Source: Eledone cirrhosa
Taxonomy: Eukaryota
DNA length: 64,000 nucleotides
Direction of reading: 5' to 3'
Assembly (NCBI GenBank): GCA_964016885.1
Contig: OZ024742.1
Coordinates: forward strand, 236,902,001-236,966,000
Made by a program: the position numbers and the translations under genes. Positions 1 to 64,000 of this stretch are shown here, one piece after another (within the stretch, counting starts at the first letter, position 1; every line of letters begins with the position of its first letter). Below the pieces are notes generated by a model that saw nothing but the letters and a program-made list of their open reading frames with translations, did no database searches and had not been told where the DNA came from.

Positions 1-229
1 CTTCTCTCTCGTTTCTCTCTCTCTCTACCGATCTATTCTTCCCCTCGTATATATCTTCCTCTCTATCTTCCTTTATTCTTCGTCTCTTTCTCGTCTACCC
101 CCCCCCCCCTCCTCTTCTTTCGTCATTCTCTGCCTCTCTGCCTCTCTTCCAATCCTAATACAGTTGTGACTTTCCTTCTCTCCCGTTTCCATCTCACCTA
201 CGTATACTCTGTCTCCCTCTTTCACCCCC

Positions 230-795
230 CCTCTCTATCCCCCTGTCCATTCCAGCACAACTCTCTCTTTCCCCCTCTCTCAACGTTATCTGCTCTCTCT
301 ATCTCTCTACCTGTCCTAACACAACTCTCTCTTTCACCCTCTCTCTATCTCTCTACCCGTCCCAAAACAACTCTCTCTTTCCCACTCTCTCAACGTCTTC
401 TGTCTCTCTCTCCCTATCTCTCTACCCGTTCCAAAACAACTCTGTCTTTCCCCCTCTCTCAACGTCCTCTGTCTCTCTCTCTCTATCTCTCTACCCGTCC
501 CAAAACAACTCTCTCTTTCCCCCTCTCTCAACGTTCTCTGTCTCTCTCTCTATCTCTCTACCCGTCCCCAAACAACTCTCTCTTTCCCCCTCTCTCAACG
601 TCCTCTGTCTCTCTCTCTCTATCTCTCTACCCGTCCCAAAACAACTCTCTCTTTCCCCCTCTCTCTATCTCTCTACCCGTCCCAAAACAACTCTCTCGTT
701 CCCCCTCTCTCAACGTCCTCTCTCTCTCTCTCTATCTCTTTACCCGTCCCAAAACAACTGCTTCTTTCCTCTTCTCTCGTTCCCCCAACTCTGGA

Positions 796-847
<52 letters not shown>

Positions 848-860
848 ATCCAAACACAAC
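230..860. repeat. CT-rich minisatellite, ~60-bp unit, merging into (CT)n
   Basis: Recurring unit ctctatctctctacccgtcccaaaacaactctctctttccccctctctcaacgt; explains ORFs 166..1236 and 334..531. Confidence 0.85.
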
Positions 861-1007
861 AGCTTCTTTCCTCCTCTCTCATTTCTTCCATTCTCTCTCT
901 CTCTCCCCATCCATCCCAACATGGTTGTGTCTTTTCTTTCTCTCTGGATGCCGTATTTCTCATCTCTTCAGTGTTCCGTGGCTATTTACTTCACTGACAG
1001 CAGCAGC

Positions 1008-1264
1008 CACAACAACAACAACAACAACAACAACAGGAGCGGCAGGAGGAGGTGGAGTAGTAGGAGGAATAAGAAAGGTTAACAGTGTTGTTAGCTGCCG
1101 TGTCAACATCACAACACAACACACAACGTTGTTACATCGTTATCATCATTATGCTCAGCCCTCATCGCAGCAGCAGCAGCAGCAACAACAACAATACGAT
1201 CATCCCCACCACCACCACCACCAACAACAACAATAATACGATCAACCCCACCACCACCACCACC

Positions 1265-1312
<48 letters not shown>

Positions 1313-2060
1313 AACAACAACGTCAACATTAACCGGAATACGACTAAGAGCAGCAGCAGCATCAACAACATCAACAGCATGAACAACAGCTCAACGACAT
1401 CAGCATCAAGAACAGCAACATCACCAACAACATCAACAACAGCATCAACAACAGCATTAACAACATCATCATCATCTATAACAGCAATATCATTCTAAAC
1501 AGTAGCAAAAACAATCACGGTGTTTCCTGCTCTCGGTACAGAATTGTACATTGTGTGAGTGAAGGAGGGCATAGTCTAATAGATTACCCCGGTATATCAC
1601 TGGTATTTTATTTTATTGGCCCCCGGAAGGATGAAAGGCAAAGTCGACCCCAACACCAACAACACTATTAACAGCAGTAACAGCATCAATAACAACAGCA
1701 TCACCCACCTCTACTATAACACAACAGTCTCAAAAATCATCAGCATCATCACACCCACCACCAACAACACCAACAACAACAACAACAACACCAACAACAC
1801 CAACACCAACACCAACACCACCACCACCACCAACAACAACAACAGTAAGACCCCCAGAAAAGAAAACTACCGCCACAAAAACAGCAGCAACATTATCATC
1901 ATCGACAACAATAACAGCAGCGACATTAAGAGCAGGGACAACAAACATAAACACATAAACAGCAAGAAAAGTAATAACACCAACCACAAACACACCCATA
2001 GTAACAACAAAAACAAGAGTAACAACAACAATAGTAGCAACAACAACAACAGCAAGAGTA
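1008..2060. repeat. Mixed (ACA/CAC/CAG)n trinucleotide low-complexity tract with a SINE fragment at ~1580-1650
   Basis: Direct reading; ggatgaaaggcaaagtcgaccc near 1630 is the antisense SINE body seen at 28.1-28.7 kb. Confidence 0.85.
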
Positions 2061-2069
2061 ATTGTGAGA

Positions 2070-2177
2070 GTTTTAGAGATAACGTGCTGACATTAAGACA
2101 CCTATCTGATGTGAGTATGACTACAAGCACAACGGAAAGCATTACTACAACTAAGAGAGTACTGTCTACCTCAACAG
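2070..2177 (+). other. Candidate exon end (..MTTSTTESITTTKRVLSTSTG) with consensus 5' splice donor
   Basis: Short unique island between repeats ending CAG|GTAAGT (intron would start 2178, phase 1 in frame of ORF 1616..2227); no clear acceptor upstream. Confidence 0.25.
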
Positions 2178-2182
2178 GTAAG

Positions 2183-2214
<32 letters not shown>

Positions 2215-5200
2215 GGTGTTGTTGTGATTTTCGGTGTTGTGGTTGTTGTTGTTGTGATTTTTGGTGTTGTGGTTGTTGGTGTTGTTGTTATGACTTTTGG
2301 TGTTATGGTTGTTGGTGTTGTGATTTTTGGTGTTGTGGTTGTTGGTGTTGTTGTTGTTGTGAATTTTGGTGTTGTGGTTGTTGGTGTTGTTGTTGTTAGT
2401 GGTGTTGTTGGTGGTGGTTGTGGTAATGGTGTTGTTGGTATTGTTGATGGAGGGGACCTTGTTGTTGGTATTGTTGATGGTGGGGACCTTGTTGTTGGTA
2501 TTGTTGATGGTGGGGGCCTTGTTGTTGGTATTGTTGTTGGTGGGGGCTTTGTTGTTGGTATTGTTGTTGGTGGGGGCCTTGTTGTTGGTATTGTTGATGG
2601 TGGGGACCTTGTTGTTGGTATTGTTGATGGTGGGGACCTTGTTGTTGGTATTGTTGATGGATGGGACTTTGTTGTTGGTATTGTTGTTGGTGGGGGCCTT
2701 GTTGTTGGTATTGTTGATGGAGGGGGCCTTGTTGTTGGTATTGTTGTTGGTGGGGGCCTTGTTGTTGGTATTGTTGATGGAGGGGACCTTGTTGTTGGTA
2801 TTGTTGATGGAGGGGACCTTGTTGTTGGTATTGTTGATGGTGGGGGCCTTGTTGTTGGTATTGTTGCTGGAGGGGGCCGTGTTGTTGGTATTGTTGTTGG
2901 TGGGGGCCTTGTTGTTGGTATTGTTGATGGTGGGGTTCTTGTTGTTGGTATTGTTGATGGAGGGGACCTTGTTGTTGGTATTGTTGTTGGTGGGGTTCTT
3001 GTTGTTGGTATTGTTGATGGAGGGGGCCGTGTTGTTGGTATTGTTGTTGGTGGGGGCCTTGTTGTTGGTATTGTTGATGGTGGGGTTCTTGTTGTTGGTA
3101 TTGTTGATGGAGGGGACCTTGTTGTTGGTATTGTTGTTGGTGGGGGCCTTGTTGGTATTGTTGATGGAGGGGGCCTTGTTGGTATTGTTGTTGGTGGGGG
3201 CCTTGTTGTTGGTATTGTTGATGGATGGGACCTTGTTGTTGGTATTGTTGATGGTGGGGTTCTTGTTGTTGGTATTGTTGATGGATGGGACCTTGTTGTT
3301 GGTATTGTTGATGGTGGGGTTCTTGTTGTTGGTATTGTTGATGGAGGGGGCCGTGTTGTTGGTATTGTTGTTGGTGGGGGCCTTGTTGTTGGTATTGTTG
3401 ATGGAGGGGACCTTGTTGTTGGTATTGTTGATGGAGGGGACCTTGTTGTTGGTATTGTTGATGGAGGGGACCTTGTTGTTGGTATTGTTGATGGTGGGGA
3501 CCTTGTTGTTGGTATTGTTGATGGTGAGGTTCTTGTTGTTGGTATTGTTGATGGAGGGGGCCGTGTTGTTGGTATTGTTGATGGTGAGGTTCTTGTTGTT
3601 GGTATTGTTGATGGAGGGGGCCGTGTTGTTGGTATTGTTGATGGAGGGGACCTTGTTGTTGGTATTGTTGATGGTGAGGTTCTTGTTGTTGGTATTGTTG
3701 ATGGAGGGGGCCGTGTTGTTGGTATTGTTGTTGGTGGGGGCCTTGTTGTTGGTATTGTTGATGGAGGGGACCTTGTTGTTGGTATTGTTGATGGAGGGGA
3801 CCTTGTTGTTGGTATTGTTGATGGTGGGGGCCTTGTTGTTGGTATTGTTGATGGTGAGGTTCTTGTTGTTGGTATTGTTGATGGAGGGGGCCGTGTTGTT
3901 GGTATTGTTGTTGGTGGGGGCCTTGTTGTTGGTATTGTTGATGGAGGGGACCTTGTTGTTGGTATTGTTGATGGAGGGGACCTTGTTGTTGGTATTGTTG
4001 ATGGTGAGGTTCTTGTTGTTGGTATTGTTGATGGAGGGGGCCGTGTTGTTGGTATTGTTGTTGGTGGGGGCCTTGTTGGTATTGTTGATGGTGAGGTTCT
4101 TGTTGTTGGTATTGTTGATGGAGGGGGCCGTGTTGTTGGTATTGTTGTTGGTGGGGGCCTTGTTGGTATTGTTGATGGTGAGGTTCTTGTTGTTGGTATT
4201 GTTGATGGAGGGGGCCGTGTTGTTGGTATTGTTGTTGGTGGGGGCCTTGTTGGTATTGTTGATGGTGAGGTTCTTGTTGTTGGTATTGTTGATGGAGGGG
4301 GCCGTGTTGTTGGTATTGTTGTTGGTGGGGGCCTTGTTGGTATTGTTGATGGTGAGGTTCTTGTTGTTGGTATTGTTGATGGAGGGGGCCGTGTTGTTGG
4401 TATTGTTGTTGGTGGGGGCCTTGTTGGTATTGTTGATGGTGAGGTTCTTGTTGTTGGTATTGTTGATGGAGGGGGCCGTGTTGTTGGTATTGTTGTTGGT
4501 GGGGGCCTTGTTGGTATTGTTGATGGTGAGGTTCTTGTTGTTGGTATTGTTGATGGAGGGGGCCGTGTTGTTGGTATTGTTGTTGGTGGGGGCCTTGTTG
4601 GTATTGTTGATGGTGAGGTTCTTGTTGTTGGTATTGTTGATGGAGGGGGCCGTGTTGTTGGTATTGTTGTTGGTGGGGGCCTTGTTGTTGGTATTGTTGA
4701 TGGAGGGGACCTTGTTGTTGGTATTGTTGATGGAGGGGACCTTGTTGTTGGTATTGTTGATGGTGGGGGCCTTGTTGTTGGTATTGTTGTTGGTGGGGGC
4801 CTTGTTGGTATTGTTGATGGAGGGGGCCTTGTTGTTGGTATTGTTGATGGTGGGGGCCTTGTTGTTGGTATTGTTGATGGTGAGGTTCTTGTTGTTGGTA
4901 TTGTTGATGGAGGGGGCCGTGTTGTTGGTATTGTTGATGGATGGGACCTTGTTGTTGGTATTGTTGATGGTGGGGTTCTTGTTGTTGGTATTGTTGATGG
5001 AGGGGACCTTGTTGTTGGTATTGTTGATGGTGGGGGCCTTGTTGTTGGTATTGTTGATGGTGGGGTTCTTGTTGTTGGTATTGTTGATGGTGGGGACCTT
5101 GTTGTTGGTATTGTTGATGGATGGGACCTTGTTGTTGGTATTGTTGATGGTGGGGGCCTTGTTGTTGGTATTGTTGATGGTGGAGTTCTTGTTGTTGGTA

Positions 5201-8200
5201 TTGTTGATGGATGGGACCTTGTTGTTGGTATTGTTGATGGTGGGGTTCTTGTTGTTGGTATTGTTGATGGAGGGGGCCGTGTTGTTGGTATTGTTGTTGG
5301 TGGGGTTCTTGTTGTTGGTATTGTTGATGGAGGGGACCTTGTTGTTGGTATTGTTGATGGATGGGACCTTGTTGTTGGTATTGTTGATGGTGGGGGCCTT
5401 GTTGTTGGTATTGTTGATGGTGGGGTTCTTGTTGTTGGTATTGTTGTTGGTGGGGTTCTTGTTGTTGGTATTGTTGATGGTGGGGACCTTGTTGTTGGTA
5501 TTGTTGATGGAGGGGACCTTGTTGTTGGTATTGTTGTTGGTGGGGACCTTGTTGGTATTGTTGTTGGTGGGGGCCTTGTTGTTGGTATTGTTGATGGAGG
5601 GGACCTTGTTGTTGGTATTGTTGATGGAGGGGACCTTGTTGTTGGTATTGTTGATGGTGGGGGCCTTGTTGTTGGTATTGTTGATGGTGGGGTTCTTGTT
5701 GTTGGTATTGTTGATGGTGGGGACCTTGTTGTTGGTATTGTTGATGGAGGGGACCTTGTTGTTGGTATTGTTGTTGGTGGGGACCTTGTTGGTATTGTTG
5801 TTGGTGGGGGCCTTGTTGTTGGTATTGTTGATGGAGGGGACCTTGTTGTTGGTATTGTTGTTGGTGGGGACCTTGTTGTTGGTATTGTTGATGGAGGGGA
5901 CCTTGTTGTTGGTATTGTTGATGGTGGGGGCCTTGTTGTTGGTATTGTTGATGGTGGGGTTCTTGTTGTTGGTATTGTTGATGGTGGGGACCTTGTTGTT
6001 GGTATTGTTGATGGAGGGGACCTTGTTGTTGGTATTGTTGTTGGTGGGGACCTTGTTGGTATTGTTGTTGGTGGGGGCCTTGTTGTTGGTATTGTTGATG
6101 GAGGGGACCTTGTTGTTGGTATTGTTGATGGAGGGGACCTTGTTGTTGGTATTGTTGATGGAGGGGACCTTGTTGTTGGTATTGTTGATGGTGGGGGCCT
6201 TGTTGTTGGTATTGTTGATGGTGGGGTTCTTGTTGTTGGTATTGTTGATGGAGGGGACCTTGTTGTTGGTATTGTTGATGGAGGGGACCTTGTTGTTGGT
6301 ATTGTTGTTGGTGGGGACCTTGTTGGTATTGTTGTTGGTGGGGGCCTTGTTGTTGGTATTGTTGTTGGTGGGGGCCTTGTTGTTGGTATTGTTGTTGGTG
6401 GGGGCCTTGTTGTTGGTATTGTTGATGGTGGGGGCCTTGTTGTTGGTATTGTTGATGGTGGGGTTCTTGTTGTTGGTATTGTTGATGGATGGGACCTTGT
6501 TGTTGGTATTGTTGTTGGTGGGGGCCTTGTTGGTATTGTTGATGGAGGGGGCCTTGTTGGTATTGTTGTTGGTGGGGGCCTTGTTGTTGGTATTGTTGAT
6601 GGTGGGGGCCTTGTTGTTGGTATTGTTGATGGAGGGGACCTTGTTGTTGGTATTGTTGATGGAGGGGACCTTGTTGTTGGTATTGTTGATGGAGGGGACC
6701 TTGTTGTTGGTATTGTTGATGGTGGGGGCCTTGTTGTTGGTATTGTTGATGGTGGGGTTCTTGTTGTTGGTATTGTTGATGGTGGGGACCTTGTTGTTGG
6801 TATTGTTGATGGAGGGGACCTTGTTGTTGGTATTGTTGTTGGTGGGGACCTTGTTGGTATTGTTGTTGGTGGGGGCCTTGTTGTTGGTATTGTTGATGGA
6901 GGGGACCTTGTTGTTGGTATTGTTGATGGAGGGGACCTTGTTGTTGGTATTGTTGATGGAGGGGACCTTGTTGTTGGTATTGTTGATGGTGGGGGCCTTG
7001 TTGTTGGTATTGTTGATGGTGGGGTTCTTGTTGTTGGTATTGTTGATGGTGGGGACCTTGTTGTTGGTATTGTTGATGGAGGGGACCTTGTTGTTGGTAT
7101 TGTTGTTGGTGGGGACCTTGTTGGTATTGTTGTTGGTGGGGGCCTTGTTGTTGGTATTGTTGTTGGTGGGGGCCTTGTTGTTGGTATTGTTGTTGGTGGG
7201 GGCCTTGTTGTTGGTATTGTTGATGGTGGGGGCCTTGTTGTTGGTATTGTTGATGGTGGGGTTCTTGTTGTTGGTATTGTTGATGGTGAGGTTCTTGTTG
7301 TTGGTATTGTTGATGGTGGGGTTCTTGTTGTTGGTATTGTTGATGGTGGGGTTCTTGTTGTTGGTATTGTTGATGGTGGGGACCTTGTTGTTGGTATTGT
7401 TGATGGATGGGACCTTGTTGTTGGTATTGTTGTTGGTGGGGGCCTTGTTGGTATTGTTGATGGAGGGGGCCTTGTTGGTATTGTTGTTGGTGGGGGCCTT
7501 GTTGTTGGTATTGTTGATGGTGGGGTTCTTGTTGTTGGTATTGTTGATGGAGGGGACCTTGTTGTTGGTATTGTTGATGGTGGGGGCCTTGTTGTTGGTA
7601 TTGTTGTTGGTGGGGGCCTTGTTGTTGGTATTGTTGATGGTGGGGTTCTTGTTGTTGGTATTGTTGATGGATGGGACCTTGTTGTTGGTATTGTTGATGG
7701 TGGGGGCCTTGTTGTTGGTATTGTTGATGGTGGGGTTCTTGTTGTTGGTATTGTTGATGGAGGGGACCTTGTTGTTGGTATTGTTGATGGTGGGGGCCTT
7801 GTTGTTGGTATTGTTGTTGGTGGGGTTCTTGTTGTTGGTATTGTTGATGGATGGGACCTTGTTGTTGGTATTGTTGATGGTGGGGGCCTTGTTGTTGGTA
7901 TTGTTGATGGTGGGGTTCTTGTTGTTGGTATTGTTGATGGATGGGACCTTGTTGTTGGTATTGTTGATGGTGGGGGCCTTGTTGTTGGTATTGTTGATGG
8001 TGGGGTTCTTGTTGTTGGTATTGTTGATGGAGGGGACCTTGTTGTTGGTATTGTTGATGGTGGGGGCCTTGTTGTTGGTATTGTTGTTGGTGGGGGCCTT
8101 GTTGGTATTGTTGATGGTGGGGGCCTTGTTGTTGGTATTGTTGATGGTGGGGTTCTTGTTGTTGGTATTGTTGATGGATGGGACCTTGTTGTTGGTATTG

Positions 8201-9197
8201 TTGATGGTGGGGGCCTTGTTGTTGGTATTGTTGATGGTGGGGTTCTTGTTGTTGGTATTGTTGATGGAGGGGACCTTGTTGTTGGTATTGTTGATGGTGG
8301 GGGCCTTGTTGTTGGTATTGTTGATGGAGGGGACCTTGTTGTTGGTATTGTTGATGGTGGGGTTCTTGTTGTTGGTATTGTTGATGGAGGGGACCTTGTT
8401 GTTGGTATTGTTGATGGTGGGGTTCTTGTTGTTGGTATTGTTGATGGATGGGACCTTGTTGTTGGTATTGTTGATGGTGGGGGCCTTGTTGTTGGTATTG
8501 TTGATGGTGGGGTTCTTGTTGTTGGTATTGTTGATGGAGGGGACCTTGTTGTTGGTATTGTTGATGGTGGGGGCCTTGTTGTTGGTATTGTTGATGGTGG
8601 GGTTCTTGTTGTTGGTATTGTTGCTGGAGGGGGCTTTGTTGTTGGTATTGTTGCTGGAGGGGGCTTTGTTGTTGGTATTGTTGATGGAGGGGGCTTTGTT
8701 GTTGGTATTGTTGTGGTTTTTGTTGTTAGTGGAGTTATTGTTGGTGGTGGCGTTGTTATTGGTAGTGGTGTTGTTGGTGGTTGTAATAATGGTGTTGATG
8801 CTGGTGGTTGTGTTGTCATTGGCAGTGAAACTGTTATTGGTGTTGTTGGTGGTGGTAGTGGTAGTGGTGGTTGTGATAATGGTGTTGATGCTGGTGGTTG
8901 TGTTGTCATTGGCAGTGAAACTGTTATTGGTGTTGTTGTTGGTGGTGGTGGTAGTGGTGGTTGTGATAATGGTGTTGATGCTGGTGGTTGTGTTGTCATT
9001 GGCAGTGAAACTGTTATTGGTGTTGTTGTTGTTGTTGGTGGTGGTGGTCGTATTGTTTGTGTTGTTTCTGTAGGTTCGATTCCTAGACTAGGTAACACGT
9101 TGTATCTTTGAGCAAGATACTTTACTTCTCGTTGCTCCTTCTGCCAAAGGTTGCATCCCGTAGATAGTATCAGCAATGGAAAAACCAATGAAAACAT
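2166..9197 (-). CDS. Possible mucin-like PTS-repeat ORF (TIPTTRPPPS)n; coding status doubtful
   Basis: 2343-aa ORF, but the unit is stop-free in most frames and the N-terminus overlaps an antisense SINE. Confidence 0.2.
2431..8710. repeat. 30-bp (and 27-bp variant) minisatellite, roughly 210 units, with higher-order blocks
   Basis: Unit gttgttggtattgttgatggtgggggcctt with a few recurrent variants; three ~95-bp diverged repeats follow at ~8770-9050. Confidence 0.97.
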
Positions 9198-9200
9198 GGT
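9068..9200 (+). mobile_element. tRNA-derived SINE fragment
   Basis: B-box ggttcgattcc followed by gttgtatctttgagcaagatacttta, similar to copies at 46.4 and 47.0 kb. Confidence 0.6.
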
Positions 9201-9712
9201 GCAATTTGACGATCGACTACTTTCATTTTTTCTGCAGTTTTATTTGATCTTATTAGTATTGTTGTTGTAGCTATTAGTATTATTGTTGGTGGTGTTATTG
9301 TCGTTGTTGGTGGTGATGATGGTATTGTTGTTAATGGCATTGGGAACGACTGTGTTGGTGTTGACGTTATAATAGATGAGGTGATGTTATTATTGATGGT
9401 GGTGGTGGTGTTGTTGTTGGTAATGATGATAGTGGTGGTGATGGTGGTGGTGGTAGTGGTGGTGTTGATGTTGTTATTGTTGTTGTTGGTGGTGGTGGTG
9501 GTAGTGATGGGAGTGATGATGATATTGTTTTCTCGTTGATGATGTTGCTACAGTTTATCTGATCTTGCTGTTTCGGGTATTGTTGATGTTAATGTGGCTG
9601 TTGATTTAAAGACGATTTAGGTGCTATTTCTAGCAAGATGTTGAATAGCTTAATTGTTTCCACCCTTATATTAACTTATCTTGTTGTTTTTCTTCTCGTT
9701 TGTTTGCTGCAG

Positions 9713-9759
9713 GTCAGCTTTCATTGAGGAGGCCCATGATTAATGTTGTTTCTTTGTGA
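9713..9759 (+). other. Candidate short terminal exon (GQLSLRRPMINVVSL*)
   Basis: Branch-like tattaac (~9669-9675), long pyrimidine tract and TGCAG| at 9712; phase-compatible with donor at 2178. Confidence 0.2.
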
Positions 9760-10947
9760 TTATTCCTAAGATTTCTAAGACTGAGAGGTGAAATATTTGA
9801 CAGAAATTCAACTGCTATTTCTACCAGATCTAATGACCACATAAAGGCTCGTTGGCTCTTAAATACATCTATACATACACACATATATGCAAATGTCCAT
9901 ACAATGCCTACAGATACATGCATACAGATATACATAATACATGCATATATACATGCTTAACAAAATAGGGTCTGATGTGAGGGAGATTTGGTTGTCTTTT
10001 CCAATATGTCTATTTCTTATGTAGTTTCAAATTTCCCAAACTTCCTTCTCCGGCCACCTTTTAGGAGGATATGTGTCATCAGCACTAATCTTCCACTGCT
10101 GATAACAGTTGATAAAACATTATACTATGAAAATTAAATTTTAATAATTCTTTTTCTTTAAATATTTATTGCCGGGTAAGGGTGTTGAACTTACGATAAT
10201 AAAGCTATGGGTTCGGTTTCTGGATCTGGTAGTACGTTCGACAAATGGAAAGGTAGCTTCCTTGGTCTGGTTTGACGATCGCTTAATTCCCTTTCCTTTT
10301 TTTAGGGGCAAGTACTAATTTGTATTTTTTGTCCCTTTCCTCCAGTGATACTTTTACCTTCAGTCTCCCAGTGAGACTTAGTGACCAACGTGAATCTCTC
10401 ATTAAACCCCAGTGTCCCACTTGAGCCTCTCAGTGCGAGTAGCACATATTTTGGTAAATCTCTAATGTAGATGCTCCCTTGTTGGTTCAGTAAGATTATT
10501 TAGAGAATGCGCTAGACTGATACATATGTTAGAGAGCTTCATTAGATTCCTTAGAATGGGTTTCTTTAATCTTTTTATGATCCATGTTCTATTGACTATG
10601 TTCAGATCCAACCGGTGTTGGAAGAGAAGGTGTATCGTTTGTCTTTCATCGTACTGGAGTCGATAAATTATATACTAATCACGTACAAGACTCGAGTCAA
10701 TAGACTGCAGCACCTATATTCAGTAAATTTGGTTACCTTGTAGTCAACGAATGCTATACTTTTAATGCCTATCGTACAGCAATCGGTAAGCTTCCGGCAA
10801 AAATAGTACGTGACTGGATTTTGGTTAATGCTGTTGCGAAAAGCAAGAATAACACACTACCTCATTTACACCATCTCGGCTCGTAAAATTGTAACTTTGT
10901 GTCTAATGTAGAAAACAATTAGTTTATTTGGTTATCTGTCTGTCTCC

Positions 10948-11042
<95 letters not shown>

Positions 11043-11689
11043 CTCCCCTTTTCTTTCTCTCTCTCTCTTACTTGTTTGTTCCTCTTGTTTTAAGACTTTG
11101 TACAGTTGCGAGTAATATTCCGACCATCAAAAGGAAAGGACCGTTTGTAGTTTCAAGATTTCAAGAACTCTGAGTACTGACTTGCATTATAGTGGGGAGG
11201 GGTAAACTGGATGACCAATCTCATTCTCAGGTTCTTTCCTAGGTGTGCCGCCACGGCTAGAAGTATACCAGGGGTGTAATGGGATGACCAAGGGATCTAC
11301 GCATTTCACGTAGTTCTGAAGGATGTCTCTGTTAGATGACCAGACCCAATATCTCGTCCGTGACTTCCCGGAGCTGAGGGATGACCAGAGTGATCTACGT
11401 ATCTCACTGAGTTCTGAAGGAGGTGTGTGCTGAATGAGATCCACTTCATTCACTTGTCCCTGACTTCTTTAACCAATGGCAAGTTGAGCTACACAACTAG
11501 AGGTATATCAAGGTGTAATAGGACAATGCAGGGTGATCCTACGTGTTTCACTGATATCTGAAGGATGTGTGTGCTAAATGACCAGTTACATTATATTATT
11601 CCAGTCTTGGTTAACCTGTCCAGGTGAAGCTACATGCCTGACTGTGCTCATAAACAAGCGTCTAACGTCTACATTGCTCGCCATCACCT

Positions 11690-12130
11690 TCTTCTTCTTC
11701 TTCTTAGCCCACTTATTCCTGGGAGCGTAGCGGGGGAAGAATCCTCAAACACTACTTACGGCGGTTCCTGTTAGATCAACAGTCAACAACTAATCCGACA
11801 GGATCCCTAAGCGAGACCAGCTAAACCTATGGATGTTATGCAACCATCTTGCTCGAGTCTATACCTTGGTTTCCTGCTGGTTGGTTTTGGCAGTAAAATC
11901 TGTCCAGCGCTTCTTTCCTGAGACATTCTAACTACATACCCATAGTGTCGGAGCTGTGATTTCTCTCAATTCTGAGAAGTAGAGGCTCTACCTGGAGTTA
12001 CACTCTGATCTCCGAGCTATGCACTCTATAAAGTATCGTTATTCCAAAGACCCTTCGGAGGAACCCCATTTTGGCAGCTTGTATTTGTGATCGTATTATT
12101 TCGGCCATTACCCAAGATTCATGACTGTTG
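11690..12130 (-). mobile_element. 3' end of RTE-like LINE with (GAA)n tail
   Basis: Reverse complement matches 18100-18480; (ctt)n at 11688-11705. Confidence 0.75.
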
Positions 12131-12199
12131 AAATTTGACTGATCATTGTTGGTTTCACTCTACACAGTCAACCGGAAATGCACAGGCCTGCCTGAGAAG

Positions 12200-12530
12200 G
12201 GAAGTAATGCGCTTGGCAATCATGTGATCCCGGGTTCCATCTCAAGGTATGACGTGTTGGGTAAATGTCTTCACGATAGCGTCAGATCAACCCAAACTAT
12301 ATGAAAGAAATTGAGTTGACGGCAACTATGTCAAAGCCCATTGGATGCATTCTAACTGCAATTTAAAGGTCGAGCCTTGTCACACACTGTGTAACGAGCT
12401 GATTCGGTTTGCGAATTACGTTAAAGGTAAGCATACCTATAGAGTACTTAACCACTTTCATATTAATACACGAGCTGGATGTTCAGTTGATTAAACAACT
12501 GAATACACAACGTCGAAACCGGCGGAGGAG
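12200..12530 (+). mobile_element. Degenerate tRNA-headed SINE
   Basis: Similar to 47020-47330, 46440-46740 and antisense 57580-57920. Confidence 0.55.
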
Positions 12531-12623
12531 CCATGCTACATAGTGTTACAAAACCATTAAAGAATCGTAAGGAGAGTTTCAAATTTAATGGTGGCCCTCA
12601 ATCTTATTTTGTCAGCCTGTAAA

Positions 12624-12826
12624 TGCCGTGGACTAGGACATAGTACACTGCCGTGGGCTAGGACATGCTGCACTGCCGTTGACTAGGACGTGGTGCACTG
12701 CCGTGGACTAGGAAGTAATATTCTGTCGTGGTTCAGGAACAGGAAGACTGTCGTGGCCTAGGAAGGGGTACACTGTCATGATCCAGGATGTGGTACAAGA
12801 CCTTGTCCAGGATGTGTATTGCCGTA
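12624..12826. repeat. 25-bp diverged tandem repeat, ~8 units
   Basis: tgccgtggactaggacatagtacac-like units, decaying 3'-ward. Confidence 0.8.
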
Positions 12827-13012
12827 AGCAAACAGTTCATGGAGCCTTTGGTGAGAGCTGGGTATATGGAGATAGGGACCTGGAAGAAATAAACTATCCT
12901 GGAAATTAATCGGTACGAATCCGTACCGAAAGTGCAATCCGACCAGAACACCCCATCAATACACACGCAGACACACACACGCATACACGCACACACACAC
13001 ACACACACGCAC

Positions 13013-13048
<36 letters not shown>

Positions 13049-13135
13049 ATATATATTATGAACCGTTTGTAAATATTGACCCATCTCGTGCATTGTTTAT
13101 TTCAATGCACATTTGTGTGAGTGTGTGTATGCATA

Positions 13136-13174
<39 letters not shown>

Positions 13175-13327
13175 ATGTATGTATTATGTATGTATGTATG
13201 TATGTATTTATGTATGTATATAGTCACAGGGTGTTAAATCATACAAACTGAATAAAAACAGATAACAGAACGAAGCACAGACAGTTTCAACTCAGTCAAA
13301 GTTTGGAGATGCGTTGTTCCGTTGTTT

Positions 13328-13456
<129 letters not shown>

Positions 13457-13502
13457 GTGTGTTTGTGTGAGAACGTGTTTTTGTGTGTATGTGTATATAT
13501 GC

Positions 13503-13559
13503 GAGAGTGTCACTGATGAAAGATTAACAAATGTTGAAACAGCGCTGTCTGACATTCTC
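13503..13559 (+). ncRNA. Type I hammerhead ribozyme motif
   Basis: gagagtgtca-CTGATGA-aagat..atgtt-GAAA-cagcgctg-TC-tgacattctc; 10-bp stem I, palindromic stem III, GUC site. Confidence 0.8.
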
Positions 13560-13766
13560 AAAATGTATTGGCAATTCTCTGATATATTCACACAGAAAAA
13601 CAGAGAAAAAAATTTTTTTTTTTCGTTAAGTAAATATATTTTTCTTCAATAGCGAGGCTATCTATGTGTTTATTGTTTATAACCGAATGATATACGATTA
13701 TATATGTTTTCATATACACATTTATCATATATACATAAACACACACACACACACACATATATATAT

Positions 13767-13852
<86 letters not shown>

Positions 13853-13857
13853 GTATG

Positions 13858-13931
<74 letters not shown>

Positions 13932-14107
13932 CATATATATATATATATATAATAGTAGAACACTGGTGGGTTATATCCGTAGTATTAGAGCATTCAACCC
14001 ATGGGACGAGTTTGGTAGTTCCACAACAGTTAGTTACCCATTACCGAGAAGAATTGTTCTCGGTAATGGTGAACTAACTGTTGTGGAACTACTTATATGT
14101 GTATATA

Positions 14108-14167
<60 letters not shown>

Positions 14168-14179
14168 ATATATAATAAG

Positions 14180-14845
14180 ATCAAGTAATTAATTGGTTTT
14201 TCAACCTCGATAGGGAGTCTGACACTAAATTTGTTTAGTTTGGTATAGACAACTATTATGCTTCTATCTCCACTGTTCTAGTAAAGAAAGCTCTTAGAGT
14301 GGCCAAAAATTACACCAGTATCACTAAGCTAGAAATACACATTATCTTTGATTGAATTTGGTGGTAGCCTCTGGACAAGGAATAATCACCCCAAAAACTA
14401 TGTGGTCGAGCAATTCTGCACAGGTCACTGACTTAATTAGGCTATTCCTGCTTAACAATTTAATCAAGTAATTCTCCGTTATGAAAGGCGGCATATACAG
14501 AGATGACGCTTTATTTTCCTTCATAAATATTAGCAACTTCGTATTTGAAAGGATTAAAAAACGCATGCACAGATTCTTCAAAACGTATAATTTAGGTATA
14601 ACCATAGATAATAGCACTTGGGTAGTCAACTTCTTAAGTGTTACTTTAGACCTAAACACGGAATCATATAGGCCTTACCACAAGCCTGGTGAGTTCCTCT
14701 ATTATATACATAGGAACTTAAACCACCCGAAAGTTATTATTAGATTTGTCATTAAAAACGTATCGGTTAGGATCTCCAGACTTTCTGATAATGAACAGAC
14801 TTTCGATCTTAATGCTCAATACTACAATGAAGCCCTTGCTTAGAC
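14180..14845 (+). mobile_element. Penelope-like element RT fragment (degenerate)
   Basis: GIYRDDAL, VNFLSVTLDL, YRPYHKP, YIHRNLNHP; homologous to 39790-39890. Confidence 0.85.
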
Positions 14846-14899
14846 GTCTTTCATAACGGCTGTCTTCGTTCAGTCTGTGGGTACACACTAGAAGACAAA

Positions 14900-15365
14900 A
14901 CATCTAACGCTGACCTCTTCACTAAGTGCATAATTGGAGGTATTGAGTCCTTTTCTATGAAATCACAACTACACTGGGTTGCTCATGTCATCAGAATGTG
15001 TAACAAAACAATACCAAAAGTCATTTTGTACAGCAAGCTTGATGATGGGTATAGAAATGCTGGATGGCCATGGCTCAGAAACAAAGAAACTGAAGAGTAA
15101 TCTTTCTGCAACCAATATAGCTTATGAGACATTTGAGCAAATGGCTTTGGACCGGAAGAACCGGAGATCTATATGTCATAGTGGGATCAGGAACTTTGAG
15201 CCTGGTTGTATCCATAAGCTACAAGAAACAAGGGAGAGTAGAAAAGCATTATCAAATATACCAGCAACATTATCCAGTATACCCCATCCTTGCACATTCT
15301 GTGAACTTACTTGCAAATCGTTAGCATCTCTGAAATGTCAGGCCCTATATAAACATGACTGATTG
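14900..15365 (+). mobile_element. RTE/BovB-like LINE C-terminal fragment
   Basis: EQMALDRKNRRSIC..GIRNFE and C-terminal CTFC..CKS zinc-knuckle remnant. Confidence 0.65.
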
Positions 15366-15860
15366 AACTGAATAGGTTTTTCGGATCCTCATACGTCAAC
15401 ATCGATGCAGAGTCGATTATATATATATATTTCGTTTCTGAATTTGTTTAGTAAGATTCTTTATCTGAAAATGTGTATTGAAACCGATAGTGTTATACTT
15501 TGGGAGGGTCATGTTTCCAACAAGAAACACACGCACCAGTTGCTTTCACTCCAATTTATTATAAATTAAATTAATAAATTTAAGAGGCAATAAACATAAA
15601 TGAACTCCAACCAAAATTAAATAGAAAACATGAATGGAATAGCAACATCACAACTTACAATTAAGGACAAAATGAAAACACACACACATAGAACAAACAA
15701 CCAACTAGTAACATGTAAATAAACAAATAAATAAACAAATAAAAACACACACAGACACCCGGATGTAACACATGCGCAAACTAAGCACACAGCACACACA
15801 AAAACAAGATGGCGTAGGACAGAACAAAGGAGAGGCACAAAACAAAGAAAAGAATCCTCA

Positions 15861-15903
15861 GTCACTGAAGAGATCACAGAATGTGTGACGAAAGAACTTT
15901 GAC
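15861..15903 (+). ncRNA. Minimal hammerhead motif inside ~90-bp inverted repeats (15491-15586 / 15958-16052)
   Basis: gtca-CTGAAGA-g(a)tcaca gaatg tgtgac-GAAA-g aa c-TT-tgac; very short stem III. Confidence 0.6.
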
Positions 15904-16201
15904 AATATATGAACAACCGTCCGGTTGTGGAACCAACCAACCGGAAATTTACAAATTTCTTAAAGTTATAAATTTAATTTATAATAAATTGGAGTGAAAG
16001 CAACTGGTGCGTGTGTTTCTTATTGGCAACATGACCCTTCCAAAGAATAACAATATATATATATATATATATACTATTCAAAATATTAACATATATTTAT
16101 TTGTGGTATATAAATATTGAGATTTGGTGAAATAAATCACTGCCAATACTGGAATTGTATAATCAAGACCGTAGCGGTATGTCATATATCAAATCATATA
16201 T

Positions 16202-16261
16202 TTTATCTGATGAAGACGTACTGAAAAAATAACGCAGTACCTTTGAAATATGTATAATAAA
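16202..16261 (+). ncRNA. Minimal type I hammerhead motif
   Basis: tttat-CTGATGA-agacgtactg..cagtaccttt-GAAA-t atgt a-TA-ataaa. Confidence 0.7.
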
Positions 16262-16407
16262 GCATATATTTTGATTATGTGAATATCTTTCCTTTGTTAA
16301 TATTTTGAATAATATTAAAAACTCCAGGAAAACTTTTTTGTTGAGTGCTTTTAATCTATTGTAAAATTGTATTCATTGAGTAATCAACGAACCATATTAA
16401 TCTTTGG

Positions 16408-16442
<35 letters not shown>

Positions 16443-16505
16443 GATTAAGATCTGCACCCAACTTCTCTTATTTGAATATGGTCTTACTGTGCTCATTCAT
16501 ATATA

Positions 16506-16753
16506 CGAGGGTCTGCTGAAAGGTTCATAGGCTGATTATGAATGGGTGACGCTAGACCTGTGATATCTTGCATGTATTAATTTCAACTGTTCTTGTTAAT
16601 AACTGCATTGTTTCATTCCAGGGAGTATGTTGAAAAATAAACCTCATTTGATATTGCATGAGAGTATCTTAGTCAGCCTCTGAACTTTTTCATCACCCAA
16701 TGAACTTTTCAGCTGATGAATTTTCAGCCTATGAACTTTTCAGCCGACATTCG
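16506..16753. mobile_element. Mariner-type MITE
   Basis: TIRs cgagggtctgctgaaaggttcataggctga / tcagcctatgaacttttcagccgacattcg flanked by TA. Confidence 0.8.
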
Positions 16754-17359
16754 TATACACCAAATTTCGCTCACAATGTATGAGGCGATCCGATGTTCTG
16801 GTTGAAGGCATTTGGCTAAAATGCAGCACAGTAGGATTGATCCCAGATCAATATGGTTGCGAATGAAACTGCTTTAGAGTACAGCCCTGACTGCGCCCTA
16901 AATGTCGTAGATTTTCGTATAATCTATATCTTTCTATACTGACTGCTAGGTCACCCATTTAATGAGTTTCAATTGCGCTTTGATATATGCATTTGACTCT
17001 AGTCATTAATGCATGCTGCAGTCTTTCACTTGAAATCTTCTGATCTTGACCGTTGATATGGAATTCTTCCGTAAACATCTAGTCTGTTTCACCGTTGACT
17101 TAACTCTAGTTCCTCTGCTGAGGCCACACATTCGTCTCGCTGCTACCACATGGTGGAATTTCGTTTCATTATGGTTCACCTCTCAAGCGATTAAGGTTTA
17201 GACTAGCTCCTACTTTTTGACCTGTCTGTCATAGTTGGACTTTCCAGGAATTAGTGTCCTGTTAGAATAGCTCCCACCACACGCGGACCAAATGAGCACA
17301 CACGCCATTCCCCCACAACAAATTATGTAATCGTATATGTACAAGCATATATACACACA

Positions 17360-18500
17360 ATAGGATAGCCGTTGAAACTCAAGTGTTCCTCCGCCTTATA
17401 ACGAGTTTTCTTTTTCATCATAGCCAGGTGGCCCAAGTATTCTTGCATTTTAGACCACGAAAGGACATATGACCGCTTTCTATGGGACCCGCTGTAGCAG
17501 TATGGGATCGATTGACAACTTCTTGTTGCCCCGAGGTATCTATACGAATGCCCGAGAATTTGTGTTCGGATAAATGGTGCTAAATCGAAACCATTCAATG
17601 TGGGTGTCGGACTACGTCAAGGATGCGTCCTGTCGCCATTCCTGTTCATAGCCTTCATGGACAGGATTGACACGTGCAGCTAGGCTGGAAGTGATATCAC
17701 CACTGGCGAGTATAGGATCAGTCGGCTGGAATTTGCAAACCACATGTATTACTTAACTCATCAGAAAGTGATCACCGAGTTAAGAAATAACTCGGTTTGA
17801 TGCCGAGTGTTGCACGGCTACAATGAAAAGCAGTGTTGTGTAGACTGAGATATTCGTCTTCTAAAGGAAACCTACGCAGTGAACTTTAATATGAATGGAG
17901 TTCCACTGAAGCAAATGGAGAAATTCAAGTATCTCGGGGGCGTGTTCACTGGTAGTAGAAGGCAGGCGACTGAATTAAGTGCAGAAGTATTGCAGAAGCT
18001 GCTGCAGTACTGCGCCTGCTTCAGCATTTGATCATCATCAGAAGTGAAGTAGGTTTAAAAGCCAAACTCGCTATCTTCAATTCGGTATTCGTGCCAATCC
18101 TCACCTATGGTCATAAATCTTGAGTAATGACCGAAAGAATACGATTGCCGATACAAGCGACCGAAATAGGGTTTCTCCGAAGGGTCTTTGGAATAAGATT
18201 ATTCGATAGAGTGCGTAGCTCGTAGATCAGACAGTCACTCCGGGTAGAGCCACTACTTCTCCGAATTGAGAAATCACAGCTCCTATATTACGGGCATATG
18301 GTAAGAATGTCCCAGGAAAGAATCGCTGGACAGATTTAACGGGCAAAGCTAACTGGCAGGAGACCCAGGTGTAGACCCCGAGCAAGATGGTGGAATAGCA
18401 TTCAAGTAGTCGACTGGTATTGCTTGGGGATCAGGCCTGATCAACTCGAGGCGATTGCTTTTGATAGGACCCACGGGAAGGAGTGTTTGAGGACTCTGTG
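17360..18500 (+). mobile_element. RTE-like LINE RT and C-terminal region, pseudogenised
   Basis: GVGLRQGCVLSPFLF, LEFA, FKYLG, PILTYG motifs with frameshifts and stops. Confidence 0.85.
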
Positions 18501-20094
18501 TCCAAAGTTCACCCTTCTCACCAAACATAGCTGGGTGGGGTTGCCCGTTTAGTCGCTGGTGACCTGATTATGCAACTGGTTGTACTGGGTTACATGATAC
18601 CACTAGTACCTCAGAGCGACTTGCCATAAAGAAAAAAACAGTAAAAACTGTTGTTGCTGTTGTTGTATTGATGTAAATGTAAGTTTATAAATACTGTCCT
18701 GTTGCTGCTTCATATTTGAGATTTTAATTCCATTCTCTGTGGGAGATCTTCTTGTCATTGTTCATGATCCTCCCAATTACACTATTCACCATTTTGTATC
18801 ACATAGTAAATGCGGGACACTTTTTCTTCTCAAATCATCATCATCATAATTGTCATCGTCGTCGTCGTTGTCATCATAATCATGATAATGCACTTCTCAC
18901 ACGTGCAACTCCTGCATCTACACTACCATTATCATCATCTTCATTTTCATGGTCTCTCTTTCGTTCCTTCTACTCTTCCTTCTCAGTACCGATTTAAACA
19001 AAAGTTCTACTCACACCTTTCTTCATCCAGGCATTCCGATATGAAAGCAGTGCTGGAAAAAAGAGTCTGGAACCTAAACGAAAAAGGAGTACCGTAGGAA
19101 AAAGCATGGAAGATGTTCGGTTGTCTATGTCATATATCAATGTAACTAAGTGATGCCCGCACTGTCTCCGTGAAAGATTTAGGATTTTACAAAGATTTTA
19201 CTCACCAAACAAGTATCTAAATTCTGATAAATTGAAATTTTTAGACATTATTTGCATCTGAAAAACCATCTCATGTCCAACAAGATACCCACACCCCAAA
19301 ATGTTCGTTCATCAGATCTGCTAAATCCTCATGACCCTATTTTCTGTCACTTATTCATGCGCAAGAATGAACATATAACACACCCCCAAGCACACAAACA
19401 CATTATATACACCATAACAGAAATACCATATTCTTTAGTGTTGGGTTATAATTTTTAGGAAATATTTAGAAAAGGCTTTTAAAAAGAGGTTTAAGATTTA
19501 CAAAATTTCATTACACACGTGCATGTGTGTGTAATTCCATTACACACACATGCACGTTTATTCATACCTGCTTATACAACCCTCATATATGGATATGAGT
19601 AAAATATATTCGTCCATTTTTCCAAAATTATAAAATGGTATCATCTCCTTTAGGACATACGAGTTTTGTGCGTTTTATAACGGATTTAACACAAAAAAAT
19701 TACAATTAAGTTACGCTCATATACATATACATCGATACATATACATATACATATACAATACATATACATATACATCGATTCAAAGCAAATTTCACGCAAC
19801 TCTCTGTACATATAGTGATATAATATTGTAACCTACGATTTGGGGGAAGTTAAACACGTTTGATTTTAAAAAGAACTCTTCACGAACTATGACCATTTTT
19901 GTAAAGTAACGTCTTTTTCTTTAAATTTGGCGAATTTGGAGGGTGGGTGCAGTTTGTTTGGCAGGTGTGATGGGTACAAGTTGGCATTCGAAATAGGTGT
20001 GTGTGTCTATCTGTGTGTGTGTTTGTGTTGTGTGTGTGTTTGTGTGTGTCTGTGTGTGTGTCTGTGTGTGTGTGTCTGTGTGAATGTAATATCA

Positions 20095-20460
20095 TCTGAA
20101 AAAATTGAGCAAGTATAAAGACCTGGAGATTGATATTGGAAAAATGTGGAAGTTGAGAACTAAAACAATACCAGTGGTTGTAGGCGCTCTAGGAATGACA
20201 CCCAAGGGGTCTAATGATTACTTATCCCAAATCCAAGAAAACCCGCGTATAGAAGAAATAAAAAAGATAGTACTAATGGGAACTGCCCATATACTAAAGA
20301 TGATTCTGTCAATATAAATACATCACAGGTCTAAACAACTAAAGATACATGTGTGTGTGTATGTGTGTTCTTTCTTGAACATGGCGGACCTTGTTGTCTC
20401 TTGAGCTCACTGGTTGTGACTTGGTGATAACTCGTATGAACATAAAGCAAGATAAATGAA
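20095..20460 (+). mobile_element. 3' end of RLE-type (R4/Dong-like) non-LTR element ending in (TAA)n
   Basis: EKLSKYKDLEIDIGKMWKLRTKTIPVVVGALG..GTAHILK C-terminal motif. Confidence 0.75.
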
Positions 20461-20559
20461 ATAATAATAATAATAATTGTTTCTACTTTTGGCAAAAGGC
20501 CAAGCATTAAATCAGTTCATTACAGGTACTTTATTTTACGTTCCTTCGTAATTCCCATA

Positions 20560-20609
20560 ATGAAATTAAGCGATTTTTAGATCAGATCTTACCACTTCCA
20601 CACATGTAG

Positions 20610-20654
<45 letters not shown>

Positions 20655-21110
20655 GCACTGCAGTGGCTTCGTTGAGGGGACGAGTGCCTCAGTTTTCGTA
20701 GCACTGATTTTCATTCCAGCCATGCAGCACTCGGCATCAAACCTATTAAGTACAAGCTGGAGATCATCTTCTGTCGTGGTGAGTAACACCATGTCGTCTG
20801 CAAATTCCAGCCGACAGGTTTTATACCCACCAGTCATGACACCACTTCCAACCCGGTTGCGCAAGGTCAATTCTGTTCATGTAAATAATGAACAGGAGAG
20901 GTGATAGTACGCACCCTTGGCGGACTCTCACTCCCACATCGAATGGTTCGATTTAGCACGATTTATCCGAACACAAATACTCGAGCATTCGTATAGAGAT
21001 ATCAGGGCAGCAAGAAGCTGACCATCAGTCCGATACTTCTGCACAGCCTTCAACAGCAGGTCACGAGTAATGCGGTCATATGCCTTCTCCATATCGACAA
21101 AACAAGAATA
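20560..21110 (-). mobile_element. RTE-like RT fragment interrupted by (GTT)n
   Basis: CFVDMEKAYDRI, RQGCVLSP, RLEFADDMVLL. Confidence 0.85.
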
Positions 21111-21635
21111 TACGATTTCTAAATTTGGCATACAACCAAGAATTTATTGGGAGAGGAAAGTCGATTGCATCTACCAAGTATATGATTGGTATGCAATGCA
21201 AAGTTGATCTGGAGGTCTGGACGGGATCTAAACCCGGAAATAAATGCCACCGCTCAAAAACAAAGGAAACTAAGAGAAAGAACGAAATCCTTCGAAGGTT
21301 AAACAAAAACCTGACCAGAAACTGATTTTCAACAGATATACTGGTATAATGTTAATGTTATGAGACCATGTCAGCGAGGGATGATGAAGGTTTTGGCTTA
21401 TTAAGAAATAAACAAAATATGAATGTAACAGTTTTTTATGTTTTCTTGAAGGTCTAGAACTCCTGTTCCATGATGTAATTATTTCAGCTTTAATCTACAG
21501 TCTCTTACTAGGTTATATATATATATATATATGTATATAGTGGTAGAACACTGGAAGGTAATATCCGTAGTGGTAGAGCACACAGTCCATGGGACGAGTT
21601 GGTAGAAGTGGTTACACAACAGTTAGTTCACCATA

Positions 21636-21675
21636 TCGAGAACAATTGTTTCACCTTAAAGGATCCTCAGCTTGG
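21636..21675 (-). ncRNA. Minimal hammerhead motif, left arm of palindrome
   Basis: ccaag-CTGAGGA-t cc tttaa gg t-GAAA-c aatt g-TT-ctcga. Confidence 0.65.
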
Positions 21676-21678
21676 ATT

Positions 21679-21718
21679 CCGAGCTGAGGATCCGCTAAGG
21701 TGAAACAATTGTTCTCGG
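21679..21718 (+). ncRNA. Minimal hammerhead motif, right arm of palindrome
   Basis: ccgag-CTGAGGA-t cc gctaa gg t-GAAA-c aatt g-TT-ctcgg; palindromic loop III. Confidence 0.8.
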
Positions 21719-21745
21719 TATGGTGAACTAACTGTTGTGTAACCA

Positions 21746-21835
<90 letters not shown>

Positions 21836-21994
21836 AATGTATGACTCCGAGGCAGAGCTCAAGCCGTTTCGACGGCTATTTCCGGACTAAAAACCGTCGG
21901 GGTAATACTTTCTCCTATTACCCACTCTACTACCCTAAGTATTGAGTACTCTGGTGCGTTATGGTCCATCTGGTTCCTTACCACAACTCCTTCG

Positions 21995-22057
<63 letters not shown>

Positions 22058-22060
<3 letters not shown>

Positions 22061-22636
22061 AAATGGTGAGCTGTGTTGTTACAATTAAGTGTAATGAAAA
22101 ATTAGAAATTAGAAGTTAGGATTATCCATCATCAGTTGTCTACTAGGCGTCATAGGCATTTCTTCGCGTTACAGACAATATACCTCCTTCTAGGGCGAAA
22201 CAATTACTAAAATAAGTTATTGGGATAAAAAGAAGTGGGTGGAGAAAGAGAAGGACATATAAACAGACACGATGGGTGAGGCAACGTAAAGAGAGGAAAA
22301 GAGGAAACAAATCAAGTCAATAATTCATTTCGAACATAAGAACGGGCGAATTTTGACGAGGAGAAAAATATTACGTCTTGACCGCGCGGGTGTGAACGAG
22401 AAGAAAGACCGCGTACAGTGTTGGACGATGGAGGAAGAGAGTAACAGAGAGTGAGTGAGTGAAAATGCGAGGAAGAGGCTAGCCGAGAGGGGGTGAGTAA
22501 AAGTAAGAGGGAGAAGGAGCGAGAGAAGGGGGAGAGAGAGAGAAGATAACAGCAAGGGAAGAGAAAAAAGACGAGTCATAGCAGAGGGGGAGGCGTATAT
22601 GAATCAAGATGGCGAGCTGTGTTGTTGCAATTAAGT
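22058..22636 (-). mobile_element. ~580-bp non-coding element with 33-bp terminal direct repeats, in (TA)n
   Basis: tcaaaatggtgagctgtgttgttacaattaagt / tcaagatggcgagctgtgttgttgcaattaagt; homologous to 35580-36200. Confidence 0.7.
22122..22228 (-). ncRNA. Permuted hammerhead-like motif, copy 1
   Basis: TTATCC hairpin TTCGC..AGGTA-TA-TTGTCTG..GCGAA-GAAA-TGCCT..TAGACAA-CTGATGA-T-GGATAA. Confidence 0.55.
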
Positions 22637-23592
22637 ATATATATATGAATATATATACATATATATATAGTATACCTGCGCATTTTAAAATACAATATAG
22701 AGAGGAATGAAAGTGCCCAGGAAAACTACTTCCTTTGAGCTCATTGAATTACAGGATTATACGTGAGTCCTTTACTCCGTTATTTTACTTGATATTTACT
22801 CTTCGTCTTCTCTCTACAGACAAGCACGATAAATTAAATAGTATAGGCTGCCATCTCTAGCAGCTTGATCTCTTCATACCACATGTCACTGCCTCGCGCA
22901 CTTATTTCCCTCTATTCACACGTGCTACAGGTCAGTTACTATAGTTATCTTTAGTAGCGGGGACAATGTCAGCTTAAGCACTTGCTGATGATCCAAGAGC
23001 TGGGTTTGCAACCATTAATAACTGTGAAACAATTTCTTAGTGAGTTTGTACAAGTGCGATTTAGTTATGAGGTAGGTTTTTCATTTTAATTTATCCTTTT
23101 AATTATTACGTTTCTTCTATACCTCTCTTAGCTTATATTCTCTTCACGCTGGTGGTTAAAATCCTGTAAATGTAAACAAACTCTCCTGTGTGTTTCCTCT
23201 CTATATTATATATATAGTGTCGATAAAATAAAGTACCAGTAATGTACTGGGTAATTGCTGGCCTTGTGCCTAAAGTAGAAACAATTATATATATAGTGTG
23301 TGTGGGTAGTACGGTGAAATACTGGTGTTGGTACCAAATCAAGCACTCTATGCACAGACAGAGTGTATATAATATAAAAAAACGAAGAAGTTTCGTTTAC
23401 ATATCAAAAATATTTATTGCGTATCGACCTGTTACGCACGTTTCACAGAGGATTGGCTCAAGGTGACCCATAGGAGTTATGGACCCGACTCCAGTATCGA
23501 TCTACTATTCAGACTGGTGATGTGACGAAAGATATATTTTTGTTGTGGTATGTGGGCCGAGAAGATATATATATATATAGGCATCGGCCCTA

Positions 23593-23681
<89 letters not shown>

Positions 23682-23867
23682 GGGGCTCGTTTGTGGGAAG
23701 AAACACATGCAAGATCAATAAATTATATTAAATTCTTCATCTTGGATTGTTATTTATATGTATACATACATACATACTTACATACTTACATACATACGTG
23801 CATACATACATACACACATACATACATACATACATACATACATACATACATACATACATACATACAT

Positions 23868-24340
23868 TGATGAGGAGTTTACAAATCCAGTATCCAAGAT
23901 ACACCTTTAGCTTCATACCCATCATTATTGGAGCTATGGAGAGTCGGAAGCCATGCTTTCCAGCATAGTTACGTCCCTTTATGATCTGAGTTCAAATCCC
24001 GCCGAGGTTGACTTTGCCTTTCATCCTTACGGGGTCGATAAAATAAAGTACCAGTAATGCACTGGGTAATTGCTGGCCTTGTGCCTAAAGTAGAAACAAT
24101 TATTGGAGCTACGGGTTATATACCAACCCGCTTAGACCAAAGTATGACTGAACTTGGATTTGCGGACAAAAAGCGCAGCTCCCTAATTCATAGTCTACAA
24201 ATGGTTGCGATAGCTGGCACCTTCAAAATTTGCAAAACATTCTTGCGATTCAAGGGATGACAATTTCTTTTCTTTTACAACCTTGCCACCAGGAAGGTGG
24301 CCGGTCAAAAAAATATACTCGAAATTAAGAGAAAGAGACA
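23868..24340 (+). mobile_element. RLE-type LINE 3' end between (TACA)n tracts, split by a SINE with 13-bp TSD
   Basis: YTFSFIPIIIGA|TGYIPTRL; attattggagcta duplicated at 23924-23936 and 24099-24111. Confidence 0.75.
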
Positions 24341-24636
24341 TACATACATACATACATACATACATACATACATACATACATACATACATACATACATACA
24401 TACATACATACATACATACATACATACATACATACAGCGTTTCTGAGAATTGGAATATTATGTATAAATTGGATTGTTGCTTTCAGTTGATACATAACGT
24501 CAAAATTGAAATTGTTGTTGGCTCACGAGGCGGAATCTGGCCATTCCTAATATTTTCTCGATATAAAGTAACATTTATGGTTTTCACACAAGGGTCTTTG
24601 AAAATGTAATATCCCAAAATATTAGAATTCAAGAAC

Positions 24637-24708
24637 GGTTTGTCTGTCTAGTGGCATGGTTCTCGCTTTGGGTGCGAGAGGTCCCGGGATAAAACCTTGG
24701 ACAAGATT
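24637..24708 (+). pseudogene. tRNA-Pro(TGG) pseudogene
   Basis: ttctcgctttgggtgcgagaggtcccggg matches eukaryotic tRNA-Pro; T-loop (gataaaa) and acceptor stem mutated. Confidence 0.85.
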
Positions 24709-25761
24709 AATCCTAACTTCTGATTTTGAAGGCTGCGAATTTTCAGAATTGTCAGTGTCACACTATAAAAATATCTCCAAGTTCAAATTCTTACAAGGTC
24801 AGCTTTGCCTTTCATTCTTCCGAGGTTGATAAACAAAAAAACCTATTCAGTACTGGAATCGATTCTTCCTCTACGTATCTGTCTTCCGTTCTCCCCCCCC
24901 CCTCTCTCCCTCTCTCTTTCGCTCTCTCTCTTTCGAAGAAGAAATTATATAGTGAAGGAAGGCGCTCATAGACCAGTTTGTGAGTGATTGAACCCTAGAT
25001 AGTCGACCCGAAGTTAAGGTAAAAGCATTTTTCCAAAATGCCACAGGGCTGGATCGAACCGGAAGCCTGGTGTTCCTGAAGCAAATTTCTTAATCAATCA
25101 GCCATGCCTATGTCCATACTGTACTAGAACTTGGACCAAACACAAGGGTAAATTAGTTTCAAGCGCGAAGGTTCATCAGGCCGGAGCTTCGATTGGCGTT
25201 AAACGACTGAAGGTAGAATACTCTTCCCTGGATGAGACGCTGGTCCATTACTGTTAATCCCCAACTGTTGCTGCTTGTATTCTTTTTCAGGTGAATAGAC
25301 AGAAGCAACTTAAAATGTTTTGCTCAGGAATAAAACGTGTTATCCAGCCCACTAATATAACACGTGACACTGTAATCGTGAGTCAACACTTTAACCACTG
25401 GGCTACCATCTCCCGAATCGACCACATGATAGATGCTAATCACTAATTGTATCATTAACAAGTTTACTGTAATCAGAGAGGGCAATCAACCTTCAACACC
25501 ACCATTAACATATAACCAGAATTATCTCGAACTCTATCTCTGGCAACACCACCAATACAACACACCCACCACCACCACCACAACCACCATTCATTGATCC
25601 CAAACTCACTACCTAAACAGTGATCTCCATTTCTATCATTCCCACCACCATCACCATCACCTACTAACACCTTCATCATTACCATCACCATCTTTCATAG
25701 ATACCGTCTCTAACACCAACACAAACAGAGAGAGCGAGAGAGTGAGTGAGTGAGAGAGCGA

Positions 25762-25810
<49 letters not shown>

Positions 25811-25948
25811 GCGTACAAACAGACACGCAATCTTATTCCATAAAAGTATTTAGTTAAGATATAGAAAGGAAATGACTAGTTGGGTAGTTTTGAATGTTTG
25901 CAACGTTTTTTTAAATATCCACTTCTGCGCTTACAGATTGACGTTGTT

Positions 25949-25999
25949 AGTTTCAGAAGATCCCGTTAAGGGTGAAAGCAGCGATTCTTTGCTTAAACT
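25949..25999 (+). ncRNA. Hammerhead-like motif with CAGAAGA (U4A) core
   Basis: agttt-CAGAAGA-t ccc gttaa ggg t-GAAA-gca..tgc-TT-aaact; distal stem I cagatt/aatctg. Confidence 0.55.
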
Positions 26000-26091
26000 T
26001 TAATCTGTTATTTTAATAAATAAATATATATATGCAAACGAATATTATTATCACTCGATATAAAACTCCCGACTGTATTTCTATATATATC

Positions 26092-26122
<31 letters not shown>

Positions 26123-26870
26123 GTAACCCATGTGAAACCACGCAGTATTCTTCTTTCATGAGAAGAAAGAAGAATACTACGTGGTTGCACATGGGTTACA
26201 TATATATATATAAATATATATATAACGAAGGAAATGTGGTAAGGAACCAGGTGGACCATAACGCACCAAAGTACTCAATACTTGGGGTAGTAGAGTGGGT
26301 AATAGGAACCAGTAAGACCCCGACGGCTGAGCTCAAGCCGTCTCGACTGTATATCTATATATAAATATATATATATATATAGATATACAGTCGGGAGTTT
26401 TATATCGAGTGATAATAATATTCGTTTGCAAGAAAACATCATTGCGCTATAGTTTTTCGACGACTATTGCCATCCTTTTGTTCTAGTGGTGGCAGAGAGA
26501 AACAACCGACAATGTTGTTTCTGTGTTATTGCCCTTTGTCAAGATTGTGTATTTCTCTCTTCTTTGTCACACACTAGAACTCTTAAGAATATATTGTATT
26601 CTCTAAACTATGCATCGATTGATTTGCCTAATTTACATACCGAGCGATTTTACCTCGAGAACAGGTCGATGTTCTGGGACCCAGAAACAATATTATTGTC
26701 AATAGAACAATCGGATGACGATAGTCGTGTAAAACACATTGCGTAATGAAGCTGTTTGCTTGCAAACGAATTGAATGTAATTATCATTCTATATAAAACT
26801 CACGAATGCATTTACATATCCGTTATGTTCGAGCGGAAACTAATTTTGTTTATACACACACGCACGTGCG

Positions 26871-27057
<187 letters not shown>

Positions 27058-27302
27058 GATAACAAATTATAGTTATAGGTAATCCAGTTAGAGGTTGTGA
27101 GTACTTTGTACTATGGATAGTTTTTAACGTGCGGCGTTGTTTGACTCAACAAGAGGTTTCCTTAGTTAGGTGGCGAGTTCACGGGAATTCCTATGCAGGT
27201 TAATCTTGGAGTAATAAGAGTGAAATAGTGAAGAATAACATGGTCAACAGTACAAAAAGGGTTTTATTTTTTGTACTGTTGACCATGTTATTCTTCACTC
27301 TT

Positions 27303-27337
<35 letters not shown>

Positions 27338-27419
27338 AGATAAATTAATGAGTATAGCTTCACACACAAATATACACACACATGTGTATGTGTGTGTGTG
27401 TGTAATACTAAGGAACCAA

Positions 27420-27830
27420 TCCACAGGAAACATTTGAATTGTAACTGCAGGAAACCAGACAAATGGCCCCTGCAAAATAAATGTATATGTGAGAATATAA
27501 TATACCAGTACGAGATTAAAGTGAATAACCAAAAATTCAGGTATATAGGAGAAACATCCAACTTTTTTATGAAGAGATGGTATGTACACACACACTCGTT
27601 TGAAAACCTTAAACTTAGAAACTCATCTGCCTTAGCTGATAAAATTTGGGAATTAATAAAATCCCCAAAAGTACGAAATTTCTTCGTCTTTCCTGGGATT
27701 TGCCCGTCAGTATCAACAAAATACAGGTCATATTCGTACACTTGAAGTTTACCATATAATAACCGGTACAAAATTAGTACATACTAGACAGGAACGAATT
27801 TTTAATTGCAGACACAAACAACTTAAAACC
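27420..27830 (+). mobile_element. PLE GIY-YIG endonuclease fragment
   Basis: CNCRKPDKWPLQNKC..NIIYQY..RYIGETS..KRWYVH. Confidence 0.85.
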
Positions 27831-28067
27831 TTTTCTTACTATAATCCTGATTAACATGAGATTTGATCCTACTACCTTTTCACTTATTTCTCTAATATAC
27901 CAAGGTAACTTTATTATAACTTTATTATGGTTATATCTTTGCTAGCCGATTCTCGACCTCTTTGAAGTAATGCCGGCTGTAAAAGACCATATAATTGTCA
28001 AATTGATATATGTACATTGAACAATATTATTATCAATATCATTATCATTAGCATCATCATTATTATT

Positions 28068-28760
28068 TATCGGTAGAGGGTCGGACGCTATGCTTTTCAA
28101 CATAGAGTTATGCCCCTTTACGGTCGGAGTTCAAATCCCGCCTAGGTTAACTTTGCTTTTCATCCTTGCGCGGTCGATAAAATAAAGTACCAGTAATACA
28201 CTGGGGTCGATTTAATCGACATTCCCCTCCCCCAAACATGCTGGCCTTCTGCCTATATAAGAAACCATTATTATTATTATTATTAGGGCGGTGGATTGGC
28301 AGTATCGGTAGAGGGTTTGACGCCATGCTTTCCAGCATAGTTACGTCCCTTTATGATCTGAGTTCAAATCCCGCCGAGGTTGACTTTGCCTTTCATCCTT
28401 ACGGGGTCGATAAAATAAAGTACCAGTAATGCACTGGGTAATTGCTGGCCTTGTGCCTAAAGTAGAAACAATTATTATTATTATTATTATTGGCGGTGAA
28501 TTGGCAGTATTGGTAGAGGGTTGGACGCCATGCTTTCTAGCATAGTTACGTCCCTTTACAGTCTGAGTTCAAATCCCGCCGAGGTTAACTTTGCCTTTCA
28601 TCCTTACGGGGTCGATAAAATAAAGTACCAGTAATACACTGGGATAATTGCTGGCCTTGTGCCTAAAGTAGAAACAATTATTATTATTATTGGCAGTATC
28701 GGTAGAGCGTCAGACACTATGGTTTGCAGCATAGGAGTTATGGCCCTTTACGTTCTGAGC
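28068..28760 (+). mobile_element. Three tandem ~190-bp Nin-domain-like SINEs with (TTA)n tails plus a partial fourth
   Basis: gagttcaaatccc B-box; ttgcctttcatccttacggggtcgataaaataaagtaccag body. Confidence 0.9.
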
Positions 28761-28769
28761 TTCCAAAAA

Positions 28770-29860
28770 GGTAGCGTTAGAGAAAAATAGAAAAGAGGGG
28801 GAGCTAGGAGCTAAATTAGACGAGGCTAATTGTAGTGGCATTGCAACCGACGTGCTAGCGGTGAGAATGGCATTAGACCATTTCTTCAATGCGAAACACG
28901 AAGACTGCTTTGTTAGAGCTAAGGCGCGTACTCTGAGAAAGGGGAGAACAAAAGGTGTTAGATGGGCCAACGTGGAAAAGATACAGCGTGATAACAAAAT
29001 CACAATTCTTTCTTTGAGGAACCGAGACGGAGGTGAGCTGAACGATTCTAGGCAGATATGTGAGGCCTTTCATCAACACTTTGCTCGGCTGTTCGGTGGA
29101 AGTGGTGGATTCAGTCCCTACCTCAATGGCCTACCGCACCTCATGATGGCCGATGCTGAACACTGCAAAAGGCCGATAACTTCGGCCGAAATTCCCGATG
29201 CCCCAGTCGGCTGCACGAGGCGCATGTCACCCGAGCTTTACGTAGATATGCCAGACTTGTTCTCCGATCTCCTTGAATCGCTCTAATGTAACTGGCAACA
29301 GAAAAGGAATATTACCAGTTCTGTTAGCCGGGGCGTAGTGACGCTGATGAGGAGAGACGAGAACAAGAAGGAGGATTCGTTAGACCAGTGCTACTTAAAG
29401 TGGTGGTCTGCGGACCGGTGCCGGTACGCAAGCCATCAGCTACCGGTACGCGGCCAGTGTCCAGGCCATGCTAAGGAATCATTTGAGGAATTTTTTTTAT
29501 TACTTTTTTATGTTTTGATATTGTATTATTTGTTTACAAAATAAATAGAAGATAAAAAAATGGTCAACTATTATTATATTCATTATATATATCATTTCCT
29601 GTATAAATAAATATTACTACGAAATATTAGCGGTACGTGGCACATTGAAAAAAAAAATGCCGGTCCGCCACATCAGATAGTTTGAGAAGCATTGCGTTAG
29701 ACAACCTCAAGCCCATAACTCTGCTGAACGCAGAGTTTAAGATTTTGGCCAAGGTGTTAGCGAAGAGGTTGGCGCTTGTCATCGAGGGTTTGTTAGGGAA
29801 GGCGCAAACTTGCGTAATCCCAACGAGGTCCATACACGACAACCGCCACCTCATGCGATA
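28770..29860 (+). mobile_element. L1/Tx1-like ORF2 fragment split by a hAT MITE
   Basis: NLKPITLLNAEFKILAKVLAKRL..AQT..IP.RSIHDN after the MITE; ORF 28852..29286 before it. Confidence 0.75.
29386..29694. mobile_element. hAT (Charlie-like) MITE
   Basis: TIRs cagtgctacttaaa / tttgagaagcattg; exact 8-bp TSD cgttagac at 29378-29385 and 29695-29702. Confidence 0.9.
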
Positions 29861-30022
29861 GTTTATTTTAGCATCGTCATGGAAACAGGAATATCTGTAA
29901 GCATGTTCTGTTGATGTAATAAATTACTGTGTAGCACAACTACTTCCTTCGATTGAGTGCTCTACTAGCTTCGCATATTCATTTCGAAATTCAGTTGCAC
30001 TACACACGCACACACACACACA

Positions 30023-30074
<52 letters not shown>

Positions 30075-30905
30075 TAAGGCAAAAGTCCATGTATGCGTCT
30101 ATGGATCTTTACTATGTTTGCGTGATGTGTGGCTTCTCAACTTTGGGTTATGTATTCATAGTATATTTCATGTAATGGTGTGTATTTATGACCTATTTAA
30201 TGCGTTTTATGAATTTGTGTGTGTATATCTGTATAGATTTATATGTCTCGTAATGTTTTTGTACATATATGGATGCACTCATGCACGCTCCTGCGTGTTT
30301 TATACATGGAAGACTTGGCTTTGTACCTGTGTATATATGACTACTATAACTCTAATTGTTCTAATTATTACAACACATTTCCCCTCAGCCTATTTCCCTT
30401 CCCAACCACTCCTAAATCCAATAATTCGCTCAACCTGACTCGGCTACAAAACCTTCACCACCCCCTTCCCACCACTTCACTCTCTTCCACATTTCTCTAC
30501 TCACACTACTTCTCATTCCCCATACACTCACTATTTCCCACTTTGCCTTTTTCTTCATATTATTTCTTCATTTCTCATTTAGTTTTTAGACACTCCGATA
30601 TTAGCGTTTCTATACATACATACATAGCTATATACATACATACAGGCATATATACTTACACACATTTTGCATCTAATAACTGCATATGCACATGTATAGA
30701 TACAAAGCATATACACATGCACACATACAACTCAAAATATACACATCCACACATACAATAACATCCATATCTACACATGCATGCAGACATGCATACATAA
30801 TCTACCTAGTTGATGTGTAAATTCCAATGAGAGAGTCTTGGTCTATGTTAGAAACCGACTCACTGTCTATTGGGAAAAGATTTGTGAAATTATAAAACCA
30901 GAAGA

Positions 30906-31008
<103 letters not shown>

Positions 31009-31089
31009 ATAATCCCGGCCACGACACCAACTGGTTTCGGCTTGTGTCTGTATATATATATATATAGAGAGAAAGGCTAATACAGAAGA

Positions 31090-31107
31090 AGAAAATAGAG
31101 ACAGAGG

Positions 31108-31161
<54 letters not shown>

Positions 31162-31206
31162 TATATATATATATATTTATATATATATATACATATATAT
31201 ATATAC

Positions 31207-31253
<47 letters not shown>

Positions 31254-31266
31254 CATATATATATAC

Positions 31267-31330
<64 letters not shown>

Positions 31331-31369
31331 TCATATATATATATATATATTCATATATATATATATTCA

Positions 31370-31401
<32 letters not shown>

Positions 31402-31402
31402 C

Positions 31403-31489
<87 letters not shown>

Positions 31490-31490
31490 C

Positions 31491-31541
<51 letters not shown>

Positions 31542-31556
31542 CATATATATATATAC

Positions 31557-31640
<84 letters not shown>
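31090..31640. repeat. Long interrupted (TA)n microsatellite
   Basis: Direct reading; similar tracts at 37515-37740, 40610-40795, 53365-53940, 60020-60245. Confidence 0.95.
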
Positions 31641-31642
<2 letters not shown>

Positions 31643-33939
31643 TTCTCTGTTCAAGAGTAACTGTTCGAAACGTTGATTTTCGCTCTTCATGGGAAATTAC
31701 CTCAGAGAAATTTACTTTCTTCTACGCACTTTTGAAATGTATTATATTTTGGGAGTGGTTATTATTTCACGCCAGCTTTAATAATTACATAGTGAACTTG
31801 TACTGTCAGTAACGAAGAAAATAACGTGGAACGTTTTGAAGTTTTGGAATCCAGGATTGGTGTGTCACATATACCAGATTAACGGATATATGAACAACCA
31901 TAAAAAGTTGGAAATTTGCGCTTTGATAACTTAATGGTTTGCATAAGAAAAATTCTTTAGATTATGTTGATTACTGATGCATGGAAGAGATTAAAGATAA
32001 GAACTTATATTTTAGTAATTCATTTCTAGTATATGTGACAGTGGATCGACTTTCGGCTAATCGGACCGAAGAAACAATGTTTCCGCTGGTCTTTCCGATT
32101 GCTAATACTATCTATCGGTCGCAACTCCAGGTAGAAGGAGCAACGTGAAATAAAGTGCCTTTCTCAAGGACATAAGGCATCGCCCGGTCCAGGAACGAAC
32201 TCGCAACCTCGCGATTGCAAATGCAATTCTCTAAAACTCAGCCACGCGCCTTCACTTATAGTATATAATTACATAAATATTCAGCATATATTTACTTATG
32301 ACACGTATGAGTAACTTAGGAGAAATAACCATTTACATGGACAAATGTATGAGAAGAACCCATTCCTTGTGACCTTGTAATAAGAAAACAAACTTCTTAT
32401 TGAAGCAAAGGACCCAAATGCATTGTGTGCGTGCATTCGTGTTTATGTGTTTTTGCATATAAATTTTAAAACGTTACAGACACACATGGTGTATTATATG
32501 GTTGATTAGAGAATTAGTTTATTAATCAATAGATAAATTTTTATGTCAATGTAAATTCGTCACAGCCTGTGACCTTATCGATGACTGTTTTCTCAAGCAG
32601 CTTGTCCTTATCACCATTTATTTCATGCCTCCTAGAACTTTGACTTTTAGATAAATTTGTCCTTAAAAAAATTATCAAAAATTTATTATATAATATTTTT
32701 TAATGCGAATAAATTCTTCTGAAATGATTTATGCTTTATTTCGTGTTTTATGAAAAGTACGGTGGTGAGAATTGTGCATAAAGTACCGGCATGTATAGCC
32801 GCGACTTTGGAAAATCGTATAAGGAAAGTTGTAAAATAAGTTTGGGAATTAGTGCTATATTGTATTGTAGGGTGCTGCAGTTGTTGTTTACTGTTGAATT
32901 GGTTCTGACGGACCAAACTTATGATGAAAATTGTTCAAGCTGTGACCATTATGTGACATAATATATCAACTAATGTGTCCTTCACATGCTAAGATGTTTG
33001 TATGTGTATGGTTTAAAGTGAAAATTGGTTGCTATTTCTACCACGTCGAACAGCCACATATAAGTGCTTATGTCTGCTTTTAGGCATAGTGCATGCTTGG
33101 ATTAGTGTGTTTTTATTTATTGCTTTAAAAGTCAAGTATGTGAACTGAAGGAAATTTTACTGATATGTAGCGGAACCCCAGAAATATTGCGTGGAAGTTT
33201 AGAGTTTCTTGGAACCCACCCTAGAAAACATTGTATTACACTACCACTAAACTACCACTACACTGCACTATACTATCACTACATATCAATATTCTGATCT
33301 ACACTACCACTACACTACAAACACACTACCACTACACCACAAACACACTACCATTAGGCTACAGTACTGTGAACCACAGAGCAATATTTCTGCACCACAA
33401 AACTCTAAATAAGAAACGTATTATGATACATAAGTACATCCAAACGTGAATATTTCCTTTAAATATAATAGATGCTTTCATAGAGTAGCCAGAAAGAACA
33501 ATAGAATAAATTGAAATATATCGATGCTTTATGTGGTAGGTTGTATTTAGTGTGACTTAACTTTGATTTCATAAGCAAACGGCAGACACAGCCCCCGGCT
33601 AAAGAGATAAATAAAGAGATGAGATAGAATATGAAGAAAGATTTTTCTATTGTTATTTTTTTTTTTTTTTCGTGATTTCATATTATCATCATCACTGTCA
33701 TATCATCAGCAGCAGCAGCATCACATTACGTACACTTTTTTCCTATGTTTATATGGATTAGACGTGTCTTTTCCAGCAGTTTCTTGCCACTCGTTACATT
33801 CTTTCGTAATTCCCATTGTGAAATTCAGCGATTTTTATATCAGATCTTACCCCTTCCACACATGTAATGTTGGTGGTGGTGGTGGTCTTCTTCTTCTTCT
33901 TCTTCTTCTTTACAATAATAATAATAATAATCATAATAA

Positions 33940-34130
33940 TAATTGTTTCTACTTTTGGCACAAGGCCAGCAATTACCCAGTGCATTACTGGTACTTTATT
34001 TTATCGACCCCGTAAGGATGAAAGGCAAAGTTAACCTCAGCGGGATTTGAACTCAGAATGGTAAGGGCCGTAACTCTATGCGTCAAAGCATGGCGTCCGA
34101 CCCTCTACCGATACTGCCAATCCACCACCC

Positions 34131-34170
<40 letters not shown>

Positions 34171-34315
34171 GTATCTTATATAGGCACAAGGCCAGCAATT
34201 TTGAGGGAGGAGAAATTCGATTAAATCGACCCCAGTGCGTGACTGGTACTTTATTTTATCGACCCCGTAAGGATGAAAGGCAAAGGTAACCTCGGCGGGA
34301 TTTGAATTCAGACAG
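33940..34315 (-). mobile_element. Two Nin-domain-like SINE copies
   Basis: Reverse complement of the 28.3 kb SINE. Confidence 0.9.
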
Positions 34316-35011
34316 TTAAGATGAAGATGATGATCAAGAAGATGATGAAATAAGAAAAGAAAGATAATCAATGAAATGATAAAAGGCAATGAAGGGTGAA
34401 GCTGTGTATGCAAGCGAATATCTGATAATTTATTGCTGAAATTGTCCTGCGGGGGGAGTGAGGAAATGGCGGTTTCTGGTTGGGATGTTAGCGAAAATAA
34501 CAAGTAATGGTAGTGACCCTGCAGAACCAGATTCAGTCAGCTTCAGGAAATTTCACCTTATAGCAGTGATGAAGCTCGATCATGATGATTCTTCTAATTA
34601 GCTTATTGATTTGTTTCGATATTTAAGTGGTAGGCTAACAAAAATGAACGACCTTAATTGATTGTTACAATCAAATTAGACGGAAAAAAAAACCGAAGGT
34701 AAATAAAAAGTAAAAACAAAAAATACAAATAAAACAATCAACAAATGAAGAACAAAGAATAAATAAGATAAATAACTGAAAAGCCAAAAAAATATCGTAA
34801 ATGTTGAAAGTTATCAGTAACTAAGTTAACTCGTGTTAACTAAACTAAATTAGAATTGACGTGAGTGATCACACATATATTTAAATACTCTCATCAGCTT
34901 TTAGACTGCCTTTGGTTTCGATTTAAATAAAAGTATCACGTAAAATAAACGGCTCGTACAACGGAGAAATAATGCACTCGCGTTTCAAACTCGATATTCG
35001 AGATAACTTTG

Positions 35012-35086
<75 letters not shown>

Positions 35087-35089
35087 AAG

Positions 35090-35138
35090 GCTTCTACAGG
35101 ACTAGAACTGTTTCATTCGGTAGAAATCATCAGGAAGC
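35090..35138 (-). ncRNA. Type I hammerhead motif
   Basis: gcttc-CTGATGA-t ttc tacc gaa t-GAAA-cag..ctg-TA-gaagc. Confidence 0.8.
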
Positions 35139-35648
35139 AGCTATCCAAGTAATATGGTGGTATTTATATCTTTTCTGGTGATTGGGATGGGTGGAGGTCA
35201 TTGGTTGATGGGTTTTAAGAAAAGGGAATTCTTTAAGAACTATATTTACAATAACAAAGGCAGAAATAATTCTATAGACTCTGGGGATGCCACTCTTGAT
35301 TTTTTAGGTTCACTTAAACTAACAATGGATTTGGTCAGATGTCTACAAGCACGTTCACACACACACACACATATATATATATTAGAAAAAGGAACTAAGG
35401 TTCTTTACAAAACAGTGGATATAGAGAAAAGGTGAAGTTGGAAATAGCACGGAAAATATATTTAAGGGTCTGTTTTTCTTTTTGATTCGTCAAAGTGACA
35501 TTATTGAAGAAATAACATTATTGTAAAAATGAGAGGGACAATTCTCCCCCCCCCCCTCTCTCTCTCTATATATATATATGATTGAAAATGGCGTGCTGCG
35601 TTGTTGCAAATATGAACATATGAATGAAAATAGATCGAGAAACATGAA

Positions 35649-35752
35649 TGTCCATCATCAGTAGTCTGCTGATTATCATTGGTATTTCTTCGCATTAAAG
35701 ACTAGATACCTAAAATCAGTGCGAGCGATAACTAAATTGAGTTATCGGGACA
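35649..35752 (-). ncRNA. Permuted hammerhead-like motif, copy 2
   Basis: TGTCC hairpin TCGCA..AGGTA-TC-TAGTCT..TGCGAA-GAAA-TACC..AGACTA-CTGATGA-T-GGACA. Confidence 0.6.
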
Positions 35753-36097
35753 GAGGAAAGTAAACAGACAACATGGTAGTAATGCAACGTAAAGAGAGAG
35801 ACAAGTCAATGAATCTTGTGGACTTAAGTCCGAACACATCAAATGACGAGAAGAGGCAGACATGTCCGAGCCACCCGAAAAGTGAGAGAGAAAAGAATTT
35901 CACACAGGTCAGACGGGAGGATGTGAGAGAGGGGGAGTAGCAGAGAGTGAGTGAGTGAAAGTGTGAGGAGGAGGCCAGCCGAGAGTGTGTGACCAGCAGC
36001 GGGGGTGAAAGAAAGCAAGAGGTAAAGGAGAGAGAAGTGGGAGAGAGAAAGAGGATAGCAGTAAGGTGGCAGAAAAAATACGAACCACAGCGAAGGG

Positions 36098-36173
36098 TCG
36101 CACTGATTTTAGGTATCTAGTCTTTAATGCGAAGAAATACCAATGATAATCAGCAGACTACTGATGATGGACA
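36098..36173 (+). ncRNA. Inverted duplicate of permuted motif copy 2, lacking its 5'-most strand
   Basis: 36098-36205 is the reverse complement of ~35617-35724. Confidence 0.55.
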
Positions 36174-36209
36174 TTCATGTTTCTCGATCTATTTTCATTT
36201 ATATGTATA

Positions 36210-36455
36210 TCCAAAATTAATTTAATTAAATTAAATTAAGGGAGTCATGTCTGAGACATGCGCCATATCCACCGTAGAATAAGCTCAAAGATTCCAATGA
36301 ATAGATCCGAGCATTTTATATCAACTAGAAATTGATTGACATATATATTTACAATAAACACATGATCACATGGGATAATTTGTAAAGCGTGTAATCACAC
36401 ATAGCTAGGTAGGTAACTAATTAAAGTTTAACTTAACTAGAGCTTCAAATATTAC
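36210..36455. repeat. Dispersed repeat shared with fold-back element at 60245-60750
   Basis: gatccgagcattttatatcaactagaaattgattgac..gctaggtaggtaactaa shared. Confidence 0.8.
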
Positions 36456-36491
36456 CTTTTAAAAATATATATATATGTGTGTCTGTGAATG

Positions 36492-36528
<37 letters not shown>

Positions 36529-36529
36529 T

Positions 36530-36584
<55 letters not shown>

Positions 36585-36585
36585 T

Positions 36586-36617
<32 letters not shown>

Positions 36618-36647
36618 TTTTAAAATATTCACTGTACTCACTATGGT

Positions 36648-36736
36648 TACCTGTACCGAATCGGTTTCGAGTCTCAAAAATAAATGGACAGTACTTGCGG
36701 CCTTCCATTGAAAAGATAAACTCTCGTCAGAAGGTT
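36648..36736 (-). ncRNA. Hammerhead motif, inverted copy of 37045-37131 with a stem I mismatch
   Basis: Part of inverted repeat 36612-36739 / 37041-37166. Confidence 0.6.
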
Positions 36737-37044
36737 CTTATTAACCTGCCATTGAACCACATTGGCATATGGTTGGACAATACATGTGTACCTAGACGCT
36801 TTTTGCGTGTAGGGATATATACTTTATTATTATTATTCTCCTCTTGGTCGAGATAAAATTTGGTCGTTCTGACTGCTGCTATTTATAGTGGTAGTAGACT
36901 GACCTCCCTGCCTCTGCTTCTATCTTTACACACGGCACTGGACAGAATTGCTTCCACATCATTCACTCTCATCTCGGGAACAATTTTGAATAGCGCCAGT
37001 TCGTAATTTGAACTCGGGAATTTTATATTCTGCGGGTGAAAAGA

Positions 37045-37131
37045 ACCTTCTGACGAGAGTTTATCTTTTCAATGGAAGGCCGCAAGGACTGTCCATTTAT
37101 TTTTGAGACTCGAAACCGATTCGGTAAAGGT
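37045..37131 (+). ncRNA. Type I hammerhead with long structured stem II
   Basis: acctt-CTGACGA-gagt..actc-GAAA-ccg att cgg-TA-aaggt; GCAA-capped hairpin in stem II. Confidence 0.8.
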
Positions 37132-37310
37132 AACCATAGTGAGTACAGTGAATATTTTAAAATTTATTTTGAAACTTTTTCTTATTTGCTAAACCTTGAT
37201 TATATATGTTCTGGCTCGTTAATTTATTAACCTACCATTGAACCACATTGGCATATGGATGGACAATACAAGTGTCCCTAGACGATTTTTGCGCGTAGGG
37301 ATATATACTT

Positions 37311-37355
<45 letters not shown>

Positions 37356-37510
37356 GAAATATAAGGTTTCACCGTATTTTTGACTAAAGAAATGTTTAGC
37401 CTGATAGCGGGGTTTAGAACCCTCGGAGAAAGGGAAAAAGATGAGTCTTGACGTACATGGGAGTCGAACCCACATCTTTGGTTATCCAGACCACTGTGCT
37501 ACCATTACAC

Positions 37511-37741
<231 letters not shown>

Positions 37742-37751
37742 AACCAGTAAG

Positions 37752-37842
37752 ACCCCGACAGCTGAGCTCAAGCCGTTTCGACGGCTAATTCTGGACTAAA
37801 TTAAAATTTATCCTGGTTTAAATAGCCGATCTTCTCAAGGGC
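37752..37842 (-). ncRNA. Hammerhead motif with U3-A8 core in PLE 3' UTR
   Basis: Mirror copy of 40358-40451. Confidence 0.65.
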
Positions 37843-38938
37843 TAATTCCATATATGGTCAAAGTGATTGTCAAAAATCAGTAGTAATTCTGTGGTTGCAG
37901 ATTAGTAGGGGAGATGGTGGCTAAACCTGCCAGTAGGAGAAAGAGGGGAGGGGGTGGAGTAGACCCAATCAAGCGTTGGTAGTGCCAGCTACAGCTGGGC
38001 ATGAGGTCAAAGAAGATACAGGGGAGGGGGAGGGGGAGGAAGTCGGAACGGTAGGTAGAACAATGGGGGGTAGAAATATAGGAAAGAAAAAATACTGAGA
38101 GTGAAAAAAGCAAATAAGTGTAAAGAAAAAAGTAAAGTAAATTAAATTCTACGACCTAGGTCTCAGGCTATTGTTAGGCTAGAATAAAATAAATAAAGAA
38201 AGAAAGAAGTAAAGAAATAAATAAATAAAGAAATAACGAAATAAGTAAAAGAACTAGGTGGGACGGGATAGGCAGGGACCCTCTTAAGAGGTATAAGTAC
38301 GTAAATGATACGGTGACGGGTCAACAAAAGGGGCAAAAATACTAAAGAGACTACCACGAAATAAACAATAAAGGTTTCCATCCCGGGCCAGCAACGACCC
38401 AGTGCAACAAAGTGAACTTGTACGAGATAATAATTCTGAGTCCCGAGAAAAATATATACTAATGCTAACTCTAAAAGATCTAAAACAAGCTACATGAAAG
38501 TTCGTACGAAATAAAGGTAGAATACGGAGAAATAAATTCAGAATCCACCCCGCCCAGAAGAAAAGCGAAGCAAGAAATACTGAAACGAAAAAATAAGGCA
38601 TAGGTGCCACTAAGAAATATAGAGGGCACAGAGAATAGTGCGAGCGGTCAGAAAAAGGGGGCAAGTATCCGGGGTCTAAGCCAACTGCTATAAAGGGCGG
38701 AGTCCGCCAAATCTATCATAGATTAGGGGAGGGGGTGGTGGGGGTACTAAGGCTACATGGGGCCAAAGGGCAGCCTCGGGTGGGCGAGAAAAGACGCCGA
38801 CAAAGGAGAAGAGCTGGGGTAGAAGGACTAAGGAGAGAGGGGGGAAGGAAATAAAGGAAGCGATAAAAGAATACAAAGAAGATCTTACGTCTCCTTGGCA
38901 AGCAGGGGTTACCCATTGCAAAATCGGCAAGTGGGGTG

Positions 38939-39787
38939 TTATAGCCCTAGTCTACCCCCCCCCCCCCCCGGGTCATTATGGGGTTTGAGGGCGAGGTAAG
39001 TCCTACGCAATCTATGTTTACATGCAGTGACCAGTTCATCTTTCTTGTTTAGGAGTTGGTCCGTCGAAAACAGCATTTGTAAAGTTTCCTCCGAGCATAA
39101 ATTGCACGGACGGCGTCCTCCCGTGTAAGAATTGGCTCTGGACAGTAATCTCCAAGTGAGATCATAGGTGATGTTGTTGTCCTTGAGGTCCCATATGTGG
39201 CCCGAAAGTGTAGTGGCGTGACGCCGGGCCGGGTTTCGGAAGGTATGTCTATGTTGGTATAGCCGGGTCTTGAAGTCACATGCGGTAAGTCCTATATAGG
39301 CTTTGTTGGAGGTATCCGTCCTCACGTTGCACTGGTAGATCACATTACGGTCTCTGCATCTATTGTCGAGTGGGCAAATAGATCTATCCGGGCAGTTACA
39401 CCTCCTGGTCGGTTCTCCACTGCTATTTAGGTTATTTCTGCCATCGGGGTTGAGTTTTTTGTTGTTAGAGGAGACGATGTTTTGTGCGAAGTTTGGTGTA
39501 GTGCTGTAAGAGAGTTTGATGGTATTTTTGTTAATTATGTTGTGGTAGCGGTGTTGTAATGGGAAGTGTTTTTCAATGAGCCTAAAGAATAGTTTCCCGA
39601 TGGGAGTTATCACCTCTGCGTTGTGGGGAGGATTGAACCATGTTACATTGCGTGAGCGGCGGTGTCTCCTGCTGGTTCCGCTAATGGGAGCTGGACAGTA
39701 GGATATTTCCTCCCGGAAACCACTCCGCTTGAGGGCCTGGTTGTAATAAGGCGCATATTCATCGAATATCCGCTCATTAGCTGACAA
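38939..39787 (-). CDS. PLE RT thumb/linker + GIY-YIG endonuclease, truncated; homology continues to ~39891 past a stop
   Basis: WFNPP, IKLSYS, CNC..CPL..C, NVIYQC..AYIGLT..FKTR..QH, CNLC.EE. Confidence 0.9.
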   Translation of the reverse strand: MSANERIFDEYAPYYNQALKRSGFREEISYCPAPISGTSRRHRRSRNVTWFNPPHNAEVITPIGKLFFRLIEKHFPLQHRYHNIINKNTIKLSYSTTPNFAQNIVSSNNKKLNPDGRNNLNSSGEPTRRCNCPDRSICPLDNRCRDRNVIYQCNVRTDTSNKAYIGLTACDFKTRLYQHRHTFRNPARRHATTLSGHIWDLKDNNITYDLTWRLLSRANSYTGGRRPCNLCSEETLQMLFSTDQLLNKKDELVTACKHRLRRTYLALKPHNDPGGGGGRLGL

Positions 39788-40357
39788 ACGGGATATGCGG
39801 AGGGAGATGTTTTTGACCAGGTTGTTTGTGATGTTCCTAGGATGGTTTGATCAGCGGTGGATGTAGTGCAGATTGTCATTAGGTTTCCTGTATCATTTAC
39901 GTACTTATACCTCTTAAAAGGGTCCTTGCCTATTCCGTCCCACCTAGTTCTTTTACTTATTTCGTTATTTCTTTATTTATTTATTTCTTTACTTCTTTCT
40001 TTCTTTATTTATTTTATTCTAACCTAACAATAGCCTGAGACCTAGGTCGTAGAATTTAATTTACTTTACTTTTTTCTTTACACTTATTTGCTTTTCTTCA
40101 CTCTCAGTATTTTTTCTTTCCTATATTTCTACCCCCCATTGTTCTACCTACCGTTCCGACTTCCTCCCCCTCCCCCTCCCCTGTATCTTCTTTGACCTCA
40201 TGCCCAGCTGTAGCTGGCACTACCAACGCTTGATTGGGTCTACTCCACCCCTCCCCTCTTTCTCCTACTGGCAGGTTTAGCCACCATCTCCCCTACTAAT
40301 TTGCAACCACAGAATTACTACTGATTTTTGACAATCACTTTGACCATATATGGAATT

Positions 40358-40451
40358 ACCCCTTGAGAAGATCGGCTATTTAAATACCAGGATAAATTTT
40401 CATTTAGTGCAGAATTAGCCGTCGAAACGGCTTGAGCTCAGCTGTCGGGGT
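40358..40451 (+). ncRNA. Hammerhead motif with compensatory U3-A8 core (TTGAGAA)
   Basis: acccc-TTGAGAA-gatcggcta..tagccgtc-GAAA-cggc ttgagctca gctg-TC-ggggt; palindromic tgagctca loop. Confidence 0.75.
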
Positions 40452-40608
40452 CTTACTGGTTCCTATTACCCACTCTACTACCTCAAGTATTGAGTACTTT
40501 GGTGCGTTATGGTCCACCTGGTTCCTTACCACATTTCCTTCGTTATATATATATATATATATGTGCTACCATTACACCAACATATATATATATGTTGGTG
40601 TAATGGTA

Positions 40609-40960
<352 letters not shown>

Positions 40961-41015
40961 AAATATATATATATGTATATATATATGTATATATGTGTAT
41001 ATATATATATATATG

Positions 41016-41058
<43 letters not shown>

Positions 41059-41089
41059 ATATGTATATATTTGTGTCTGTGTATGTGTG

Positions 41090-41128
<39 letters not shown>

Positions 41129-41178
41129 CTATAACAATCCAGTTTCTATAATTTTCGGTGGAAGCAGCGGAGTACGTG

Positions 41179-41216
41179 GCTCTGATGAAGCCAACCAGCG
41201 TGAACAGTCTGTCAGC
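41179..41216 (+). ncRNA. Degenerate hammerhead motif
   Basis: gct-CTGATGA-..-GAA-cagtctg-TC-agc; one core A missing, weak stem II. Confidence 0.35.
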
Positions 41217-41304
41217 TTCTCCCCTTTCTTTCGCCGAAAAAAGTGACATAGTCACTACTTTAAAAAAATATATATATATATGTATGTATATATATATGTA
41301 TATA

Positions 41305-41488
<184 letters not shown>

Positions 41489-41508
41489 TATATATAATAT
41501 ATAGAAAT

Positions 41509-41560
41509 GGCTTCTACAGGACTAGAATTGTTTCATTCGGAGGAAATCATCAGGAAAGCC
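41509..41560 (-). ncRNA. Hammerhead motif, paralog of 35090-35138
   Basis: ttc-CTGATGA-tttcctccgaat-GAAA-ca..tg-TA-gaa; isolated ~70-bp island between (TA)n tracts. Confidence 0.7.
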
Positions 41561-41779
41561 TTTGCATGTATATATATATATATTAGAGACGTCCCTGCCA
41601 TCGTCACAGTTTGTACTGTCTTCAAATCTATTCATAAGGCACCTATTGTCATCTGTCATAATGTCAATTTTCCTTAGAATAAAAGATGTTAAATGTGTTG
41701 TTTAATGTTGCATATATCTAAATACAGAAAGTAATAAAGAACACAATAGAAAAATGTAATCTACGAAAATTATAAAACA

Positions 41780-42470
41780 TTTACAGAACTTCAGTATATT
41801 TAATGTTCTTATCTTTTTTCTTTGGAGCATATAAGAAGAGTTTGTGGAGTCTTCTTAGCCGGGAACTATTTACATACAATTGACCATGTGAGAAACAACC
41901 TTCTTCTTGATGGAGACCGACAACCTGCAGGGTTTGACCTCGGGACTTAACTGACTGTCATTTGAAACTAAAGGGGACATCAGTTGGTATTAGCGGTATT
42001 CTAGGCATAAATACAATGTCTCTCTTACGATGTCTCAGTGACGATTTGGGCTTTGATAATGTGAGGTTGTAGTTCAGTCACAACCATACATGTCAAATTA
42101 CACAATGTTGGTTGATCTAGATTTCTGAGAAGCATGGTGACTGTGCCCTTCTCCAATTCAAGTTTATGCGGTAGCATACCGGACAGTTCCAGATTGTTGA
42201 GAAATTCAACGAGATAATAAACAGCATCGTCCTCTTCAACACATTTGTCAATAGATTTATACGTCTGGTTACCTCCAAGGAGCATTTGTGAGAGCTTTCG
42301 TTGTGATGACATTGACTGTGATCTTTTGAGTGGCAAGGATTGCTCTTTCACAAAGACACTCTCATTAGAATGGTGGATTTAGAAATTGAGAACACTTAAT
42401 TAATTAAGCTTACAACGCTTTCCACAATAGCACAAAATGATGAAGGATCAAAACATCCAGCATCAAGGGA
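41780..42470 (-). mobile_element. Helitron PIF1-like helicase C-terminal fragment
   Basis: VEFLNNLELSGMLPHKLEL..MLLRNLD..LCN, PRIPLIP, GQTLQV, FSHGQLYV. Confidence 0.9.
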
Positions 42471-45400
42471 TTGGTTTCTATGCATTTAAACGGTTAGGAA
42501 GTTCTTATATGTAACACCAAGGTTCCCCACACTCCGAGGTTCCCCACACTCCCTGTCTCGGTTTTCGGCAAACGGAGTCGTTGGCGAGTTAGTCGGATGT
42601 CAGATCGTTCGTAAAGAAACGAAAAAAACATAGAAAAGAAAAAAATTCGCACAGAAGAAATCTCCGAGTGTCCTCCCACTTTATTTCGTTTTCGGAGAAA
42701 AAGTCGTTTGCGAGCATGTCGGTGGTCATATAAGCTGAAAACACAGAAAACCCTAATTATTACTAATTTTATTTATCATTTTTAGCGGCCAACCCACAAA
42801 CTTCCTTTTTATGAGTATTTTGGATATATATACGCGCGCGCCTGTGTGTGTGCGCTCGTATATATATATATATATATATACGCCAGTGTGCGTGCAAGTG
42901 TGTCTACACACATATATATGTGTACGTAAGCTTTAGTTGATTGTTGGACTTACAGAAACTCAAACACACAAACACACACACACACAGAAGTACACACATT
43001 ACGTTTTAGTTAGAGAAAGTGGGAAGTGGAGTGAGTGAGACTTGAAGTAGTGTTTCATTCTCTCTATATAGATAGCATGAAGGACGATAGATAGATATAT
43101 ACATGCAAATAGAGAGAAAAAGGGATAGTGAAAGGGACGAAGAAGGAGCGAGTGAATCAGATAGTAGGCCGGCTGACATCAAACGTTAGAGAGAGGAGGA
43201 GGTAGTTTGAGTGAGAGGTGTAGTGTTACCCTCTCTATATATTGATAGCATGGCGTTTAAAGAGACAGTATTTGTGTGCTAGAAGTCGGGTATTCTCAAG
43301 GCATTCCAAACTCACTGGTCTTTCTTCTTTTAAACGCCTATGTTGTATCCATTCCTTTGTCACCCTAACTAAACGCTACGCTCAGTTCTTCGTACTCATA
43401 ACATTGAAACTGGGTCAACTCGCAAAATTTTAAGCATTAATCAAGCTAGTCCTGGAGAACCTGTCAAAATCATGGGTACTGTCCCTTCATCCAGACCCAA
43501 CAAAAATAAACCTTGTGCTCAATGATATAAAATGAATTTGGTAAATTGCTAAAGAGATATAGACAACCTTACAAATATACCCATATTCCAGCTGCTAACA
43601 TTGAGTAAACATGTTTCTACAGAGCTGCTACTATTTATAGCTAAAATCACTGGAACATCAAGAGTTGAGTTTTTATGTTTAGGACACAATGAAGACTTGG
43701 CGTTGGTTCGTATAGCACCGATCTTTTGGCTGACAAACTGGTTTCTATCAGCTCAACAAGATGTGAGCTACGCCATAGATGTTGAATCGATATTCTTATT
43801 ATATTCTACGTGTATATGTAACCAGGAAAACTGCTAATTCAAGATATTTTAAGACTATGATATTAATTTCAAATATCCCATTAAAAAAATAAATACTGAA
43901 TTGTAGGATTTAAGAAATGTAAGTTTAATATAGGTGACGAATTAGCAAAGTTGTTGGACGTCGAATAGAATGATTTTCAGTATTCATTCCGGTACTCTGC
44001 GCTCTGAGTTCAAATCCTATCAAGATCAACTTTGTTTTTCAATCTTTCGAAAACGATAAAGGACTAGTCCTCTGCTGGGGTCTCTCTCTCTCTAGAAGAA
44101 ATTGCCTATGTTCTGACATGGAAAAGAGTGGACTTCGCTAATTTTAAGTGCTGGCTCCTTTACGACCAAGCAACGAGCATGATATGGCAAAGTTAATATC
44201 TTAATGGTTACATTTTTCTCATGAAATATATTTTCCATCAACGAAGACTTGGAAATGTGATCTCTACTGAGGAAGAAATGCTGGCAAATTCACATGTTAT
44301 TACGAAAATCAAACTTTTTTATTGACGTTTGGTTAACAGTTGGTTCAATTTAATTATTTTAATATTATAGCGGTTTTGGCACCTCTACTTAAATCTTTAG
44401 TTATCTTAAAGTAGTTTTACTTCTGCTATAGGTGAAGATTATTTTCTCTCGGGAAAAAGATTGATTTAGCCAGACATTTCGATTAATCAAGGTCAAGATT
44501 TAGTTTAGATGATATAATAGTTGAAATGACTCATGGGAGAAATTAACTTTATTTGAAACACCTGAGATTAGTTGAAATGATAACTATAGCTGCTTAAGAT
44601 ACGACTGAATCTTGATAAGTTTAACATTGTATTAATCCCGAAAAGTTTAAATTTGTTCTTAGAAACTATGTAATTATTTTCAGAAAATGAATTGGTAAAT
44701 TTGTTCGAGTGTAGGATTAAATATCTCACTACGCTCAGAGTTCAAATTCCGCCATGGTCAACTTTGTCGTTCATAGTTTCGAGATCGATAAAGTACCAGT
44801 CGAGTACGGGGTAGATTTATTTTCTATATATCCTCCTCACGTCCTGTATCTTGCAATCTCTCATCCTCTGAAAGAAATCGACTTTGTTAAAATTTGGAGA
44901 GGGATGGGCTTTGCCAAGTTTTAAATGCCCAAGACACGCTATATATTAGAACGTCGCCCATATGACTTTAGTACCAAAAGTTTAGGGCTAAATAAAAAGA
45001 ATTTAATTATTTCCTCATTATAGTAACGAAGTTGCTTTTCAAACTCAGCTTTTACTTAAAATTGTCACTGTGCAAATTTCGCTATCTTTATGTTGAGGTG
45101 AAAAGGTAGATTATAACACTTACGTATAAATTTATTGTTGCTTCGTGATCTCGGTGGGCAGAATAGCAAATACATTACCCCCCGGAGATAGGGAGAGAGA
45201 TGCACTGAAACAACCAGTCCAACCAGTGAGGGCCGTTCTTTTAAATGAGTCATCTCCACCCCTATCACAGTAAGTAGGGAACTGATTCAGGGATATTGGG
45301 CGAATGCATTATCCCGGAGGATAGCGACTGATTTGTGTTTAAATAGCCAATTCTCATCATGGAGTTCGTTTTATGAATGGTCATTTCCCACCCGATCTGA

Positions 45401-46439
45401 TCGCAGTTTTTCCTTTTGGGGTTGATAAAAAAGATTACCAGTCTGTTGAGTTGAATGGTAGATTAACGGAATTGTTGATGAGTCCATATTTACTCCAGCT
45501 CTGTGTATTCTGAATTCAAATTCTGCCTGTTTCTGCAAGGATATACGATTGGGAGATAGAACCGGCAATAGAAAGATCAATGAAAGTATATTGTTTCCTT
45601 GGTCCGATCTGACGACCAGGCGCTGACCAAGCACTTTCTTCTGTGGGGAGTCACGACTGGCAAATAGTGTCACCAATGGAAAACCATTGGAAATATTATT
45701 TCACTGTTTCTATCTGCAGATTAATTCCTTTCCGTTTCATGTAACCAGAAAATTAGAGAGATATTGCTTATTTCTCGTGGCAGTATTAACTAGAAAATGT
45801 TACAATGTGTTAAGTAAAATGTTATTGATAGTTACAAGTCATAAGAGAAATATATCGAGGATTGATTTATTGATAATTACGACTCCCCAGAGAAGTATTT
45901 CGGAGATTTTGGAAATCGGTAAAGTCTAAAAGGTTACTACTATTTTAAAAAGACCACAAAGTTTTGCACTGGGAATTTTAGACGATGTAGGATGAATGAT
46001 ATTATTGTGAAGGTTTAATAATGAAAGCGGTATCGCTTACTTTAATATCCTTGATGTAATAGAATTACATCCTTTACAGAAATAAATGAGACGCTAATCC
46101 AAGTGACTTTAAAATAAATTAATAATAAGCCCACGTGTTCTTAAAATGTCAGACTATCGGACTATATGTTTTGAATCTTATTGGGTTGATAACAATCATA
46201 TAGTTAATACACTGGGGAAGTTATAATATATAATGTTCCCTATCGTAGAACATTACATTTTGCTCGTGTATAAAATCAATCTTTACAGAGTTATAATGAC
46301 ATTTAGATAAATTGTGTCAAAGAGAACAGATGATTCAATGTACGAAATAAACTTTGATTTCGTTAGTTTACATTAATTATTTTATTAAACAATGGAATTT
46401 ATAAGCAGGATATATTTCTGATGTAGTTACTCAACCCAG

Positions 46440-47340
46440 TGAAGGTGTGTAGCTTAATGGTTAGGGTTTTTAGGCTCACGATCGTAAGGCCACGAGTAGG
46501 ATTGCTTGGCAGCGTTTTATGTCTTTGAGCATGACACGTTATTTTACGTTGCTTGATTCTACTCAACTGGAAAAATGAATGGTACCTACAGTCTCTTCAC
46601 ATACTGTGTCACATTGGATCATACTAAGAATTACGTTAAAGGCATGTGGGTTTGTAGAATGCTCAGCCACTTGCACGTCAATTTCACGAGCAGGCCATTC
46701 CGTTGTGCAAACAATTTTAACTACCATCGTCGTAAGCGGCGGAGGTCCAACACAAATACGCAGTCTATTAAAATGTTCTGCTAATTAATGTATTATACAG
46801 TAGAACACTAACAACTCTAATTGAATCAATAACTCTAGATTCCAGTTAAATGGTCTTCAAAACCATCAACTAAACAACATTATACGAGTAACAGTAGAAT
46901 GTCTATAATATATTTCACTGTAAGTGAAAAGGGTACGATAAACTCCACAGTGAAAAATGTTTTATCTGGGGAAAAATTTGTTAGATATATATCCATTGAA
47001 CATAGCAAATAGTGGATGCAGACGTGGCTGAAGTGTGATTCGCAATCATGAGGTTCCAGATTCGATCCCACTGCGTGATATCTTGGGAAAGAGTCATTTT
47101 TTTTTTGTAGTTTTGTGTCGACTCAAGCCTTATAAGTGAAATTGAATAGTCGGGTAATATTTGGGAGCCAGTCCAATGGACTGTACCTGAAATTGAAAGA
47201 GACAGCTTTGTTACGCACTGTGTCACACTAAAACTGTCTAAGAATTACATTAAGGAGTACACTCCTCTTACGAACACTCAGTCACTTACATTTTAATTTA
47301 ACGACTAGGTCATTCCGTTGATCGCCAAACTCTATACTCC
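46440..47340 (+). mobile_element. Two degenerate tRNA-headed SINEs (46440-46740, 47020-47330)
   Basis: A/B-box-like heads and shared body. Confidence 0.55.
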
Positions 47341-47589
47341 AATTTAACATTATATCCTTACTGGATAATTTATAGTCATGCGTACTCATCAAATGAACTT
47401 TATAATGAATCAATTACAATATGTTTGAAAAACTGAAACACGGGCACCTATGTGTTCACTCGTTATATGAAATAAATGTTTAATGAATATTCCGATAATA
47501 TTCTGTCATTTGTCTTTCAAGTCGTGAGAAGTGAAACCACATCTTATTGAGATGGTACAGGTATAAGGTATAATGGTATAATTATAGTG

Positions 47590-47930
47590 TTAAAATTTTA
47601 CATAGGCCCCAGCGTTGTTCACCTGTATATGTAATCGTTTGGGCATATCTTCGACTGACTTTATCAGGAACTCAAGTGGTACGTTGGACAGTACTTCACG
47701 AATGCGTTCTTCCAACTGAGTGAGAGTGTTTGGTTTTGAGCTATAAACTTCTTTCTTTGTCCACTCTCATAGGAAAGAACCGCATAGCATTAAGTCAGAG
47801 CTTCTTGCTGACTATTCATGTGAACCTCAAACCCAACCAACGTCTTGGAAATTGGATATTAAGCCTCTCATGGAAAGTGCGTAAAAAATGAATATGCGGT
47901 CATTGATGCTGTGCCAAGTGGTCTCAATAG
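47590..47930 (-). mobile_element. Tc1/mariner-superfamily transposase C-terminal remnant
   Basis: RLNIQFPRRWLG..RSSDL..KKEVYSSKPNTLTQLEERIREVL..KRL...NAGAYVKF*. Confidence 0.65.
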
Positions 47931-48151
47931 ACTAGAAGTTATAAGAAATTTTCAATAGGGAATTTATTTCCGCCCATGATGTAATTTCTATTTTTACATT
48001 ACAACTTTTGAATGTAATTAGGGGCGATGAGGTTTCAAATGAGTCGTTTATTCTTTTACTGATTTCAGTCATCTGAGTGCGGTCACGCAGGAGCACTGCC
48101 TTCATTGAGTTGAACATATCGACCACAGTACATATTTCTTTTACGAGTTTG

Positions 48152-49400
<1,249 letters not shown>

Positions 49401-49559
49401 GATGTGTCCACGTTTCCATCTTGGGTGTATCCTCGTTACCCTATGGATATCCTTTTGCTGAAAAATATATTGCATACGACCATGATTGCAAAAGAAGAAG
49501 ACCATTGGCATTCATATTGCCTATTGGGTGATGTTCTAAAACATTCCAGATCTGGTCGT

Positions 49560-50450
49560 CCTTTCCCACACGTCCATTAAAATCTCCAAGAAGCAAGATA
49601 TTGTCCGAATGTGGAATTGATGTTATACACTTTCATAAATCTTGATAAAAAGCTATTATTGATTCCTGGCTACTATGCAGGGTACACTGAGATAACAGTC
49701 ATAAAACGTCTCCTTGAAAGAGGAACTCTTACATGCATAATTCGCTCTGTTATGCCTTGTGGTTGCTCCAGTCGTTTGTAATCTCTGTTCGAACAGCGAA
49801 ACCTACTCCTCCATTCCTTTTCTCCCCATTTGGTTTCTCTTTACAGAAGAACGTATAGCCAGCACTTCTCTCTGATAGATTACTTTCCCCACTAAGACGG
49901 ATTTCGGAGAGTGCAGCTATACCAATATTATACCTGCTCAAATTTCTGTCAACAATAGCAGTCCTGCGTTCTGGATTTGTTGATGGTTCTCTGTCAAGAA
50001 GCGTTCATATGTTCCACGTCGCAACATTCAGTGCAATTCTTTTGAAAATTATTATTTTTCTGCTTGTTTCTCCTGTCGGTATGAACAGCCGTCAGCCGCA
50101 GGTTGCTGACCAGCTTGACGGCGGAGCAGACAATGTTTGGGTCACCTTTTCAGTTTGTGTTGAGGCTTTTTCCAAGATGGAGCCCACCGTAAAACAGTTG
50201 CTTCGGGATCCTGCTTTCTTTCATGCAGACGACATGCCCTGTCCAGCATATTTGAGAAGATGTTACTTGAGACTCAATGCTTGGACAGTCTGCTCTGACA
50301 AGGGCATGGATGTCAAGAGTTCTGTCTTGCCACTTAATGTTGAATATGCACCTTAGGCATTTCTGTTGAAAGTGCTCAAGCAATTTGGTGTGTTTGCGGA
50401 ATATGGCCCAGGTTTCGGCGGAGTACAAAAGAGCAGACAGAACTCATGAT
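49560..50450 (-). mobile_element. RTE/BovB-like LINE fragments (APE N-terminus and RT C-terminus)
   Basis: VATWN, PERRTAIV, IAALSEIRL, GVGFA; LYSAETW..CLRCIFNIKWQDR. Confidence 0.85.
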
Positions 50451-50611
50451 CTATACACGCACACACCTTGGTATTGTTGATAATGTTGCGATTTTCCCAA
50501 ACTCTCTTTTCCTATTTTCCGAAGGCAACAGAGGCTTTCTGAATGCGCAGATATATTTCAGCATCCAAGGAGCCATCATTTGACAGTGTGCTACCCAAGT
50601 AGTACATACAT

Positions 50612-50639
<28 letters not shown>

Positions 50640-50642
<3 letters not shown>

Positions 50643-51680
50643 CCATAACCACAAACGCAACATTCCTACAGACCAACTGCAAGCACTAAACAACTTACAG
50701 AAAGACACCTCAATAATTATAAAAGAAGCTGACAAAGGTGGAGCAATCGTAATCATGGACAAAACCCACTACAAGGATATGGCCCTAGAACAGTTGAATG
50801 ACGAGGACTTCTACAAGAAAATAAACAAAAGTGGAAAGAGAAAAACAAAGATGCCAGTAGGTAAACTGACTACAAAATATCAAAATAATCTTACGCTAAA
50901 GGAAATCAATTACTTAACTAACTTTGAAGTGAAAATCAGTAATTTTTATGGATTGCTGAAACTACATAAATCGAGACAAATCGAAACAATCTTAGTCAGC
51001 TTTGACGTAACAAGCTTGTACACTAGCATCCCATACCAGTGACAATACCGAGAAAAACAAACCAACAACATAAATGGGAAAAAGAGGTTATCCCTTTTGT
51101 CGTCACCCACAATCTAAGGAACTTCAACATTGTGAAAGCCGCTAAACAATATCTCCCGATTCTCCAACAGTCCCTAAAAATGAATGCTCTCATAAAATAC
51201 TTACAAATAATATATAGTAGACGCCAAGCACCTAACCTAAAAAGAAACAGCTTACCAAGGCAACATTTAAATCTGGCAACGAAACAATGCAAGTGAAGAA
51301 ATATGGAGACCCTTGATGCGGTTCTTGCGAATTCATTGAAGACAATGAACTTTTAGAAACAATGAGATTTTCAAAATTAACGCAAACATGATTTGCAAAT
51401 CAAAATACTTAATTTATTGTACAGGTTGTCCATATTGTAAAGAATACTACATTGGAGAAACCGGAACGGGTTTACATGTCAGGGTTAGGGTCCATAAACA
51501 ACAAATTAGAAACCCCTCTGACAGAAACACCACATGCAGTGAACACTTCGCATCACGTGGGAAGGGAAAATTCGAAATCTTCCCCTTCTTTAAGATATGG
51601 TCGTACAACGAACATTTCCGGAAGAAGAATTCTTCATTAGAAAGTACAAGTCACAACTGAATATAAAAAATTAAAAAAAT
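50640..51680 (+). mobile_element. Internally deleted PLE (Cys-linker, Neptune-like)
   Basis: IIKEADKGGAIVIMDK, LVSFDVTSLYTSIP, LIYCTGCPYCKEYYIGETG. Confidence 0.88.
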
Positions 51681-52089
51681 CATCTTCCAGTAATGCTGTT
51701 TTCAAAATCTCGTATAAAAAAGAAAATATCCATCTAGAAGTGAATGACACCAACACTTTCAAACATTCGATCATTGAATAAAAGAACAACCCTCGGAGGT
51801 ACACTACCATTTCACTAGTCTCCGTCTCCAATGTATATGTAGACTTAAATACTTGTATGAATATATACAGTTTGGTGTGGATAGAGATATATCAAGGTAC
51901 ATGTGTGTGCACGTGTATAGATAGATGTAAACATATGTATATGTGTGTGCGTATGTGTATATATACATATGTGTGTGTGTAGGTGTGCGCATGTGTGTGT
52001 ATACATATTTGTGTGTATATATGTATACGTATGTGTGTATGTTTATATTTGTACATGTATCTATATATGTATGTATGTGTTTATACAAT

Positions 52090-52355
52090 AATTGTTTCTA
52101 CTTTTTGGCACAAGGCCAGCAAATACCCAGTGCATTACTGGTACTTTATTTTATCGACCCCGTAAGGATGAAAGGCAAAGTTAACCTCGGCGGGATTTGA
52201 ACTCAGATCATAAAGGGACGTAACTCTATGCTTCAAAGCATGGTGTCCGACTCTCTACCGATACTGGTGCTTTATTTTATCGACTTCGTAAGGATGAAAG
52301 GATGAAAGTTAACCTCGGCAGGATTTGAACTCAGACCGTAAAGGGACGTAACTTC
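52090..52355 (-). mobile_element. Nin-domain-like SINE plus partial second copy
   Basis: Reverse complement of the 28.3 kb SINE. Confidence 0.85.
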
Positions 52356-52922
52356 AAAACTAATAATAACAACAACATACTTCTCTCTCAGCAAACATTT
52401 AAAACACTCATTAACTTTATTTTTTATTCTTATTTCTTCACTAAAGTCCATTTAGGTAAATCTGACCATCACAACGTCTCCCTCGCCCCCAACAACTCTC
52501 AATACCACTCTCAATCAAACATCGAGATTTTCTCCGTTTTTATTTTATTTTCAACAAAAGATGACATGTACTTTACACTCCATTAACACTTCCCCAGAGA
52601 TACACACAAAGTCTTTATATATACACTAACAGAATATAACTTTAGATCAGTTTAACAATCGCCAACGACGAAGGCGAGAAAGTTCCCTGGCAGGATTAAA
52701 AAAACTTTCCACCGAAGTTAACATTGGGTAATTGTAAAAACTATACAATTATAGAATTTATAAAAATTATAGAAATTATAAACTACAAGCTACAAGTGAA
52801 GTCATTCTTTTCCTTTTTTCAAATATATATATATATATATATTATTGACACTAATAATAACTATGTACCCTAAATGTTCTAAATGACTTGGATCCTAGTT
52901 ACACGTTTTCGACATTCCTTAT

Positions 52923-52967
52923 GCTCTGATGATTCCAGACTTCCCTCTGAAAGAAACAATTGTCAGC
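52923..52967 (+). ncRNA. Minimal type I hammerhead motif
   Basis: gct-CTGATGA-ttccaga cttccc tctgaaa-GAAA-c aatt g-TC-agc; distal stem I acatt/aatgt. Confidence 0.8.
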
Positions 52968-53008
52968 TAATAAATGTTCTAAACTAAAATTTGAGCGTTT
53001 TAACACTT

Positions 53009-53059
<51 letters not shown>

Positions 53060-53160
53060 AAATATATTAAAAAAAAGAAAATATGCAAATGAAGCCAGTC
53101 AGTCATTGTATATCTTAGAAAATAGCATATATTTTCACTAGCTCTGACAGTTGGCAAGTG

Positions 53161-53220
53161 AACAGTGAGCTGTACTGATGAAGGGTGATACCCAGAAACA
53201 TTAGTGTCTGCAGTTCTGTT
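53161..53220 (+). ncRNA. Type I hammerhead motif with extended stem I
   Basis: aacagtgagctgta-CTGATGA-a gggt gat accc a-GAAA-ca ttag tg-TC-tgcagttctgtt. Confidence 0.85.
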
Positions 53221-53359
53221 TACATGCCAACACAAGAGCAACACAAGAGCAAGAATGAAGGGTTCATTCTACTGACATGGCTATAAAAATGAGGCTTGTT
53301 TACATAATTGCAAACGAATCGAATGTTATTATTAATATTCGAAAAACTCAGAATACATT

Positions 53360-53398
<39 letters not shown>

Positions 53399-53439
53399 TA
53401 TATACATATATATATATATACATATACATATATATATAC

Positions 53440-53486
<47 letters not shown>

Positions 53487-53835
53487 CATATACATATATA
53501 TACATATACATATACATATACATATATATATATATACATATACATATATATATACATATACATATACATATATATATACATATATATATACATATACATA
53601 TATATATACATATATACATATACATATACATATATATATACATATATACATATACATATACATATATATACATATACATATATACATATACATATATATA
53701 TACATATATACATATACATATATATATACATATACATATATATATACATATACATATATACATATACATATACATATATACATATATATATATATACATA
53801 TATATATACATATATACATATACATATATACATAT

Positions 53836-53886
<51 letters not shown>

Positions 53887-54219
53887 TACATATACATATA
53901 TACATATACACATATACATATATACATATACATATATATATGTGTGTGTGTGTATGTATGTATTGGAATTTCGTATTTCTAATGAAATACGGTATGTTTA
54001 TAAACAAACATTTATAAAACCGTAGCTATGCAACAACACCAGCGGCTATCGCCACCTGGTGGTGTCCAGCAGATGCAAGGGAGACAATCGTAGATGCGCA
54101 TTTCGAACTGAACTAGTTTTCGTTAGGACGATCACGAACTTCGGAGCTAGCTGTCGAAACAGCCGGAGCTCAGCCGTCGGGGTCCTGATTCTTTTCATAT
54201 TACCCTCGCTACTACCCTA

Positions 54220-54306
<87 letters not shown>

Positions 54307-54316
54307 CATATGTATG

Positions 54317-54368
<52 letters not shown>

Positions 54369-54462
54369 TAGATAGATAGATAGATAGATAGATATACATA
54401 TATATATATACATACAGATGCATATCAATGCTAGCAAATATATAATATACATGTATATATAA

Positions 54463-54537
<75 letters not shown>

Positions 54538-54548
54538 TAACAGATTAA

Positions 54549-54599
54549 AGTTTAAACAAAGAATCGCTGCTTTCACCTTTAACGGGATCTTCTGAAACT
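54549..54599 (-). ncRNA. Second CAGAAGA-core hammerhead-like motif
   Basis: Paralog of 25949-25999. Confidence 0.5.
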
Positions 54600-55065
54600 A
54601 AAAATGTCAATCTGTGAACGCAGAAGTAAATATTTCAATTTCAAAAAACGTTGCAACCGAAGGAAGACAGGAAGACGATACTTTGGTTCGTGGAAACGTT
54701 CCCTGGCAAAGAACGGGAAAAAAGGAAGATAATACGTGGAGCGGTGAAAACAATTACACGCAAAGACAAAACCACGTTTATGGTATAACTGAAGTCGTAG
54801 ACTAAAATTCTAACTAGGAAACCGAATGATTCTCGGCTTCAGAGTTAAGAATAAAGTAAATAAAATACAGAGGTAATTGAAATTAAATAAATACATACAC
54901 GCATCCATATACGTACATACACAAGCATACGCGAAAACACTCGCCATAGGTATACAAGTACAAGCACGTACACAAAAAAAACCCGCACGCACATACAGAA
55001 ACCACGCAACGCCTGTACCCGCACACATATGAACGTATACACCAAATACACAAGAATATATATAA

Positions 55066-55127
<62 letters not shown>

Positions 55128-55233
55128 AGGAGGTGAGTTTTATTGTAGTACAATAAAGCAATGCAGATATCGGATAAGAAGCACTCTACAGTTTGTAGGA
55201 CTGGAGTATACATAATATAATATCTTTTGATCT

Positions 55234-55322
<89 letters not shown>

Positions 55323-55689
55323 CGTGTATACATATAATTAAATAAACGTATATAAATAAATAAATACGTATATAACGCGCACACACACATACCTACATTT
55401 AAATACACATACATCCGCAGACGTACGTCGACCAAAACACAAAGTACACATATACACACACCCTACATACGTATGAACCCGCATACTCACACAGACGCAA
55501 AACACGCGTATACACATAACCAAACGCACATGTACCAGAAAGTATACGTACCTTCACAAAACATACAGGTAATATATACTTACCTATACAAATTAGTAAT
55601 GGTATAAACCTAACATATACTTAGCTACCACATCAAGACGTAAAATATCCGCGTATAGTTTGTAGTATCCATCAGGGTATAATGTGGGG

Positions 55690-56045
55690 CTGTAATACAG
55701 AAAAGTTTTGTGCAATTTATGTTTACAAGCCGAAATTGCCTCAGATTTTTTGTTTAAGATGTGGTCTTTGGCGTAGAGTATTTACAGAGCCTCAGCGCCG
55801 CAAAGGTCACATGGTCTTTTATTTCCCTTATACGATCTAGCCTTAGCTAGGATCTCCCAGTGTAACTTATATTGGATGTGGTTGTCTTTTACACTCCAGA
55901 TATAAGCTGAAAGTGACGTCATATTCCTTCTTAAAGGGTTAAGAAAAGAATTGGTATGCATATAAAGACGCTGCTTGAATCTATTGGCGGTTAACCCTAT
56001 GTAGGCTCTACGGGACGTGGGTGTTTCAACCTTACATTTGAAGAC
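55690..56045 (-). mobile_element. PLE GIY-YIG fragment
   Basis: IVFKCKV..AYIGLTANRFKQRLYMH..SLSAYIW..PCDLC; homologous to 38939..39787. Confidence 0.88.
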
Positions 56046-56244
56046 AATGTATGTATGTATATATATATATAATTGAATAAACAAGGGAGATGAACACTAA
56101 TATAAACATACATGTGTTCGAATCGTAAGGACTAGGTTAGGTAGGGTGAAAAAATACTAACTACAGCAATATGGTTTGTCAGACTTAATTTTAAGTAGTA
56201 AATTAAGAAAAATAACAGACCTATATCGGGCAATAGCCTGGTAA

Positions 56245-56322
56245 CAATTAGACAGTTTTGAAAACTGTTTCGCAACATCTTATTAAGTGAAGTCAACACC
56301 TTTCTCTGCTCTTCAGTAGTTG
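56245..56322 (-). ncRNA. Type I hammerhead motif
   Basis: caacta-CTGAAGA-gca..tgc-GAAA-cagttt tca aaactg-TC-taattg. Confidence 0.75.
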
Positions 56323-56598
56323 TTGAGAAATTAGCGATCCTTCCACTTCTAAAAATATTAGAAGACTGAATTGTGTCCGATATGAAATAGCGCACGTGTC
56401 TCCGGAACCCAGCTTGTCTCGAAATCCCATGCGGCTAAAAATAGCTGCCTGATTAACAAGACATTAAAATTAGCTCTACATGATGGAGCCGACAAATATA
56501 TAGTGAGTTTCTATATAAAGTGAGACTGCCACTACTCTAAAACAATAGCGTAAGGTCTTCGAAGCATACAGTATATTGCAAAATATACTCTATATACA

Positions 56599-56656
<58 letters not shown>

Positions 56657-58611
56657 TACATATATTTACACGTCGGACGTTTGATGATAAAAAGCAGATT
56701 TTAAAACTAAGATTGTGTCTGTCAGCCAAGGACTATAACTAACAAATGCATAATTAAATCTAACGCTCTCTAAAATCAGTAACTTCGGTTGACTTTTAAT
56801 TTAGAAAATAGATTGGTTTGTATACAGTGGGGAAATGACAATTCTGATATTTTGAGCCAATATCACGATTTTCTTTCCATCACAACATACAAATACTTAA
56901 ATTGATCAACTCCGCTGAATAATTTATATTGACCACAAATTAACTCGGACCTTGAAGCTTGTAATGCATTGAACCTTGAATGCATTGTAAGCAATGAGGT
57001 CAGTAAAATATCTACCGGGTTAGCTATAAAGCTGGTCATGTGCGTTATTTGAGGCGTAGACATAAACTGTCGCCCTGTTTAACACCGCCACCTGGTCTTC
57101 GGGTGCCTTTGGCGGAATATAAGTTGCTGCAAGCATTCGCGTCTGGTCTCAAGTCTGTGGATAACTTCTCTTCCACCCAGCAACCTCGGAGTCATGGAAA
57201 GGTTATAGTTGCTGCCTTTCTCTTCTGACTAAGCAATAAAAAAAGTAGAAAGATACGTTTAAGCTGTGATGGCACTAAAATTATTTATGCCCATTGGTCG
57301 ATGATCGTGTTAAACCAGGACCACGGATTATATATAACACTCATGTAGTTCATGATGGTATTTGAACTCTGAATGTAAAGAACCAGACCAAAACATGTCG
57401 TTCAACAATGCCTGGACTGGGGCTTTATATATCGATCACGAAAGGATGAAATCCGGAACAACTACCGCCAGACATTTTATCTCACACTCTAACGACTCTG
57501 CTAATTTGCCGCCTATTAGATGATAAACCATTCAAGCTGCTACTCAAAACACTACGGCATAATGATGGGTCATCTGTTGTTTAGATGATGAATATTCAGT
57601 TATTCGATCAACTGAACGTCTACTCGTGACATTGACGCAGTTGAATATTCCCAAAACAGATGTACCATCAACGCTATTCCCAAGCCGAATGAGCATGATA
57701 CAAGATTTAGCAGGGCTGGGTCTTTGAATTACAAGTGCAATTCATTCAACTGGTTTCTCCACAGTTTCCGTCGATCAAATTTCATTCTCAAAGCTTGGCT
57801 TGATACGAGAATATGCTAAAAGCACTTGACCGAGTTACTAGGTGGTGGAATTGAACATTTAGAATACGGAATCCCATGATTATGTACTGAACGTTTTAAC
57901 CACTCAGCCATGACTGTGCACAGCACAATAAGCCTTAGGTAAAACCGTTCTTCTACTTGGCAGTTCAACGTAATTGCATTTTGCTGGATATCTTTCGATA
58001 AAAGACAAATATAAATGTATTGCATGAGGATTACGATGTAGTCAGCAGATGTTTTAATGTTAAGCACTCTGGCACCAACCATTGAACAAATGATAGATCC
58101 TCAACCGCTCCAATGTCAAATTACCCCATTATAAACTATGTATGTTTTCGGTTAATTTTATTTATTTCCTTTTGATAACGTTTGCTACTTTTTTCTCTGA
58201 AAATCTAGGTCAATTCGACATTATATCTATTTGTCGTAGGTTGTGAAATAAATTTATTTTCGTTCAACTCTTAGCAATGAAGGACCTCGACAAGACAGCT
58301 TCAATTTCGTGAAATCTAAAGCTGAAGCTGAACTACATGGCTCGTATATACGTCTAGAGTTATAATTTGAGATACATGGAATACATTCAAGATATTGGTA
58401 ATTCCTAAAGAGTTATTATTCAACATCTCGGTTATCAGATGCCAATTGCTTTTGGCTCGCTGCCAAATGACATTTTATTCCGAATTGTCTCATCAGTTCT
58501 TGAGCCACCAAAAGAGAAGTGGTTTTCCCAGACTCTCATTTGCAATGCAAAACCACGGAAGTTGGCAACGAGCTTAATACTGTTTCTTTCAAGCTGTTTT
58601 CTTAACACACA

Positions 58612-58723
<112 letters not shown>

Positions 58724-59145
58724 CAGACACACTCACAAACACACACATACACGCATGCACGCACACACAGAGGCACTCACAAACACATACATACACACAC
58801 GTATAGTACAAGCGCACACACATAAACACAATCGTACACGAAGATACACACACATGCATACAAGCAGACAATCAGAAAACTAAGAAACACACACATACTC
58901 AAACATACACAAATAAAGTAGACATCAGTATATACACAGGAAAAACACACATAAGCAAACACATAAACCCAATGACTTACGCAATCACATATACTCACAT
59001 ATATACACACAAAAGTATACATCACCATATATTTTTGCCAGGCAAGCAGATTTTCATATATTTGTGCAAACCATTTGAAGATCAATAAAATTTTATACAT
59101 AAAAGACGATATTTAAAAATCCTTAAAATCTACAACACATACACA

Positions 59146-60249
<1,104 letters not shown>

Positions 60250-60746
60250 ACTAGAAATCGATTGACATATAAATAAACATATGAAACAATCACAGGGGAT
60301 AATTTGTAAAAGTGTGTAAGCATACATAGCTAGGTAGGTAACTAAATAAAGTTGAACTAGAACTTCAAAAATAGATGGCTGGACTTCTTCCTTGTTGAAA
60401 ATCCAGGATCTGGCTACTGTCGTTTACCAATCGATTAATTGGTGAAATATATTTCTTTAATGGAATATATACGAGGAAGATTAATCAAATTATAAGTTAT
60501 CTATTTTTGAAGTTCTAGTTAAACTTTATTTAGTTACCTACCTTACACACTTTTACAAATTATCCCCTGTGATTGTTTCATATGTTTATTTATATGTCAA
60601 TCAATTTCTAGTTGATATAAAATGCTCGGATCTACTCATTAGAATCTTGGAGCATATTTTACGGGTGATATGGCGCATGTCTATCTGGCATGACACCCTT
60701 AATTTAATTTGATTTAATTTAATTTAATTCAATTTATCTTAATTTT

Positions 60747-60805
<59 letters not shown>

Positions 60806-60859
60806 GTGTGTGTTGTACGATTTAAGTATTTCTAAATATTGTCTTTTATGTATAAAAGG

Positions 60860-60891
<32 letters not shown>

Positions 60892-61158
60892 ATATATATA
60901 TATATATTATATATAATATATATATTATATATATAATATATATATATATATATAATATATATATATATATAATATATATATATAATATATATATATATAT
61001 AATATATATATTATATATATAATATATATAAATATATAATATATATATATATAATATATAATATATATATATAATATATATATACATATTATATTATATT
61101 CATATTATATATATATATATATACATATTATATTCATATTATATATATATATATATAG

Positions 61159-61244
<86 letters not shown>

Positions 61245-61341
61245 GAGGTTGGTAATGGCACATGGTATATATAAGAGACAGAATACTTTTTTGTGAAAAA
61301 ACATATAATTTTATAAGGTAAGGAAAAAATAAAGGGTATAA

Positions 61342-61389
61342 AAAATGACCGGTTTCGATGGGTCTGCAAAAGCCATCTTTTCAAATGTT
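61342..61389 (-). ncRNA. Hammerhead motif with U3-A8 core (TTGAAAA) about 1 kb downstream of the PLE ORF
   Basis: aacat-TTGAAAA-gatgg..ccatc-GAAA-ccgg-TC-atttt. Confidence 0.65.
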
Positions 61390-61835
61390 GATTAATATTA
61401 AGAAAAATTAATAATACGAAGAGTTAAAATTTGAGATTTGAAAATTCAAGTATAAAATTCATTGTGGGATTTCATAGTAGTTTTCATCTAGGTAGCAACA
61501 ACAGGTTGACTGCTGTGTCCCTTTCTGGTAGTGAATGAGAAGTTATATGGGGTGTGGGTTATTTTATAAAGGTCAGATTTAGCAATGGCCAACTGGCCAG
61601 CTGCTGGACAGTGAGGGGGTGGAAGCAATATACATACACATATCTTCCCGTGGTGGGTAGGAGAGTGGAGCGTGATAGAAAGGGATTTAGTGCACTTACA
61701 CCTATATATACACACATACCTTCATCCACACATACATACATATACATATACATATATATATATACATATACACACATACATACACACACACATACATATA
61801 CATACACACACACACACACACACATATATACACAT

Positions 61836-61884
<49 letters not shown>

Positions 61885-61955
61885 TATATATACATACACA
61901 TACATCCAGATACACACATACATACACACACACACACACACACGTATATATATAT

Positions 61956-61997
<42 letters not shown>

Positions 61998-62428
61998 CCC
62001 CACACATACATACACACACACACACATATATATACATACACACATACAAACATACACACACACACACATATATATACACATACATACACCCACACACAGA
62101 GAAATGGCCTCCAAATATATATATATATATACATACAGACACATTTTTTCCATAATATAAGAAGTTGGGACAGTGAAATTAAAATACAAGTCATTCTGAT
62201 CACATTGAGTTCTTCATGTAGATTGGGCCCCGCAACCGACAGTGGTGAATTCTGTGTGCGCATATATATATATAGATATATGTGTGTGCACGTGCAGGGT
62301 TTAACATGGATGTGTTGGTCACACAAAGGCATGGTCTGTCAACGAATAAACCTGATTCTACAGAATTGGTCTCTGGTCTTTAATAGTAGTGATTCCGTGC
62401 GTATGTGTGTTTATATTTTATGACAATT

Positions 62429-63619
62429 CTATTGGGGTGATAACCCGTTTAGTTTTGGTTTAAATTTGTTAAGGAATAGATTTTCTTTGTTTATTCTTTG
62501 TTGCTGTGTGAACGAATCTGAGCACTTGTAGAAGGGGAAGATTTTAAAGTTGGGTAGTGTCATTCCTGCGCAGTTCGCAATATGGCTGCTCAAGGGGATT
62601 TTTCTTGTGTTAGCGTCCCGGATTTGTTGGCGGTGGATGGTCATTCTTTTGCGTAATGAGGTGCCCGTCTGTCCTATGTAGTTGTGTTTGCACCCACCGC
62701 AAGTTATTGCGTAAATCAAGTTCTCCGAGTTGCAGGTGAAATTGTTTTTTACTGTAAATGTTTGGCCATCTTTGAATGTAAATGTTTGTCCTTCAGTGAG
62801 GTAGAGGCACCTTCCACAGTTTGTTCTACCACATTTGGTAACTGTAGGGTTGAGGATTGGTTTGGGTATATTTGGTCCAGTGAGAATGCGTTTAAGTGAT
62901 TTGGGTTGTCTTTTACTTTTAAGGATCTTGTGTGTTTCAAGAATAGACTTCATTTTTACATCTTTAAGTAGGATGGGGAGGTTTTTGTGTAGGTGATCAA
63001 ACATTTCGGTATTTCTGGGGTTGAAAGTGGATACATATGGCAGGGTGTTGAGTGTGGTTTTCTGTTTTGGATTGTTAAGTTGATGGGGATTTAGGTGTTT
63101 TGCCCTGTCTATTCCATTGTTGATTATTTCAAGTGGAAAGGCTCTTAAGATAAGGGTGTCTTTTAGTTCCTTTAGTCTTTGCTCCCGTTTAGGTGGATCT
63201 GATACTATGGTACATATACGTTTGGCCAAATTGTAAGGAATGTTAAGTTTTGTATGTTTTGGGTGACTTGATGTGAAAAAGAGGTATTGCTTGGAATCTG
63301 TGGGTTTATAGAATATATCTGTATCTAATTTCCCGTCTATTACAGAGATGAGAATATCCAAGAAGGCTAATTCCTTAGGATTGGATTCCATTGTGAATTG
63401 TATGTTATTATCTATGTTGTTTATCGTGTTTTTAAACGTAGTAAGTGAGTTCATGTCTTCTTGCCATAGGATAAAGCAGTCGTCTAGATATCTTTTCCAA
63501 TTGGCTTTGAGGTGTGTGTGGAAAGAGTCTCCAAATAAGAGAAGGGACTGACTGTATATTTGTTGTTCATGGAATCCCATGACTAGGTTGGCATATGTGG
63601 GTGCTACTTTCGTGCCCAT
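62429..63619 (-). CDS. PLE RT + Cys linker + GIY-YIG (Neptune-like), 5'-truncated at ~63640
   Basis: (RQVSGTA)MGTKVAPTYANL, WKRYLDD, FLDI, KPTD..SSHP, CGRTNCGRC, NLIYAITC..YIGQT..RM..HR; no internal stops. Confidence 0.93.
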   Translation of the reverse strand: MGTKVAPTYANLVMGFHEQQIYSQSLLLFGDSFHTHLKANWKRYLDDCFILWQEDMNSLTTFKNTINNIDNNIQFTMESNPKELAFLDILISVIDGKLDTDIFYKPTDSKQYLFFTSSHPKHTKLNIPYNLAKRICTIVSDPPKREQRLKELKDTLILRAFPLEIINNGIDRAKHLNPHQLNNPKQKTTLNTLPYVSTFNPRNTEMFDHLHKNLPILLKDVKMKSILETHKILKSKRQPKSLKRILTGPNIPKPILNPTVTKCGRTNCGRCLYLTEGQTFTFKDGQTFTVKNNFTCNSENLIYAITCGGCKHNYIGQTGTSLRKRMTIHRQQIRDANTRKIPLSSHIANCAGMTLPNFKIFPFYKCSDSFTQQQRINKENLFLNKFKPKLNGLSPQ

Positions 63620-63640
63620 TGCCGTACCTGATACTTGTCT

Positions 63641-63744
63641 GTGTGTATATATATGTGTGTGTATGTGTATATATATGTGTGTGTGTGTGTATGTTTGTAT
63701 GTGTGTATGTATATATATGTGTGTGTGTGTATGTATGTGTGGGG

Positions 63745-63792
<48 letters not shown>

Positions 63793-63857
63793 ATATATAT
63801 ATGTGTGTGTGTGTGTGTATGTATGTGTGTATCTGGATGTATGTGTATGTATATATA

Positions 63858-63920
<63 letters not shown>

Positions 63921-64000
63921 ATGTGTATATATGTGTGTGTGTGTATGTGTGTATGTATATGTATGTGTGTGTGTATGTATGTGTGTATATGTATATATAT
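63641..64000. repeat. Inverted copy of the microsatellite-rich 3' UTR (~61730-62090) of the adjacent PLE
   Basis: Landmarks atgtttgtatg, gtgggggtg, atctggatgt mirror those at ~62050, ~61998, ~61905. Confidence 0.85.

What the first reader, a model, noticed from the sequence alone, without database searches (positions are those of the whole stretch)
22122..22228. Non-circularly permuted (possibly trans-assembling) hammerhead supported by covariation
Seen: two diverged copies of one non-coding element (minus strand 22122-22228 and 35649-35752) keep CTGATGA, GAAA and an NUH site, but in the order [III'-UH-I], [II'-GAAA-III], [I'-CUGAUGA-II]. That is the reverse of the cyclic order of types I, II and III. 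Helices change in concert between copies: stem I TTGTCT/AGACAA vs TAGTCT/AGACTA; stem III AGGTA/TGCCT vs GGTA/TACC, distally CTAG/CTAG vs CTGATT/AATCAG. An upstream bridging strand pairs with both stem II strands (TTATCC/GGATAA vs TGTCC/GGACA; TCGC/GCGA vs TCGCA/TGCGA) around a hairpin (CAATAAC/GTAATTG vs CGATAAC/GTTATCG). Inference: this folds either as a double pseudoknot in cis, or, because extended stem III puts the partners at opposite ends of a rod, by docking the loop of one RNA into the junction of another. Standard HHR descriptors would miss it. From memory, rearranged hammerheads have been reported in a frog; I know of none with this bridged stem II or from a mollusc (unverified).
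Basis: partly seen in the sequence, partly recalled or inferred. Interest (0 to 1): 0.9.

Follow-up and report, generated by a model that had tools for sequence, protein, structure and literature searches.

The report
Split, rearranged hammerhead in animal retroelements
More than a thousand copies of a short jumping-gene repeat in this animal genome end in a hammerhead-shaped RNA whose parts come in a scrambled order with the core opened at a spot assumed unbreakable, and it likely cuts the element's own RNA, which would explain why Naiad jumping genes were reported to lack such a ribozyme; cutting is untested at the bench.

Summary
Confirmed. Both loci (22122-22228, 35649-35752, minus strand) carry hammerhead blocks in the order S-G-C, the type SGC of Eckert 2023, found there only in metatranscriptomes, not in a frog. 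New: stem II is supplied by an upstream strand, so A9 is not joined to 10.1; the core is a five-way junction. The 'distal stem III' is the I-II helix, joined to stem III through a kink-turn consensus. The motif ends a ~550-nt non-coding Penelope-like repeat (1,251 exact core matches vs 3 controls). In 75 copies 94.9% of cells pair, with two-sided changes in four helices; stems II and III change only between distant families. The same fold lies 3' of a coral Naiad reverse transcriptase, in published Naiad consensus ends (read by eye) and in an R2-group non-LTR element of this genome. In the coral family 42 of 70 copies stop 3' of the predicted cut, 5 exactly at it; the window's families show no such spike. 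Two-copy assembly (0.45) and folding in cis (0.35) both stay open. No autonomous partner or RNA data found. The scan noted this fold before on other DNA.

The parts
22058..22640 (-). Copy 1 of the ~550-nt non-coding Penelope-like repeat (subfamily 1), between (TA)n tracts, with its ~45-nt 3' tail repeated at the 5' end (about 22596-22640)
22122..22228 (-). Ribozyme fold, copy 1: Da 22228-22223/22127-22122; hairpin P; stem II (Db) 22199-22195/22167-22163; X 22193-22188/22148-22143 (partly decayed); stem III 22184-22181/22158-22155; stem I 22178-22173/22141-22136; GAAA 22162-22159; CTGATGA 22135-22129
22179..22180 (-). U16.1-A17; predicted cut between 22179 and 22178
   Evidence: analogy with hammerheads; untested
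22149..22187 (-). Kink-turn consensus between stem III and X (GGA at 22187-22185; TAT-GA-C at 22154-22149)
   Evidence: consensus from PMC4382518 passages
35575..36097 (-). Copy 2 of the repeat (subfamily 2), ending in the tail and (AT)n
35649..35752 (-). Ribozyme fold, copy 2: Da 35752-35748/35653-35649; P 35747-35726; stem II (Db) 35724-35720/35694-35690; X 35719-35714/35674-35669; stem III 35710-35707/35684-35681; stem I 35704-35699/35667-35662; TTAA linker 35698-35695; GAAA 35688-35685; CTGATGA 35661-35655
35705..35706 (-). U16.1-C17; predicted cut between 35705 and 35704
   Evidence: analogy with hammerheads; untested
35675..35713 (-). Kink-turn-like loop of copy 2 (TTA at 35713-35711; AAT-GA-T at 35680-35675); 2n is U in this subfamily, a departure from the standard G
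36098..36206 (+). Inverted 5'-truncated duplicate of copy 2's 3' end (from the Db strand on; lacks Da 5' strand and P), a Penelope-like insertion signature

Best explanation
The motif is a hammerhead core with its blocks in the order S-G-C and with stem II supplied by an upstream strand, at the 3' end of a ~550-nt non-coding Penelope-like repeat, and it likely cuts the element's precursor RNA after AUC/AUA, most likely when two tandem copies assemble on each other. Shown in sequence: five helices meet at the core (I, III, II = Db, plus Da and hairpin P inserted between A9 and 10.1); a UUAA linker joins the far ends of I and II, where helix X starts; X returns to stem III through a kink-turn consensus; the copies lie in partial tandems, with inverted 5' pieces, a tail and (TA)n targets. 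Topologically it is the SGC/CSG circle of Eckert 2023 reopened between A9 and 10.1. Inferred: the nested rod Da-P-X-III forms first; its terminal loop (UH-I-linker-II'-GAAA) docks into the junction of a neighbouring copy (I'-CUGAUGA and the Db strand), giving two cores per dimer; tandem read-through RNA is cut to unit length, can be re-ligated to a circle, and is copied from an internal site 30-70 nt downstream by a Penelope-type reverse transcriptase supplied in trans, while single copies stay uncut. Odds: conserved RNA fold 0.97; self-cleavage by either mode 0.8; two-copy mode 0.45.
For: Pairing: 94.9% of 2,700 cells, 243 two-sided changes against 90 in shuffles and at most 37 in slid controls; on 79 of 133 copies not chosen for their 5' half, X pairs 92.8% (swapped partners max 85.0) and stem I 94.5% (max 92.8), and 78 of 79 have U-H at the site. 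Every helix changes in concert between distant families: CGAAA family III GATG/CATC, II GGCGC/GCGCC; R2-group element III GGGTG/CACCC, II GGGTC/GACCC, Da 12 bp; coral family II GGCTCC/GGAGCC, I CAGGAT/ATCCTG, these three with G10.1-C11.1 directly before GAAA. SGC and CSG RNAs cleave in vitro (PMC10085705). Cleavage footprint: of 70 coral-family copies 42 end in the 8 positions 3' of the predicted cut, 5 exactly at it, and 5 in the next 45 nt (p about 1e-6 for the exact site; rows). For two copies: a crude rigid-rod model cannot close the coral family in cis at any kink angle tried (37 A or more against 31 allowed) and is borderline for the window's families (30 against 31 at 50 degrees); tandems exist (567- and 538-bp spacing; 3,599-bp period in the R2-group element); Penelope hammerheads are reported to work as dimers (PMC4209133 passages). 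Naiad link: a Naiad-type RT ends 286 nt upstream of the motif on the same strand in L343; Naiad_Obim and Naiad_Ovul ends share the P loop, kink and a CATTTTGAT-like terminus.
Against: No cleavage assay and no RNA data. The window's own families show no spike at the site: 11 of 133 copies end 3' of it, 1 exactly, 19 in the next 45 nt, p 0.08; the CGAAA family's excess (11 of 52, p 0.0014) falls to p 0.07 without the 6 ends at the pattern edge; family 4 shows none (2 of 15). Most coral ends (29 of 42) lie at the T-rich linker, where microhomology could also explain them. The window's families have A, not C, at 11.1 (72 of 75), so the canonical G10.1-C11.1 pair is missing. Stem III has no two-sided change and Db almost none within the 75 copies (swapped control equals observed for III). 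Core invariance in alignment A1 was built in by my selection pattern. RNAalifold recovered P and X but placed the outer helix in a shifted register that would bury G8-A9. A kink-turn favours fold-back in cis. The rod model uses recalled helix dimensions. No intact Naiad was found in G000, only decayed remnants, so the mobilising element is unknown.
Confidence: 0.45

Rival explanations
1. Same ribozyme, but one copy folds in cis as a triple-crossing pseudoknot: the kink-turn bends X back along stem III and the core so that it reaches the ends of stems I and II; 15.5K-type protein binding may be needed to hold the kink.
For: Kink-turn consensus in the window's families (3-nt bulge NAT; n-strand TGA 58, GGA 10, TTA 4 of 79), in Naiad_Obim/Ovul and a similar loop in the R2-group element; closure is borderline feasible at 50 degrees and feasible at 35; single-copy SGC and CSG constructs with 0-2 nt between the interaction helix and stem III cleave during transcription; box C/D-type kinks fold with L7Ae but not with ions alone.
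Against: Relatives with the same core replace the kink by a 3-nt bulge (L096), a 6-nt bulge after a long stem III (coral) or, by eye, a 1-nt bulge; the coral family cannot close in the rod model yet shows the cleavage footprint; subfamily 2 has U at 2n.
Confidence: 0.35
2. The fold is real but does not cut in the window's families: it is a hammerhead-derived scaffold recognised by the reverse transcriptase, or an attenuated relic, with A11.1 marking lost catalysis.
For: A at 11.1 in 72 of 75 copies; no truncation spike at the site; the cut would lie inside the retrotransposed 3' end; minimal Penelope hammerheads show low activity in vitro.
Against: U-H kept in 78 of 79 unselected copies; U after A9 could pair with A11.1 (64 of 75); related families keep G10.1-C11.1 and the coral family shows ends at the site.
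Confidence: 0.15
3. Chance resemblance, or a box C/D small-RNA remnant whose CUGA and AUGAUG boxes mimic a hammerhead.
For: CUGA and AUGAUG words are present; covariation within one repeat family reflects few independent events (six subfamily rows).
Against: 0 of 600 core-preserving shuffles; same nine-strand order in four sequence-unrelated families; no Rfam snoRNA match; the boxes are internal and in D-before-C order.
Confidence: 0.03

Closest known systems
Type-SGC hammerheads (HRIMA-1 and variants; Eckert, Friedrich, Weinberg, Weinberg 2023, PMC10085705; parts 2-6 of 8 and supplement parts 1, 8 and excerpts read)
   Same: Block order S-G-C; short linker from stem I to stem II; an extra helix joining the far ends of I and II; CUGAUGA followed by U then G; the same geometric puzzle of the interaction helix tied to stem III.
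   Different: There stem II is formed directly by blocks G and C, the RNAs are from metatranscriptomes, and no kink-turn is mentioned (0 hits for 'kink' in the supplement). Here block C is split: its stem II strand sits upstream, Da and P are inserted after A9, both strands of X run into stem III, and the motif is chromosomal in animal retroelements.
Type-CSG hammerheads (same paper; 2 metagenome sequences)
   Same: UUAA linker between stems I and II, interaction helix running almost directly into stem III; joining the ends of CSG and opening after A9 gives this motif. Nematode Naiad ends look CSG by eye.
   Different: Ends lie between stem III and the interaction helix; three-helix core; no Da/P.
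Minimal type I hammerheads of Penelope pLTRs and non-LTR retrozymes (Cervera and de la Pena 2014, PMC4209133, passages; Li et al. 2026 bioRxiv 10.64898/2026.07.22.740005, abstract and passages; Lunse 2017 seen only as a reference title)
   Same: Position in the terminal repeat of Penelope-like elements and of non-autonomous tandem repeats; proposed dimer action and precursor processing.
   Different: Canonical C-G-S order with a weak palindromic stem III; here non-circular order with a full stem III and a five-way core.
Naiad Penelope-like elements (Craig et al. 2021, PMC8557442; passages, supplement parts 1 and 25 and excerpts)
   Same: Partial tandems, inverted 5' copies, 30-40 bp tail, (TA)n targets; same RNA fold at the 3' end of several consensus sequences.
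   Different: Reported to lack canonical hammerheads ('HHR_core', 'HHR_half_core' unexplained); the window's repeat has no ORF and no intact Naiad was found in G000.
Standard and box C/D kink-turns (McPhee, Huang, Lilley 2014, PMC4382518, passages)
   Same: 3-nt bulge followed by G.A and A.G, U.U next in most copies.
   Different: Placed inside a natural hammerhead fold; 2n is U in subfamily 2; folding untested.

Membership tests
Hammerhead ribozyme | CUGANGA, GAAA and UH core nucleotides | tested here: met
   Both window copies; U-H in 78 of 79 copies not selected on it; CUGANGA and GAAA were selected for in my alignments
Hammerhead ribozyme | Stems I and III flanking the core in the right register | tested here: met
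   Stem I two-sided changes at 3 of 6 pairs; stem III pairs 94.9% and changes between distant families
Hammerhead ribozyme | Stem II begun by R10.1-Y11.1, 10.1 next to A9 | tested here: not met
   10.1 strand is upstream and not joined to A9; 11.1 is A in 72 of 75 window-family copies; G-C is present in CGAAA, coral and R2-group families
Hammerhead ribozyme | Site-specific self-cleavage after H17 | not testable with these tools
   Indirect only: ends at the site in the coral family, none clear in the window's families
Type-SGC hammerhead (Eckert 2023) | Block order S, G, C | tested here: met
Type-SGC hammerhead (Eckert 2023) | Uninterrupted block C pairing directly with block G in stem II | tested here: not met
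   Strand after CUGAUGA pairs with Da, strand before GAAA with Db; published descriptor cannot match
Type-SGC hammerhead (Eckert 2023) | Helix joining the far ends of stems I and II | tested here: met
   X: two-sided changes at 5 of 6 pairs, recovered blind by RNAalifold
Non-autonomous Penelope-like element | 5' truncation, partial tandems, inverted 5' copy, tail | tested here: met
Non-autonomous Penelope-like element | No coding capacity | tested here: met
   Shared sequence upstream of the ribozyme stops at one unit or a partial tandem in 114 loci; no RT-like frame seen in the unit in the printed part
Naiad clade derivative | An autonomous Naiad (N-terminal GIY-YIG, CxC, DKA, RT) with the same 3' end in the same genome | tested here: inconclusive
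   Only decayed Naiad remnants in G000, none with the motif downstream in 13 checked or 7 checked; link rests on L343 and on published consensus ends read by eye
Retrozyme | Abundant circular or unit-length RNA in tissue | not testable with these tools
   No RNA holder listed
Standard kink-turn | 3-nt bulge, G1b.A1n and A2b.G2n | tested here: inconclusive
   Met in most subfamilies (2n G in 46 of 75, 1n A in 73 of 75), not in subfamily 2 (2n U in 27 of 75); 1b-2b GA was part of my selection pattern; kinked geometry untested

The most novel reading that the evidence does not exclude
Non-circularly permuted hammerheads are a widespread, overlooked part of animal retroelements: Naiad Penelope-like elements, their non-autonomous repeats and an R2-group non-LTR clade all end in one split-core, five-way hammerhead (CSG in nematode Naiads) that cuts tandem or circular precursors as a dimer, with a natural kink-turn letting a host 15.5K-type protein switch it between two-copy and one-copy folding.
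Probability: 0.35. Interest if true: 0.92.

Novelty: new variant of a known kind. Interest (0 to 1): 0.8.

Why it matters
It moves non-circular hammerhead permutations from a few metatranscriptome RNAs into animal chromosomes at thousands of copies, and breaks the stated assumption that CUGAnGA and its stem II strand cannot be separated. It gives a concrete, testable answer to the reported absence of hammerheads in Naiad elements and suggests a shared RNA-processing step for Penelope-like and R2-group elements that form head-to-tail arrays. A ~105-nt RNA with a predicted cut site, compensatory variants and a cis-versus-dimer question can be assayed in days.

Tried and rejected
Rfam: no hammerhead among the 150 listed of 189 window matches, nothing at gathering in 4 loci. 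Direct stem II between blocks G and C: only one possible U-A pair. Extended straight stem III: replaced by stem III, kink, X. The abundant RT-then-GIY-YIG Penelope element next to some copies (35,445 first-look candidates) is not the source of the motif: its 3' end has a canonical-order core. Naiad ORF searches in G000: two DNA patterns gave 0, one gave 4 chance hits, motif scan of 145 sources gave none, protein searches gave decayed remnants only (the latter with a stricter first look). Viral contigs: the descriptor found nothing in the loci; one search gave 0. Sequencing runs: no RNA holder listed. Truncation spike at the cut: not significant in the window's families, family 4, or (after removing pattern-edge rows) the CGAAA family (the p of 0.049 used a miscounted 17, corrected to 19 and p 0.08); none sought formally in the R2-group copies, where 1 of 21 loci starts near the site. 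Single-sequence folding does not give the core (z from 0.2 to -4.7 in 7 sequences). PDB and Pfam did not name the RLE domain. Literature searches that found no report of this fold in retroelements: (open-access library only; bioRxiv supplements were not readable; only excerpts of the Naiad consensus file were seen).

Full report
Observation. A parse by script gives, 5' to 3': Da, hairpin P, Db, X, three unpaired letters, III', U-H, I, a four-letter linker, Db', A, GAAA, III, NAT-GA-N, X', I', CTGATGA, T, Da'. A descriptor for this order finds exactly these two places in the window, 36 hits in the centres of 120 genome loci and none in 600 shuffles that keep the core words. Rfam has no model for it.

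The repeat. The two loci are members of two subfamilies of one repeat: 1,734 and 1,414 first-look candidates in G000, 40 scored each; 1,251 exact GAAGAAA..CTGATGATGG matches against 3 controls; related CGAAA families add up to 922 matches against 49. The unit is about 550 nt, variably 5'-truncated, often preceded by an inverted truncated copy, sometimes in head-to-tail tandem (567 and 538 bp), ends about 27-30 or 65-78 nt after the ribozyme, mostly in (AT)n, and repeats its tail at the 5' end. These are the features that Craig et al. give for Penelope-like elements, Naiads included (PMC8557442 passages). The host is probably a cephalopod; this is inferred from likeness to octopus Naiad ends and was not tested.

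Covariation. On 75 copies chosen for an intact 5' half (75 of 84 rows; the 9 CGAAA-family rows were left out for length), 36 named pairs hold in 94.9% of 2,700 cells, with 243 two-sided changes (shuffles 90, slid controls at most 37); two-sided changes occur at 5 of 6 pairs of X, 3 of 6 of stem I, 3 of 8 of P, 1 of 5 of Da, 1 of 5 of Db and none of stem III. These cells reflect a few subfamily events (six clusters), and core invariance in that alignment is built in by the selection. On 79 of 133 copies anchored only on blocks G and C, X pairs 92.8% (swapped partners at most 85.0), stem I 94.5% (at most 92.8), stem III 94.0% (no better than swapped), and 78 of 79 read U-H. RNAalifold finds P and X blind but shifts the outer helix. 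Stems II and III are supported between distant families: GATG/CATC and GGCGC/GCGCC in L096, GGGTG/CACCC and GGGTC/GACCC in L593, GGCTCC/GGAGCC and a long stem III in the coral family.

What the fold is. The order S-G-C is type SGC of Eckert et al. 2023, whose members cleave in vitro, carry a helix joining stems I and II, come only from metatranscriptomes, and were searched with descriptors that need CGAAA and a direct stem II. No frog is mentioned in its main text. Here block C is split. In L096, L593 and the coral family a G of the upstream strand pairs with the C before GAAA, so Db is stem II, and the strand after A9 leaves into Da, which stacks on P: a five-way junction. Joining the ends of the published CSG RNA, which has the same UUAA linker, and opening after A9 gives this order. 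In the window's families 11.1 is A (72 of 75) and may pair with the U after A9 (64 of 75) or with the upstream strand. The loop between III and X fits a kink-turn (3-nt bulge, G.A, A.G, mostly U.U next), except that subfamily 2 has U at 2n; so the 'distal stem III' is the I-II helix and the rod is not straight in these copies.

Where else. The supplement of Craig et al., read by eye in excerpts, shows the full fold at the 3' ends of Naiad_Obim and Naiad_Ovul, with the same P loop and kink, of the three Acropora consensus sequences and two further ones, an S-G-C order in Naiad_Bfor and Naiad_Esco, and a C-S-G order in several nematode and one further Naiad; other ends, such as Naiad_Adux and Naiad-1_Skow, showed no such motif in the text seen. 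A metagenome scan fetched 120 loci, most with the Acropora-type motif; in L343 a reverse-transcriptase C-terminus ends 286 nt upstream on the same strand, and a 954-aa homologue has the Naiad order GIY-YIG, CxC, DKA, RT. In G000 the same fold also ends an R2-group non-LTR element: 24 matches against 0 controls, RT and RLE-type frames upstream, relatives in fish and amphioxus (the names HERO and Zebulon are recalled), head-to-tail copies with a 3,599-bp period. No intact Naiad was found in G000, and the abundant RT-GIY-YIG element has a canonical-order core instead, so the mobiliser of the window's repeat is unknown.

Does it cut. If the template is cut after H17, truncated copies should start at position 1.1. 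In the coral family 42 of 70 copies end in the 8 positions 3' of the site, 5 exactly at it, against 5 in the next 45 nt (p about 1e-6 for the exact site); a looser listing shows 7 exact starts with unrelated flanks and 3 ambiguous among 14 rows. Most of the 42 lie at the T-rich linker next to the search pattern and could reflect microhomology. The window's families give 11 of 133 on the 3' side, 1 exact, 19 in the next 45 nt (p 0.08); the CGAAA family 11 of 52 (p 0.0014; 0.07 without pattern-edge rows); family 4 nothing. So there is a footprint for a relative, not for these copies. No RNA run was listed.

Cis or two copies. In a crude rod model (recalled dimensions; II and III coaxial as; 50-degree kink as in the abstract seen) the ring core-III-kink-X-stem ends closes only just for the window's families (30 against 31 A), not for the 3-nt-bulge family unless the angle is 35 degrees or less, and never for the coral family. 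A symmetric dimer fits all families, tandems are common, and Penelope hammerheads are reported to act as dimers. The kink-turn, and cleavage of single-copy SGC and CSG constructs, argue for cis. I put two-copy assembly at 0.45, cis at 0.35, a non-cutting scaffold at 0.15.

Novelty. Searches of the open-access library found no report of permuted hammerheads in retroelements or of this split core; the 2026 retrozyme preprint mentions Naiad only as a clade. Earlier AI notes of this scan reached the same reading on other DNA; I saw them after my own tests and do not count them as support. Verdict: a real, conserved RNA fold; works like a hammerhead (untested); not a member of type SGC as defined, because block C is interrupted; a new variant of a known kind, interest 0.8.

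Noticed in passing
G000 L392-L394, L544-L567, L593 (C2:317451022 and 317454621): R2-group (RLE) non-LTR element whose 3' end carries the same five-way fold with a 12-bp Da helix; its 3' end is followed directly by its own 5' region in several copies (3,599-bp period).
   Followed up: partly
G000 L395, L396, L397, L553, L555, L562: Further diverged 3' ends with the same S-G-C order and upstream stem II strand by eye; host elements not identified.
   Followed up: no
G000 L241-L260; also beside copies in L003, L037, L042, L116: Very abundant RT-linker-GIY-YIG Penelope element (35,445 first-look candidates, open frames to 1,291 aa) that inserts in (TA)n and has a canonical-order minimal hammerhead core in its 3' region; a candidate mobiliser, not tested.
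   Followed up: partly
PMC10085705 type-CSG alignment versus nematode Naiad ends in PMC8557442 supplement: The two published CSG metagenome sequences share layout with nematode Naiad 3' ends, so they may be retroelement DNA.
   Followed up: no
G000 L385-L391, L568-L592: Old, stop-ridden Naiad remnants; none showed the ribozyme downstream.
   Followed up: yes
window 2430-8717: 30-bp tandem array of about 212 copies, G/T-rich on the plus strand; could encode a Pro/Thr-rich mucin-like repeat on the minus strand.
   Followed up: no
window 21632-21722, 26103-26219, 40551-40624: Near-perfect palindromes between (TA)n tracts; 26103-26219 resembles the tail of family 4 of this repeat joined head to head, the others look like small inverted insertions.
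   Followed up: no
window 37457-37512 (-) and 40797-40852 (+): Rfam tRNA matches just above the gathering score, probably tRNA-derived SINE heads.
   Followed up: no
window about 38942-39850 (-), 27344-27783, 50584-51040 (+), end of window (-): Remnants of other Penelope-type reverse transcriptase and GIY-YIG frames.
   Followed up: no
alignment A1 columns 5-9 with 105-109: An alternative register of the outer helix would pair G8-A9-U-G-G and switch the core off.
   Followed up: no
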